A DNA stretch of 39,261 nt from assembly GCA_016282415.1 (NCBI GenBank), contig JAEEKO010000073.1, positions 1 to 39,261 of the forward strand, written 5' to 3'. Positions 1 to 39,261 of the stretch are shown piece by piece. The stretch comes from Bacillales bacterium (GTDB lineage: Bacteria; Bacillota_I; Bacilli_A; RF39; UBA660). A program made the translations under genes and the position numbers. Numbering within the stretch: position 1 is the stretch's first letter; the number at the start of each line of letters is the position of its first letter. The notes under the pieces were generated by a model, which was not told where the DNA came from, did no database searches, and saw only the letters and a program-made list of their open reading frames with translations.

Positions 1-864
1 GTTGAAATATTAAAACATTGGATGCCAGTTGAGTTATATGTGGGAGGTCCGGAACATGCTGTCGGTCATCTCATTTCTTCTCGTATTTGGAATAATTACT
101 TATATGATAAAGGATTATCTCCAGTAAAAGAACCGTTTAAAAAATTAGTTCATCAAGGAATGATTTTAGGATCTAATGGTATTAAAATGGGTAAACGTTT
201 CCCAGAATATGTTGTTAATCCATCTGATGTTGTTAGAGATTATGGTGCTGATACCTTAAGACTTTATGAAATGTTTATGGGGCCACTTGAAGCTTCTAAG
301 CCTTGGTCAAATCAAGGTGTTGAAGGTGCTCGAAAATTCCTTGATCGTGTATGGCGTTTAATAATTGAAGATAATAAAATTAGTGAAGAAGTAAATAAAA
401 ACTTAGAAGTGCCATATAATAAAATGGTTAAGAAAGTTACTAATGATTTTGAAGCATTATCATTTAATACTGCTATTTCTGAAATGATGGTATTTATTAA
501 TGCTTGTTATAAAGAAGAAGTATTAACTAAATCATATATTGAAGGTTTTGTTAAATTATTAAATCCAATTTGTCCACATATTACTGAAGAAATGTGGGAA
601 AAATTAGGACACAATAATACCATTGCTTATGAATCATGGCCAACATATGATGAAGCTAAAACCGTTGATGATGAAATCGAAATTGGGGTTCAAGTTAATG
701 GTAAATTAAGAGCTACTATTAAAGTAAGCGTTGATGAAGCTGAAGAATCATTAAAGGAAAAAGCTCTTTCTGAAGAAAACGTTAAGAAGTTTACCGAAGG
801 TAAAGAAATATTAAAAGTTATTGCTATTAAAGGTAAGATTGTTAATATAGTTGTAAAAGGTTAG
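1..864 (+). CDS. leuS: Leucine--tRNA ligase, C-terminal part (5' end outside window)
   Basis: [31 protein letters not shown]-equivalent [35 protein letters not shown]. Confidence 0.97.
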
Positions 865-885
865 TAGAAATACTAATCTTTTTTT
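858..885 (+). terminator. Intrinsic terminator of leuS
   Basis: AGGTTAGTA-GAAA-TACTAATCT hairpin followed by T-run. Confidence 0.8.
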
Positions 886-916
886 GACAATTTTTTTATT
901 AAGTCTTTTTTATAAT
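884..916 (+). promoter_or_regulatory. Spo0A-type sigmaA promoter (TTGACA-N21-TATAAT)
   Basis: TTGACA 884-889, 21-nt spacer, TATAAT 911-916; geometry of B. subtilis spoIIE/spoIIG promoters. Confidence 0.55.
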
Positions 917-932
917 AAATTCGGTGATTAAA

Positions 933-1109
933 GTGAAGGTAAAACTGTTTGATGAATCCGATGAAATTGATTTACAAAACGCAATAAATTCGTTTTTAAA
1001 TAGTGGAACTTATGATATAATTGATATTAGGTATCAAGTTGCTATATCAATGACGCATGAAGAACAAATTTATTGTTTTTCAGCGATGGTGATATATCAT
1101 GAAGGTTGA
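933..1109 (+). CDS. cse60: Cse60-family (DUF2758) sporulation protein
   Basis: VKLFDE..E.DL...IN.FL..DI.YQVA..EQIYCFSAMVIY; GTG start after GGTGA RBS (ORF track starts 924). Confidence 0.8.
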   Translation: MKVKLFDESDEIDLQNAINSFLNSGTYDIIDIRYQVAISMTHEEQIYCFSAMVIYHEG

Positions 1110-2757
1110 GTGGTTTAAAGTGAAAAAAAGTAGTTTTGTTGAAGGAACTATTATTGCAACATTAGCAATTGTTTTTACTAAATTATTAGGAATGTTATAT
1201 GTTATACCATTTTATGCAACTGTTGGTAAAATGGGTGGTGCTTTATATGCTTATGCTTATAACATTTATATTATTTTCTTAGATATTTCAACAGCCGGTA
1301 TTCCAACTGCAATGAGTAAGATTATTAATGAATATGATACTTTAAAATATAAAGACGCTAAATATCGAGCTTTTAAAATTGGTCGAAATATTATTCTTAT
1401 TATTTCCTTAATTGCCTTTTTAGTATTAATGATATTTGCACCATTAATTGCTAAAATGTTAATTGGTGATATGAAGGGTGGAAATTCAATTAGTGATGTA
1501 GCATTTACGATTCGTGCTGTTGCATTTGCGTTATTAGTTATTCCGTTCCTTGCTGTATCAAAAGGTTATTTACAGGGTCATAAAGTTATTAATATATCTT
1601 CAGTAAGTCAAGTAATTGAACAAATTGTTAGAATTGCGGTAATCTTAGTTGGTAGTTATGTTGTTTATAAAGTATTAGGATTACCACTTAAATATGCTAT
1701 TGGACTTGCTGTATCCGGTGCTTTCTTTGGTGGATTATTTGCGTACTTATATGTCTTTGTTAAGATGAAAGTTAATAAAAAACAATTAGATTTAACTGGT
1801 AATTTAACGAAAGATGATATTAGTAATAAGGAAATTGTTAAAAAGATTTTTAATTATGCCATTCCATTTATAATTATTAGTGCTTGCATGAGTATCTATA
1901 ATTTTGTGAATATGGTCTTTATTAATCGTACTTTAGCTTATTTAAATTATGATGCGAAGACAGTTGAGTATATTACGACATCAATTACCACATGGGCACC
2001 AAAGATTAGTATGATTATTACTTCTTTAGCAATGGGTATGACAATTAGTTTAATTCCAAATATTGTTGAAGCCTTTACATTAAAAAAATGGGATTTAGTT
2101 AATGAAAGATTTAATAAAGCCTTACAAATTATTATTTTTGTTAGTTTACCAGCATGTGTTGGAATTATGTTGCTAGCTAGACCGGTATGGACTATTTTCT
2201 ATGGAAGAGATGTTTTAGGATATCATATATTAACCGTTTGTATTATCGTACCATTAATTCAAAATGTATTTATGATTACCCAATCAACTTTACAAAGTTT
2301 AAACAAATTTAAAGCAGTTTATATTAGTACTATTTTAGGTTTAATACTAAATGCTTCTTTAGATATACCATTAATGATATTATTTGATAAGTTTGGATTA
2401 GCTTATGTTGGTGCTACAATTGCTACCATTGTTGGTTATAGTTTATCAATTGTAATTGCTCTTACTTTATTAAAGAAGGAACATCAACTACATTATGGTG
2501 CTACTTTCAAAATGACTTTAAAAACATTAATACCATTAGTTATTATGATTGCAACTGTAGTCGGATTAAAATTAGTTATTCCATATGTTGATGGTAAGTT
2601 ATATATAATTGGATATATTGCGGTTATTAGTGTTACGGGAGCATTAGTATATTTATTTGTTAGTTATAAAATGGGTATTTTAGAAAGTGCTTTTGGTAAA
2701 GAATACTTAAATAGAATCATGAAAAAACTTACCTTTGGTAAGCTTCAAATTAAATAA
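1099..2757 (+). CDS. murJ: MOP-family flippase (MurJ/YtgP/SpoVB-like)
   Basis: KLLGMLYVIPFY, YAYAYNIY, STAGIPTAMSK, KGYLQG, SQVIEQIVR; many TM segments; leuS-neighbourhood synteny. Confidence 0.85.
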   Translation: MKVEWFKVKKSSFVEGTIIATLAIVFTKLLGMLYVIPFYATVGKMGGALYAYAYNIYIIFLDISTAGIPTAMSKIINEYDTLKYKDAKYRAFKIGRNIILIISLIAFLVLMIFAPLIAKMLIGDMKGGNSISDVAFTIRAVAFALLVIPFLAVSKGYLQGHKVINISSVSQVIEQIVRIAVILVGSYVVYKVLGLPLKYAIGLAVSGAFFGGLFAYLYVFVKMKVNKKQLDLTGNLTKDDISNKEIVKKIFNYAIPFIIISACMSIYNFVNMVFINRTLAYLNYDAKTVEYITTSITTWAPKISMIITSLAMGMTISLIPNIVEAFTLKKWDLVNERFNKALQIIIFVSLPACVGIMLLARPVWTIFYGRDVLGYHILTVCIIVPLIQNVFMITQSTLQSLNKFKAVYISTILGLILNASLDIPLMILFDKFGLAYVGATIATIVGYSLSIVIALTLLKKEHQLHYGATFKMTLKTLIPLVIMIATVVGLKLVIPYVDGKLYIIGYIAVISVTGALVYLFVSYKMGILESAFGKEYLNRIMKKLTFGKLQIK

Positions 2758-3043
2758 TATACATATTATTAGAATCATCATCGGTATTAGAATAAAGCGT
2801 TGATGATTCTAATTTATTTATGCGTTCATTTAAGCGAGTGATGCTACGTTCGATTTTAGCAAATCTTGCTTCATAGTCAGAATACATATTATCATTATTA
2901 GGAGCCATATTAGGAATTATGTTAGGGTTAGGATAGTTTCCTTGATAAAAGTTGTTTGCTTCATTAAAACCATAACTATATGGGTTTGCAAAACTAGTCA
3001 TTTGATTATTAGATTGACTAAAGAAGCTATTACGATTTTTCAT
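2750..3043 (-). CDS. Small Asn/Tyr/Pro-rich protein with C-terminal coiled coil, probable spore-coat protein
   Basis: AGGAGG RBS before ATG 3043; RFAKIERSITRLNERINKLE; sigmaK-like promoter upstream. Confidence 0.6.
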   Translation of the reverse strand: MKNRNSFFSQSNNQMTSFANPYSYGFNEANNFYQGNYPNPNIIPNMAPNNDNMYSDYEARFAKIERSITRLNERINKLESSTLYSNTDDDSNNMYII

Positions 3044-3062
3044 GACTCTACCTCCTAATATT

Positions 3063-3088
3063 AAAATATGATAAATCAATAAAGAGGT
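3063..3088 (-). promoter_or_regulatory. sigmaK-like promoter
   Basis: Minus strand AC-N16-CATATTTT. Confidence 0.5.
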
Positions 3089-3095
3089 GAATTAA

Positions 3096-3722
3096 ATGCG
3101 CTTAAGAAATTTAAAAAATAATAGTGAATTAATCAATAATTGCAACTTTTTAGTTAAAAGTCCTGATGAATATAAAGGCAAATGGAAAGAAAATTTTGTC
3201 AATAGTGAAAATCCAATTCATTTAGAAATTGGTATGGGTAAGGGTAAGTTCATTTATGAAATGGCTAAGAAATATCCAAATATTAATTTTATTGGACTAG
3301 AAAAATATGATAACGTTATGGCTCGAGCAATTAAAAAAATGCCTGAGATGTTACCTAATTTACTTTTAATTAATACGGATGCTTTAAATATAGCTAGTAT
3401 TTTTGATCATGAAATTAGTACGGTTTATTTAAACTTTTCAGATCCATGGCCTAAGAAAAGACATGCTAATCGTCGCTTAACTAGTGAAACTTTTTTAGCA
3501 ATTTATGATCATATTTTTAAAGACGAAAATATTATTATTCAAAAAACGGATAATATTCTATTATTTGGTTATTCTTTACAAAGTTTAAGCATGTATGGTT
3601 ATAAGTTCAAAGAAGTAACCTTGGATTTAGCAAATACCGATATTCCTAATGTAACTACGGAATATGAAGAAAAGTTTATGAATGAAGGAACTAAAATAAA
3701 TTATTTATATGCTATTAAATAG
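3096..3722 (+). CDS. trmB: tRNA (guanine-N7)-methyltransferase
   Basis: HLEIGMGKG, NFIGLE, YLNFSDPWPKKRHANRRLT, KTDN, TEYEEKF. Confidence 0.97.
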   Translation: MRLRNLKNNSELINNCNFLVKSPDEYKGKWKENFVNSENPIHLEIGMGKGKFIYEMAKKYPNINFIGLEKYDNVMARAIKKMPEMLPNLLLINTDALNIASIFDHEISTVYLNFSDPWPKKRHANRRLTSETFLAIYDHIFKDENIIIQKTDNILLFGYSLQSLSMYGYKFKEVTLDLANTDIPNVTTEYEEKFMNEGTKINYLYAIK

Positions 3723-3755
3723 ATTTATGGTATAATTTTTAGTAGAGGTTATAGT

Positions 3756-4391
3756 ATGAAAATAAGAAAAATATTACTAATTGTGATTAGTATCTTATTG
3801 GTTAGTGGTTGTTCAACTGTTAATCGTATGAGTTACCAAGAAATAATTAATAAAACTAAGAGCAGTAATAGTTTATCAAATGTAACAAGACGTGGTTATA
3901 AATATTACATTCCAAAGGGAATTAAATTAATTAACAACAAAGATTTTAATGAGATCTTAATGGATCAAGATAATGTCTATTATTTATATGTTGATGTTGT
4001 AAGTTATTACAATAATGTAAAATTTGATTATAAAATTAATAAGAATGCTTACTATAGTCAAAAATTAGATAATGGTTATTTAGAGATTAACAAAACCGAA
4101 GATAACAAATATCTCATTGAAATTATGGATAATTATGCTAAAATAGAAGTAATAGTTAATGAAAAAAATATTAAGAAAGCATTAACGTATAGTAATATTT
4201 TAATATCATCTGTTGATTATAAATATGACGTTTTAGATAACATGATGAAAGATGATTCATTTAATACATCAGAAATCGAATTTAATATCTTTAAAACGGT
4301 AGCTAGTGATTCTGATTTTGCAACATATGAAGAACAATATGGTCAATATAATGAAAATGATGATGTTAAAGATAGTGATTTAATAGAATAG
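3756..4391 (+). CDS. Lipoprotein of unknown function
   Basis: Basic N-terminus, hydrophobic core, lipobox VSG-C. Confidence 0.75.
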   Translation: MKIRKILLIVISILLVSGCSTVNRMSYQEIINKTKSSNSLSNVTRRGYKYYIPKGIKLINNKDFNEILMDQDNVYYLYVDVVSYYNNVKFDYKINKNAYYSQKLDNGYLEINKTEDNKYLIEIMDNYAKIEVIVNEKNIKKALTYSNILISSVDYKYDVLDNMMKDDSFNTSEIEFNIFKTVASDSDFATYEEQYGQYNENDDVKDSDLIE

Positions 4392-4401
4392 GATTGGTGT
4401 T

Positions 4402-5451
4402 ATGAAACTATTAGATAAATTAAAAGATATCTTATTTGATGAAGAAGAGGAAGAAGTAGAAGAAAACGTTGTTCCTAAAAAAGTTATTAAACATGAGGTA
4501 TCTGAAAAAGTTGAAAAGGTTGAAGAAAAAGTTGAAGAAGAAAAACCCGTTGATAATAATATCAATTTAGAAAATACTTTTAAATTTCCATTATTTGATG
4601 AACAAGAATTTGAAAGTACTAAACCTAAATCTATTCTTGAACCTAAGAAAAACTTTGGGTTAGATGAAATTGAAACTTATCGTAGCGAATTTCATCGTGA
4701 AGAGAAAAAGCCAATTAAGGAATTAAATGTTGAACCTGATTATGATGCGTTCTTAAGTGAAAAGCCAAAGGAAAAAGGTGTATTTAAACCATCACCAATT
4801 ATTTCACCAGTATATGGTATTTTAAATAAGAATTATGATAAAGATTCAATTCAAGATATTGGGGAATTAAATACAACAACTTTACCATCTAGTAAACCTA
4901 AAACTTTAAATGTAGATGATGTTCGTAAGAAAGCGTTTGGACAATTAGATAGTGAAATTAAATCAATTGAAGAATTAAATCCTACTAAAGTTACAATTAC
5001 AGAGATTATTACTAACCCAGATAATGATGATGATCGTATTCCAGATGTTTCGGATACGATGGAATTAAAACAAACTTTAACGGGGATTAGAGAAAACTTA
5101 GAAAACATTAGTGGTAAGATGGCAGATATTGAAACTAAGGTTGATAATCATTTTGAAACTGAAGATGAATTAGATAAGCCAAGAAATGCTGTTGAATTAT
5201 TAAATCAAATCGAAGATGAATTAGATAAAACATTAGAATTAAGAAAACAAGATTTAGAAGAAATTAAAGATGATTATCTAGATGATTTTGAAGATGTTAA
5301 ATATGATGATGTTGATGAAGTAGAAGATGCAATCGAAGAAAAAGTTGCTGATGAACCATCAAAAAATGATACTGATAATAGTGATGAATTATTTAATTTA
5401 ATCGATGCAATGTATGATAATACTGAAGATACAACTGATGAAACAGAATAA
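4402..5451 (+). CDS. Acidic protein resembling the SftA/YtpT N-terminal region, lacking an FtsK motor domain
   Basis: N-terminal amphipathic LLDKLKDILF, FKFP and FKPSPIISPVYG motifs; lies before ytxG/ytxH-like genes. Confidence 0.55.
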   Translation: MKLLDKLKDILFDEEEEEVEENVVPKKVIKHEVSEKVEKVEEKVEEEKPVDNNINLENTFKFPLFDEQEFESTKPKSILEPKKNFGLDEIETYRSEFHREEKKPIKELNVEPDYDAFLSEKPKEKGVFKPSPIISPVYGILNKNYDKDSIQDIGELNTTTLPSSKPKTLNVDDVRKKAFGQLDSEIKSIEELNPTKVTITEIITNPDNDDDRIPDVSDTMELKQTLTGIRENLENISGKMADIETKVDNHFETEDELDKPRNAVELLNQIEDELDKTLELRKQDLEEIKDDYLDDFEDVKYDDVDEVEDAIEEKVADEPSKNDTDNSDELFNLIDAMYDNTEDTTDETE

Positions 5452-5473
5452 TTAATTAGAAAAGAGGATAAAA

Positions 5474-5782
5474 ATGGAAACACTACAAAACATATTACCA
5501 ATAATTATTGATTTTTTAATAATAATTATCTTAATAGTTGGCATAATATTAGGTATAAGAGCAATTATTACCATCGGTAAAGTTGATAAGATTGTTGATG
5601 ATGTTAATGATAAAGTTGAATCATTAAATGGATTCTTTTCAGTACTTGATTTTATAACTGATCGTATGTCATCAATTAGTGATATTTTCTTCGACGGAAT
5701 ATCAAGTTTGTTTGGTGGTTTTGTTGCTTCTCGAATTCGTCATCAAAAGAGAAAGGATGATCAAGAAGATGAAGAAGAGTAG
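5474..5782 (+). CDS. YtxG/DUF948-like membrane protein
   Basis: N-terminal TM then helical region; directly precedes ytxH-like gene. Confidence 0.6.
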   Translation: METLQNILPIIIDFLIIIILIVGIILGIRAIITIGKVDKIVDDVNDKVESLNGFFSVLDFITDRMSSISDIFFDGISSLFGGFVASRIRHQKRKDDQEDEEE

Positions 5783-6251
5783 TGGTTGGGGCAAATTCTT
5801 TTTAGGAGCTGCCGTTGGTGCTGGGTTGGCCCTTTTATTCGCACCACAAAGTGGTAAAGAAACCAGAGCAATGTTATGGAATAAAATGGTATACCTAAAG
5901 AAAAAACTTGAAGAAATTGAACCTGAAGATGTTAAGAATAAAGCTATTGAAATAATGGATGATATTAAAACAACCTTAAGAGATTTAGATAAAGAAAAAG
6001 TAAAAGAAATAATTCAAGAAAAAAGCTTATATGCAATTGCTAAAGCTGATGAATTAATTACGCTTGCTAAAGAAAAAGGAACACCTGTGTTCCAAAAAGC
6101 AGCATATGATATTAAAGATAAAACTAGTGATGTATTAAAAGATGTTGCTAATAAATTAGATGAATCTAATGAAAAATCACCAGTTAAAAAAATTGCGACT
6201 AAGAAAACTACAACTAAGAAAGCAGTTAAGAAAAATGCAAGAACAGCCTAA
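5769..6251 (+). CDS. ytxH: YtxH-domain protein
   Basis: FFLGAAVGAGLALLFAPQSGKETR; start at ATG 5769 after AAAGGA. Confidence 0.85.
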   Translation: MKKSSGWGKFFLGAAVGAGLALLFAPQSGKETRAMLWNKMVYLKKKLEEIEPEDVKNKAIEIMDDIKTTLRDLDKEKVKEIIQEKSLYAIAKADELITLAKEKGTPVFQKAAYDIKDKTSDVLKDVANKLDESNEKSPVKKIATKKTTTKKAVKKNARTA

Positions 6252-6552
6252 GAATTTCACAATGATTGATGAAGGCTTTACTTGCTTAGTATGTGGTAAG
6301 GAAGTTAAACCATTAAATTATTCAGCACGTGATCATTGCCCATATTGTTTATGTTCGTTACATGTTGATGTTAATCCTGGTGATCGTGCTTCCAATTGTC
6401 ATGGTATCTTAGAACCAATTGATATTGAAAAATATAAAGATACTTATAAAATAATTTATCGATGTAATAAATGTGGTTATCTTCATAAAAATAAAATTGC
6501 TAATGATGATAACTTTGATAAAATTTTAGAAATTATGAAAAGCAAAACATAA
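6235..6552 (+). CDS. RNHCP-domain zinc-binding protein
   Basis: FTCLVCG, ARDHCPYCLCSLHVD..PGDRAS.C.G.L.P, YRCNKCG. Confidence 0.88.
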   Translation: MQEQPKNFTMIDEGFTCLVCGKEVKPLNYSARDHCPYCLCSLHVDVNPGDRASNCHGILEPIDIEKYKDTYKIIYRCNKCGYLHKNKIANDDNFDKILEIMKSKT

Positions 6553-6572
6553 TAAATGGTTTTGCTTTTTTA
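6538..6572 (+). terminator. Intrinsic terminator
   Basis: AAAAGCAAAAC...GTTTTGCTTTT plus T-run. Confidence 0.75.
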
Positions 6573-6588
6573 TTGCTAAAATAATGTT

Positions 6589-6693
6589 ATATGGCGGAGT
6601 TCATTGTAGTTAAATTAAATTTCCTGCTACTTATTCTGAAGCAACTTATGTTGGTACAAGATTAATTATTCATGAATCATTAATCTTTTTTTT
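6589..6693 (+). ncRNA. Candidate ~100-nt sRNA or 24-codon leaderless ORF (6591-6665)
   Basis: Extended -10 TGcTAAAAT 6574-6582, short stems, own terminator 6658-6693. Confidence 0.3.
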
Positions 6694-6724
6694 GACATAA
6701 TTTTTAATCTTTATTAGATAAGAT
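6692..6724 (+). promoter_or_regulatory. Spo0A-dependent spoIIG promoter (TTGACA-N21-TAAGAT)
   Basis: TTTGACA reverse 0A-like box over the -35; 21-nt spacer. Confidence 0.65.
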
Positions 6725-6739
6725 ATACATGGTGATCTT

Positions 6740-7477
6740 ATGTATATCGAGTTAATCATTATATTAAACTATCTTTTTGATTTTATCTTATTATTTAGTG
6801 TAAATATGGTTTTAAAAAATAATATTTCATTAACTAGATTGAGTATTGGGGCCTTATCAGGAATCTTAACAATACCATTTATTTTTTTAAAAATACCTTA
6901 TTATATAACCATTGTTATTCGATTGTTATATGGTTTAGTTATGGTTATTGTTACTTTTAAATATAAGAATATTATTTATACAATTAAGAACTTGTTGTAT
7001 TTATATATGATTTCTACCATTATTGGTGGCTTTTTATACTATTTAAGCATCGAAATTAGTTATCAGGTATTCTTAATCGTTTTAGTACCTTTTTATCTTT
7101 ATTTGGTTTATTTTATGATTAAAAAAGAAGAACGTATACGATCTTATTCTTATAATGTTAAAGTAGCAATAAATAATAATGAAATTGCTTTAAAAGGTTA
7201 TTTAGATACTGGTAATGCGGTTAAAGATTATTTATTAAATAATAAAGTTATCATTGTTTCCAATGATGTTATTAGTAAATATTTAAATAATAATATTTTT
7301 TATTACTTAAATATTAAAACGGTCAGTGGTGAAGAGTTACTACGGTGTTATAAGGTTAATAAAGTAGAGATTAATAATAAAGTAATTAATAAATGTGTTG
7401 TGGGAGTTTCATCTCATTTTGACCATAATACCTTTGATGTATTAATACCATATTACTTAGAGGAGGATATATGTTAA
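6740..7477 (+). CDS. spoIIGA: Pro-sigmaE processing aspartic peptidase
   Basis: N-terminal YIE..IILNYLFDFILL, several TMs, catalytic GYLDTGN; overlaps sigE start. Confidence 0.9.
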   Translation: MYIELIIILNYLFDFILLFSVNMVLKNNISLTRLSIGALSGILTIPFIFLKIPYYITIVIRLLYGLVMVIVTFKYKNIIYTIKNLLYLYMISTIIGGFLYYLSIEISYQVFLIVLVPFYLYLVYFMIKKEERIRSYSYNVKVAINNNEIALKGYLDTGNAVKDYLLNNKVIIVSNDVISKYLNNNIFYYLNIKTVSGEELLRCYKVNKVEINNKVINKCVVGVSSHFDHNTFDVLIPYYLEEDIC

Positions 7478-8151
7478 GAAGATTAATTAATTATTTAAGA
7501 AGATTATTTAATAAATGCTTTTTTGTTGGTGCTACGGACAAATTACCACCACCACTAAGTCGCGATGAAGAATTACAATTATTAATTAAAAGTAAAAGTG
7601 GTGATGAAACTGCTACTAACAAACTGATTGAACATAATTTAAGATTAGTAGTTTACTTATCAAAAAAATATGAGAATACGGGTTATGACATTGAAGATTT
7701 AGTATCAATTGGATCAATTGGATTAATAAAAGGAATTAGTACTTATAAAATTGATAAGAATATTAAACTGGCGACTTATTGTTCAAGATGTATCAGTAAT
7801 GAAATCTTAATGTTTTTAAGAAAAAATAAGAATAAACGGGTTGAAGTTAGTTTAGAAGATGCACTGAATTATGATAGTGACGGAAATGAATTACATTTAG
7901 AAGATGTTTTGGGTAGTGACGAAAACATCGTTGAAGATGAAATTCTGCATAATTATGAAATTAGTTTATTAAAAAATGAATTATTAAAAATTAAGGGTCG
8001 CGATGGTAAAATAATTCGGATGCGCTATGGAATAAACTGTCCAAAAGAATATACGCAGAAAGAAGTCGCGGAGATTTTAGGAATTAGTCAATCTTATATT
8101 TCAAGAATTGAAAAAAAGATAATCCGATACTTAAAAAACTTGTTAAACTAA
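7471..8151 (+). CDS. sigE: Sporulation sigma factor E
   Basis: Basic pro-sequence, LPPPL, LIEHNLRLVVY, EDLVSIGSIGLIK, KIKLATY-like NIKLATYCSRCI, ISQSYISRIEK. Confidence 0.93.
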   Translation: MLRRLINYLRRLFNKCFFVGATDKLPPPLSRDEELQLLIKSKSGDETATNKLIEHNLRLVVYLSKKYENTGYDIEDLVSIGSIGLIKGISTYKIDKNIKLATYCSRCISNEILMFLRKNKNKRVEVSLEDALNYDSDGNELHLEDVLGSDENIVEDEILHNYEISLLKNELLKIKGRDGKIIRMRYGINCPKEYTQKEVAEILGISQSYISRIEKKIIRYLKNLLN

Positions 8152-8160
8152 CAAGTTTTT
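8134..8160 (+). terminator. Terminator after sigE
   Basis: AAAAACTTGTTA-AAC-TAACAAGTTTTT. Confidence 0.7.
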
Positions 8161-8205
8161 ATTATGATATAATAAAAATGTTAAGTATAGTTGACAAATT
8201 TCCAA

Positions 8206-8231
8206 TTAAAGTTGGTAGCACGCAACTTTAA
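8206..8231. promoter_or_regulatory. Candidate operator of the XRE regulator
   Basis: Perfect IR TTAAAGTTG-N8-CAACTTTAA straddling the -35 of TATAAT 8239-8244. Confidence 0.5.
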
Positions 8232-8268
8232 CAATAAGTATAATTAGAGTCATGAAAGAGGTGATATT

Positions 8269-8916
8269 ATGGACTTAGCTAATAAATTATTAGAACTAAG
8301 AAAAAAGAAAGGATTAAGCCAAGAAGAGGTAGCTGATACTTTAGGGGTATCAAGACAAACGGTAAGTAAATGGGAGACTGGTCAAAGCACTCCAGATTTT
8401 GATAAGATTCAACCATTATGTGAATTATATGAAATTAGTACTAACGAACTAATGAATGTTAATTATGATGCTCCTAAATTTGAAAAAGAAAATCAAAATA
8501 TTAAAAGAAAAAGAGCAGTGCTTTTAGTAATAGCAATTTTCTTATATATTACTTGTGTTATTCCAGTGATATTTACTGATGCTGGTTTAGATGAAATTGT
8601 TGGTATTACGATTATGTTTGTAATGGTTGCTTTTGCAACATGCTTAATTGTTTATCGTAGTGCGATGTATGGTGATCATAGTAATAAACCTAAAATGATT
8701 CCTAAAAATGAAACTAAAACTAATACGGTTTTTAAAGGAGTTTCTTCAGTACTAGGGATCTTAACGGTTATTATTTATTTATTAATTAGTTTCCTTACTG
8801 GAGCTTGGTACATTACTTGGATTATCTTCTTAATATTTGGATTAGTAAAAGCAATTATTAAACTATTCTTTATTTTGAATGGAGAGGAAGTAAAAGATGA
8901 AGACGACGAAAATTAG
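8269..8916 (+). CDS. XRE-family HTH regulator with C-terminal 4-TM domain
   Basis: LRKKKGLSQEEVADTLGVSRQTVSKWETG.STPD plus hydrophobic segments. Confidence 0.9.
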   Translation: MDLANKLLELRKKKGLSQEEVADTLGVSRQTVSKWETGQSTPDFDKIQPLCELYEISTNELMNVNYDAPKFEKENQNIKRKRAVLLVIAIFLYITCVIPVIFTDAGLDEIVGITIMFVMVAFATCLIVYRSAMYGDHSNKPKMIPKNETKTNTVFKGVSSVLGILTVIIYLLISFLTGAWYITWIIFLIFGLVKAIIKLFFILNGEEVKDEDDEN

Positions 8917-9745
8917 TATTATTCTATTACTAGTATTATGTTTCATTTTAGTGATCGGACTTGGGGGAATCTTAACAGTTGGTATTTATAATCGTGATTT
9001 CTTAAAAAAACACTTTGTTATAAATCCAGATAAAAGAGTATTATATGATGATTATCAACCAAGTAATAAAATTGTAGTTGATACTGATACTTATGACGTA
9101 AATTTCTATTATCATGATGATGACCGTATTAAAATCACTGTAAAAGGTGCAGAAGATGATAATGCGGATATTTATACTAAAGATGATACTTTAAATATTA
9201 ATGTTAAATCAAAAGATCGTATTGGTATATTTGTATTTAACTTTATTAATAATAAGATTGATATTTATTTACCAAGAAATTATGATTTACCAATTAACAT
9301 TGTAGCACGTACTGGTGATGTTAAATTTAAAGAAGAAAGTAATAGTGTCTTTAATATTAAATTAACTACTGGTGATATTTACTTAAGAAACGCTAAAGAT
9401 AGTGATTTAAAAGTAACTACTGGTGATATTACAATTACCGAATCATTTAATACCGGATCACTTAAAACTACTACTGGTGAAATAAATGTTAACAAAGCTA
9501 CTGGTAGAATTGATTTTAAAACTACGACTGGAGATATTACGGTTAAGAAAATTGATTTAACTGATAACTCTAATATTAAAGCAACTACTGGTGATGTTAA
9601 GATTGATAAAGTAAATGATATTTATATTACTGCGGATTCAAGTACTGGTGATGTTAAGATTAAACATACTAATCGTTTCAGTAATGTTGAATTAAATATT
9701 AAAACATCTACAGGTGATATAACTACTGGTCAGTTAGATGCATAA
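8897..9745 (+). CDS. DUF4097 (toast-rack beta-repeat) membrane-anchored protein
   Basis: N-terminal TM, about 8 repeats of [KR]xTTGD[IV]. Confidence 0.88.
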   Translation: MKTTKISIILLLVLCFILVIGLGGILTVGIYNRDFLKKHFVINPDKRVLYDDYQPSNKIVVDTDTYDVNFYYHDDDRIKITVKGAEDDNADIYTKDDTLNINVKSKDRIGIFVFNFINNKIDIYLPRNYDLPINIVARTGDVKFKEESNSVFNIKLTTGDIYLRNAKDSDLKVTTGDITITESFNTGSLKTTTGEINVNKATGRIDFKTTTGDITVKKIDLTDNSNIKATTGDVKIDKVNDIYITADSSTGDVKIKHTNRFSNVELNIKTSTGDITTGQLDA

Positions 9746-9792
9746 AAACAATACTTCTTTCTCAATATAAAAAAGAGAAAGGGGTATTTTTT
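9740..9792 (+). promoter_or_regulatory. sigmaG/F-type promoter overlapping an RBS-sequestering terminator hairpin
   Basis: GCATA-N18-CAATATA; 14-bp stem 9750-9763/9775-9788 then T-run. Confidence 0.65.
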
Positions 9793-10566
9793 TTGAACGC
9801 AAAAGTGAATATATGTGGAATTGATACTAATAATTTACCAACCCTTAGTCATGCTAAAACAATTGAATTGTTTCAAAAAATGCATAATGGTGATAAGAGG
9901 GCTCGTGAAGAATTGTTATATGCTAATTTAAAATTAGTATTGTCCATTCTAAAACGTTTTAATAAAGAAAGTTATAATATGGATGATTTATTTCAGCAGG
10001 GGGTTATTGGATTATTAAAAGCAATTGATAATTTTGATTTATCATATAATTTGAAGTTAAGTACTTATGCTGTGCCTTTAATTTTAGGAGAAATTAAACG
10101 TCATACCCGTGATGATTTCTTAGTACGAGTTAGTCGCGGTACCAAAGATTTAGCTTATAAAATTATTAAGTTTCAAGAAGATTATTTAAGTATTCATGGT
10201 ACTTATCCGGATTATGAAATAATTAGTAATGAGTTTGATATTCCAGAATATCGAATTCGTGAAGTGTTAGATAGTTTACAAAAACCCGTGAGTATTAATG
10301 AACCAATCTTTGATGATGGTGGTGATACCATCTACTTAGAGGATCAAATAAAAGATAATAAAGATTATTTAAAAGATAAAGATGGCTTAATTAGTTTAAA
10401 AAAAGCTTTAAGTCATGTTAAAGCTCGTGAAAAGAAGATTTTGTTAGAACGTTATATTTATGGTAAAACACAAGTTGAAATTGCTAATAATTTAGGAATT
10501 AGTCAAGCTCAGGTTTCAAGGTTAGAAAAGGGGGCAATTAAAACTTTAAAAAGAGTCTTAAAATAA
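9793..10566 (+). CDS. sigG: Sporulation sigma factor G
   Basis: KVNICGIDTNNLP N-terminus, DDLFQ.G.IGLLKAIDNFDL, STYAVP, GISQAQVSRLEK; TTG start; precedes ylmC. Confidence 0.93.
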   Translation: MNAKVNICGIDTNNLPTLSHAKTIELFQKMHNGDKRAREELLYANLKLVLSILKRFNKESYNMDDLFQQGVIGLLKAIDNFDLSYNLKLSTYAVPLILGEIKRHTRDDFLVRVSRGTKDLAYKIIKFQEDYLSIHGTYPDYEIISNEFDIPEYRIREVLDSLQKPVSINEPIFDDGGDTIYLEDQIKDNKDYLKDKDGLISLKKALSHVKAREKKILLERYIYGKTQVEIANNLGISQAQVSRLEKGAIKTLKRVLK

Positions 10567-10598
10567 TTTTTTTCAATATAATTATACTAGGTGGTTAC

Positions 10599-10823
10599 AT
10601 GCGTTTAATGGAATTACAAGAAAAAGATATTATTAGTGTTAAAACTGGTAAGAACCTGGGAAGAATAATTGATATTGAATTAAATGTTGAAGGGTTTATT
10701 ACCAGTGTAATAATTGAAGAGAGGGGATTCTTTCGTTTCTTTTTTCATGGTAATAATGAAATAAATATTAAAGTTAAAGATATTGTTAAAATAGGGGATG
10801 ATGTAATTTTAGTAAATGTGTGA
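10599..10823 (+). CDS. ylmC: YlmC/YmxH PRC-barrel sporulation protein
   Basis: ELQEKDII.VKTGKNLG.IIDIE, IVKIGDDVILV. Confidence 0.9.
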   Translation: MRLMELQEKDIISVKTGKNLGRIIDIELNVEGFITSVIIEERGFFRFFFHGNNEINIKVKDIVKIGDDVILVNV

Positions 10824-10846
10824 TAAAATAATAACTGGTGATATTA

Positions 10847-11320
10847 ATGAACAAAAAATTTGTTATTGCGATTGCTGCAATAGTTATGATTCTAGATCAA
10901 GTATCAAAATATATAATAGGATTATTTATTAAATCAAAAAGTTTAGTATTAATTAAAAAAGTTTTATATTTAACATACGTTAAGAATTATGGAGTTGCTT
11001 TTAATATGTTAAATAATAAACGTTTTGTTATCATTTTATTTAGTGTTATTTTATTAGCATTAATTTATAATTACATGAAAAACTTTAAAAATAATAAACG
11101 TAATATCATTGCCTTTGGATTAGTTTATGGGGGAATTGTTGGTAATTTGGTTGATCGTTTATTTTTAGGTTATGTTCGTGACTTTATTGATTTTAGAATT
11201 ATTAATTATCCGGTATTTAATATTGCGGATAGTGCGATTGTAATTGGTATTGTTTTATTAATAATTGCAATCTTTAAGAAAGAGGATTTGGAAAATGGAG
11301 TACAAAGTAGTAACAAGTGA
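10847..11320 (+). CDS. lspA: Signal peptidase II
   Basis: DQVSK, NYGVAF, GNLVDR, VRDFI, PVFNIADS. Confidence 0.96.
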   Translation: MNKKFVIAIAAIVMILDQVSKYIIGLFIKSKSLVLIKKVLYLTYVKNYGVAFNMLNNKRFVIILFSVILLALIYNYMKNFKNNKRNIIAFGLVYGGIVGNLVDRLFLGYVRDFIDFRIINYPVFNIADSAIVIGIVLLIIAIFKKEDLENGVQSSNK

Positions 11321-12197
11321 TAAAGTTAGATTAGATAAATATTTAACTAGTATAATTGATGAATCACGTAGTAGTATTATTAAACGTATTAAAGATGAAA
11401 AAGTTCTAGTTAATGGTAAAGTTGCTAAATCGTCTTTAGTTTTAAAAAACGATGATGTTATTGAATTACTTCCATATGAAGAACCAGGAATGGACGTAGT
11501 TCCAACCAAAATGGATTTAGATATTGTTTATGAAGATGACTACTTAATGGTTATTAATAAACCATCTGGATTAACGGTTCATCCTGGAGCGGGAAATTAT
11601 CAAAATACTTTAGTAAATGGTTTAATGTATTATACTAATAATTTAAGTAATGCTTCTGGTACGGATCGTTTAGGAATTGTGCATCGTATTGATAAAGATA
11701 CTAGTGGGTTAATGATAGTTTGTAAAGATAACAAAGTTCATGAACTATTAGCAGAAGGGTTTAAGAATAAAACTATTAAACGTGATTATTTAGCATTATT
11801 AGTTGGGGAGTTTCCACATGCTAGTGCAACTATCAATGCTCCAATTGGTAGAGATCCAAATAATCGTAAGATGTATACGGTTACTGATCAAAATAGTAAA
11901 GACGCAATTACCGAGATGGTTGTTGTTAAACGTTATATTGGTTATACTTTAGTACGTTGTAGTTTAAAGACTGGCCGTACGCATCAAATTAGAGTTCATA
12001 TGAAATATATTGGCTATCCATTATATAATGATCCAGTATATACTAATAAAAATGCTTCAGATTTTGGTCAATTCTTACATTCATGTCATCTTGAATTTAA
12101 TCATCCAGTAACTCATGAATTCTTAAGTTTTGATGCACCGTTACCTGAAGCGTTCCAATCATTTATTGATGGTTTAGAAGAAATTACCAAGCTTTAA
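11295..12197 (+). CDS. rluD: RluA/RluD-family pseudouridine synthase
   Basis: S4 domain, NKPSGLTVHP, GIVHRIDKDTSGL, TGRTHQIRVH. Confidence 0.93.
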   Translation: MEYKVVTSDKVRLDKYLTSIIDESRSSIIKRIKDEKVLVNGKVAKSSLVLKNDDVIELLPYEEPGMDVVPTKMDLDIVYEDDYLMVINKPSGLTVHPGAGNYQNTLVNGLMYYTNNLSNASGTDRLGIVHRIDKDTSGLMIVCKDNKVHELLAEGFKNKTIKRDYLALLVGEFPHASATINAPIGRDPNNRKMYTVTDQNSKDAITEMVVVKRYIGYTLVRCSLKTGRTHQIRVHMKYIGYPLYNDPVYTNKNASDFGQFLHSCHLEFNHPVTHEFLSFDAPLPEAFQSFIDGLEEITKL

Positions 12198-12396
12198 AAT
12201 AAAAGATGCTATTAAAAATAATAAAAATAATTAAAAATGTGGTTCCTAGTAATGAATCATGATAATAAAAATAATAAACATAACAAGTTAGTAAAGATAA
12301 AATACTACTGATAAAATAAAAGAATTGATTACGGTCAATTTTTTTAAATAGAATAAAGCTGTTGATAATAATGTATATGGTTGTCAGTATAATCAT
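12184..12396 (-). CDS. Small hydrophobic membrane protein, probably sigmaE-controlled
   Basis: AAGGTGA RBS; minus-strand GAATATT-N14-CATATAAT at 12413-12441. Confidence 0.55.
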   Translation of the reverse strand: MIILTTIYIIINSFILFKKIDRNQFFYFISSILSLLTCYVYYFYYHDSLLGTTFLIIFIIFNSIFYFKAW

Positions 12397-12456
12397 TATT
12401 TCACCTTTACTAATTATATGAAATTAATTATAATAATATTCGATGGAGGCGATAAA

Positions 12457-13602
12457 ATGGATAATATAAATATTACTAAAAGAGACGATATTTTACTTCG
12501 TTTATCGCATTATTTTATTACTCATGAAAACTATACGCCAATCGTTGTTAATGGGGTTAATGATGAAGTATGGTTATCTAATGAAGATGCACCATATCGT
12601 ATTATTCGTATATCAACTCATTATGTTCATAATAATGAACAATTTGATTTTGAATTATTTAAAATTAAAAATATTATGAAACAAATTAAAAGAAAAACAA
12701 TGTCATTTAAAATGAATACATTAAATATTGAATTAAACTTAGGTGAAGATGTTGTTTTAAAAGATGAAAAAAATATAAGTACGATTGCTATTAATAGCAT
12801 TAGTGCTATTAAAAAGAAAAAAGTTTTAACGGAAACGTTCCCAACTATTAAAGATAATTTAATGGAAGACTTAAAAGGGATGGATTTAATAATTAAGTCT
12901 ACTGATGATATTAATCATAAAAGTGAAAAAGAAAATAAGGTTTATGATGATATCTTTAAACCAAAAAAAGAAATTGTTACTAATTTCTTAATCGCTGCTA
13001 ATGTTATTGTATTTATTCTATTATATGTTTTTGGACATGGTTCAACTGATAGTGAAACTTTATTTAAGTTCGGTGCCAATTATAGTGAAGCAGTTAGGAG
13101 TGGCGAATACTACCGTTTAATTACTTCTGTATTCTTACATGCTGGTTTTATTCATCTATTAGTTAATATGTATTCTTTAAAAATAATTGGTGGTCAAATA
13201 GAAACTTATTTAGGAAAATGGCGTTATTTAGTAGTGTTTTTAATAAGTGGTATTAGTGGTTCATTATTATCATGTATTTTTTCTAATAGTTTATCAGTAG
13301 GAGCAAGTGGTGCGATTTTCGGATTACTTGGATCATTTATTTATTTTGGTTATCATCATCGTGTATTTTTCAATACCGTTTTAAAAAATCAAGTTATTCC
13401 AATAGTATTAGTTAACTTATTAATCGGATTTATTGTTCCGGGAATAGATAATGCTTGTCATATTGGTGGTTTAATAGGTGGATACCTTGCTACTAAAATG
13501 GTTGGTTTAAAAGGTAAAACTAAAGCTAGTGATCAAGTTCAAGGTATTATCTTATGTTTAATATACTTAGGTATGTTAGGATACTTTTTATTCTTTAGAT
13601 AG
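12457..13602 (+). CDS. gluP: Rhomboid intramembrane serine protease (GluP/YqgP-like)
   Basis: YYRLITSVFLH, HLLVNM, VGASGAIFG, HIGGLIGG; GGAGG RBS. Confidence 0.9.
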   Translation: MDNINITKRDDILLRLSHYFITHENYTPIVVNGVNDEVWLSNEDAPYRIIRISTHYVHNNEQFDFELFKIKNIMKQIKRKTMSFKMNTLNIELNLGEDVVLKDEKNISTIAINSISAIKKKKVLTETFPTIKDNLMEDLKGMDLIIKSTDDINHKSEKENKVYDDIFKPKKEIVTNFLIAANVIVFILLYVFGHGSTDSETLFKFGANYSEAVRSGEYYRLITSVFLHAGFIHLLVNMYSLKIIGGQIETYLGKWRYLVVFLISGISGSLLSCIFSNSLSVGASGAIFGLLGSFIYFGYHHRVFFNTVLKNQVIPIVLVNLLIGFIVPGIDNACHIGGLIGGYLATKMVGLKGKTKASDQVQGIILCLIYLGMLGYFLFFR

Positions 13603-13614
13603 GATGTTGATATT

Positions 13615-13965
13615 ATGAAGTTAGCAAAGAAGTATTTTTTATATTTAGTAAGATGGCAATTAAGTACGCCAATCTTAGCAATTGTATTAAAAATACTAGC
13701 GCATATGCATACGTTATGGGCAACAATTATTGCTAACTTAATTGGTGGTTTAATTTTCTTCTGGATTGATAAAATTATTTTTAAAAAGAAATCTGATGTT
13801 CCGCTATGGGAAATTGAAGAAAATGTTAAGTGTGCCGATTGTAAAAAAGTAGGTAAGGGTTATCGTATTGTGTCATGGGGTAATTATGATCGCAGTGAAG
13901 ATAAACATCCAGAATTTAGATGTAAAGAGTGTAGTATTAAAAAAATGAATACAATTAGTAAATAA
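13615..13965 (+). CDS. Two-TM protein with C-terminal CxxC-CxxC zinc ribbon
   Basis: Hydrophobic N-half; CADC and CKEC. Confidence 0.7.
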   Translation: MKLAKKYFLYLVRWQLSTPILAIVLKILAHMHTLWATIIANLIGGLIFFWIDKIIFKKKSDVPLWEIEENVKCADCKKVGKGYRIVSWGNYDRSEDKHPEFRCKECSIKKMNTISK

Positions 13966-13998
13966 AAAAGAATTATTGAAATTCAATAATTCTTTTTT
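13964..13998 (+). terminator. Intrinsic terminator
   Basis: AAAAAAGAATTATTG-AAATT-CAATAATTCTTTTTT. Confidence 0.8.
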
Positions 13999-14066
13999 AA
14001 TGGTTTGGATAATCATGATGATATTGTTTTAATAAAGCTATAAAAAAAGCATAAAGATTATGCTTT

Positions 14067-14894
14067 TTATCTGCTAAATTTTTTTTGATATTCTAGTATT
14101 AACGTTTGGGCTTCTTCTTTTTTACCATTAATAAAAGCATTTTCAAATTCTAGAGAGATTTCCTTTGCTTCATCACTGATTGTCAAATCTAAGCCATTGT
14201 TTTTTAATTGTTCAATATTTTTTTGTTTAGGGTCTTCATAAATTGGAGCTTTTGCGGTGGTGTAGTCCCAATTTCTTCTGATGTGCTCTTTGCCTTCAAT
14301 TAGATCGTAATCATTTTCAAAGTAACACTTGATACTGTCGCCTCTCTCATTTTTTATAAAATGTTTAGCAATAACTTCATCACTGTCTTTAGCAGCGTTA
14401 CTGTTTAAAAATGGACGTAAGGCATTAACACCTTTCATCATTGATTCTAATAATAATCTGGTTTTATCTTCTTTATTAAATGAACTGGAATTAATAACTT
14501 TTCCTTTCATATCAGAATAGTAAATGTAGGTTTCTGGCTTTTCATCTTCACAATATCCGTAGTAGCCGATACCGGTACATTTAAATGCAACATCGATTGG
14601 AAATTCATATTCTAATATTTTTAAACTCCAAAAATGTAAAAGATGAGTAAAACGTGGTGGGTAATAAAAAGCATGATGTGGAAAAAAGTAAAAAAATTTA
14701 CCATCTTCTAAAGCTTTTTTGCAGATGGTTGATGATGTATTACTTTTGTCCCATCTAGTTGAATCTTTTGAAATGTATCCGGCTAAGTTATAAATGCCCT
14801 CTGGACTGTTACCAATACCGGGGTGCGAAGTAAGCCCAATGTTTGGAACTGCTCGGTATAGTTTAATGGTTTTAACTTCTTCTTTTGCTTCCAT
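14067..14894 (-). CDS. Orphan protein, possible ADP-ribosyltransferase-like fold
   Basis: AAGGTGAT RBS, own terminator 14041-14069; LYR...FFY..HAFY...ILEYEFP...ETYI motif order. Confidence 0.6.
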   Translation of the reverse strand: MEAKEEVKTIKLYRAVPNIGLTSHPGIGNSPEGIYNLAGYISKDSTRWDKSNTSSTICKKALEDGKFFYFFPHHAFYYPPRFTHLLHFWSLKILEYEFPIDVAFKCTGIGYYGYCEDEKPETYIYYSDMKGKVINSSSFNKEDKTRLLLESMMKGVNALRPFLNSNAAKDSDEVIAKHFIKNERGDSIKCYFENDYDLIEGKEHIRRNWDYTTAKAPIYEDPKQKNIEQLKNNGLDLTISDEAKEISLEFENAFINGKKEEAQTLILEYQKKFSR

Positions 14895-14959
14895 ACAATC
14901 ACCTTTGTAATGAGGCTTATTATATATTATGGCAATAAAAAAAGCAATGTTAATTGCTT

Positions 14960-15580
14960 TTATAATTTACGATATAATCCGATAGCTTTACCTAAAATGG
15001 TAACGTTATCAAAATACATTGGTTCCATTGTATCGTTTTCTGGTTGTAAACGAATACAGGTTTTTTCTTGATAGAAAGTTTTTAAAGTAACTTCATTTTC
15101 ATTAACCATTGCAACTACAATATCACCATTGTTGCAAGTATTCTTTTGTTCAATGATAACAACATCACCATCATAGATTCCTTTGTTAATCATTGATTCA
15201 CCTTCGGCTTTTAAGGTAAATACTTTTTTATTACGTGGAATTAAACTGATTGGTAAACTAAAGAACTCATTTGGCGTTTCAATTGCTTCAATAGGACTAC
15301 CACAAGTAATTGTTCCAAGTAGAGGTACCTTAACAATATCTTCACTGGCACTGGCATATTCATTATCTACTAATAATTCAATAGTTCTAAACTTAGAGCC
15401 AGTTTTTTTAATGGCACCAGCATTTATTAATTTTTGTAAATGAACATGAACAGTAGCACTACTAGATAATCCTAAGGCAGCACCAATTTCACGAGTAGAA
15501 GGTGGAAAGCCATGCTCCGCAACATATTTTTTAATATAATCTAAAACTTGTTTTTGTTTTCCTGTCAAAGGTTTATTCAT
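14960..15580 (-). CDS. lexA: SOS repressor LexA
   Basis: GFPPSTREIG, SSSATVHVHL, VPLLGTITCG.P cleavage region, GESM, VTLK. Confidence 0.96.
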   Translation of the reverse strand: MNKPLTGKQKQVLDYIKKYVAEHGFPPSTREIGAALGLSSSATVHVHLQKLINAGAIKKTGSKFRTIELLVDNEYASASEDIVKVPLLGTITCGSPIEAIETPNEFFSLPISLIPRNKKVFTLKAEGESMINKGIYDGDVVIIEQKNTCNNGDIVVAMVNENEVTLKTFYQEKTCIRLQPENDTMEPMYFDNVTILGKAIGLYRKL

Positions 15581-15626
15581 TTTTGATTACCTCCAATTTT
15601 ATATTAACAAAAAAGTGTCAAATTGT

Positions 15627-15677
15627 CAAACAAATGTTTTAATTTTTCTTGATACAAATAATTGTTCGTGTTATATT
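15627..15677. promoter_or_regulatory. Two SOS (Cheo) boxes and divergent sigmaA promoters
   Basis: CAAACAAATGTTTT 15627-15640 and CAAATAATTGTTCG 15655-15668 versus CGAAC-N4-GTTCG; TTGATA-N17-TATATT on +. Confidence 0.7.
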
Positions 15678-15700
15678 GATAATGAAAGAGGTGAGATAAA

Positions 15701-15850
15701 ATGAATTTGAAAAAAAGAATTTACAATTTAGGAGGGATATTAATATTTTATCTCGTCCTCATAATTGGTGCTTATTTAATCGGATTACGTTTTAATCATT
15801 TAAATGTAGGTTCTAATTCAAATAACAATAATATTAATAATGTCAGATAA
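15701..15850 (+). CDS. 49-aa single-TM peptide, positional analog of YneA/SosA (not in ORF track)
   Basis: GAGGTGA RBS; MNLKKRIYNLGGILIFYLVLIIGAYLIGLRFNHLNVGSNSNNNNINNVR; hairpin 15836-15860 at its end. Confidence 0.7.
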   Translation: MNLKKRIYNLGGILIFYLVLIIGAYLIGLRFNHLNVGSNSNNNNINNVR

Positions 15851-15898
15851 TGACATTATTTTTATTTTGGCTATGAAATAATATACATGGTGATAAAA

Positions 15899-16318
15899 AT
15901 GTATAAATATTATTTATTTAATATTGACCAGGATTTAAAAAAGATTTTTCAAAATAATAACTACTATTTATTTGATACTTTAAAACATGTTTACAATACC
16001 AATTTAAAAAACTTGAATTATAATTATTTAATTTTAAATGATTTAGTTACCGAAATACCTAAATTACAAATGAACACCTATCTATTTGATAGTTATAAAG
16101 ATAATGATTATTATTTAAAATTTAAAGATCGTCATGTTATCAATAATGCTCTTGATCATGAAAGTACGGAACTGATTCTTAATAATTTGTTTATTAAAAT
16201 AACCACGTCTGCTGAAACCCCTTCTTTTTTAAAAGAAATTAGCGCGACTGGTAATTGGTTTGTATGTGATTTTAATAATTGTAATTATTTTTGGTTAAAG
16301 AATTATTGTAATTTATAA
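15899..16318 (+). CDS. sirA: Sporulation inhibitor of replication SirA (YneE)
   Basis: N-terminal YYLFNI, C-terminal FVCDF...YFWL; between lexA and yneF as in Bacillus. Confidence 0.75.
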   Translation: MYKYYLFNIDQDLKKIFQNNNYYLFDTLKHVYNTNLKNLNYNYLILNDLVTEIPKLQMNTYLFDSYKDNDYYLKFKDRHVINNALDHESTELILNNLFIKITTSAETPSFLKEISATGNWFVCDFNNCNYFWLKNYCNL

Positions 16319-16359
16319 TATTATTTAGTAAAATATAAAAGGAAATGGGAGGTAATATT

Positions 16360-16578
16360 ATGCCAAATTGGTTACATGATATATTATATATAATAATAGG
16401 TTTAATTCCTGGTATTATTCTTGGATTTTTAATTGCAAGAATTGTTATGAAAAAATATTTAAAGAAGAATCCTCCAATCAATGAAAAGATGATTGAAGTA
16501 ATGATGTCAGGTATGGGACGTAAACCAAGTCAAAAACAAGTTAAACAAATTATGAATCAAATGACTCGTTATATGTAA
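16360..16578 (+). CDS. yneF: YneF/UPF0154 protein
   Basis: GFLIAR..MKKYLKKNPPINEKMI..MM..MGRKPSQKQVKQIM. Confidence 0.93.
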   Translation: MPNWLHDILYIIIGLIPGIILGFLIARIVMKKYLKKNPPINEKMIEVMMSGMGRKPSQKQVKQIMNQMTRYM

Positions 16579-16605
16579 TTTGATAAAAGAATAAAAGGTG
16601 TTTAA

Positions 16606-18942
16606 ATGAAGTTAGTTATTAATTTATTTGAAAAATTATTTGCAAATGAATATTTTGGTATTATTTTATTCTGTATTATTGCGGTTTTAGTTCTTTTGTT
16701 TATAATTACATTATTCTTTGGATTAACTGATACTAAAGAAAAAGATGAAATTAAAAAACAAAAACCAGAAGAGGATAAAGATTTATTCTTTAAGATTGAT
16801 GATAACATAAAATTAGATGTTCCAAAGATGGAAGCTGAATTAAAACCAGGTAAAGGTGCTGAACTTGCTCGTAGTGCTGGTGCTAGTATGGTTAAGAATA
16901 AAAGAGGTTTCACTTTAGTTGAATTATTAGTGGTAATAATAGTACTTGCTATTTTTGCGTTGCTAGCTATACCAAGAGTTATTAAAGTTGTAAATCGTGC
17001 ACGCGTTGGATCGTTTGTAGTCGAAGCCAATAGTGTTATTAAAACCGCTAAGAACGCTTACGGTGATAGTGTTTTGTCTGGTGATGAAGAGGGACCAGTA
17101 TATTGTTATACCGTAGATGAATTGATTCGAAGAGGATTATTAAATGCCGAGATTGGTGAAATTAGTGGTGTTATCGTTTTAGATATGACAGATGTTAGTG
17201 ATACGGAAGATGCTAAATTATTTGCATATATATCTAAAGATGGTTTTTATGCTAGAAAAGTTAATGGAAAATTACATACTACCATTAAGAATGATGATGT
17301 AGTTATATATGATGGTAATTCATTATTTAAAGATTGTACAGCAAGTTGTGACGCTACTGCTAATGGTACTTCAATTCGTTGCGGTGGTAGTGAAATAACA
17401 GTACGACCAAACGGATCAAGTTCACCGATTATTACTCCAGAAGAGCCGGATGAAATATGTGATCTTGAAACTACTGAATTTGAATTTGATTACACTGGAT
17501 CAATTCAATCCTTTAAAGCTCCATGTAAAGGTGCATATCAATTGGAAGTTTGGGGCGCTCAAGGTGGAAAATGTCGTAGTACTAACGGTGGTAAGGGCGG
17601 TTATGCCGTAGGTAGTGTGGTTTTAAATAAAGACCAAATGGTTTATATTGGTGTTGGTGGACAAGCTGTTCAATTTAACGGTGGTGGCCGTGGAACGGCG
17701 GGAACATCTAACCCTAATGGTGGTCGTGGTCAAAATGGTGTTAATGGTGGTGGCGCTACTCACATGGCTTTAGTTAGTGGTGAGTTAGCAACTATTGGAT
17801 ATACCGAATTTGTTGATAATAATAAAGGATTGATTGTTGCCGGTGGCGGCGGCGGTTCTGGTGGACAAGTTGGATGGGAAGATGATGGTTCTTCTGCACA
17901 AAACATTAGACCTGGTGGTTACGGCGGCGGTCTTAATGGAGGAAGTTCTTCTGGTGGATCTTGTAATGGTGTTGGTGGAACCCAAAGTGGTTCAAGCACT
18001 AATTCATGTCGTGGTGGTGCTGGATTTGGTGTCGGCGGTACTCAAGGTGCCGGTGGCGGCGGCGGCTTCTATGGTGGTGGCGGCGGCTACTTCGGTGCTG
18101 GCGGTGGCGGTTCAAGCTGGATTGGTGGAGTTATTAATGGCTCTACTACAGCAAACCAACAAACCGGAAATGGTAAAGCCAAAATAACTTATATTGGAGC
18201 TGCGGAAAGTATTAATAATACTTGTTTAGCAGTAAATGAATCAGTTACTTTTGAATATACTGGAACTATGCAGGAATTCACCGCAGTATGTCCTGGGCGT
18301 TACAAACTTGAGGGTTGGGGTGCTCAAGGTGGTAAAAATGGTGGTAAAGGTGGTTATGCTGCTGGTATAGCAACGCTAGCTGCTGATGCAAAAATATATA
18401 TTGGTGTTGGTGAAAGACCAACATACACTACTGGTGGTTATAACGGTGGTGGCGCTGGTGGTGGCGATGGTGCCGGTGGTGGCGGTGCTACTCATTTTGC
18501 TAGAACTAGATCAATCTTAAAAAATACAGCTATTGAAAATATTTATTTAATTGCTGCTGGTGGTGGCGGTGGAATGAATGCTTGGAACGGATACTCTTGT
18601 ACTGGTGGCTATGGTGGCGGTGTTGCCGGTGGAAGAGGCCAAGCGAACGACGGAAATGCAAATACTGTTCAAAATAATGGTGGTGAAGGTGCTACTCAAG
18701 TTACTGGTGCTAAATATGGTTTAGGTGGTAATGGTGACTTGTTGTATCACTCAACTAGACACTCTGGCGGTGGTGGCGGTGGCTACTACGGCGGATACGG
18801 AGGTCAACCGGTTGATAATTATCGTGCAGTTGCTGCCGGAGGCGGTGGATCAAGCTGGATTGGTGGAGTTACTGATCCTGAAACAACAGCTGATTCTCGT
18901 ACCGGACATGGCTTTGCAAAAATCACTTATTTAGGTACTTAA
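16606..18942 (+). CDS. Type IV pilin-domain protein with N-terminal TM extension and two tandem ALK/LTK-like glycine-rich domains
   Basis: KNKRG|FTLVE at residues 97-106; twice YxLExWGAQGG...GGGATH...GGGGG...GGGSSWIGGV...AKITY. Confidence 0.85.
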   Translation: MKLVINLFEKLFANEYFGIILFCIIAVLVLLFIITLFFGLTDTKEKDEIKKQKPEEDKDLFFKIDDNIKLDVPKMEAELKPGKGAELARSAGASMVKNKRGFTLVELLVVIIVLAIFALLAIPRVIKVVNRARVGSFVVEANSVIKTAKNAYGDSVLSGDEEGPVYCYTVDELIRRGLLNAEIGEISGVIVLDMTDVSDTEDAKLFAYISKDGFYARKVNGKLHTTIKNDDVVIYDGNSLFKDCTASCDATANGTSIRCGGSEITVRPNGSSSPIITPEEPDEICDLETTEFEFDYTGSIQSFKAPCKGAYQLEVWGAQGGKCRSTNGGKGGYAVGSVVLNKDQMVYIGVGGQAVQFNGGGRGTAGTSNPNGGRGQNGVNGGGATHMALVSGELATIGYTEFVDNNKGLIVAGGGGGSGGQVGWEDDGSSAQNIRPGGYGGGLNGGSSSGGSCNGVGGTQSGSSTNSCRGGAGFGVGGTQGAGGGGGFYGGGGGYFGAGGGGSSWIGGVINGSTTANQQTGNGKAKITYIGAAESINNTCLAVNESVTFEYTGTMQEFTAVCPGRYKLEGWGAQGGKNGGKGGYAAGIATLAADAKIYIGVGERPTYTTGGYNGGGAGGGDGAGGGGATHFARTRSILKNTAIENIYLIAAGGGGGMNAWNGYSCTGGYGGGVAGGRGQANDGNANTVQNNGGEGATQVTGAKYGLGGNGDLLYHSTRHSGGGGGGYYGGYGGQPVDNYRAVAAGGGGSSWIGGVTDPETTADSRTGHGFAKITYLGT

Positions 18943-18947
18943 TTGAT

Positions 18948-18974
18948 AAAAACTACTAGGAATAGTAGTTTTTT
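18948..18974 (+). terminator. Intrinsic terminator
   Basis: AAAAACTACTA-GGAA-TAGTAGTTTTT. Confidence 0.85.
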
Positions 18975-18976
18975 AA

Positions 18977-19005
18977 TTGCAAAAAATGAAATAATATTTT
19001 ATACT
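18977..19005 (+). promoter_or_regulatory. sigmaA promoter of the giant pilin gene
   Basis: TTGCAA-N17-TATACT. Confidence 0.65.
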
Positions 19006-19027
19006 TAAAGAGTAGGATAGTGATAAT

Positions 19028-22000
19028 ATGATAAAGAAAAGAAATGGTTTTACTTTAGTTGAATTACTTGCAACAATAGTTATTTTAGGAATATTGGTAT
19101 TAATTGCAATACCAGCTTATAATGTTATTTCAAATAACGTTAAGAAAAGACAAAATGAAAATAAGATTAGTTATATTGAAACTCAGGCAGCTAAGTATGT
19201 TGCGGAAAGTGGTTTATATAGTGATATCGATGAAACATCAATTACTGTTCAAACGTTACTTCAAAATGGATACTTAGATGGTGATAATAAAATTGGTGAT
19301 AAAGTCGAAGATGTTTATGGAAAAGATATCACTTGTTATCAAATTAAGATTAGTTTTGAAAAAGGAAAACCAGTCCCAGAATTTATTGATAAAAATGTAT
19401 TAAATCAAGATGGAGTTTGTATCGTTAATGACTTATTCTCTGGAAATATATTAGAGCTTGATGCTTATAAGATTAATCAATTAAATGATAATAATAAAAT
19501 TGAAATCAGAAACCATCGTACCGTATGGGTTGATAATGATGTCGTATTAAAACTAAAAATTAATGATGCTGAATTAAACTCAAAACGTGACCAAGCAATT
19601 ATCAGTATTGATTGGAATGCTGTTAATAACAACAAAAGTTATTCACAATCAAATGACAATTGGTATACTACTGGTTGGTTAGATAATATTGCTAGTTATA
19701 ATGGAAGTACTGAATATAAAAACGTATATACCGTTTCAACTAGTAAGATAATGGCTGATACGAAGTTTAAAATTTCATTAGTAGTTAATTATTTAGATGA
19801 TCATGGTAAAAAAATTAATGAAACTTTAACAACTTATTTAATTGTAAGAATTGATAAAGAAAATCCAACGGTAACCGCAACTGCTGATACTAACTGGACA
19901 AAAGGAAATAAGAAAATCTTTATCACTGGTAACGATAAACAAGGTTCAGGAATTAATCATTTCTGTATCTTTACTAGTAACACTTCTAATCATACATGTA
20001 ATCAAGGCGATGCAAGTTATGTTCCATTAATAAATGCTAATAGTAATAAAGGAGAAGTTACTAAAGCTAAAGGAACATATTATGTATGGGCAGTAGATAA
20101 TGTTGGAAATTATTCAGTCGATGGGGCAAGAGTAGTTGTTGATAATATTGATACAACTAAACCAACATGTGTTTATGAAAACCAAAACACAACATGGAAA
20201 AAAGGAAGTCAAGTTATTACCGTAAAATGTAGTGATGATACTAATGGTTCAGGATGTATTACTAAACCATATAATGTAACTTTTGCGGATAATACATATA
20301 ATAGTGCTAACTTACCATCATCATATATCATTACTGATTATGCTGGAAATAAAACAACATGTTCTGGACCAGTAAATGTATATATCGATAATAATGCTCC
20401 ATCAATTAATACTTTAACTCATAAGGAAGGTGTTACTACTATCAAAGTAAGTGATACTGGAGAATTAAGTAAATATGAAATTATAAATAGTAGTAGTAGT
20501 GTTATTAAAACAGTTACTTTAAGTGGAAAATCTTCAGAAACAACTTATAACAGTGTTGCAGCTGGAACATATACGTTAAAGGTATATGATAAAGCAGGAA
20601 ATACAACTAGTAAGAATTTTACAATTCCATCATTCAAAGTAACATTTGCATTAAAGACTTCAGGAAGCGGAAGCTTCTCATCAACAAGTCAAAATGTTAA
20701 TTATGGAGCTAACGCAACTTCAACATTAACAATTAATGGTGGATATAGTTATGGTAGCGTTTCTGGAACGGGATGTACGGTTAGTGGAAGCACAGTTACT
20801 GCTTCTAATGTAACTGCTGCGGTAACATGTACGGTAACTTTAAATCCAATCAAATATACGGTTACATATCAAACAAATAATAACGCTTGTTCAAACGGAA
20901 GTAGTGGTAATCCAACTGAATACTATGTAACAACTGATACCTTTACTTTAAAGAATCCAACATGTACTGGATATACCTTTAACGGATGGACGGGAGCTAA
21001 TGGAACGACCGCATCAACTTCAGTAAGTGTTGCTAAAGGATCAACTGGAAATAAAACATTTAAAGCTAATTGGACAATTAATAATTATTATTTAGACTTA
21101 AATGGTGTTCTTGATGGAACGACATCAGGAAATATTGCAGGATTCGGAACTGCCGACGTTTATATTAATGGTACATTAAAGGCGGATGATGTTACTGATT
21201 ATTATGTTCAATGGCCATATGGAACAAGTTATGAAATTAAAGGTATCAAAACTGCTACTGGACATGTATATAGTGGAAATACATCATATAGTGGAAAGAT
21301 TGGTGCTGGTAATGTTGGTATTGGCTTACCATTTAGTACTAAAAAAGTAACTGTAACGTTTAAGTCAAACGGTCCTGGAACCGCCGACAAAACCCAAACC
21401 TTTACATATGGTGCTTCTGGAAATCAATTTAATTCAGCATTCTCATGGACTGGTTATACTCAACAAGGATGGTCAGAAAGTAATACTGGTTCTGCGGTAT
21501 ATAGTACAGCTAGTGGTGTATCTGATGGATGGATTGATGGTAAATCTCCTTCAGTAACTTTATATGCAATATGGAAAAAGAATTGCGATAATCAAACTAT
21601 TATTAATAATGCTAATGGAAATGATTATGAATTCCATGGATTATGGTCTTCTAATAAAGAAACTGATCTTGGAACAATGGATACAAGTAAGTATGGTAGT
21701 GTTACTATTAAATATAAATTAACTAAATTTGATAGTTATACGGGTACTGGTAATTCTTGTAATCCAGGCCGAAACTTATACTTAAAAGTAGGTAATCAAC
21801 AAGTTTCATTAGCTGGTACAATTAAATTGATTGATGATGGCGATTGTCCTAATCAAACATATAATTATACATTAGGTGTTGCTGGTTATTGTAATGCTAA
21901 TGGTAACAATTGTGATAGTGGATGTAATGTAACGCCACGTACAAGTAGTCCTAATTGTTATGCTGGTCATGGAAACGATTACAACTGGGGCCAAATAACT

Positions 22001-22120
22001 TATACATTTAATAATATAACTAGTAACGGTTCTCAAACGGTTAAATTAAGAGCTGAATCATCTTATTTCTTAGATGATATAGATGTTAAAGTTTATAATG
22101 TAACATTCAATTGTCGATAA
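19028..22120 (+). CDS. 1030-aa prepilin-motif adhesin with Ig-like and InlB B-repeat-like domains
   Basis: KKRNG|FTLVE; TVQTLLQNGYL; D..xP linkers with D.xGN; TLKNPTCTGYTFNGWT, VTLYAIWK; Cys-rich C-terminus. Confidence 0.85.
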   Translation: MIKKRNGFTLVELLATIVILGILVLIAIPAYNVISNNVKKRQNENKISYIETQAAKYVAESGLYSDIDETSITVQTLLQNGYLDGDNKIGDKVEDVYGKDITCYQIKISFEKGKPVPEFIDKNVLNQDGVCIVNDLFSGNILELDAYKINQLNDNNKIEIRNHRTVWVDNDVVLKLKINDAELNSKRDQAIISIDWNAVNNNKSYSQSNDNWYTTGWLDNIASYNGSTEYKNVYTVSTSKIMADTKFKISLVVNYLDDHGKKINETLTTYLIVRIDKENPTVTATADTNWTKGNKKIFITGNDKQGSGINHFCIFTSNTSNHTCNQGDASYVPLINANSNKGEVTKAKGTYYVWAVDNVGNYSVDGARVVVDNIDTTKPTCVYENQNTTWKKGSQVITVKCSDDTNGSGCITKPYNVTFADNTYNSANLPSSYIITDYAGNKTTCSGPVNVYIDNNAPSINTLTHKEGVTTIKVSDTGELSKYEIINSSSSVIKTVTLSGKSSETTYNSVAAGTYTLKVYDKAGNTTSKNFTIPSFKVTFALKTSGSGSFSSTSQNVNYGANATSTLTINGGYSYGSVSGTGCTVSGSTVTASNVTAAVTCTVTLNPIKYTVTYQTNNNACSNGSSGNPTEYYVTTDTFTLKNPTCTGYTFNGWTGANGTTASTSVSVAKGSTGNKTFKANWTINNYYLDLNGVLDGTTSGNIAGFGTADVYINGTLKADDVTDYYVQWPYGTSYEIKGIKTATGHVYSGNTSYSGKIGAGNVGIGLPFSTKKVTVTFKSNGPGTADKTQTFTYGASGNQFNSAFSWTGYTQQGWSESNTGSAVYSTASGVSDGWIDGKSPSVTLYAIWKKNCDNQTIINNANGNDYEFHGLWSSNKETDLGTMDTSKYGSVTIKYKLTKFDSYTGTGNSCNPGRNLYLKVGNQQVSLAGTIKLIDDGDCPNQTYNYTLGVAGYCNANGNNCDSGCNVTPRTSSPNCYAGHGNDYNWGQITYTFNNITSNGSQTVKLRAESSYFLDDIDVKVYNVTFNCR

Positions 22121-22122
22121 TC

Positions 22123-22154
22123 AAAAGTGTGTATTAAAAAATACACACTTTTTT
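22123..22154 (+). terminator. Intrinsic terminator
   Basis: AAAAGTGTGTATT...AATACACACTTTT plus T-run. Confidence 0.85.
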
Positions 22155-22231
22155 AATACTTTTACTGACAAAAAGTGTCAAATTTTTGCTTTTTTTCTAG
22201 GAGTTATGTTATAATTTTAATGGTGAATAAA

Positions 22232-24136
22232 ATGGCAAAATATGATGAATCATCAATTAAGATATTGGAAGGACTTGAGGCAGTAAGAAAAAGACCTGGT
22301 ATGTATATCGGTTCTACCGATAAAAGAGGCCTTCATCATTTAATTTGGGAAATTGTCGATAATTCAATTGATGAAGTTATTAATGGTTATGGTAATTATA
22401 TTAAAATTAGTTTAAATAAAGACGGTAGTGTTACAGTTGCCGACTCTGGCCGTGGGGTTCCAATCGGAATGCATGAATCGGGTAAACCAACTCCAGAAGT
22501 TATTTATACGGTATTACATGCCGGTGGTAAATTCGAAGAAGGAAACTATAAAGTTTCTGGTGGTTTGCATGGTGTTGGTGGATCAGTAGTTAATGCTTTA
22601 AGTAAAAAAATGGATGTAACGATTTATCGTGAAGGCGTTATCAGTAATATTCGCTTCTGTGATGGTGGTAAAGTTGAAAGCCCTCTTAAAACGATTGGCA
22701 AAAGTAATAAGACTGGAACAACAGTAACATTCTTACCAGATCCAGAAATATTTAAAGTAACTAACTTTTCATACACAACTATTTGTGAAAGAATGCAAGA
22801 AAGTGCTTTTTTACTTTCTGGTTTAACTATTGATGTAATTGATGAAATTGATGGACGTTCTTCATCATTCCATTATGATAATGGTTTAGTTAACTTTGTT
22901 GAATATATTAATGAAGGTAAAAAAGCCTTGCATCAAGTATTATCATTTAGTGGTTTAAAACAAGGTATTGAAGTTGATATTGCAATGCAATACCAAGAAG
23001 GTTATAACGAAAATATTGTATCATTTGTTAACAACGTTAAAACTAGTGATGGTGGTAGCCATGAAGTTGGCTTTAAAACTGGTTTAACAAAAGCTTTCAA
23101 TGATTATGCTAAAAATAATAATTTATTAAAAGCTAAAGATGGTACTTTCGATGGTAGTGATGTTCGTGAAGGTTTAACCGCAATTATTAATTTACGTATT
23201 CCGGAAAATTTACTTCAATTTGAAGGACAAACTAAAGGTAAATTAGGAACTCCGGAAGCAAGAAGTATTACTGAAAGTATTGTTTATGAAAATATTAAAT
23301 TCTTTTTAGAAGAAAATAAAGAAATTGCTTTATCGGTAGTTGGTAAAGCTTCTAAATCAAAACTTGCACGTGAAGCAGCAAGAAAGGCAAGAGAAGCAGC
23401 AAGACAAGGAAAAGGTAAAGATAAAAAAGAGCATATTTTATCTGGTAAACTTGCTAAAGCTACTGGAAAAGATACAAATAAAATGGAATTATTCTTAGTT
23501 GAGGGTGATTCTGCCGGTGGTTCAGCTAAGACTGGACGTAACCGCGAAACCCAAGCCATTTTACCATTACGTGGTAAAGTATTAAATTGTGAAAAAGCCT
23601 CTGCTAATGATATTAATGCTAATGAAGAATTAAATACTTTAACTTATGCGATTGGCGCTGGTATTGGAGCAGAATTTAATCCTGAAGATAGTAATTATGG
23701 TAAAGTAATCATTATGACCGATGCCGATGATGATGGTGCTCATATTCAAATCTTGTTATTAACATTCTTCTATCGCTTTATGCGACCATTAATTGAAGCC
23801 GGAATGCTTTATATTGCTAATCCCCCTTTATATGCTTTAGATTTTGGTAAATATAAAGAATATGTTGCTACAGATGAAGATTTAGAAAAACGTAAAAAAG
23901 AAATTAAAGGAACATATAAAGTACAACGTTTCAAAGGTTTAGGTGAAATGGATGCTGAAGAATTATATGAAACAACTATGAATCCTGAAACCCGTAGTTT
24001 AATTAAAGTAAGTATCACTGATGCTGCTTTAGCTGAAAAACGTGTATCGGTTTTAATGGGTGATAAAGTTGAACCACGTAAAGAGTGGATTGAAGAAAAC
24101 GTTGACTTTAATACAGTAGATAATTTTAGGAGGTAA
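22232..24136 (+). CDS. parE: DNA topoisomerase IV subunit B
   Basis: LEAVRKRPGMYIGS, VEGDSAGG, PLRGK, MTDADDDG, MGDKVEPRKEWIE; GSHEVGFKT..T.AFNDYA; near yneF. Confidence 0.92.
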   Translation: MAKYDESSIKILEGLEAVRKRPGMYIGSTDKRGLHHLIWEIVDNSIDEVINGYGNYIKISLNKDGSVTVADSGRGVPIGMHESGKPTPEVIYTVLHAGGKFEEGNYKVSGGLHGVGGSVVNALSKKMDVTIYREGVISNIRFCDGGKVESPLKTIGKSNKTGTTVTFLPDPEIFKVTNFSYTTICERMQESAFLLSGLTIDVIDEIDGRSSSFHYDNGLVNFVEYINEGKKALHQVLSFSGLKQGIEVDIAMQYQEGYNENIVSFVNNVKTSDGGSHEVGFKTGLTKAFNDYAKNNNLLKAKDGTFDGSDVREGLTAIINLRIPENLLQFEGQTKGKLGTPEARSITESIVYENIKFFLEENKEIALSVVGKASKSKLAREAARKAREAARQGKGKDKKEHILSGKLAKATGKDTNKMELFLVEGDSAGGSAKTGRNRETQAILPLRGKVLNCEKASANDINANEELNTLTYAIGAGIGAEFNPEDSNYGKVIIMTDADDDGAHIQILLLTFFYRFMRPLIEAGMLYIANPPLYALDFGKYKEYVATDEDLEKRKKEIKGTYKVQRFKGLGEMDAEELYETTMNPETRSLIKVSITDAALAEKRVSVLMGDKVEPRKEWIEENVDFNTVDNFRR

Positions 24137-24141
24137 TTATA

Positions 24142-26658
24142 ATGGCAAAAAAAGAAACTAAGACAATTATTGAAAAAATATATGATTACACTCTTGAAGA
24201 TATCATGGGCGATCGTTTTGGTAGATACTCAAAAAGTATTATTCAAGATCGTGCCTTACCTGATGTTCGTGATGGTTTAAAACCAGTTCAAAGAAGAATT
24301 TTATATACTATGTGGGAAAATAAAAATACCTTTGATAAACCTTACCGTAAATGTGCTAAAGCGGTAGGAGATGTTATGGGTAAATATCATCCACATGGTG
24401 ATTCATCAATTTATGGGGCTATGATTTATATGTCTCAAAATTGGAAAATGCGTGAATTATTTATTGATATTCATGGTAATAATGGATCAATTGATGGTGA
24501 TGGACCAGCAGCTTATCGTTATACTGAAACAAGATTAACAAAGTTAGCTAATGTTATGTTAAAAGATATCGATCATGATGCTGTTGAAATGACTTTGAAC
24601 TATTCGGATGAAGATTTAGAACCAACTGTATTACCAGCTAATTTTCCCAACCTTTTAGTTAATGGTTCAACCGGAATTAGTGCTGGTTATGCAACCAATA
24701 TTCCACCACATAATTTAGAGGAAGTTATTGATGCAACAATTCATCGTATTGATAATCCTAATTGTCGTTTAGATACCATTTTAAATATTATTAAAGGACC
24801 AGATTTTCCTACTGGTGGTGTTGTTTTAGGACGCGCTGGTTTGATTCAAGCATATGAAACTGGTCGTGGCAAAATTACCGTTCGTGCTAAAACGGAAATT
24901 GTTAAAGAAAAAGGAAAAAATCAAATTATTATTCATGAAATTCCTTATGATGTCTTAAAAGAAGGATTACGTAAGAAAATTGAAGATATTAAGATTGATA
25001 AAAAAGTTGAAGGTATCCAAGATGTTCGTGATGAATCTGATAAAGCGCATTTAGCAAAGATTGTAATTGATTTAAAGAAAGAAGCAAATAGTGAGTTAAT
25101 ATTAAACTATTTATTAAAAAATACCGATTTACAAGTTAATTATAACTTTAACGTTGTTGCAATTTGTGATCGTCGCCCTAAACAATTAGGATTACTTGCA
25201 ATTTTAGATGCATTTATTGAACATCAAAAGAATGTTACATTACGTAAAACTAAATATCATTTAGATCATGCGTTAGAACGTTTAGAGATTGTTAATGGTT
25301 TATTAAAAGCAGTTGATATCTTAGATGAAATTATTAAAACTATTCGTAAGAGTTTAAATCGTAGTGATTCAATTAAAAACTTAATTGATAAATTTGAATT
25401 TACGGAACGTCAAGCAACTGCTATTGTTGATATGAAATTGTATCGCTTAAGTAATACGGATGTTGAACAATTAAAAGCTGAATTTGATAATTTAAATCGT
25501 ACAATTGAATTATTAAAGACTATTTTAAATGATGAAAATATCTTAAAGAAACAAATGAAAGCGGAATTAAGTGAAGTTAAAAAAGAATATAAATCACCAA
25601 GAAGAACAGAAATTAGTGATTTAAATGAAGATATTAAGCTTGATATGACTGAAATGATACCAAAAGAAAATGTTATGGTTTTTGTATCTAATGAAGGTTA
25701 TGTAAAACGTGTTTCAATAAAATCTTGTCAAGCTAATGAAGGTGAAGAAACTACACTTAAACCTGGTGATTTTATTATTGGTAAATATAACTGTAACACG
25801 CTTGATAAGTTATTATTATTTACTAATATGGGTAATTATTTATTTGTTCCAGTTCATGAAATATTTGAAGCTAAATATAAAGATTTAGGAAAACACATAA
25901 GTAATTTAATTTCATTGAGTCCAGATGAAAAAATTATTGGATCAATGATGTATCGTGATTCTAAAGAAAACTTAATTTTTGTTACGAAGTTAGGTATGAT
26001 TAAACGTGTTACTTTAAATGAATTTATGGTAAGTCGTTATTCTAAACCAATAACTTGTATGAAGTTAAAAGCTGATGATGAATTATTAAGTGTAACGGAA
26101 GATTTAGGTAATGTTTTATTAGTTAGTCATAATGGTTATTACTTACACTATAGCAGTAATGAAGTACCTATTGTTGGTAAAGTAGCTAGTGGGGTTAAAG
26201 GTATTAGTTTAAAAGATGATTATGTTGTAGCTGGTTTAACTTATAATGATAGTGATGAATACTTAAATATTGTTACGGATAAGAAAACAGCAAAACGTAT
26301 TAAACTTAGTGATTTAGATTTAATGAATCGTGCTAAACGTGGTGGTACATTAATCAAAAAAGTTAAATCTAATCCATATAATGTTTTAAATGCCTTTGTT
26401 ACTAAAACTCATGATATTTTATGTATTAAGTGTGTTAGTGAAATTGATGAAATTAAGAATAGTGATATTCCAATTATGGATTTAACTTCAACGGGATCAA
26501 CTATTTCTAAATATGATGTTGATTTAGCATTTATTAAAGCTAATGAGTATGTTTTTAAAAGCGATGATAAAAACGTTGTTGTTGAAGAAGAAGTAAAAGA
26601 AGAAGATGCCGTTGTTAATTTAACAATCGATGATTTCATTGATGATTTTAAATTATAG
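24142..26658 (+). CDS. parC: DNA topoisomerase IV subunit A
   Basis: LEDIMGDRFGRYSKSIIQDRALPD (ParC-type N-terminus), YHPHGDSS, AAYRYTE; no GyrA box seen. Confidence 0.93.
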   Translation: MAKKETKTIIEKIYDYTLEDIMGDRFGRYSKSIIQDRALPDVRDGLKPVQRRILYTMWENKNTFDKPYRKCAKAVGDVMGKYHPHGDSSIYGAMIYMSQNWKMRELFIDIHGNNGSIDGDGPAAYRYTETRLTKLANVMLKDIDHDAVEMTLNYSDEDLEPTVLPANFPNLLVNGSTGISAGYATNIPPHNLEEVIDATIHRIDNPNCRLDTILNIIKGPDFPTGGVVLGRAGLIQAYETGRGKITVRAKTEIVKEKGKNQIIIHEIPYDVLKEGLRKKIEDIKIDKKVEGIQDVRDESDKAHLAKIVIDLKKEANSELILNYLLKNTDLQVNYNFNVVAICDRRPKQLGLLAILDAFIEHQKNVTLRKTKYHLDHALERLEIVNGLLKAVDILDEIIKTIRKSLNRSDSIKNLIDKFEFTERQATAIVDMKLYRLSNTDVEQLKAEFDNLNRTIELLKTILNDENILKKQMKAELSEVKKEYKSPRRTEISDLNEDIKLDMTEMIPKENVMVFVSNEGYVKRVSIKSCQANEGEETTLKPGDFIIGKYNCNTLDKLLLFTNMGNYLFVPVHEIFEAKYKDLGKHISNLISLSPDEKIIGSMMYRDSKENLIFVTKLGMIKRVTLNEFMVSRYSKPITCMKLKADDELLSVTEDLGNVLLVSHNGYYLHYSSNEVPIVGKVASGVKGISLKDDYVVAGLTYNDSDEYLNIVTDKKTAKRIKLSDLDLMNRAKRGGTLIKKVKSNPYNVLNAFVTKTHDILCIKCVSEIDEIKNSDIPIMDLTSTGSTISKYDVDLAFIKANEYVFKSDDKNVVVEEEVKEEDAVVNLTIDDFIDDFKL

Positions 26659-26667
26659 GTAATTATT

Positions 26668-26704
26668 AAATCACTTACTAATATAATATAGTAGGTGATT
26701 TTTT
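26668..26704 (+). terminator. parC terminator hairpin containing the ylbD RBS
   Basis: AAATCACTTACTA/TAGTAGGTGATTT 13-bp stem, AATATAAT at loop. Confidence 0.7.
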
Positions 26705-27061
26705 ATGGATAAAAAAGCAGAATTTAAGAAATTTGCTAGTGCCCATCCGGAATTAAATAAAGCTGTTAACAAAAAACAAGTTACATGGCAAGAGTTATAT
26801 CAGACATATGATATTTATGGTGCCGATTCTAATGTATGGGATGAATATTTAAAAAATGATGGTGTTGATATTAATCGGATTAAAGATTCTTTAAAAAATA
26901 TTGATTATGATAAATTACAAGAATCAATTACTAATGCTAAAAAAGCTTTAGGGGTAATTGGAACATTGATTGGTATGAAAACTACTGATGTTGCTAATAA
27001 TATTAATAATCCAGTAAACGCGAGTAAAGCCAGTAACATAAATAGTGTGTTTGAGGATTAA
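26705..27061 (+). CDS. ylbD: YlbD-like spore coat protein
   Basis: EFKKF...HPEL...V.....TWQELY..Y..YG....VW. Confidence 0.8.
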   Translation: MDKKAEFKKFASAHPELNKAVNKKQVTWQELYQTYDIYGADSNVWDEYLKNDGVDINRIKDSLKNIDYDKLQESITNAKKALGVIGTLIGMKTTDVANNINNPVNASKASNINSVFED

Positions 27062-27062
27062 T

Positions 27063-27278
27063 ATGGCACCATCAGTATTAATGGAATTAAAGCAAAATCC
27101 AAAATATTATAATTATTTATTATTAAATAGTAATTATTTAAAAGTTCTTAATCGTTATGGCTTTAAATTGTATAAAAAAATAATTGATGAACAATATCAT
27201 CTTACTGGTATGGATCGCGTTAACAAATTGGTAGATAAAGTAACGTTTATTAACAATGTTATAGAAAGTGTAAAGTAG
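27063..27278 (+). CDS. ylbE: YlbE-like protein
   Basis: Size, position after ylbD, Y.K.LNR motif. Confidence 0.6.
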   Translation: MAPSVLMELKQNPKYYNYLLLNSNYLKVLNRYGFKLYKKIIDEQYHLTGMDRVNKLVDKVTFINNVIESVK

Positions 27279-27346
27279 TTAATATTTATTGTATTTTATC
27301 AAAAATTTGTTATAATAAAAGTATGATAGGAAGGGAATAAAGTAGG

Positions 27347-27892
27347 ATGAGAAAGAGATTAAGCAAAAAAGGTTTTACATTAGTTGAATTATTAGCAGTT
27401 ATCGTAGTTCTTGCAATCTTAGTATTACTTGCAATGCCACGTGTTACATCAATGATGGAAAAGAGTAGAGTAAATTCATTTGCAGTTGAAGCAAACGAAA
27501 TTGAAAAACTTGCAGAAACAGCATATAATGACAAAATATTAAATGGTGTTACTGGTCTTGGAACTACGCCATGCTTTACTGTTGATCAATTAATTTCTGA
27601 TGGATATCTTGATAAAGATAAAGGTGAAGTTCAAGGTGTTATCGTATTAGAAATTCCAGATGCAAGTGCTACTGATCAAAGTGTTAAAGCTCATATGTAT
27701 TTATCAAAAGATAAATATTTCATCAAAAATTTAACATCAAAAGCAAAAACTAATAACGTTAGTAAAGGTGCTAATAAAAAATACAGTGCTTGTTCTAGTA
27801 CTACAGCTGCAATTACTTGTACATCAGATGCTGGTGTTACTACTGTAAAATGTATTAACGGTACTACAGAGACAGCTATTCAAGGTTTATAA
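27347..27892 (+). CDS. Type IV major-pilin-like protein 1
   Basis: KKG|FTLVE, hydrophobic helix with P22, TVDQLISDGYL, 4 Cys. Confidence 0.9.
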   Translation: MRKRLSKKGFTLVELLAVIVVLAILVLLAMPRVTSMMEKSRVNSFAVEANEIEKLAETAYNDKILNGVTGLGTTPCFTVDQLISDGYLDKDKGEVQGVIVLEIPDASATDQSVKAHMYLSKDKYFIKNLTSKAKTNNVSKGANKKYSACSSTTAAITCTSDAGVTTVKCINGTTETAIQGL

Positions 27893-27910
27893 TACATAGC
27901 ATTATAAATT

Positions 27911-27946
27911 AGTTAATATAATGGAAATATTATATTAACTTTTTTT
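27911..27946 (+). terminator. Intrinsic terminator
   Basis: AGTTAATATAAT...ATTATATTAACT plus T-run. Confidence 0.8.
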
Positions 27947-28044
27947 ATGCCAATATAATGTTATATAAATGTAAAGTAAATAATATTTGTTGTATTTTAT
28001 TAAAAATTTGTTATAATAAAAGTATGATAGGAGAGGAATAAAAT

Positions 28045-28584
28045 ATGATGGGAAAGAGATTCAATAAAAAAGGTTTTACATTAGTTGAATTATTAGCAGT
28101 TATCGTAGTTCTTGCAATCTTAGTATTACTTGCAATGCCACGTGTTACATCAATGATGGAAAAGAGTAGAGTAAATTCATTTGCGGTTGAAGCCAATGAA
28201 ATTTTAAAAGTTGCTCAAACTGCTTATAATGATCATTTATTAAATGGTACAGATGATGGTACTATGCCTTGTTATACAGTTGATAAATTAATTGCTGATG
28301 GTTATCTAGATAAAGATAAAGGTGAAATTGTTGGTGCAATTGTATTAGAAATTCCTTCTGCAACTGCAACTAATCAAAATGTTATAACTCACATGTATTT
28401 ATCAAAAGGTGACTATTACATGAAAAATGTAATAACTAAAGCTAAAAGTTCTAATGTTGTAAAACTTTCAAATTTATATAGTGCTTGTACTGGTTCTGGT
28501 ACTGTTACTTGTACAGCTTCTGGAACAAATGCTGCTACAGTTAAATGTGGATCAACAACAATTAGTTCTTTACCAACTACATAG
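28045..28584 (+). CDS. Type IV major-pilin-like protein 2
   Basis: KKG|FTLVE; N-terminal helix identical to 27347 gene; 4 Cys. Confidence 0.9.
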   Translation: MMGKRFNKKGFTLVELLAVIVVLAILVLLAMPRVTSMMEKSRVNSFAVEANEILKVAQTAYNDHLLNGTDDGTMPCYTVDKLIADGYLDKDKGEIVGAIVLEIPSATATNQNVITHMYLSKGDYYMKNVITKAKSSNVVKLSNLYSACTGSGTVTCTASGTNAATVKCGSTTISSLPTT

Positions 28585-28597
28585 GATTAAGAATATT

Positions 28598-28627
28598 AAA
28601 AAGAAGTTATTGTTAACTTCTTTTTTT
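28598..28627 (+). terminator. Intrinsic terminator
   Basis: AAAAAGAAGTTA-TTGT-TAACTTCTTTTT. Confidence 0.8.
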
Positions 28628-28689
28628 GTGACATTGATTTAAGAATAAAAAAATGCTATTATAAATAATAGAGAATGATAGGTGATAAC

Positions 28690-30102
28690 ATGAATAAAAA
28701 GGGTTTTACATTAGTTGAATTATTAGCAGTTATTGTGGTTTTAGCGATTCTTGCGCTTTTAGCTATTCCGCGTGTTATTTCGATTATGGAAAAATCTCGT
28801 GTTAGTGCTTTTACGGTTGAAGCTAATGAAATTATTAAATCTGCTCAAAATGCTTATGGTAGTAAAGTTTTGTCAGAGGAAGAAATGAATCATCCGGTGT
28901 GCTTTACGATCGACCAATTAATTAAAGGTGGTTATTTAGATAAAGATAAAGATGATGTTAAGGGTGTTATTGTTATTGATTTAATTCATGGTAGCGATAT
29001 TGCTGATACTAATGAAGTTATTTATACTTATTTATCTAAAACGGATTTTTATATTAGAAAAAATGACGGTATTAAAAACAAGGTTGTAAATTCAGATGTC
29101 GTTAAAAGTAAAGGTGCGGCTATTTATAGTGACTGTACAACTACATGTACCGCAACTGATGGGGGAGTATCAGTTAAGTGTGGTGATACGGAAATTACTG
29201 GTATCGTTTCTAGTCCGGTAGAAGAAGCTTGTGATTACGAACGTAATCATGAATGGATTTTTAGTTATAAAGGTAGTATTGATGAATTTGAAGTACCTTG
29301 TGGGGGTTATTATAAATTAGAAGTATGGGGAGCTCAGGGTGGTTCTTATAGTGATACTTACCATGGCGGTTATGGTGGTTATGCTGTTGGTAGTATCCAT
29401 TTAACTAATACTGATAAACTTTATGTTGGTGTTGGTGGCAGAGGAACCCATGTTGGAAACTTTGTTACTGGTGATGGTGGTTATAATGGTGGTGGTGCTG
29501 TTACTGGTTCATGGTCGGATCAAAATGAACGTCGTTCAACTGGTGGTGGTGCAACACATATTGCTTTAAATAATAATTTAGGAGAATTAAAGCATTATTC
29601 TGATCATCAAAGTGATGTTTTAATTGTTGCTGGTGGTGGCGGTGGTGGTCATGCTAATCAAGTAATGATCACTAGTAGTTATTATACTGGCGGATTTGGT
29701 GTTGGTGGTTCGGGTGGTGGAACTACTGGCGGTATGGCTTTAGGTCAACAATATGATGATCCAGTAACGGCACGTGGTGGTTGGCAAGAACAAACACCAA
29801 GTGAAACTCGTGGTAGTTTTGGTCAGGGCGGTCAAGCTCAAATAGGAGAAACTAATTATGGTATTTATGATGGTGCCGGTGCAGGTTGGTATGGTGGTGA
29901 GCGTAGTTGGCGTGCTTCCGGCGGTGGATCAGGGCATTTATCAACTAGTTTAATCAATGGTCATATGTCATGCTTTAATTGTATGGAAACTGAAGATAGT
30001 GTAACTACTAATGTTAATAGTGCAAATGCTACTGCAACTTCTGGGGTTCCTAAAAAAGATGATGGATATGCAAAAATCACTTATTTAGGTGGCCATTTGT
30101 AA
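28690..30102 (+). CDS. Type IV pilin fused to one ALK/LTK-like glycine-rich domain
   Basis: MNKKG|FTLVE; YKLEVWGAQGG, GGGATH, LIVAGGGGGG, GYAKITYLG; promoter TTGATT-N17-TATTAT 28634-28662. Confidence 0.88.
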   Translation: MNKKGFTLVELLAVIVVLAILALLAIPRVISIMEKSRVSAFTVEANEIIKSAQNAYGSKVLSEEEMNHPVCFTIDQLIKGGYLDKDKDDVKGVIVIDLIHGSDIADTNEVIYTYLSKTDFYIRKNDGIKNKVVNSDVVKSKGAAIYSDCTTTCTATDGGVSVKCGDTEITGIVSSPVEEACDYERNHEWIFSYKGSIDEFEVPCGGYYKLEVWGAQGGSYSDTYHGGYGGYAVGSIHLTNTDKLYVGVGGRGTHVGNFVTGDGGYNGGGAVTGSWSDQNERRSTGGGATHIALNNNLGELKHYSDHQSDVLIVAGGGGGGHANQVMITSSYYTGGFGVGGSGGGTTGGMALGQQYDDPVTARGGWQEQTPSETRGSFGQGGQAQIGETNYGIYDGAGAGWYGGERSWRASGGGSGHLSTSLINGHMSCFNCMETEDSVTTNVNSANATATSGVPKKDDGYAKITYLGGHL

Positions 30103-30161
30103 AAATTCAAGTTAACTTGAATTTTTTTTTGGTTTTCTTTATAATTGAATTGGTGATAGCG

Positions 30162-31058
30162 ATGATTATAGGAAGTCATGTTAGTTTTAAAGGTGATCAA
30201 TTATTAGGTAGCGTTAAAGAAGCTATTAGTTATGGTGCTAATACTTTTATGTTTTATACGGGAGCACCACAAAATACGATGCGTTCACCAATAAATGATA
30301 CATATACTAACGAAGCTAAAACATTAATGGCAGCAAATAACATTGATATTAATAACGTTGTTTGTCATGCTCCATATATTATTAATTTAGCCGATTATGA
30401 AAATGATGATAAATATAATTTTGGAATAAATTTTTTAATTCAAGAATTAAAACGAATTGAAGCATTGGGTGTTAAATATTTAGTAGTTCATCCTGGTTCT
30501 AGTTTAAAACTAGATCGTATGGAAGCACTAAAAGCAATTGGTAATGCTTTTAAAATTGCTCTTACTCGTACTGATCATGCCGAGATTTTAGTGGAAACGA
30601 TGGCTGGTAAAGGTAGTGAATGTGGTACGAATTTAAACGAAATCAAACTAATCCTAGATACTTGTGATAATCCACGTTTAAAAGTATGTTTAGATACCTG
30701 TCATTTAAATGATTCAGGTGTTGATATTAACGAATTTGAACAATATTTAACGGATTTTGATAACTTAATTGGAATTGATAAAATTGGTTGTGTTCATATT
30801 AACGATAGTAAAAATGAATTAGGTTCTCATAAAGACCGCCATGAAAATATTGGCTTTGGAACTATTGGTTTTGATGCATTAATTAAAGTTATTAATAATC
30901 CTCAATTAAAAGATGTTCCTAAGATTTTAGAAACACCTTATATTAAGATTAATGATAATTTAAGTTTAGCACCATACAAAGAAGAAATTGCAATGATTAA
31001 AAGTGGAACCTTTAATCCCGAATTAATTAATTTAATTAAAGATAATGCTGGTATTTAA
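30162..31058 (+). CDS. nfo: Endonuclease IV
   Basis: IGSHVS, YTGAPQNT, HAPYIINL, ETMAGKGSE, DTCH, HINDSK, KDRHENIG. Confidence 0.96.
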   Translation: MIIGSHVSFKGDQLLGSVKEAISYGANTFMFYTGAPQNTMRSPINDTYTNEAKTLMAANNIDINNVVCHAPYIINLADYENDDKYNFGINFLIQELKRIEALGVKYLVVHPGSSLKLDRMEALKAIGNAFKIALTRTDHAEILVETMAGKGSECGTNLNEIKLILDTCDNPRLKVCLDTCHLNDSGVDINEFEQYLTDFDNLIGIDKIGCVHINDSKNELGSHKDRHENIGFGTIGFDALIKVINNPQLKDVPKILETPYIKINDNLSLAPYKEEIAMIKSGTFNPELINLIKDNAGI

Positions 31059-31293
31059 TTAAGACCTCGTGATAGAGGTTTTTTAATTTGGTAAAATTAT
31101 CACTAGTAAAATAAGTTTGATAATTATCAATATTAAAATCCTCTAAATGATTTAAGATATCTAAATCATTATGCATAAAACTTAAAATATTATTAAACTC
31201 TTCATCATTTAAATAGATACCCTTACTAATAAAGTAATTTTTGATGGTATCATTATCAACATTATGGAGATAATTAACAATCATGTTTTTCAT
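31036..31293 (-). CDS. Small protein, DUF2624/YqfT-like
   Basis: AGGTGA RBS, size, position beside nfo, sigmaG-like promoter. Confidence 0.5.
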   Translation of the reverse strand: MKNMIVNYLHNVDNDTIKNYFISKGIYLNDEEFNNILSFMHNDLDILNHLEDFNIDNYQTYFTSDNFTKLKNLYHEVLIKYQHYL

Positions 31294-31362
31294 TTAATCA
31301 CCTAATTAATAGTATGAAATAGTTATTTCTTTTAATACTAATAATGGTGATTAAATGAAAAA
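31286..31362. repeat. 17-bp perfect inverted repeat enclosing a 43-bp bidirectional promoter
   Basis: TTTTTCATTTAATCACC 31286-31302 / GGTGATTAAATGAAAAA 31346-31362. Confidence 0.85.
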
Positions 31363-33187
31363 AGTAATAACTGGAATAACTTGTTTTTTATTTATTCTTA
31401 TTACTATTTTTTATATATCAATTTTAAAACAACATGATTTATATTATGAAGAGTATTTAAAGAAAACCAATAATATTATTTCGTTTGGTAATCCGCCCCG
31501 TGGTGATATTTATGATGTCAATCATAAGTTATTGGTACGAAGCGTTAAAGTAAGGAATATTGCTTATGCTTATATTAAAAAAACTAATCAAATCGAGATT
31601 GCGGAAACTTTAGCACAATATAGTAATTTTAATAATATTGATGATGCCGTTATGAATGACTATAGTAATAATAAATATGGTAAGTTGGTTAAATTAAGTG
31701 CATTAGAAATGCAAGCTGCTTATATTTATTATTTAATGAATAATGGTAAACGTTTTGAATATAAGCTTATTTTTACGGATGTAACTTCAGAGACGCTTGA
31801 CCAAATCTTAAGTCTTAACCTACCGGGTGTAGTATCATATGATACTTATCGTCGCTACTATTATTATGATACTTATTTTAATGATATTATTGGTACGGTA
31901 GGAAAGATAAAAAAAGAAGATATTGATGATTATTTAACAAATGGATATGCTTTAAGTGATGAAGTTGGTATCTCTTATTTAGAAGAAGCTTATGAACCAT
32001 ATTTAAAGGGTTCTAAAGCTATTTATCGTATTAATGAGGATAATTCATTAACTAAGCTTAAAGATGAAGCTAAAGGGGCGGATTTAATCTTAAATATTGA
32101 TATTGATTTACAAAGAGATATTGAAGCAGATTTAAAACACAAGATTCTAGAATTAAAGCAGTTAAAAAATACGGAATATTATCATACTAGCTATGTCATT
32201 GTAAGTAATCCAAATACGGGTGGAATTATAGCAATGGCGGGAGTTAATTTAATTAATAATGATTATAAAACTCCTTTATATAGTAATAAGACGATTGATA
32301 TTTTAACTAAAAGTTATGTTATGGGTTCAGTGATTAAAGGAGCTAGTCAAAGTGTTGCTTATCAATATGATGTTATTAATCGTGGTAAGTATATTAAAGA
32401 TAGTTGTGTTAAATTATATAGTTTAAACCCAAAATGTAGTTTTAAAGATTTAGGAAATATTAATGATATTACAGCATTAAAATATTCATCAAATTATTAT
32501 CAATTTATTAATGCGATTAAAGTTAGTGGTAATACTTATAAAAATAATATGAAATTAAGGGTGAGTAAGGAAGACTTTGATAAATATCGTAATTTATTTA
32601 AAGAGTATGGTTTAGGAACGACTACTGGTATTGATGTCATGGAGTATGTTCCTAAAAGTGGTAATATCATTGCTCCCGATTTATTACTTAATTTAAGTAT
32701 TGGTCAATATGATTCATATACTCCAATTAGTTTAACGCAATATATTAATACGATTGCAAATGGGGGTAATCGTTATAAATTAAATATTGTTAAAGAAGTT
32801 ATTATGGATGATCAGGTTATTCTAAATAATAATGGTATTTTATTAAATAAGGTAAGTATTAATTTAGATGATTTAAAACGGATTCAAGAAGGTTTTAGGG
32901 AAGTGTTGGATCATGGAACTGGTTGGGGTTATATTAATTTAGCTTATAAACCCGCAGGTAAAACCGGAACCAGTGAAACATTTATGGATAGCGATGGTGA
33001 TTTAAAAGATGACTTAAAAACGATTACCGAAACCTCAGCAATGTATTTTCCTTATGATAACCCGAAGTATTCAATTGTCATAATTAGTCCTAATTCAAGT
33101 CATTATTTAGGAAAAACGGACTATATCGCACCAATTAATAGTAAAATTAGTAAGAAACTAACAAAAAATATGTTTGAAAATTACTAA
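31355..33187 (+). CDS. Class B penicillin-binding protein (PbpA/PbpH-like)
   Basis: N-terminal TM, PRGDIYD, GISYLEE.YE, SVIK, SSN, KTGT. Confidence 0.92.
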   Translation: MKKVITGITCFLFILITIFYISILKQHDLYYEEYLKKTNNIISFGNPPRGDIYDVNHKLLVRSVKVRNIAYAYIKKTNQIEIAETLAQYSNFNNIDDAVMNDYSNNKYGKLVKLSALEMQAAYIYYLMNNGKRFEYKLIFTDVTSETLDQILSLNLPGVVSYDTYRRYYYYDTYFNDIIGTVGKIKKEDIDDYLTNGYALSDEVGISYLEEAYEPYLKGSKAIYRINEDNSLTKLKDEAKGADLILNIDIDLQRDIEADLKHKILELKQLKNTEYYHTSYVIVSNPNTGGIIAMAGVNLINNDYKTPLYSNKTIDILTKSYVMGSVIKGASQSVAYQYDVINRGKYIKDSCVKLYSLNPKCSFKDLGNINDITALKYSSNYYQFINAIKVSGNTYKNNMKLRVSKEDFDKYRNLFKEYGLGTTTGIDVMEYVPKSGNIIAPDLLLNLSIGQYDSYTPISLTQYINTIANGGNRYKLNIVKEVIMDDQVILNNNGILLNKVSINLDDLKRIQEGFREVLDHGTGWGYINLAYKPAGKTGTSETFMDSDGDLKDDLKTITETSAMYFPYDNPKYSIVIISPNSSHYLGKTDYIAPINSKISKKLTKNMFENY

Positions 33188-33232
33188 ATATTTGGTATAA
33201 TACTAATGAACTTTTTTGAAGGAGGCGTAATT

Positions 33233-33400
33233 ATGGCTAAAAATGAAAACAGAGTATATGTAGATATTAAATGTAGTGAATGTGGAGTTCTAACAAGAAG
33301 ACCTATTTCTAAGAATAAAAAGAATACTACTGAAAAGATAGAAATTAATAAATATTGCCCAAGATGTAATAAACATACTGTCTTTAAAGAAAAAAAATAA
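33233..33400 (+). CDS. rpmG: 50S ribosomal protein L33 (Zn-binding form)
   Basis: CSEC, KNKKNT, KYCPRCNKHTVFKE. Confidence 0.95.
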   Translation: MAKNENRVYVDIKCSECGVLTRRPISKNKKNTTEKIEINKYCPRCNKHTVFKEKK

Positions 33401-33415
33401 TATTAGGAGTAATTT

Positions 33416-33976
33416 ATGTATATTAATGTTAATGATATTAAAAACGGCATGACTATTAAATATGAAGGTAATATTTATATTGTTTTAGAGTTTGGTCATG
33501 TTAAACCAGGTAAGGGTGCTGCATTTGTTAATGCTAAGTTAAAAAATTTAAGAACTGGTTCAATTACTGAAGAACGTTTTAATTCAGGTATTAAGTTAGA
33601 AAAAGCTCATGTTGAACGTAAACCAATGTTATTTTTATATGCCAGTGGTGATAATTATGTCTTCATGGATAATAACACTTATGAACAAGCTGAAATTCCT
33701 ACAAGTCAATTAGGAGAGAATGTTAAATTCTTAAAAGAAAACTTAGAAATTTCAATTCAATATTATGAAGGTGAAATCATTGGTATTGATTTACCAGAAA
33801 AAGTTGAATATAAGATTATTGAATGTGAACCTGCTGTTAAAGGTAATACAACTAATAATGCATTAAAAGATGCTAAGATTGAAACTGGATTAGTTGTTAA
33901 AGTTCCACTATTTGTTGAAAATGGTGAAAGTATTATCGTTTCAACTAAGGATGGACAATATTCAAGTAGAGCATAA
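33416..33976 (+). CDS. efp: Elongation factor P
   Basis: HVKPGKGAAF, VFMD..TYEQ, ETGL.VKVPLF. Confidence 0.97.
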   Translation: MYINVNDIKNGMTIKYEGNIYIVLEFGHVKPGKGAAFVNAKLKNLRTGSITEERFNSGIKLEKAHVERKPMLFLYASGDNYVFMDNNTYEQAEIPTSQLGENVKFLKENLEISIQYYEGEIIGIDLPEKVEYKIIECEPAVKGNTTNNALKDAKIETGLVVKVPLFVENGESIIVSTKDGQYSSRA

Positions 33977-33994
33977 CAATGTTATGCTTTTTTT
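33969..33994 (+). terminator. Terminator after efp
   Basis: GAGCATAAC-AAT-GTTATGCTT plus T-run. Confidence 0.8.
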
Positions 33995-34081
33995 ATGCCT
34001 GAAAAGTGTCAAATGAATGGTTAATGTGATAATTATTGCTTATTACCGTGATATAATGAATTTATAAAATATGGTGATAGT

Positions 34082-34363
34082 ATGAATAAAGAAGAACCAC
34101 ATTATTTAAAATTTAATAGTGAAAACGAGAAAAAGAAATATGAATTAATGAAGATGCATAATCAAATGAATGCTGCTCAAAAAGCTACTTCAAGTCAAAA
34201 GACGAATAGTGCCCAAGTATTAAATCTCGTTTCCAATAAAACTGGTCAAAGTAATGTTACTAATGATTCATCAGGATTTACTAATGCCTTATTGGTAACA
34301 TTAATTACCGGATTTGTTGGTGGGATTATTGCCACAGTGTTATTTATTTTCTTAAACAGGTAA
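34082..34363 (+). CDS. Hypothetical protein with C-terminal TM anchor
   Basis: GGTGAT RBS; SSGFTNALLVTLITGFVGGIIATVLFIFL. Confidence 0.7.
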   Translation: MNKEEPHYLKFNSENEKKKYELMKMHNQMNAAQKATSSQKTNSAQVLNLVSNKTGQSNVTNDSSGFTNALLVTLITGFVGGIIATVLFIFLNR

Positions 34364-34373
34364 GGTGATTTAA

Positions 34374-35126
34374 ATGACAATGGAAGAAGCTAATAATGAA
34401 ATATTAAAAATCAGCGAAAACCCAGGATTAAGTAGTGATGCTAAAAAGAGTCGTATTCGTGTATATCAAACTTATATTATGAGTTTGAATAGTGAAGAAG
34501 AAATCTTTAGGGCAATGAAAGAATATACTGCTTCAGTAGGAATTTTTATAAGATTAACAAACGGATTGTATCAATGTCTTCCGAAGGTTGCTGATAATGA
34601 ATTATTCTTAAGGGGTTATATTTTAGAATCGAGTGTTTGTAAAGAATTAGCAGCAAAAAATATTAATTATACTCATACCGATTTAAAATTAACTTATATT
34701 CCTGAATATGAAGCAAGATATAATGCGAATTTATCTGATGTGTCAGCGGCAATTTTGTTATATGATCATATTTTAAAAATTCAGAATATTAAAAACAATC
34801 AAATAACTACGGTATCTCATAATTTAGCTGAGTTATTAAGTTCGGAGATTATTTATAAAGAATTAAGACAAAAATATGTTGATCGTAGTGGTCACGTAGC
34901 GGTGAAAACAATTACTAAATCAAAGGAACAATTAGAACAAGATTACCAAAAAGCGATTATTATGATTAATGAACTATATAATCATAATATGGTGTTAGAT
35001 AACGCTACTAAACAAATTGCATTAGATTTAATCCGTGATTTATTTGATAGTTACCAAGAAGATAAGTTTAAATTTCCAAGTGTTTTAATCGATCAAATTG
35101 ATACTCCAGATAATCTAATTGCATAA
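34374..35126 (+). CDS. Hypothetical helical protein
   Basis: 250-aa ORF with AAGGTGAT RBS; no motif recognised. Confidence 0.7.
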   Translation: MTMEEANNEILKISENPGLSSDAKKSRIRVYQTYIMSLNSEEEIFRAMKEYTASVGIFIRLTNGLYQCLPKVADNELFLRGYILESSVCKELAAKNINYTHTDLKLTYIPEYEARYNANLSDVSAAILLYDHILKIQNIKNNQITTVSHNLAELLSSEIIYKELRQKYVDRSGHVAVKTITKSKEQLEQDYQKAIIMINELYNHNMVLDNATKQIALDLIRDLFDSYQEDKFKFPSVLIDQIDTPDNLIA

Positions 35127-35130
35127 TTTT

Positions 35131-35159
35131 TTGACAAAAATCATTAATTTTGTTATATT
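35131..35159 (+). promoter_or_regulatory. sigmaA promoter of the T-box/HAD/tyrS unit
   Basis: TTGACA-N17-TATATT with extended TG. Confidence 0.8.
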
Positions 35160-35165
35160 TAATTT

Positions 35166-35302
35166 GTTAGTGATGAACAGCCTTACAACCTGGGAGCTAA
35201 ATCGTTAATTCGCGTTATGAATGAAAGTGCATGATAACTCATGAATTAAGGTGGTACCACGGAAATGTTTCGTCCTTAAGTTCAATGAGTTTTTTATTTT
35301 TT
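35166..35302 (+). ncRNA. T-box riboswitch (Tyr), ultrashort Stem I
   Basis: AATTAAGGTGGTACCACGG...TTCGTCCTT antiterminator; TAC 35184-35186 in apical loop of K-turn-like stem; upstream of tyrS. Confidence 0.85.
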
Positions 35303-35318
35303 AAGTATGGTGATGATA

Positions 35319-35942
35319 GTGATTAAACGACTTATATTTGATCTAGATAACACGCTTATAAAGTGGAAACCAGAGTATTTAAATGCCTTAAATCGGGCTT
35401 TAACTGAAAACAATTATCATATTGATCCTAATATTATTAATGAGTTGTTTCATTCTTATGAAGAAAACTATAATTATTATGATCAAGAAGTACTATTAAA
35501 TTATATTAATAGTAAGTTAGATGATGAAATAACGCCGAAAGTATTAGATGATTTTTTAGAATATATTGGTTATATGAGTGATTCTGATCAAGAAGTAATT
35601 GATACTTTAGAATACTTAAAAGATAAATATGAAATGGTGGTATTAACTAGATGGTTTGGTAAACCTCAAAGTAAACGATTAGAAACCGCCGGAATCTTAA
35701 ATTACTTCCAAGAAGTAGTTGGTGGTGATGAGATTATGAAGCCGCATCCTGATGCTTTTAAACTAGCAATGGGCGGTAGAAAACCAAGTGAATGTGTTGT
35801 AATTGGTGATACTTATGATGTTGATTTAATTCCAGCACAAAATTTAGGAATTAAACCCATCTTTGCTAACTTTAAAGATTTAAATAATCCCAATAATTAT
35901 CAAACCATAAAATCATTTAAAGAATTAAAAGATATTTTATAG
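35319..35942 (+). CDS. HAD-family hydrolase (YjjG-like)
   Basis: IFDLDNTL, KPHPDAF, IGDTYDVD; probable GTG start after GGTGAT. Confidence 0.9.
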   Translation: MIKRLIFDLDNTLIKWKPEYLNALNRALTENNYHIDPNIINELFHSYEENYNYYDQEVLLNYINSKLDDEITPKVLDDFLEYIGYMSDSDQEVIDTLEYLKDKYEMVVLTRWFGKPQSKRLETAGILNYFQEVVGGDEIMKPHPDAFKLAMGGRKPSECVVIGDTYDVDLIPAQNLGIKPIFANFKDLNNPNNYQTIKSFKELKDIL

Positions 35943-35957
35943 AAAGAAGGAATAAAG

Positions 35958-37178
35958 ATGAAATGTTTTGAAGATTTAGAGTGGAGAGGACTTATTAAAG
36001 ATATTTCGAGTCCAGAACTTGCTGATAAATTAAATAATGAACAATTAACTTTTTATATTGGAACTGATCCAACTGCTGATTCAATGCATATTGGACATTT
36101 TTCATCATTCTTAATTGCAACTCGTCTTGCGAAGTATGGCCATAAACCAATTTTATTAATTGGAGGTGCTACTGGTTTAATTGGAGATCCTAAACCAACT
36201 GCTGAGCGTAAGATGATTACGAAAGAAGAAGTTGAAAAGAACGTTCTTGGATTAACTAATCAAGCCAAGAAAATCTTTGGCTTTGAAGTTGTTAATAATT
36301 ATGATTGGATTTCTAAAATTAACACTATTGATTTCCTAAGAGATTATGGTAAATATATTAATGTTAATTATATGTTAGATAAAGATATTATTAATCGTCG
36401 TTTAGATACTGGTATTACGTTCTGTGAATTTGCATATACTATTTTACAAGGTTTAGATTTCTTAGAATTAAACAAAACGCATGGCGTTACCTTAGAAGTT
36501 GCTGGTTCTGATCAATGGGGTAATATTACTACTGGAATTGAACTTGCTCGTAAAAAAGATAATATTGAGTTATACGGATTAACAATGCCACTTGTTCTTG
36601 ATAGTAACGGGGTTAAATTTGGTAAGACGGAAGGTAATGCATTATGGCTAGATATTAATAAAACTTCAAGCTATGAATTATATCAATATTTAATTAATAC
36701 TGCTGATAGTTGCGTTATTGATTACTTAAAGAAATTAACTTTCTTAACCAAAGAAGAAATTGAAGCAATTGAAAAGCAACATAATGAAGCTCCAGAATTA
36801 AGATTAGCACAAAAGAAATTAGCAGAAGAAGTAATTACATTCTTACATGGTAGTGATGAATTCAATCATGCTTTAGAAGTATCACAAGCTTTATTTAGTG
36901 ATAAGATTACTACATTAACTAGTAAAGATATTAAATCTTCATTTAATGGAGTTCCAACCTTTAAAGTAGAGAATATTAATATTGTTGATTTATTAGTTAA
37001 TAATGGTATTTGTTCTTCTAAAAGAGAAGCTCGTGAATTTATTAATAATAATGCTATTTCGATTAATAACACAAAGATTAATGATGAAAACTTAGTTATT
37101 AATGATAGCATGTTAATTGATAATGAAGTAATGGTATTAAAGAAGGGTAAGAAGAATATTTATCTAGGTATTAAATAG
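35958..37178 (+). CDS. tyrS: Tyrosine--tRNA ligase
   Basis: DPTADSMHIGH, GGATGLIGDP, GSDQWGNI, KFGKT, S4 domain. Confidence 0.97.
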   Translation: MKCFEDLEWRGLIKDISSPELADKLNNEQLTFYIGTDPTADSMHIGHFSSFLIATRLAKYGHKPILLIGGATGLIGDPKPTAERKMITKEEVEKNVLGLTNQAKKIFGFEVVNNYDWISKINTIDFLRDYGKYINVNYMLDKDIINRRLDTGITFCEFAYTILQGLDFLELNKTHGVTLEVAGSDQWGNITTGIELARKKDNIELYGLTMPLVLDSNGVKFGKTEGNALWLDINKTSSYELYQYLINTADSCVIDYLKKLTFLTKEEIEAIEKQHNEAPELRLAQKKLAEEVITFLHGSDEFNHALEVSQALFSDKITTLTSKDIKSSFNGVPTFKVENINIVDLLVNNGICSSKREAREFINNNAISINNTKINDENLVINDSMLIDNEVMVLKKGKKNIYLGIK

Positions 37179-37238
37179 GACTTTAATCTTGCGATTAAAG
37201 CTCTTTTTTTGTATAATGATAATAGGTGAGTGTAGGTT

Positions 37239-38234
37239 ATGAAAAAGCATGTTTCGCTATTATCATTAATCCTTAGTTTAGTAATCATAGTAGTTAGTAT
37301 AACCTATGCTTTTTATACTGGTGAATTGTTTAAGAGTGGTACGAGTTCTGCTGATTTAGAAACCAAGACGATGACTTTAGCATTTACGGATGGTCCAGGT
37401 ATTAATATATCGGATATTCTTCCGGGACAAAGTGTTATTAAAACTTTCACTGTTCAAAATACGGGTACTACTAGTCAAACTTATTATTTGTTATTTGATA
37501 ATGTTACTAATGAATTATCGCGTAAAGAAGATATGGTTTATACATTATCTTCAACGGGTGGTGGGGCAAGTGTTAATGTTGAAACGCAATTACCATCGTA
37601 TAAGAGTAGTTTTACCGGTAATGTAACTATTGCACCAAACACGACGCATACTTATCAATTAACAATTACTTATAAGAATCGTAATTTTGATCAAGCGGTT
37701 GACATGAATAAAATAGTTTCCGCGACTATTCAATTAAGTTTAATTAATTATGATGGTAGTCTTGAATTTGATGAAGAGTTATTAAATCAAGGACATTTCT
37801 ATCATGGTACCCATTCATTTATTAGTGATAACAATGAAAATGTTATTGGTTTCCAATTAGTTGGTGCATCGGAATCAGGTTTCGATGGAGATACTTATCA
37901 TGCGTATGACCCTGGATTATTTATTCGTTATGAAATTGAACTTGACTTAACTGGTTACACGACTTTAAGTTATAAAGTGCGCCGTATTGCGGAGCATGGT
38001 AGTTCAACGGTCTTTATTCGCCCTGCTAATGTTAATATGAGTGCAGTAACCAGTGCTGATAAATATAGTCATATCTACTGTGCGGATTTAGCATTAAATA
38101 CCTGGTATAACGAAACCATTGATGTTACGGCTTTAAACGGAAGCTATGTTATTTCCTTTGTTGGTGGATACTATGATTATACTGGTGATCCTGCTTCTGC
38201 TACTGAGTATTCGGATATTGTATTAAGTAGGTAA
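37239..38234 (+). CDS. TasA/camelysin-like protein with SipW-type signal peptide and extra C-terminal domain
   Basis: ..SITYA|FYT, ILPGQSVIKTFTVQNTG. Confidence 0.7.
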   Translation: MKKHVSLLSLILSLVIIVVSITYAFYTGELFKSGTSSADLETKTMTLAFTDGPGINISDILPGQSVIKTFTVQNTGTTSQTYYLLFDNVTNELSRKEDMVYTLSSTGGGASVNVETQLPSYKSSFTGNVTIAPNTTHTYQLTITYKNRNFDQAVDMNKIVSATIQLSLINYDGSLEFDEELLNQGHFYHGTHSFISDNNENVIGFQLVGASESGFDGDTYHAYDPGLFIRYEIELDLTGYTTLSYKVRRIAEHGSSTVFIRPANVNMSAVTSADKYSHIYCADLALNTWYNETIDVTALNGSYVISFVGGYYDYTGDPASATEYSDIVLSR

Positions 38235-38243
38235 TAAATATAG

Positions 38244-38287
38244 ACATTATAAAACTCCTTTCATAAATTATGGTGAAAGGAGTTTTT
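38244..38287 (+). promoter_or_regulatory. sigmaK-like promoter inside an RBS-sequestering terminator hairpin
   Basis: AC-N16-CATAAATT; perfect 13-bp stem AAAACTCCTTTCA/TGAAAGGAGTTTT. Confidence 0.65.
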
Positions 38288-38289
38288 AT

Positions 38290-38487
38290 ATGAATTATTA
38301 CAATAATGGTGACAATCGTTTTTTATTTCCCTTTTTAGTGGGAGCAGTAACGGGTGGAGCGGCGATTGGTTTAACAAGACCACGTCCAATTGTTAGTATG
38401 CCGGTCAACCCAGTGCCTTACTATAATGCTTCCCCTTATAACCCTGGTTATTCTTACGGTTATAATTATTATTACCGTCCTTACTAA
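38290..38487 (+). CDS. Small Tyr/Pro-rich probable spore protein
   Basis: AAAGGAG RBS; FLFPFLVGAVTGG plus Y/P-rich tail. Confidence 0.65.
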   Translation: MNYYNNGDNRFLFPFLVGAVTGGAAIGLTRPRPIVSMPVNPVPYYNASPYNPGYSYGYNYYYRPY

Positions 38488-39261
38488 AAAGGATGGCAAA
38501 CATCATAAAATAAATAATGATATTACTACCACCATAACTTAAAAATGGTAGGGGAATTCCCATAATTGGGAGAATACCTAAATTAAAGCCAAGATTATAG
38601 ATGACTTGGAATAGAAAGATTGTTAATAAACTATTTTTGATTAAATGCTTTTTATTAATTAAGAATAGGGTTATTAAAAAATAATTGATGATCAAAATAA
38701 ACCCAGTAATAAATCCTAAATTGCCAACGGTAAACGCAAAGATAAAATCGGTTGGAGCTTCAGGAATATATAATATAGGATTAGTAACCATAATATTAAA
38801 TGGTCGAGAAGAACCAATAGCGGTTAAGGCATTATCAATTTGGTAACCATTTTTAAGATTAATAATGCGGTTTAAGCGATAGGTAAAAGTACTACCAAGA
38901 ATTCTAATTAAATATGCAGGTTGATAAATAATTAAGAAAGCAAATATTCCGAGGCATATTAAAAGCATTATTAGAATAGTTATTTTAATTGTCTTTTTAA
39001 TGTTTTTACTAAAGATTACACTTAATAAAATTAACCCATAAATGATTATGGCTCCAGTATCGGGTTCTAAAAAAACTAGGATGGAGGGAACCAGCGTTAA
39101 TATAACTAATCTTAATAAATAGATAACTTCGGATTTATTATTAATATAGTTTAAATAAAGAATTAAACTTAATTTCATTATCTCACTAGGTTGAATTTTA
39201 AAAATACCAATTTTAAACCAAGCACTACTACCATTAGTATTAGTACCAATAAATAATACTA
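38405..39261 (-). CDS. SEDS-family FtsW/RodA/SpoVE protein, 5' end outside window
   Basis: IQPSE..K, LEPDTG, GYQ, YIPEAPTDFIF, GIPLPFLSYGGS. Confidence 0.92.
   Translation of the reverse strand, partial: VLFIGTNTNGSSAWFKIGIFKIQPSEIMKLSLILYLNYINNKSEVIYLLRLVILTLVPSILVFLEPDTGAIIIYGLILLSVIFSKNIKKTIKITILIMLLICLGIFAFLIIYQPAYLIRILGSTFTYRLNRIINLKNGYQIDNALTAIGSSRPFNIMVTNPILYIPEAPTDFIFAFTVGNLGFITGFILIINYFLITLFLINKKHLIKNSLLTIFLFQVIYNLGFNLGILPIMGIPLPFLSYGGSNIIIYFMMFAILFSKDGNNNYNRKNNQGYKGKHYSKALG

Follow-up and report, generated by a model that had tools for sequence, protein, structure and literature searches.

The DNA described here is a 39,261-nucleotide stretch from a Bacillales bacterium (GCA_016282415.1, JAEEKO010000073.1:1-39261), hereafter called the window. 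Its region 16606..30102 contains five prepilin genes, all on the plus strand and all placed as the preliminary description had read them, around parE (22175-24136) and parC (24142-26658). These two genes, which together occupy 22175..26658 (+) between pilin genes 2 and 3, are context and conserved anchors of the locus; they are 95.9% and 88.8% identical to their orthologues in G001, a genome of the same genus. All five pilin genes encode a class III signal peptide (KKG/FTLVELL..., the slash marking the predicted cleavage site), and both PF07963 and TIGR02532 score above cut-off in all five in Pfam and NCBIfam profile searches.

Pilin 1 (16888..18942, +; 684 amino acids; 30.8 bits with PF07963) has the leader MVKNKRG/FTLVE and a major-type head, followed by two glycine-rich domains (GRDs) that motif positions place at ~17476-18195 and ~18241-18933 (+). 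Pilin 2 (19028..22120, +; 1030 amino acids; 29.6 bits) has a different N-terminus, KKRNG/FTLVE, and a long repeat-rich body; it matches PF09479 (27.5 bits) and the Listeria-Bacteroides repeat TIGR02543 (44.6 bits), and a paralogous pilin of 1186 amino acids is encoded on contig C61 (E 3e-58). Pilin 3 (27347..27892, +; 181 amino acids) and pilin 4 (28045..28584, +; 179 amino acids) are short and are candidate major pilins. Pilin 5 (28675..30102, +; 475 amino acids; 31.3 bits) has the same head, a short Ser/Pro linker and one GRD (~29260-30099, +). The observation of five prepilin genes, two of which carry GRDs, is confirmed.

The 5' end of pilin 1 needs some comment. Its open reading frame extends from 16606 to 18942 (+), with a strong Shine-Dalgarno site upstream of 16606, and the first 94 codons (16606..16887, +) are the remnant of a separate gene for a small protein with a single transmembrane segment. 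This remnant is 60% and 48% identical to stand-alone open reading frames of 106 and 156 amino acids, which lie directly 5' of parE in the same-genus genomes G001 and G002. Just 5' of the pilin ATG, 16837..16887 (+) is an exact 51-nt copy of rplB from the same genome (blastn, 100% over 51 nt against C52:9026-9076), and in a contig from run X2 the match to pilin 1 starts only at 16879, the 167 letters upstream being unlike. The true start is most likely the ATG at 16888 and not 16606. Genes 1 and 2 make up an insertion of about 5.3 kb, which both G001 and G002 lack and whose junction contains filler DNA.

It had also been proposed that most of the genes have their own promoter and terminator. 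For the terminators this is borne out by RNA folding of the intergenic stretches, which places an AT-rich hairpin and a T-run 3' of all five pilin genes; for example, at approximately 18948..18976 (+) after pilin 1 (folding of 18943-19027, -12.8 kcal/mol), 22123..22152 (+) after pilin 2 (22121-22174, -13.9 kcal/mol) and 30103..30131 (+) after pilin 5 (30103-30160). A consensus scan, in contrast, gave no more than chance numbers, with 89 promoters against 92.8 expected and 5 terminators against 5.5 expected; the terminator scan, which requires three G-C pairs, missed the hairpin of pilin 1. The element TTGTAT-16-TGTTATAAT before pilins 3 and 4 provides candidate -10 boxes, which were recognized by eye only and are absent from the output of the consensus scan.

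Four of the pilin heads can be aligned with each other. They are 41-49% identical to the first and share the motif noticed earlier, with C, T, D, L, G..L, G.IV and Y.SK invariant, and both the head alignment and an N-terminal comparison agree with the view that the GRD genes encode heads of the major-pilin type. For example, mature residues 1-53 are the same at 50 of 53 positions between pilins 3 and 4, which are 71.6% identical overall, and at 40-41 of 53 between pilin 5 and these two. A tandem duplication (27266..28248, +) with a period of 701 nt covers, for both pilin 3 and pilin 4, the promoter region, the 5' leader and the N-terminal part of the coding sequence, the copies 27266-27547 and 27967-28248 being 90% identical. 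Two tandem short pilins are found at the same chromosomal place in G001, so that the pair lies between parC/orf118 and nfo in both that genome and the present one (G000). The locus pilins of the two genomes are 42-45% identical, whereas the flanking Nfo, ParC and ParE are 80-96% identical, and exposed shaft subunits would be expected to diverge in this way. The N-terminal part of PilE1 of S. sanguinis (8pfb, 3.7e-10) is matched by a profile built from 50 homologues.

The glycine-rich domains, likened in the preliminary description to those of ALK and LTK, belong to PF12810. An HMM search found this family (gathering cut-off 24.5 bits) in two of the five genes, as two stretches in pilin 1 (135.9 bits) and one in pilin 5 (108 bits, residues 211-471), with E values of 2.9e-39 and 1e-30; PF07963 and PF12810 are the only Pfam families found in the GRD pilins. 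The two GRDs of pilin 1 are 52% identical to each other. In the head alignment the GRD sets in about 12 residues past the last residue of pilins 3 and 4, and these proteins are modular pilins in the sense that an independent Pfam family follows the short-pilin head. Profile A1, built from 50 homologues, matches solved GRDs in the PDB (7lir, 4.2e-13; 7n00, 3.4e-8; 7nx0, 2.8e-5), in an alignment that takes in the F.vP..G.Y...GA.GG start, the GGGAT motif and the later Gly runs; a single pilin sequence searched alone against the PDB did not match a solved GRD. On this sequence evidence, the GRDs of pilins 1 and 5 are homologues of the GRD through which ALK, LTK and SCD-2 bind their ligands (PDB 7N00, 7NX0, 7LIR), with which they share a Pfam family at well above the gathering score. 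For the whole protein, a pilin head fold joined to a polyglycine-II bundle is predicted. The ESM Atlas model of one homologue, P0055, has a mean pLDDT of 0.83, its comparison being only with other Atlas models.

Membership of the ALK/LTK receptor family itself was considered and rejected, as the TNF-like, EGF, transmembrane and kinase combination of that family is not found and only the one domain is common to both. Unlike the receptors, these proteins lack MAM, LDLa, TNF-like, EGF and kinase parts; their GRD is carried by a pilin, and an ALKAL cytokine cannot be what it binds. Reviews (PMC13243192; bioRxiv review) list this GRD only from ALK and LTK; the other polyglycine bundles that they name, in antifreeze proteins, Obg, a carboxylase and phage gp38, are unrelated.

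The idea that these domains combine a conserved scaffold with divergent loops holds for a set of 166 GRDs, in which conservation of the Gly runs reaches at least 90% and the intervening segments vary in both sequence and length. At short range loop hypervariability is not evident, because between close homologues the GRD (71-73% identity) has diverged less than the pilin head (only 56-62%). Most bacterial copies of the GRD have an added Cys-rich C-terminal hairpin (consensus MYCYNC...).

A sequence link to gp38 of phage S16 had been suggested and did not survive, since no gp38 chain was retrieved from the PDB at E<=1 with either a single protein or the profile; the likeness to gp38 (PDB 6F45) is one of description only, namely a Gly-rich PPII bundle with variable loops (PMC13243192; bioRxiv review). 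A link to the tail fibers of C. difficile phages is better supported. The phiCD418 tail-fiber module includes a 247-amino-acid protein with PF12810 (111.6 bits); over 106 residues it shares 39% identity with the GRD of pilin 5. PtsHN10M, from the PtsM/RtbM receptor-binding proteins of C. difficile prophages and diffocins, is the one phage protein of this domain family that has binding data, and it binds SlpA; in the available part of that paper (PMC9615553), PtsM is described as having a conserved N-terminal GRD and a diverse C-terminal region thought to set specificity, and its authors guess that the GRD attaches to the baseplate and not to the receptor. Going by that part of the paper, the GRD is thus not established as a binding surface anywhere in prokaryotes. 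The resemblance to PtsM, a Pfam glycine-rich domain on a cell-surface recognition protein, follows only the wording of the paper, and unlike in PtsM the GRD of the pilins is C-terminal and outermost.

Related modules occur elsewhere in the genome and beyond it. Contig C29 encodes a second, different pilin-like protein (G/FVFVE) with a C-terminal GRD (PF12810, 104 bits), which is kept together with its neighbor in G001 and so shows synteny across the genus, and contig C30 encodes a pilin with a lectin module (Laminin_G_3). Among the matches listed, 18 longer proteins cover at least 79% of the pilin head; eight of these carry PF12810, four Laminin_G_3 plus List_Bact, one List_Bact alone and five a module with no known family. 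In a tree all of the longer pilin-head proteins cluster together at 100/100 support, the G001 pilins excepted. Fusions of a pilin to a GRD occur commonly in metagenomes of gut Bacilli. Gut-metagenome contigs from three other studies contain GRD pilin genes at 95-100% identity, parts of pilin 5 being covered at this level, and Gly_rich_2-pilin fusions are also present in Saccharibacteria. In ESM Atlas clusters the partners of the GRD are fimbrillin-like, Ig-like and lectin parts. Like the membrane-anchored GRD proteins of this genome and of G002 and the phage tail-fiber module, these partners are of a surface type. The literature searched yielded no description of a pilin-borne PF12810 or GRD module.

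No assembly genes lie in the window, as had been noted, and matches to T2SSE, T2SSF and A24 are absent from its contig. Type IV machinery is encoded elsewhere in the genome by one GspE/PilB-type ATPase, one PilC-type platform and one A24 peptidase. Contig C66 has PilB (T2SSE, PF00437, 408.1 bits), PilC (PF00482, 171.9 bits) and PilD (PF06750, A24_N_bact, 101.3 bits; PF01478, Peptidase_A24, 37.2 bits). The monoderm type IVa set of the S. sanguinis/Clostridia type is incomplete with respect to PilM and PilT, neither of which was found above cut-off: the best PilM_2 match has 19.8 bits against a cut-off of 27, and pilT_fam matches only the three known T2SSE genes, all below cut-off. The genome is 85.5% complete, however, and the absence of these two genes is therefore unproven. 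All ComG equivalogs are below cut-off as well (ComGA, 267.8 of 300; ComGB, 152 of 240; ComGC, 28.7-35.7 of 75), and there is no single comG operon, the pilin genes being dispersed in the genome and spread singly among housekeeping genes. Pilin-like genes number at least 13 in the genome, and no fewer than seven of these are modular, so that a repertoire of five is correct for the window and too small for the genome. Three findings had been named beforehand that would speak against the interpretation, namely no GRD-like fold, no type IV assembly machinery in the genome or an architecture already characterized; with the PF12810 identity and the assembly genes in hand, two of the three do not refute it.

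We think it rather probable that the genes in the window encode part of the subunit repertoire of a single type IV filament in a wall-bearing gut bacterium of the Bacilli with a reduced genome (0.9 Mb), in which pilins 3 and 4 would form the shaft and pilins 1 and 5 would bear GRD adhesins. PilD would cleave the prepilins between G and F, and PilB together with PilC would assemble the shaft mainly from pilins 3 and 4. The bulky pilins 1 and 5 (475-684 amino acids) would join the same filament either at the tip or sparsely along the shaft, with the GRD held outward on a short linker. The Gly runs would presumably serve as a rigid scaffold and the variable connecting loops would bind a protein or glycan on an external host or microbial surface. 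The GRDs are probably swappable adhesive heads, and the GRD may be one of several such interchangeable heads on this pilin, others being a ConA-type lectin and a 220-amino-acid module without a known family; in this way a small genome would obtain a changeable set of adhesins. The first interpretation of the locus is partly supported.

The modular pilins described by Raynaud et al. (2021, PMC8179133) are similar in that a functional module is placed on a pilin in a monoderm host; in S. sanguinis, PilB has a vWA module and PilC a lectin module. The tandem short pilins 3 and 4 resemble the PilE1/PilE2 arrangement of that species, and its lectin pilin PilC has a counterpart here on contig C30. 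The present system differs from the one in the available part of that paper in that the carrier head is the head of the presumed major pilins and not of a separate minor-pilin type, that the pilin genes are dispersed with no single pil locus, and that PilM and PilT are below cut-off. The text of the survey, in the part available, names the 15 commonest architectures, and PF12810 is absent from them (PMC8179133). The design can be called uncharacterized only with respect to its adhesin module, which would be new; the plan of a module on a pilin was already established.

Other explanations must be weighed against this one. The prepilin N-terminus might be no more than an export signal and an anchor in the membrane or in a short pseudopilus, giving surface display without a long pilus or any GRD-decorated filament, much like the archaeal bindosome or the pseudopili of type II secretion. 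We regard this as unlikely, even though the same modules do follow plain N-terminal membrane anchors (GRD proteins on contig C35 of this genome and in G002), 92 of the best 150 representatives have a GRD and no prepilin motif, and the minimal machinery and scattered pilin genes would suit it. Pilins 1 and 5 keep a full head and a short-pilin-like helix, which a mere anchor does not need, other routes to the surface exist in the form of two sortases and signal-anchor proteins, and the tandem short pilins keep their chromosomal place, which fits a genuine shaft subunit. Distinctly unlikely, in our view, is a bottle-brush filament, in which the GRD pilins co-polymerize along the shaft with pilins 3 and 4, as their shared head and helix might allow, and are not rare tip subunits. 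Such a filament would be studded with rigid polyglycine domains, and reduced-genome gut Bacilli would latch with it onto the microbes or host mucus that they depend on; it would parallel the pilus-dependent episymbiosis of Saccharibacteria.

A competence pilus of the Com type for DNA uptake, with the large pilins as accessory or tip subunits, seems quite improbable. The set of ATPase, platform and peptidase only is Com-like, as is the monoderm host, ComEC is present (118.1 bits), and there are weak matches of ComGC, ComGD and ComGE to pilin N-termini. However, besides the ComG equivalogs falling below cut-off, the ATPase scores higher on the GspE and PilB models, the many large modular pilins go beyond a comG set, and pilin 5 has a GRD with an acidic pI of 5.3, in contrast to known DNA-binding pilins. 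That the GRDs are recent captures from phage tail fibers, carried on a mobile insertion and with no settled cellular role, we find hardly credible. The insertion of genes 1 and 2 described above, the tail-fiber module of a C. difficile phage and GRD matches to four PHROG families would fit such an origin. Against it, the window has no phage or mobile-element genes beside the GRD pilins, sampling of the order finds PF12810 in 95 of 201 genomes and in 55 of 98 genera, the synteny of one GRD pilin-like gene extends across the genus and all of the frames are intact.

If the bottle-brush filament were real, prokaryotes would possess, in the bacterial GRD, a relative of the ALK ligand-binding domain whose natural function is binding. 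If the favored reading, a shaft of short pilins with GRD pilins as adhesive heads, is true, the glycine-rich domain of ALK and LTK would gain a working context in prokaryotes, as a surface adhesin head on pili, membrane anchors, giant proteins and phage tails. The modular pilin idea would be widened as well, from dedicated minor pilins to copies of a major-pilin head with swappable modules. Finally, attachment would be a large investment of these uncultured, auxotrophic gut Bacilli, and this could guide attempts at co-culture.

Prepilin N-termini are present on five plus-strand open reading frames (ORFs) between 16.6 and 30.1 kb of the window, around parE (22175-24136) and parC (24142-26658), as the preliminary description had reported. 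PF07963 exceeds its Pfam cut-off in all five and the generic NCBIfam domain TIGR02532 is also matched by all five; none of the named NCBIfam pilin equivalogs (GspG, ComGC-GG and PilA) scores above its cut-off in these proteins. The heads of the pilins encoded by genes 1, 3, 4 and 5, i.e., the parts N-terminal to any additional module, are 41-49% identical with gene 1 as the reference. Four cysteines and the motif residues on which a common pilin type had been proposed for these four genes are invariant in the alignment, and so this grouping stands. Two of the five pilins also have a glycine-rich domain (GRD, PF12810; cut-off 24.5 bits), namely pilin 1 (135.9 bits, in two stretches) and pilin 5 (108 bits, residues 211-471). 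Pilins 3 and 4 are short and end about 12 residues before the position at which the GRD starts in pilin 5, and likewise the first of the two GRDs in pilin 1. The pilin/GRD feature of the window is real and had been recognized correctly.

The GRD was predicted to resemble the ligand-binding domain of the ALK and LTK receptors, and database comparisons point the same way. As a single sequence, the pilin query retrieves only pilin N-termini from the PDB and no GRD structure. A profile built from 50 homologues matches Caenorhabditis elegans SCD-2 (7lir, 4.2e-13), human ALK (7n00, 3.4e-8) and LTK (7nx0, 2.8e-5), with an alignment that extends from the start motif through GGGAT to the later glycine runs; its N-terminal part also matches Streptococcus sanguinis PilE1 (8pfb, 3.7e-10). 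Together with the Pfam scores, these matches argue for an ALK/LTK-like domain in both pilins at the level of sequence. A sequence link to gp38 of phage S16 was not found: neither the single sequence nor the profile matched it at E<=1 in the PDB searches.

The suggestion that the GRDs combine a conserved scaffold with divergent loops is correct over long distances. Among 166 GRDs, which were cut from 120 homologues and the window, conservation is at least 90% in the glycine runs and at a few aromatic positions, and the intervening segments differ in both sequence and length; the three GRDs in the window are 42-52% identical to each other. Hypervariability of the loops was not seen at short range: in the closest homologues the GRD is 71-73% identical versus 56-62% for the pilin head. 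A search for repeats that might indicate recombination or diversity generation found only glycine-codon runs, the common 5' ends of the pilin genes and the pilin 3/4 duplication. Within pilin 1, contigs from other samples have an extra in-frame TGG (one more glycine) after position 18467 and, in its second GRD, +1/-1 differences that come in pairs around 18735-18749; these differences are either variation in the length of glycine runs or errors.

In ORF 1, the first 94 codons resemble stand-alone small transmembrane (TM) proteins of two genomes in the same genus, G001 (60% identity) and G002 (48%), and nucleotides 16837-16887 exactly repeat 51 nt of the genome's own rplB gene (C52:9026-9076). 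This filler separates the pilin start from the remnant of the small membrane-protein gene, and a single open frame of 778 codons is kept throughout. A matching contig from another sample aligns with the pilin only from 16879 onward and is unlike the window upstream. In addition, the leaders of the 50 homologues with a prepilin motif have 4-23 residues and never about 99. On these grounds we take 16888 as the start of pilin 1. This strain may truly have the in-frame fusion, or the assembly may be at fault; likewise, the rplB filler is either a true illegitimate-recombination junction or a product of assembly.

Gene order in the two relatives indicates how the locus was built. In G001, a small TM gene is followed by parE, parC, orf116, two tandem short pilins, nfo and a PBP gene, and in G002 parE also comes directly after the small TM gene. 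Therefore, pilins 1 and 2 are an insertion of about 5.3 kb, and pilin 5 was added to a tandem-pilin locus that is itself conserved. Between the genome of the window and G001, ParE, ParC and Nfo are 95.9%, 88.8% and 80.2% identical, respectively, but the tandem pilins only 42-45%. Pilins 3 and 4 form a tandem duplication with a period of 701 nt, in which the upstream region and the 5' end are 90% identical. In relatives, at least four kinds of C-terminal module occur behind the head of pilins 3 and 4; the order in which modules were acquired cannot be read from the pilin-head tree because it is poorly resolved inside the group (9 of its 20 inner branches are open there).

Most of the pilin genes were also thought to have their own promoter and terminator. 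The terminator part is supported by direct folding of the intergenic stretches, which places an AT-rich hairpin and then a T-run 3' of each of the five pilin genes, as well as 3' of parC. A consensus scan of the window for promoters and terminators stayed at chance level, and a TGnTATAAT box 5' of pilins 3 and 4 is a reading by eye. No Rfam family matches the window.

The repertoire extends to other contigs. A motif scan finds 12 prepilin ORFs genome-wide (a thirteenth match, on contig C2, was discarded as internal), and beyond the scan a G|FVFVE protein is encoded on C29. These pilin-like genes occur singly amid housekeeping genes. The head shared by pilins 1, 3, 4 and 5 is joined to Laminin_G_3 and a List_Bact repeat on C30 and to an uncharacterized module on C53, and C61 encodes a 1186-aa pilin with InlB-type repeats that is a paralogue of pilin 2 (E 3e-58). 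On C29, another pilin-like N-terminus precedes a GRD (104 bits), and the synteny of this protein and its pilin neighbor is kept in G001; C35 encodes a membrane-anchored protein with List_Bact and GRD. The C-terminal module of the C53 pilin (C53:7402-8616) seemingly recurs in a 415-aa protein of G002 (L122:2234-3481), where a plain membrane anchor precedes it, as judged by eye from similar C-terminal motifs.

As the preliminary description stated, the window has no ATPase, platform or peptidase gene, and no other type IV assembly machinery gene is present on its contig. Other contigs of the genome (902 kb in 94 contigs, 85.5% complete) have three sets. The one on C66 consists of a PilC-type platform, an A24 prepilin peptidase, the only one found in the genome, and a GspE/PilB-type ATPase. 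A Tad-like set (C12:3359-7127) has a MinD-like ATPase, a TadA-like ATPase and two T2SSF proteins, and a further Tad-like set (C3:2371-6328) has a CpaB-like protein and an ATPase. No PilM_2 or PilT family member exceeds the cut-off in this 85.5% complete genome, and the ComGA, ComGB and ComGC models all score under theirs; ComEC and two sortases are present. By these tests the machine is a minimal PilB/PilC/PilD system and fits neither the canonical Com pilus nor the monoderm type IVa pilus in its canonical form. Although the genome is only 0.9 Mb, the window also encodes SpoIIGA (6740-7477), two sigma factors of the sporulation type (7471-8151 and 9793-10566) and, at 26705-27061, a YlbD coat-like protein.

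Pilins fused to GRDs are common in metagenomes of gut Bacilli. A word-indexed search gave 3345 matches (8000 candidates scored); among the 120 matches listed, PF07963 and PF12810 occur together in 39, according to a precomputed column, and the prepilin motif is found by pattern in 50. When 1.84 billion representatives were searched exhaustively, 14,490 matched at E<=1e-3, of which 2221 reached <=1e-10 and 348 reached <=1e-30. The best 150 representatives, some of which are giants of up to 7235 aa, include 50 with both prepilin and GRD motifs, 92 with only the GRD, five with only the prepilin motif and three with neither. Genome-level counts of PF12810 are lower bounds because the search of this genome missed pilin 1: at least 12 of 24 other genomes of the family have the domain, as do at least 95 of 201 genomes and 55 of 98 genera of the order, versus 0 of 14 control genomes. 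In 79 loci of species-representative genomes there are 102 distinct GRD ORFs, of which 12 have an in-frame prepilin motif; 19 of the remaining 90 end at a locus edge. The relatives' records, from rumen and gut samples, are titled 'Bacilli bacterium', 'uncultured Tenericutes', 'Mycoplasma sp. CAG:776' and 'Firmicutes bacterium CAG:582', genomes that presumably belong to the GTDB order RF39. Pilins 1, 2 and 5 are partly covered, at 95-100% identity, by gut-metagenome contigs from three other studies. Giant surface proteins with many copies of PF12810 each are encoded in some genomes of the order (1.1-1.3 Mb), in open frames of 13,332, 6106, 5862 and 5316 codons (e.g., G100:C2:132467-177895).

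The case for the function of the GRD pilins is one of association, and companion domains would suggest a role at the surface. ESM Atlas clusters near one homologue (P0055) combine PF12810 with pilin signals (88, 84 and 66 members), and its other partners there are fimbrillin-like Mfa domains (Bacteroidota), Ig-like domains and lectins; in Saccharimonadota clusters, pilin signals occur with a different glycine-rich family. A 247-aa protein of the Clostridioides difficile phage phiCD418 (L114:5983-6726) matches PF12810 at 111.6 bits (E 8.1e-32), and its gene, part of the tail-fibre module, follows the baseplate J and tail-collar-fibre genes and precedes the endolysin gene. It is annotated as 'hypothetical protein' and, in two related phages, only as 'glycine rich protein'. 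The GRDs are also matched by four PHROG families of unknown function. The C. difficile receptor-binding protein PtsHN10M, which binds SlpA, is described as having a conserved N-terminal Pfam glycine-rich domain, to which its authors, in the sections consulted, do not assign receptor binding (PMC9615553).

Reviews of polyproline-II bundles list antifreeze proteins, Obg, a carboxylase, gp38, ALK and LTK but none from a bacterial surface, and the only mention of PF12810 in the literature searched concerns a fungus. That literature gave no description of a bacterial pilin-GRD protein. The window GRD pilins have the design of the modular type IV pilins, for which a survey reports more than 1200 proteins in 264 architectures; PF12810 is absent from the architectures named in the main text of that survey, but its Dataset S1 may already list it (PMC8179133). 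The step from a homologous domain on a pilin to a variable adhesin on a pilus is one that we infer. From their sequences, the GRD pilins are best read as a new variant within the modular type IV pilins, in which the GRD would be the adhesive module.

Follow-up and report, generated by a model that had tools for sequence, protein, structure and literature searches.

A conserved tyrosine T-box leader with an ultrashort Stem I and no Stem II, probably a minimal tRNA-responsive attenuator of tyrS in gut Bacilli

T-box riboswitches are divided into three classes in the excerpted text of PMC10482949, where class I is defined by a long Stem I that carries the elbow-binding motif and by the presence of Stem II. 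The rule drawn from structural work is that the tRNA is gripped at its elbow by the Stem I platform, at the codon-anticodon helix by the S-turn of Stem II, or at both places, and transcriptional T-boxes are said to need the Stem I platform for speed. According to the excerpted text of PMC7583486, transcriptional T-boxes 'generally require' the elbow-binding motif or a long Stem I, whereas T-boxes with an ultrashort Stem I are translational. The same text describes the affinity for tRNA of a truncated Stem I lacking Stem II as barely detectable, and names the G/C-rich glycine codon as the one case in which Stem II is thought to be dispensable.

The DNA analyzed here (the window) is the whole 39,261-nt contig JAEEKO010000073.1 from a member of the RF39 lineage. 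The genome is 0.9 Mb in size, 85.5% complete and contains eight T-box matches. The region of interest (35131-35302) lies between an open reading frame (34374-35126) for which no Pfam match was found and a gene for a HAD-family hydrolase, which is followed by tyrS. The preliminary description of this region proposed a minimal tyrosine T-box devoid of both the elbow clamp and Stem II, and that proposal is favored by 92 conserved leaders, a link to tyrS, a predicted promoter placed at the hairpin and a predicted terminator. Most probably, the leader functions as a T-box riboswitch that responds to tRNA-Tyr, controls the HAD-tyrS operon by transcription attenuation and has a decoding part reduced to a minimum.

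The tyrosine leader shares many elements with class I, represented by the Bacillus subtilis tyrS leader and Rfam family RF00230. These include the K-turn of Stem I, a UAC specifier followed by a purine, the Stem IIA/B pseudoknot with the F-box CGUUA, the purine string, Stem III, the UGGN-ACC bulge, helices A1 and A2, an intrinsic terminator and control of tyrS. Elements of class I that the tyrosine leader lacks are the specifier internal loop with its S-turn, the AG bulge and distal loop which form the elbow clamp, and the S-turn of Stem II. It also differs from class I in that its codon is located in an apical loop and the terminator of the window leader is built around A1 instead of taking its place. 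Class II glycine leaders such as B. subtilis glyQS (excerpted text of PMC10482949) resemble the tyrosine leader in being transcriptional and in lacking Stem II. The glyQS leader, however, combines a long Stem I bearing an elbow clamp and a G/C-rich glycine codon with a single-stranded linker where the Stem II domain would be; in the tyrosine leader Stem I is short, the pseudoknot is retained and the codon is the A/U-rich UAC. Class III is represented by the ileS leaders of Nocardia farcinica and Mycobacterium tuberculosis (excerpted texts of PMC7583486 and PMC10482949), which have in common with the tyrosine leader a short Stem I, an apical specifier, a K-turn, the IIA/B pseudoknot and the absence of a clamp. 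Those leaders need Stem II, have a codon loop of 5-6 nt, act on translation, are specific for isoleucine and occur in Actinobacteria; in contrast, the tyrosine leader has no Stem II, a 9-nt loop, a terminator (in 90 of 90 leaders), tyrosine specificity and a host lineage within the Bacilli. The tyrosine leader fits none of the three published T-box classes.

Since UAC is A/U-rich and both the clamp and Stem II are absent, the published rules, to the extent that they are set out in the excerpt of PMC7583486, predict that the tyrosine leader binds tRNA poorly. The upper helix of Stem I has only 3 bp, an observation which counts against a reading of tight tRNA binding. A conserved, terminator-controlled tyrosine T-box with neither element would be a natural counter-example to the structural rule and a natural setting in which to ask how small a tRNA-reading RNA can be, and leaders of about 140 nt would serve as compact tRNA-responsive parts. 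No account of a non-glycine T-box lacking both Stem II and the clamp, or of an enclosing terminator, was found in the literature searched, which did not take in the main comparative surveys, where such leaders may be mentioned.

Table 1. Features of the tyrosine leader and the genes downstream of it (positions in the window)
Feature	Position	Strand	Elements	Basis
Promoter (predicted)	35131..35159	+	-35 TTGACA 35131-35136; 17-nt spacer with TG 35151-35152; -10 TATATT 35154-35159	
Ultrashort Stem I	35167..35200	+		Rfam alignment and covariation
Stem I C-stem	35167-35171 / 35196-35200	+	UUAGU with GCUAA	5/5 pairs vary on both sides
K-turn	35172-35177 / 35193-35195	+	bulge GAU 35172-35174; G35175, A35176, A35177 opposite A35195, G35194, G35193	
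Stem I upper helix, 3 bp	35178-35180 / 35190-35192	+	CAG with CUG	3/3 pairs vary on both sides
Apical loop, 9 nt	35181-35189	+	CCUUACAAC	
Specifier (Tyr codon)	35184..35186	+	UAC, within C-U-UAC-A-A 35182-35188	
Stem IIA/B pseudoknot element	35203..35222	+		IIA columns of RF00230, covariation helix 3, complementarity test
IIA	35203-35214	+	CGU 35203-35205 with GCG 35212-35214	
F-box	35213-35217	+	CGUUA	
IIB	35208-35211 / 35219-35222	+	loop AUUC with GAAU	
Stem III and purine flanks	35224..35245	+	AAAGUG 35224-35229; CAUGA 35230-35234; loop UAAC 35235-35238; UCAUG 35239-35243; AA 35244-35245	covariation helix 4
Antiterminator	35247..35278	+		posterior probability near 1 throughout; covariation helices 5 and 6
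A1	35247-35251 / 35274-35278	+	UAAGG with CCUUA	
T-box bulge	35252-35258	+	UGGUACC	canonical UGGN-ACC
A2	35259-35263 / 35269-35273	+	ACGGA with UUCGU	
Intrinsic terminator, 'enclosing' type (predicted)	35237..35302	+	5' arm 35237-35251 (Stem III 3' strand, linker, A1 5' strand) with 3' arm 35274-35290	MFE fold of 35164-35302, -25.5 kcal/mol
Terminator U tract	35290-35302	+	UUUUUUAUUUUUU	
HAD-family hydrolase, first regulated gene	35307..35942	+		HAD_2, 1.7e-17
tyrS, tyrosyl-tRNA synthetase, cognate regulated gene	35958..37178	+		tRNA-synt_1b 2.3e-67, SYY_C-terminal 1.5e-23, S4 1.8e-05

Searches with Rfam at curated thresholds gave no RNA family match anywhere in the whole window. When hits were reported by E-value, RF00230 (T-box) aligned end to end with 35164-35280 at 59.9 bits (E = 1.5e-12), which is 33 bits short of the gathering cut-off of 93 bits, and five ultrashort leaders of relatives scored 53.5-60.4 bits against the same model. 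Standard annotation misses such leaders because of their score under the cut-off. TBDB states, in the portion of the source seen, that sequences shorter than 100 nt were removed; the tyrosine leader is about 140 nt from transcript start to terminator and about 117 nt without the terminator, which places it above that limit. In the alignment with RF00230, 9 nt occupy the space of 78 Stem I model positions and no base falls in the columns of Stem II; high posterior probabilities accompany the aligned IIA hairpin, the F-box, the purine string, Stem III and the antiterminator. The K-turn hairpin with UAC in its terminal loop, the absence of Stem II and the missing distal part of Stem I, all of which had been read from the single sequence in the preliminary description, are borne out by this alignment. 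The distal elbow clamp, which consists of the AG bulge and the distal loop as interdigitated T-loops, is absent, and at the base of Stem I the GAU bulge of the K-turn is followed by G-A, A-G and A-G pairs.

The layout first proposed stands with respect to the loss of the clamp and Stem II, but not with respect to what follows Stem I. What had been described as a short linker is actually a IIA/B-type pseudoknot, for which complementary changes are found in relatives. It follows Stem I after 2-3 nt in all 92 distinct leaders examined (see below) and after two linker bases in the window, and its downstream strand GAAU begins four bases 3' of the IIA hairpin. The mean longest complement between the IIA loop and the downstream sequence was 4.03, compared with 3.33 after permutation (maximum 3.57, n = 200). 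The IIB partners include many differing complementary pairs, with an offset of 4-5 in 62 of the 92 leaders.

The predicted promoter is of the sigma-70 type, with TG in the spacer and 11 of 12 matches to the consensus. Since it ends at 35159, the RNA would start about 1 base 5' of the Stem I hairpin, at approximately 35166, and the UGGUACC bulge would lie roughly 86 nt downstream of the start, in agreement with the start near 35166 and the distance of about 85 nt given earlier. The -10 element ends 7-11 nt ahead of the first base of Stem I in 80 of the 92 homologous leaders, and in 74 of them the highest-scoring promoter within 80 nt 5' of the leader reaches 10/12 or more. A longer Stem I cannot hide upstream, as the promoters abut Stem I in those 80 leaders. 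A metatranscriptome contig that is 97-99% alike covers 35106-35352. Its first base lies some 60 nt 5' of the start predicted here, to which it therefore lends no support, although contigs can show neither ends nor strand, and carry-over of DNA is possible. The likely start codon of the HAD hydrolase is GTG at 35319, downstream of GGUGA at 35309-35313.

In the window genome the short form is gene-specific rather than a general trait, as the other seven T-boxes, found ahead of genes that include ileS, serS, hisS and pheS, are full length (181-204 nt, with the full set of Stem I motifs). In five genomes that have a short tyrosine leader, RF00230 identifies 45 T-boxes, among which the short ones are the tyrosine leaders (117-120 nt) and one 143-nt glycine leader (genome G126). 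Relatives of the window leader were collected in two ways. A covariance model (R1) was built from three short leaders and used to search 151 genomes of the family; the best 31 loci comprise 21 true ultrashort leaders, including the three training sequences, and ten 3' halves of ordinary T-boxes. Matches to R1 were found in 74 of the 151 genomes, which is no count of minimal leaders because the lower-scoring ones include 3' halves of ordinary T-boxes. The other collection was made with a degenerate pattern in which every helix position was N and tyrS had no part, and which, among the loci already gathered, matched only ultrashort leaders. The pattern recovered the same architecture from at least 119 species genomes. 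Among the matches listed, all were in gut metagenome-assembled genomes, labeled Bacilli, Tenericutes, Mollicutes, Erysipelotrichaceae, Mycoplasma, Clostridium sp. CAG:594, Candidatus Coprovivens and Muribaculaceae, a lineage which we take to be RF39 of GTDB; the Muribaculaceae label is probably a binning label. Of the 151 genomes sampled at the level of the order, 18 carry the short form, as do 11 of the 86 genera, all within the family of the window genome.

Together these searches provided 99 leaders, 92 of them distinct, which were aligned to R1. This fit favors the modelled structure, and the helix positions were free in the retrieval pattern. In the 92 distinct leaders, 98.6% of 2391 cells pair, compared with 87.4% in shuffles, and 22 of 26 pairs vary on both sides; the observed values were reached by 0 of 500 shuffles. 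Sliding the partners by 1-3 columns left only 34-54.5% of cells paired. All 8 pairs of Stem I show compensatory changes, with 99.8% of cells paired in the C-stem and 98.9% in the upper helix, which occurs as CAG/CUG, GGA/UCU, GGA/UCC, GAG/CUU, AGG/CCU, UGG/CCA and UAG/CUA. Most leaders have the apical loop A-U-U-UAC-R-A-C; the sequence C-C-U-UAC-A-A-C is that of the window leader and a small number of others. Because loop bases 3-9 were fixed by the pattern in the rows derived from it, the unbiased figure for the loop is that of the ultrashort leaders found by R1 (three of which are its training sequences), where UAC, the preceding U and the following purine are each present in 21 of 21. GA is found on both strands of the K-turn in 20 of these 21. 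The G-A pairs of the K-turn are likewise kept across the larger set of leaders, but for most rows of that set the pattern fixed GA on both strands.

The association of the leader with tyrS is nearly complete. A gene for TyrS is found downstream in 89 of the 90 loci that have downstream DNA, where it is directly adjacent (61 of the 92 distinct leaders), preceded by a HAD gene (12) or preceded by other genes (16); one further locus (L143) has only a weak partial match, and two leaders have no downstream DNA. Identity between the TyrS proteins encoded next to short leaders and that of the window goes down to about 38%.

A glycine counterpart of the leader is found in the same family. The glycine leader of G126 consists of a promoter, a K-turn, a 4-bp helix, a 7-nt loop CUGGCAA, the bulge UGGAACC and an enclosing terminator, has no pseudoknot and is followed by a small gene and then the gene for GlyRS. 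Among 401 genomes of the family, 6 have a match to the pattern of this leader, with GlyRS downstream in 6 of 6, and its helix covaries (GAGU/ACUC, UUCU/AGAA, GGGA/UCCU, GGAU/AUCU, UAGU/GCUA); a search of the window genome did not find the exact pattern. Between the two forms the apical codon, the fourth base of the bulge and the downstream synthetase change together, the tyrosine form combining UAC, UGGU and tyrS and the glycine form GGC, UGGA and GlyRS. The expectation that the loop codon would covary with the downstream synthetase therefore holds in both forms, UAC being found with tyrS in 89 of 90 loci and GGC with GlyRS in all six.

The tRNA-Tyr of a genome of the same genus (G001), located with RF00005, has the anticodon GUA in the loop CUGUAAA, the discriminator base A and an encoded CCA. 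The comparison was made with this genome because the gene for tRNA-Tyr is not in the assembly of the window genome, where 20 tRNAs were detected. UGGU of the bulge is complementary to the ACCA end of the G001 tRNA-Tyr, so the match to tRNA-Tyr ACCA noted initially holds for the tRNA of this sister genome. A five-base pairing between UUUAC of the leader and bases 34-38 of tRNA-Tyr (GUAAA) was considered as a compensation for the missing elements. The idea is weakened by two observations. MiaA is encoded in the window genome (PF01715, 201.7 bits), so that A37 is probably isopentenylated, and the window leader has C, not U, two positions 5' of the codon.

Downstream of the pseudoknot, the leader follows the canonical T-box plan. 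The motif 5'-RRRxG-Stem III-AA-3', as defined in the excerpted text of PMC7583486, is present as AAGUG-CAUGA/UCAUG-AA at 35225-35245. A GAAA-capped Stem III at 35214-35238, as initially drawn, is seen in the MFE fold of the single sequence, but covariation places Stem III at 35230-35243, where 5 of 5 pairs vary on both sides and 98.3% of cells are paired. The terminal pair of A2 has U on its 3' side.

A terminator did not figure in the preliminary description, and a simple terminator scan of the leader detected none because the 7-nt bulge interrupts the stem. Folding does reveal one. In the MFE fold, the terminator lengthens A1 downwards at the expense of the Stem III 3' strand and leaves A1, A2 and the bulge folded inside it. 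The predicted terminator of the window thus retains A1 and would compete with Stem III instead of with the antiterminator helix A1. A hairpin and U tract are present in 90 of the 90 leaders with enough downstream DNA, the U tract following A1 after 2-18 nt (6-18 nt in all but one). The predicted layout in these 90 ultrashort leaders is enclosing in 54 and of the textbook type in 7; in the other 29, A1 is not kept in the MFE fold, and mostly the 5' strand of A1, usually together with the 3' strand of Stem III, pairs downstream. The enclosing layout is no speciality of the short form, as it is also predicted for 17 of 25 full-length tyrosine leaders of the family.

These features suggest how the leader might operate. 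Transcription would start about 1 nt ahead of Stem I, whose K-turn, 3-bp helix and 9-nt loop would present UAC to the anticodon GUA of tRNA-Tyr. In both the tyrosine and the glycine form the inner seven bases of the loop read Y-U-NNN-R-A, which is the consensus of the tRNA anticodon loop (Y32, U33, anticodon, R37, A38). Based on this likeness, the inner seven bases (Y-U-UAC-R-A in the tyrosine form) may adopt the form of an anticodon loop, and we infer a U-turn-type loop that would present a pre-stacked codon to the tRNA anticodon in a loop-loop contact. The tRNA elbow would have no distal double-T-loop platform to rest on, and the codon-anticodon helix would have no Stem II S-turn. The IIA/B pseudoknot would be placed directly after the K-turn, and because only 3 bp separate the loop from the K-turn, it could adjoin the codon-anticodon helix and substitute there for the S-turn of Stem II.

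The discriminator, made up of the purine string, Stem III, A1, UGGUACC and A2, would pair with the uncharged ACCA end. Since it is canonical, sensing of the uncharged 3' end should work as in the T-boxes whose structures have been solved (excerpted text of PMC7583486). When no tRNA is bound, the sequence downstream of A1 (35279-35290) would capture the linker and the Stem III 3' strand, so that A1 grows into a long hairpin reaching the U tract and transcription stops. Uncharged tRNA-Tyr would stabilize Stem III and the purines on the helix formed by the tRNA and the bulge, which would withhold the 5' arm of the terminator and allow read-through. The sequences themselves show the structure and how well it is conserved, the covariation, the association with tyrS, where the promoter lies and that a terminator is present; binding of the tRNA, the anticodon-loop-like fold, any compensating role of the pseudoknot and this switching logic are inferred. 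In its fullest form the proposal would be that of a fourth T-box architecture, which with neither elbow clamp nor Stem II acts co-transcriptionally on an A/U-rich codon, in which an anticodon-loop-like hairpin 3 bp above the K-turn decodes, the pseudoknot does the job of Stem II and switching is a competition for Stem III, not A1, and which has taken over from the full-length tyrS leader no fewer than 10 times in one family of gut Bacilli and has a still smaller glycine twin. Taken jointly, these statements are about evenly poised between being right and being wrong.

It might be argued that the leader is a degenerate relic, in which a deletion took most of Stem I and left a constitutive leaky terminator or a sequence with no regulatory role. 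The score under the Rfam cut-off (59.9 versus 93), the very weak tRNA binding that published work predicts for such an architecture and the full-length tyrosine leaders of close relatives, including G002 of the same genus, would all fit such a history. The 3-bp helix and 9-nt loop, however, recur in 92 distinct leaders with compensation at each pair of Stem I, UAC is invariant in the 21 leaders found by the model, the minimal form is kept beside TyrS proteins down to about 38% identity, and a decaying remnant is not expected to retain the K-turn, the loop, the pseudoknot and the promoter spacing. On these grounds a relic seems highly improbable; judging from comparative sequence data, the tyrosine leader is real, conserved and probably functional. 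A functional attenuator need not read the anticodon, and it is conceivable that the discriminator, which is fully canonical, alone senses uncharged A73-CCA ends while the hairpin serves folding or the binding of a protein, particularly as the decoding module is without both known affinity elements. The invariance of UAC, the preceding U and the following purine in the 21 leaders found by the model runs counter to that arrangement, as does the glycine form, where loop (GGC), bulge (UGGA) and gene shift together as expected only if the loop is read, and we give this explanation very little credence.

A further possibility is that the RNA works only in concert with an extra factor, such as an L7Ae-type K-turn-binding protein or some other protein, which replaces the missing contacts to the elbow and those of Stem II. 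Some compensation for the affinity deficit is needed, the G-A pairs of the K-turn are conserved (with the reservation that GA on both strands was fixed by the pattern for most rows), and proteins of the L7Ae family such as YbxF may stabilize the K-turns of T-boxes (excerpted text of PMC7583486). But no conserved extra gene was found next to the leaders, with tyrS directly adjacent in 61 of 92, and the full Stem I kept by the seven other T-boxes of the genome argues against a genome-wide substitute. Dependence on such a factor is accordingly considered unlikely, and a T-box that reads tRNA-Tyr through its reduced Stem I remains the preferred reading.

Full-length and minimal leaders of tyrS coexist in one family and even in one genus, since within the genus of the window genome G001 has the short hairpin and G002 a full-length Stem I. 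All 61 genomes sampled from the family have a tyrS gene. A scan of this locus in 29 relatives detected a T-box in 25, of which 24 are 163-202 nt in length with a long Stem I and without Stem II; the sole short one, in G048, is 117 nt and resembles that of the window. The presence of full-length tyrS leaders in the same family and genus makes the contribution of each module measurable by direct comparison. A tree of TyrS was inferred by a quick IQ-TREE search from the first 262 residues at 84 loci with a short leader and 25 with a full-length leader, six rows being left out as they had too little tyrS sequence. Sampling for the tree was uneven, in that the pattern scan which supplied the short leaders covered the whole collection and the full-length leaders were drawn from the family sample. 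On this tree the short or full label requires at least 18 changes, at least 10 of which are forced by well-supported branches, compared with a mean of 23 for shuffled labels. Either repeated truncation or exchange of leaders by recombination would account for such a distribution. The TyrS of the window and that of G001 are together sister to that of a locus with a full-length leader, L010.

The terminator of the Tyr leader does not unwind the antiterminator; it lengthens helix A1, with the 3' strand of Stem III taken up into its arm. Among the Tyr leaders of the family (L010-L040 and L047-L161), 54 of 90 ultrashort and 17 of 25 full-length ones have this A1-extending layout, and textbook terminators number seven in each set. 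The gene that separates the Tyr T-box from tyrS encodes a HAD-family hydrolase; from this position, tRNA-Tyr charging presumably regulates it along with tyrS. In 12 of 92 leaders a homologue likewise separates the leader from tyrS. In G002, which belongs to the same genus as the window's genome, tyrS is preceded by a full-length leader (L040). In the TyrS tree the G002 protein lies far from that of the window, a position that points to a joint replacement of tyrS and its leader within the genus.

The family also contains a Gly T-box that is smaller than the Tyr form, lacks the IIA/B pseudoknot and precedes the gene for GlyRS at all six of six loci. In a pattern scan it matched six of 401 family genomes; the window's genome gave no match to the exact pattern.

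Features of the Tyr operon region and of related T-box leaders
Feature	Location	Details
ORF	window 34082-34363	93 aa; between efp and leader
ORF	window 34374-35126	250 aa; between efp and leader
Tyr leader terminator	window 35237-35302	
HAD-family hydrolase gene	window 35307-35942	
Gly T-box, with K-turn	L201:140-265 (genome G126) and L202-L207	
Gly T-box helix		4-5 bp, covarying
Gly T-box loop		CUGGCAA, 7 nt
Gly T-box bulge		UGGAACC
Gly T-box terminator		present
Sub-cut-off T-box leaders of window's genome (G000)	contigs C30, C41, C12, C18, C91	L004-L008

The window's genome has eight T-box leaders, of which five do not reach the Rfam gathering cut-off (their scores are 89.1, 68.8, 66.7, 66.1 and 59.9 bits), and most T-boxes of this lineage would escape routine annotation. 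Neither ORF between efp and the leader has a Pfam match at E values up to 0.001. A single low-depth metatranscriptome contig (X1, depth 2.9) carries T at window position 35175 in place of the K-turn G; the difference may stem from a sequencing error or from variation between strains.
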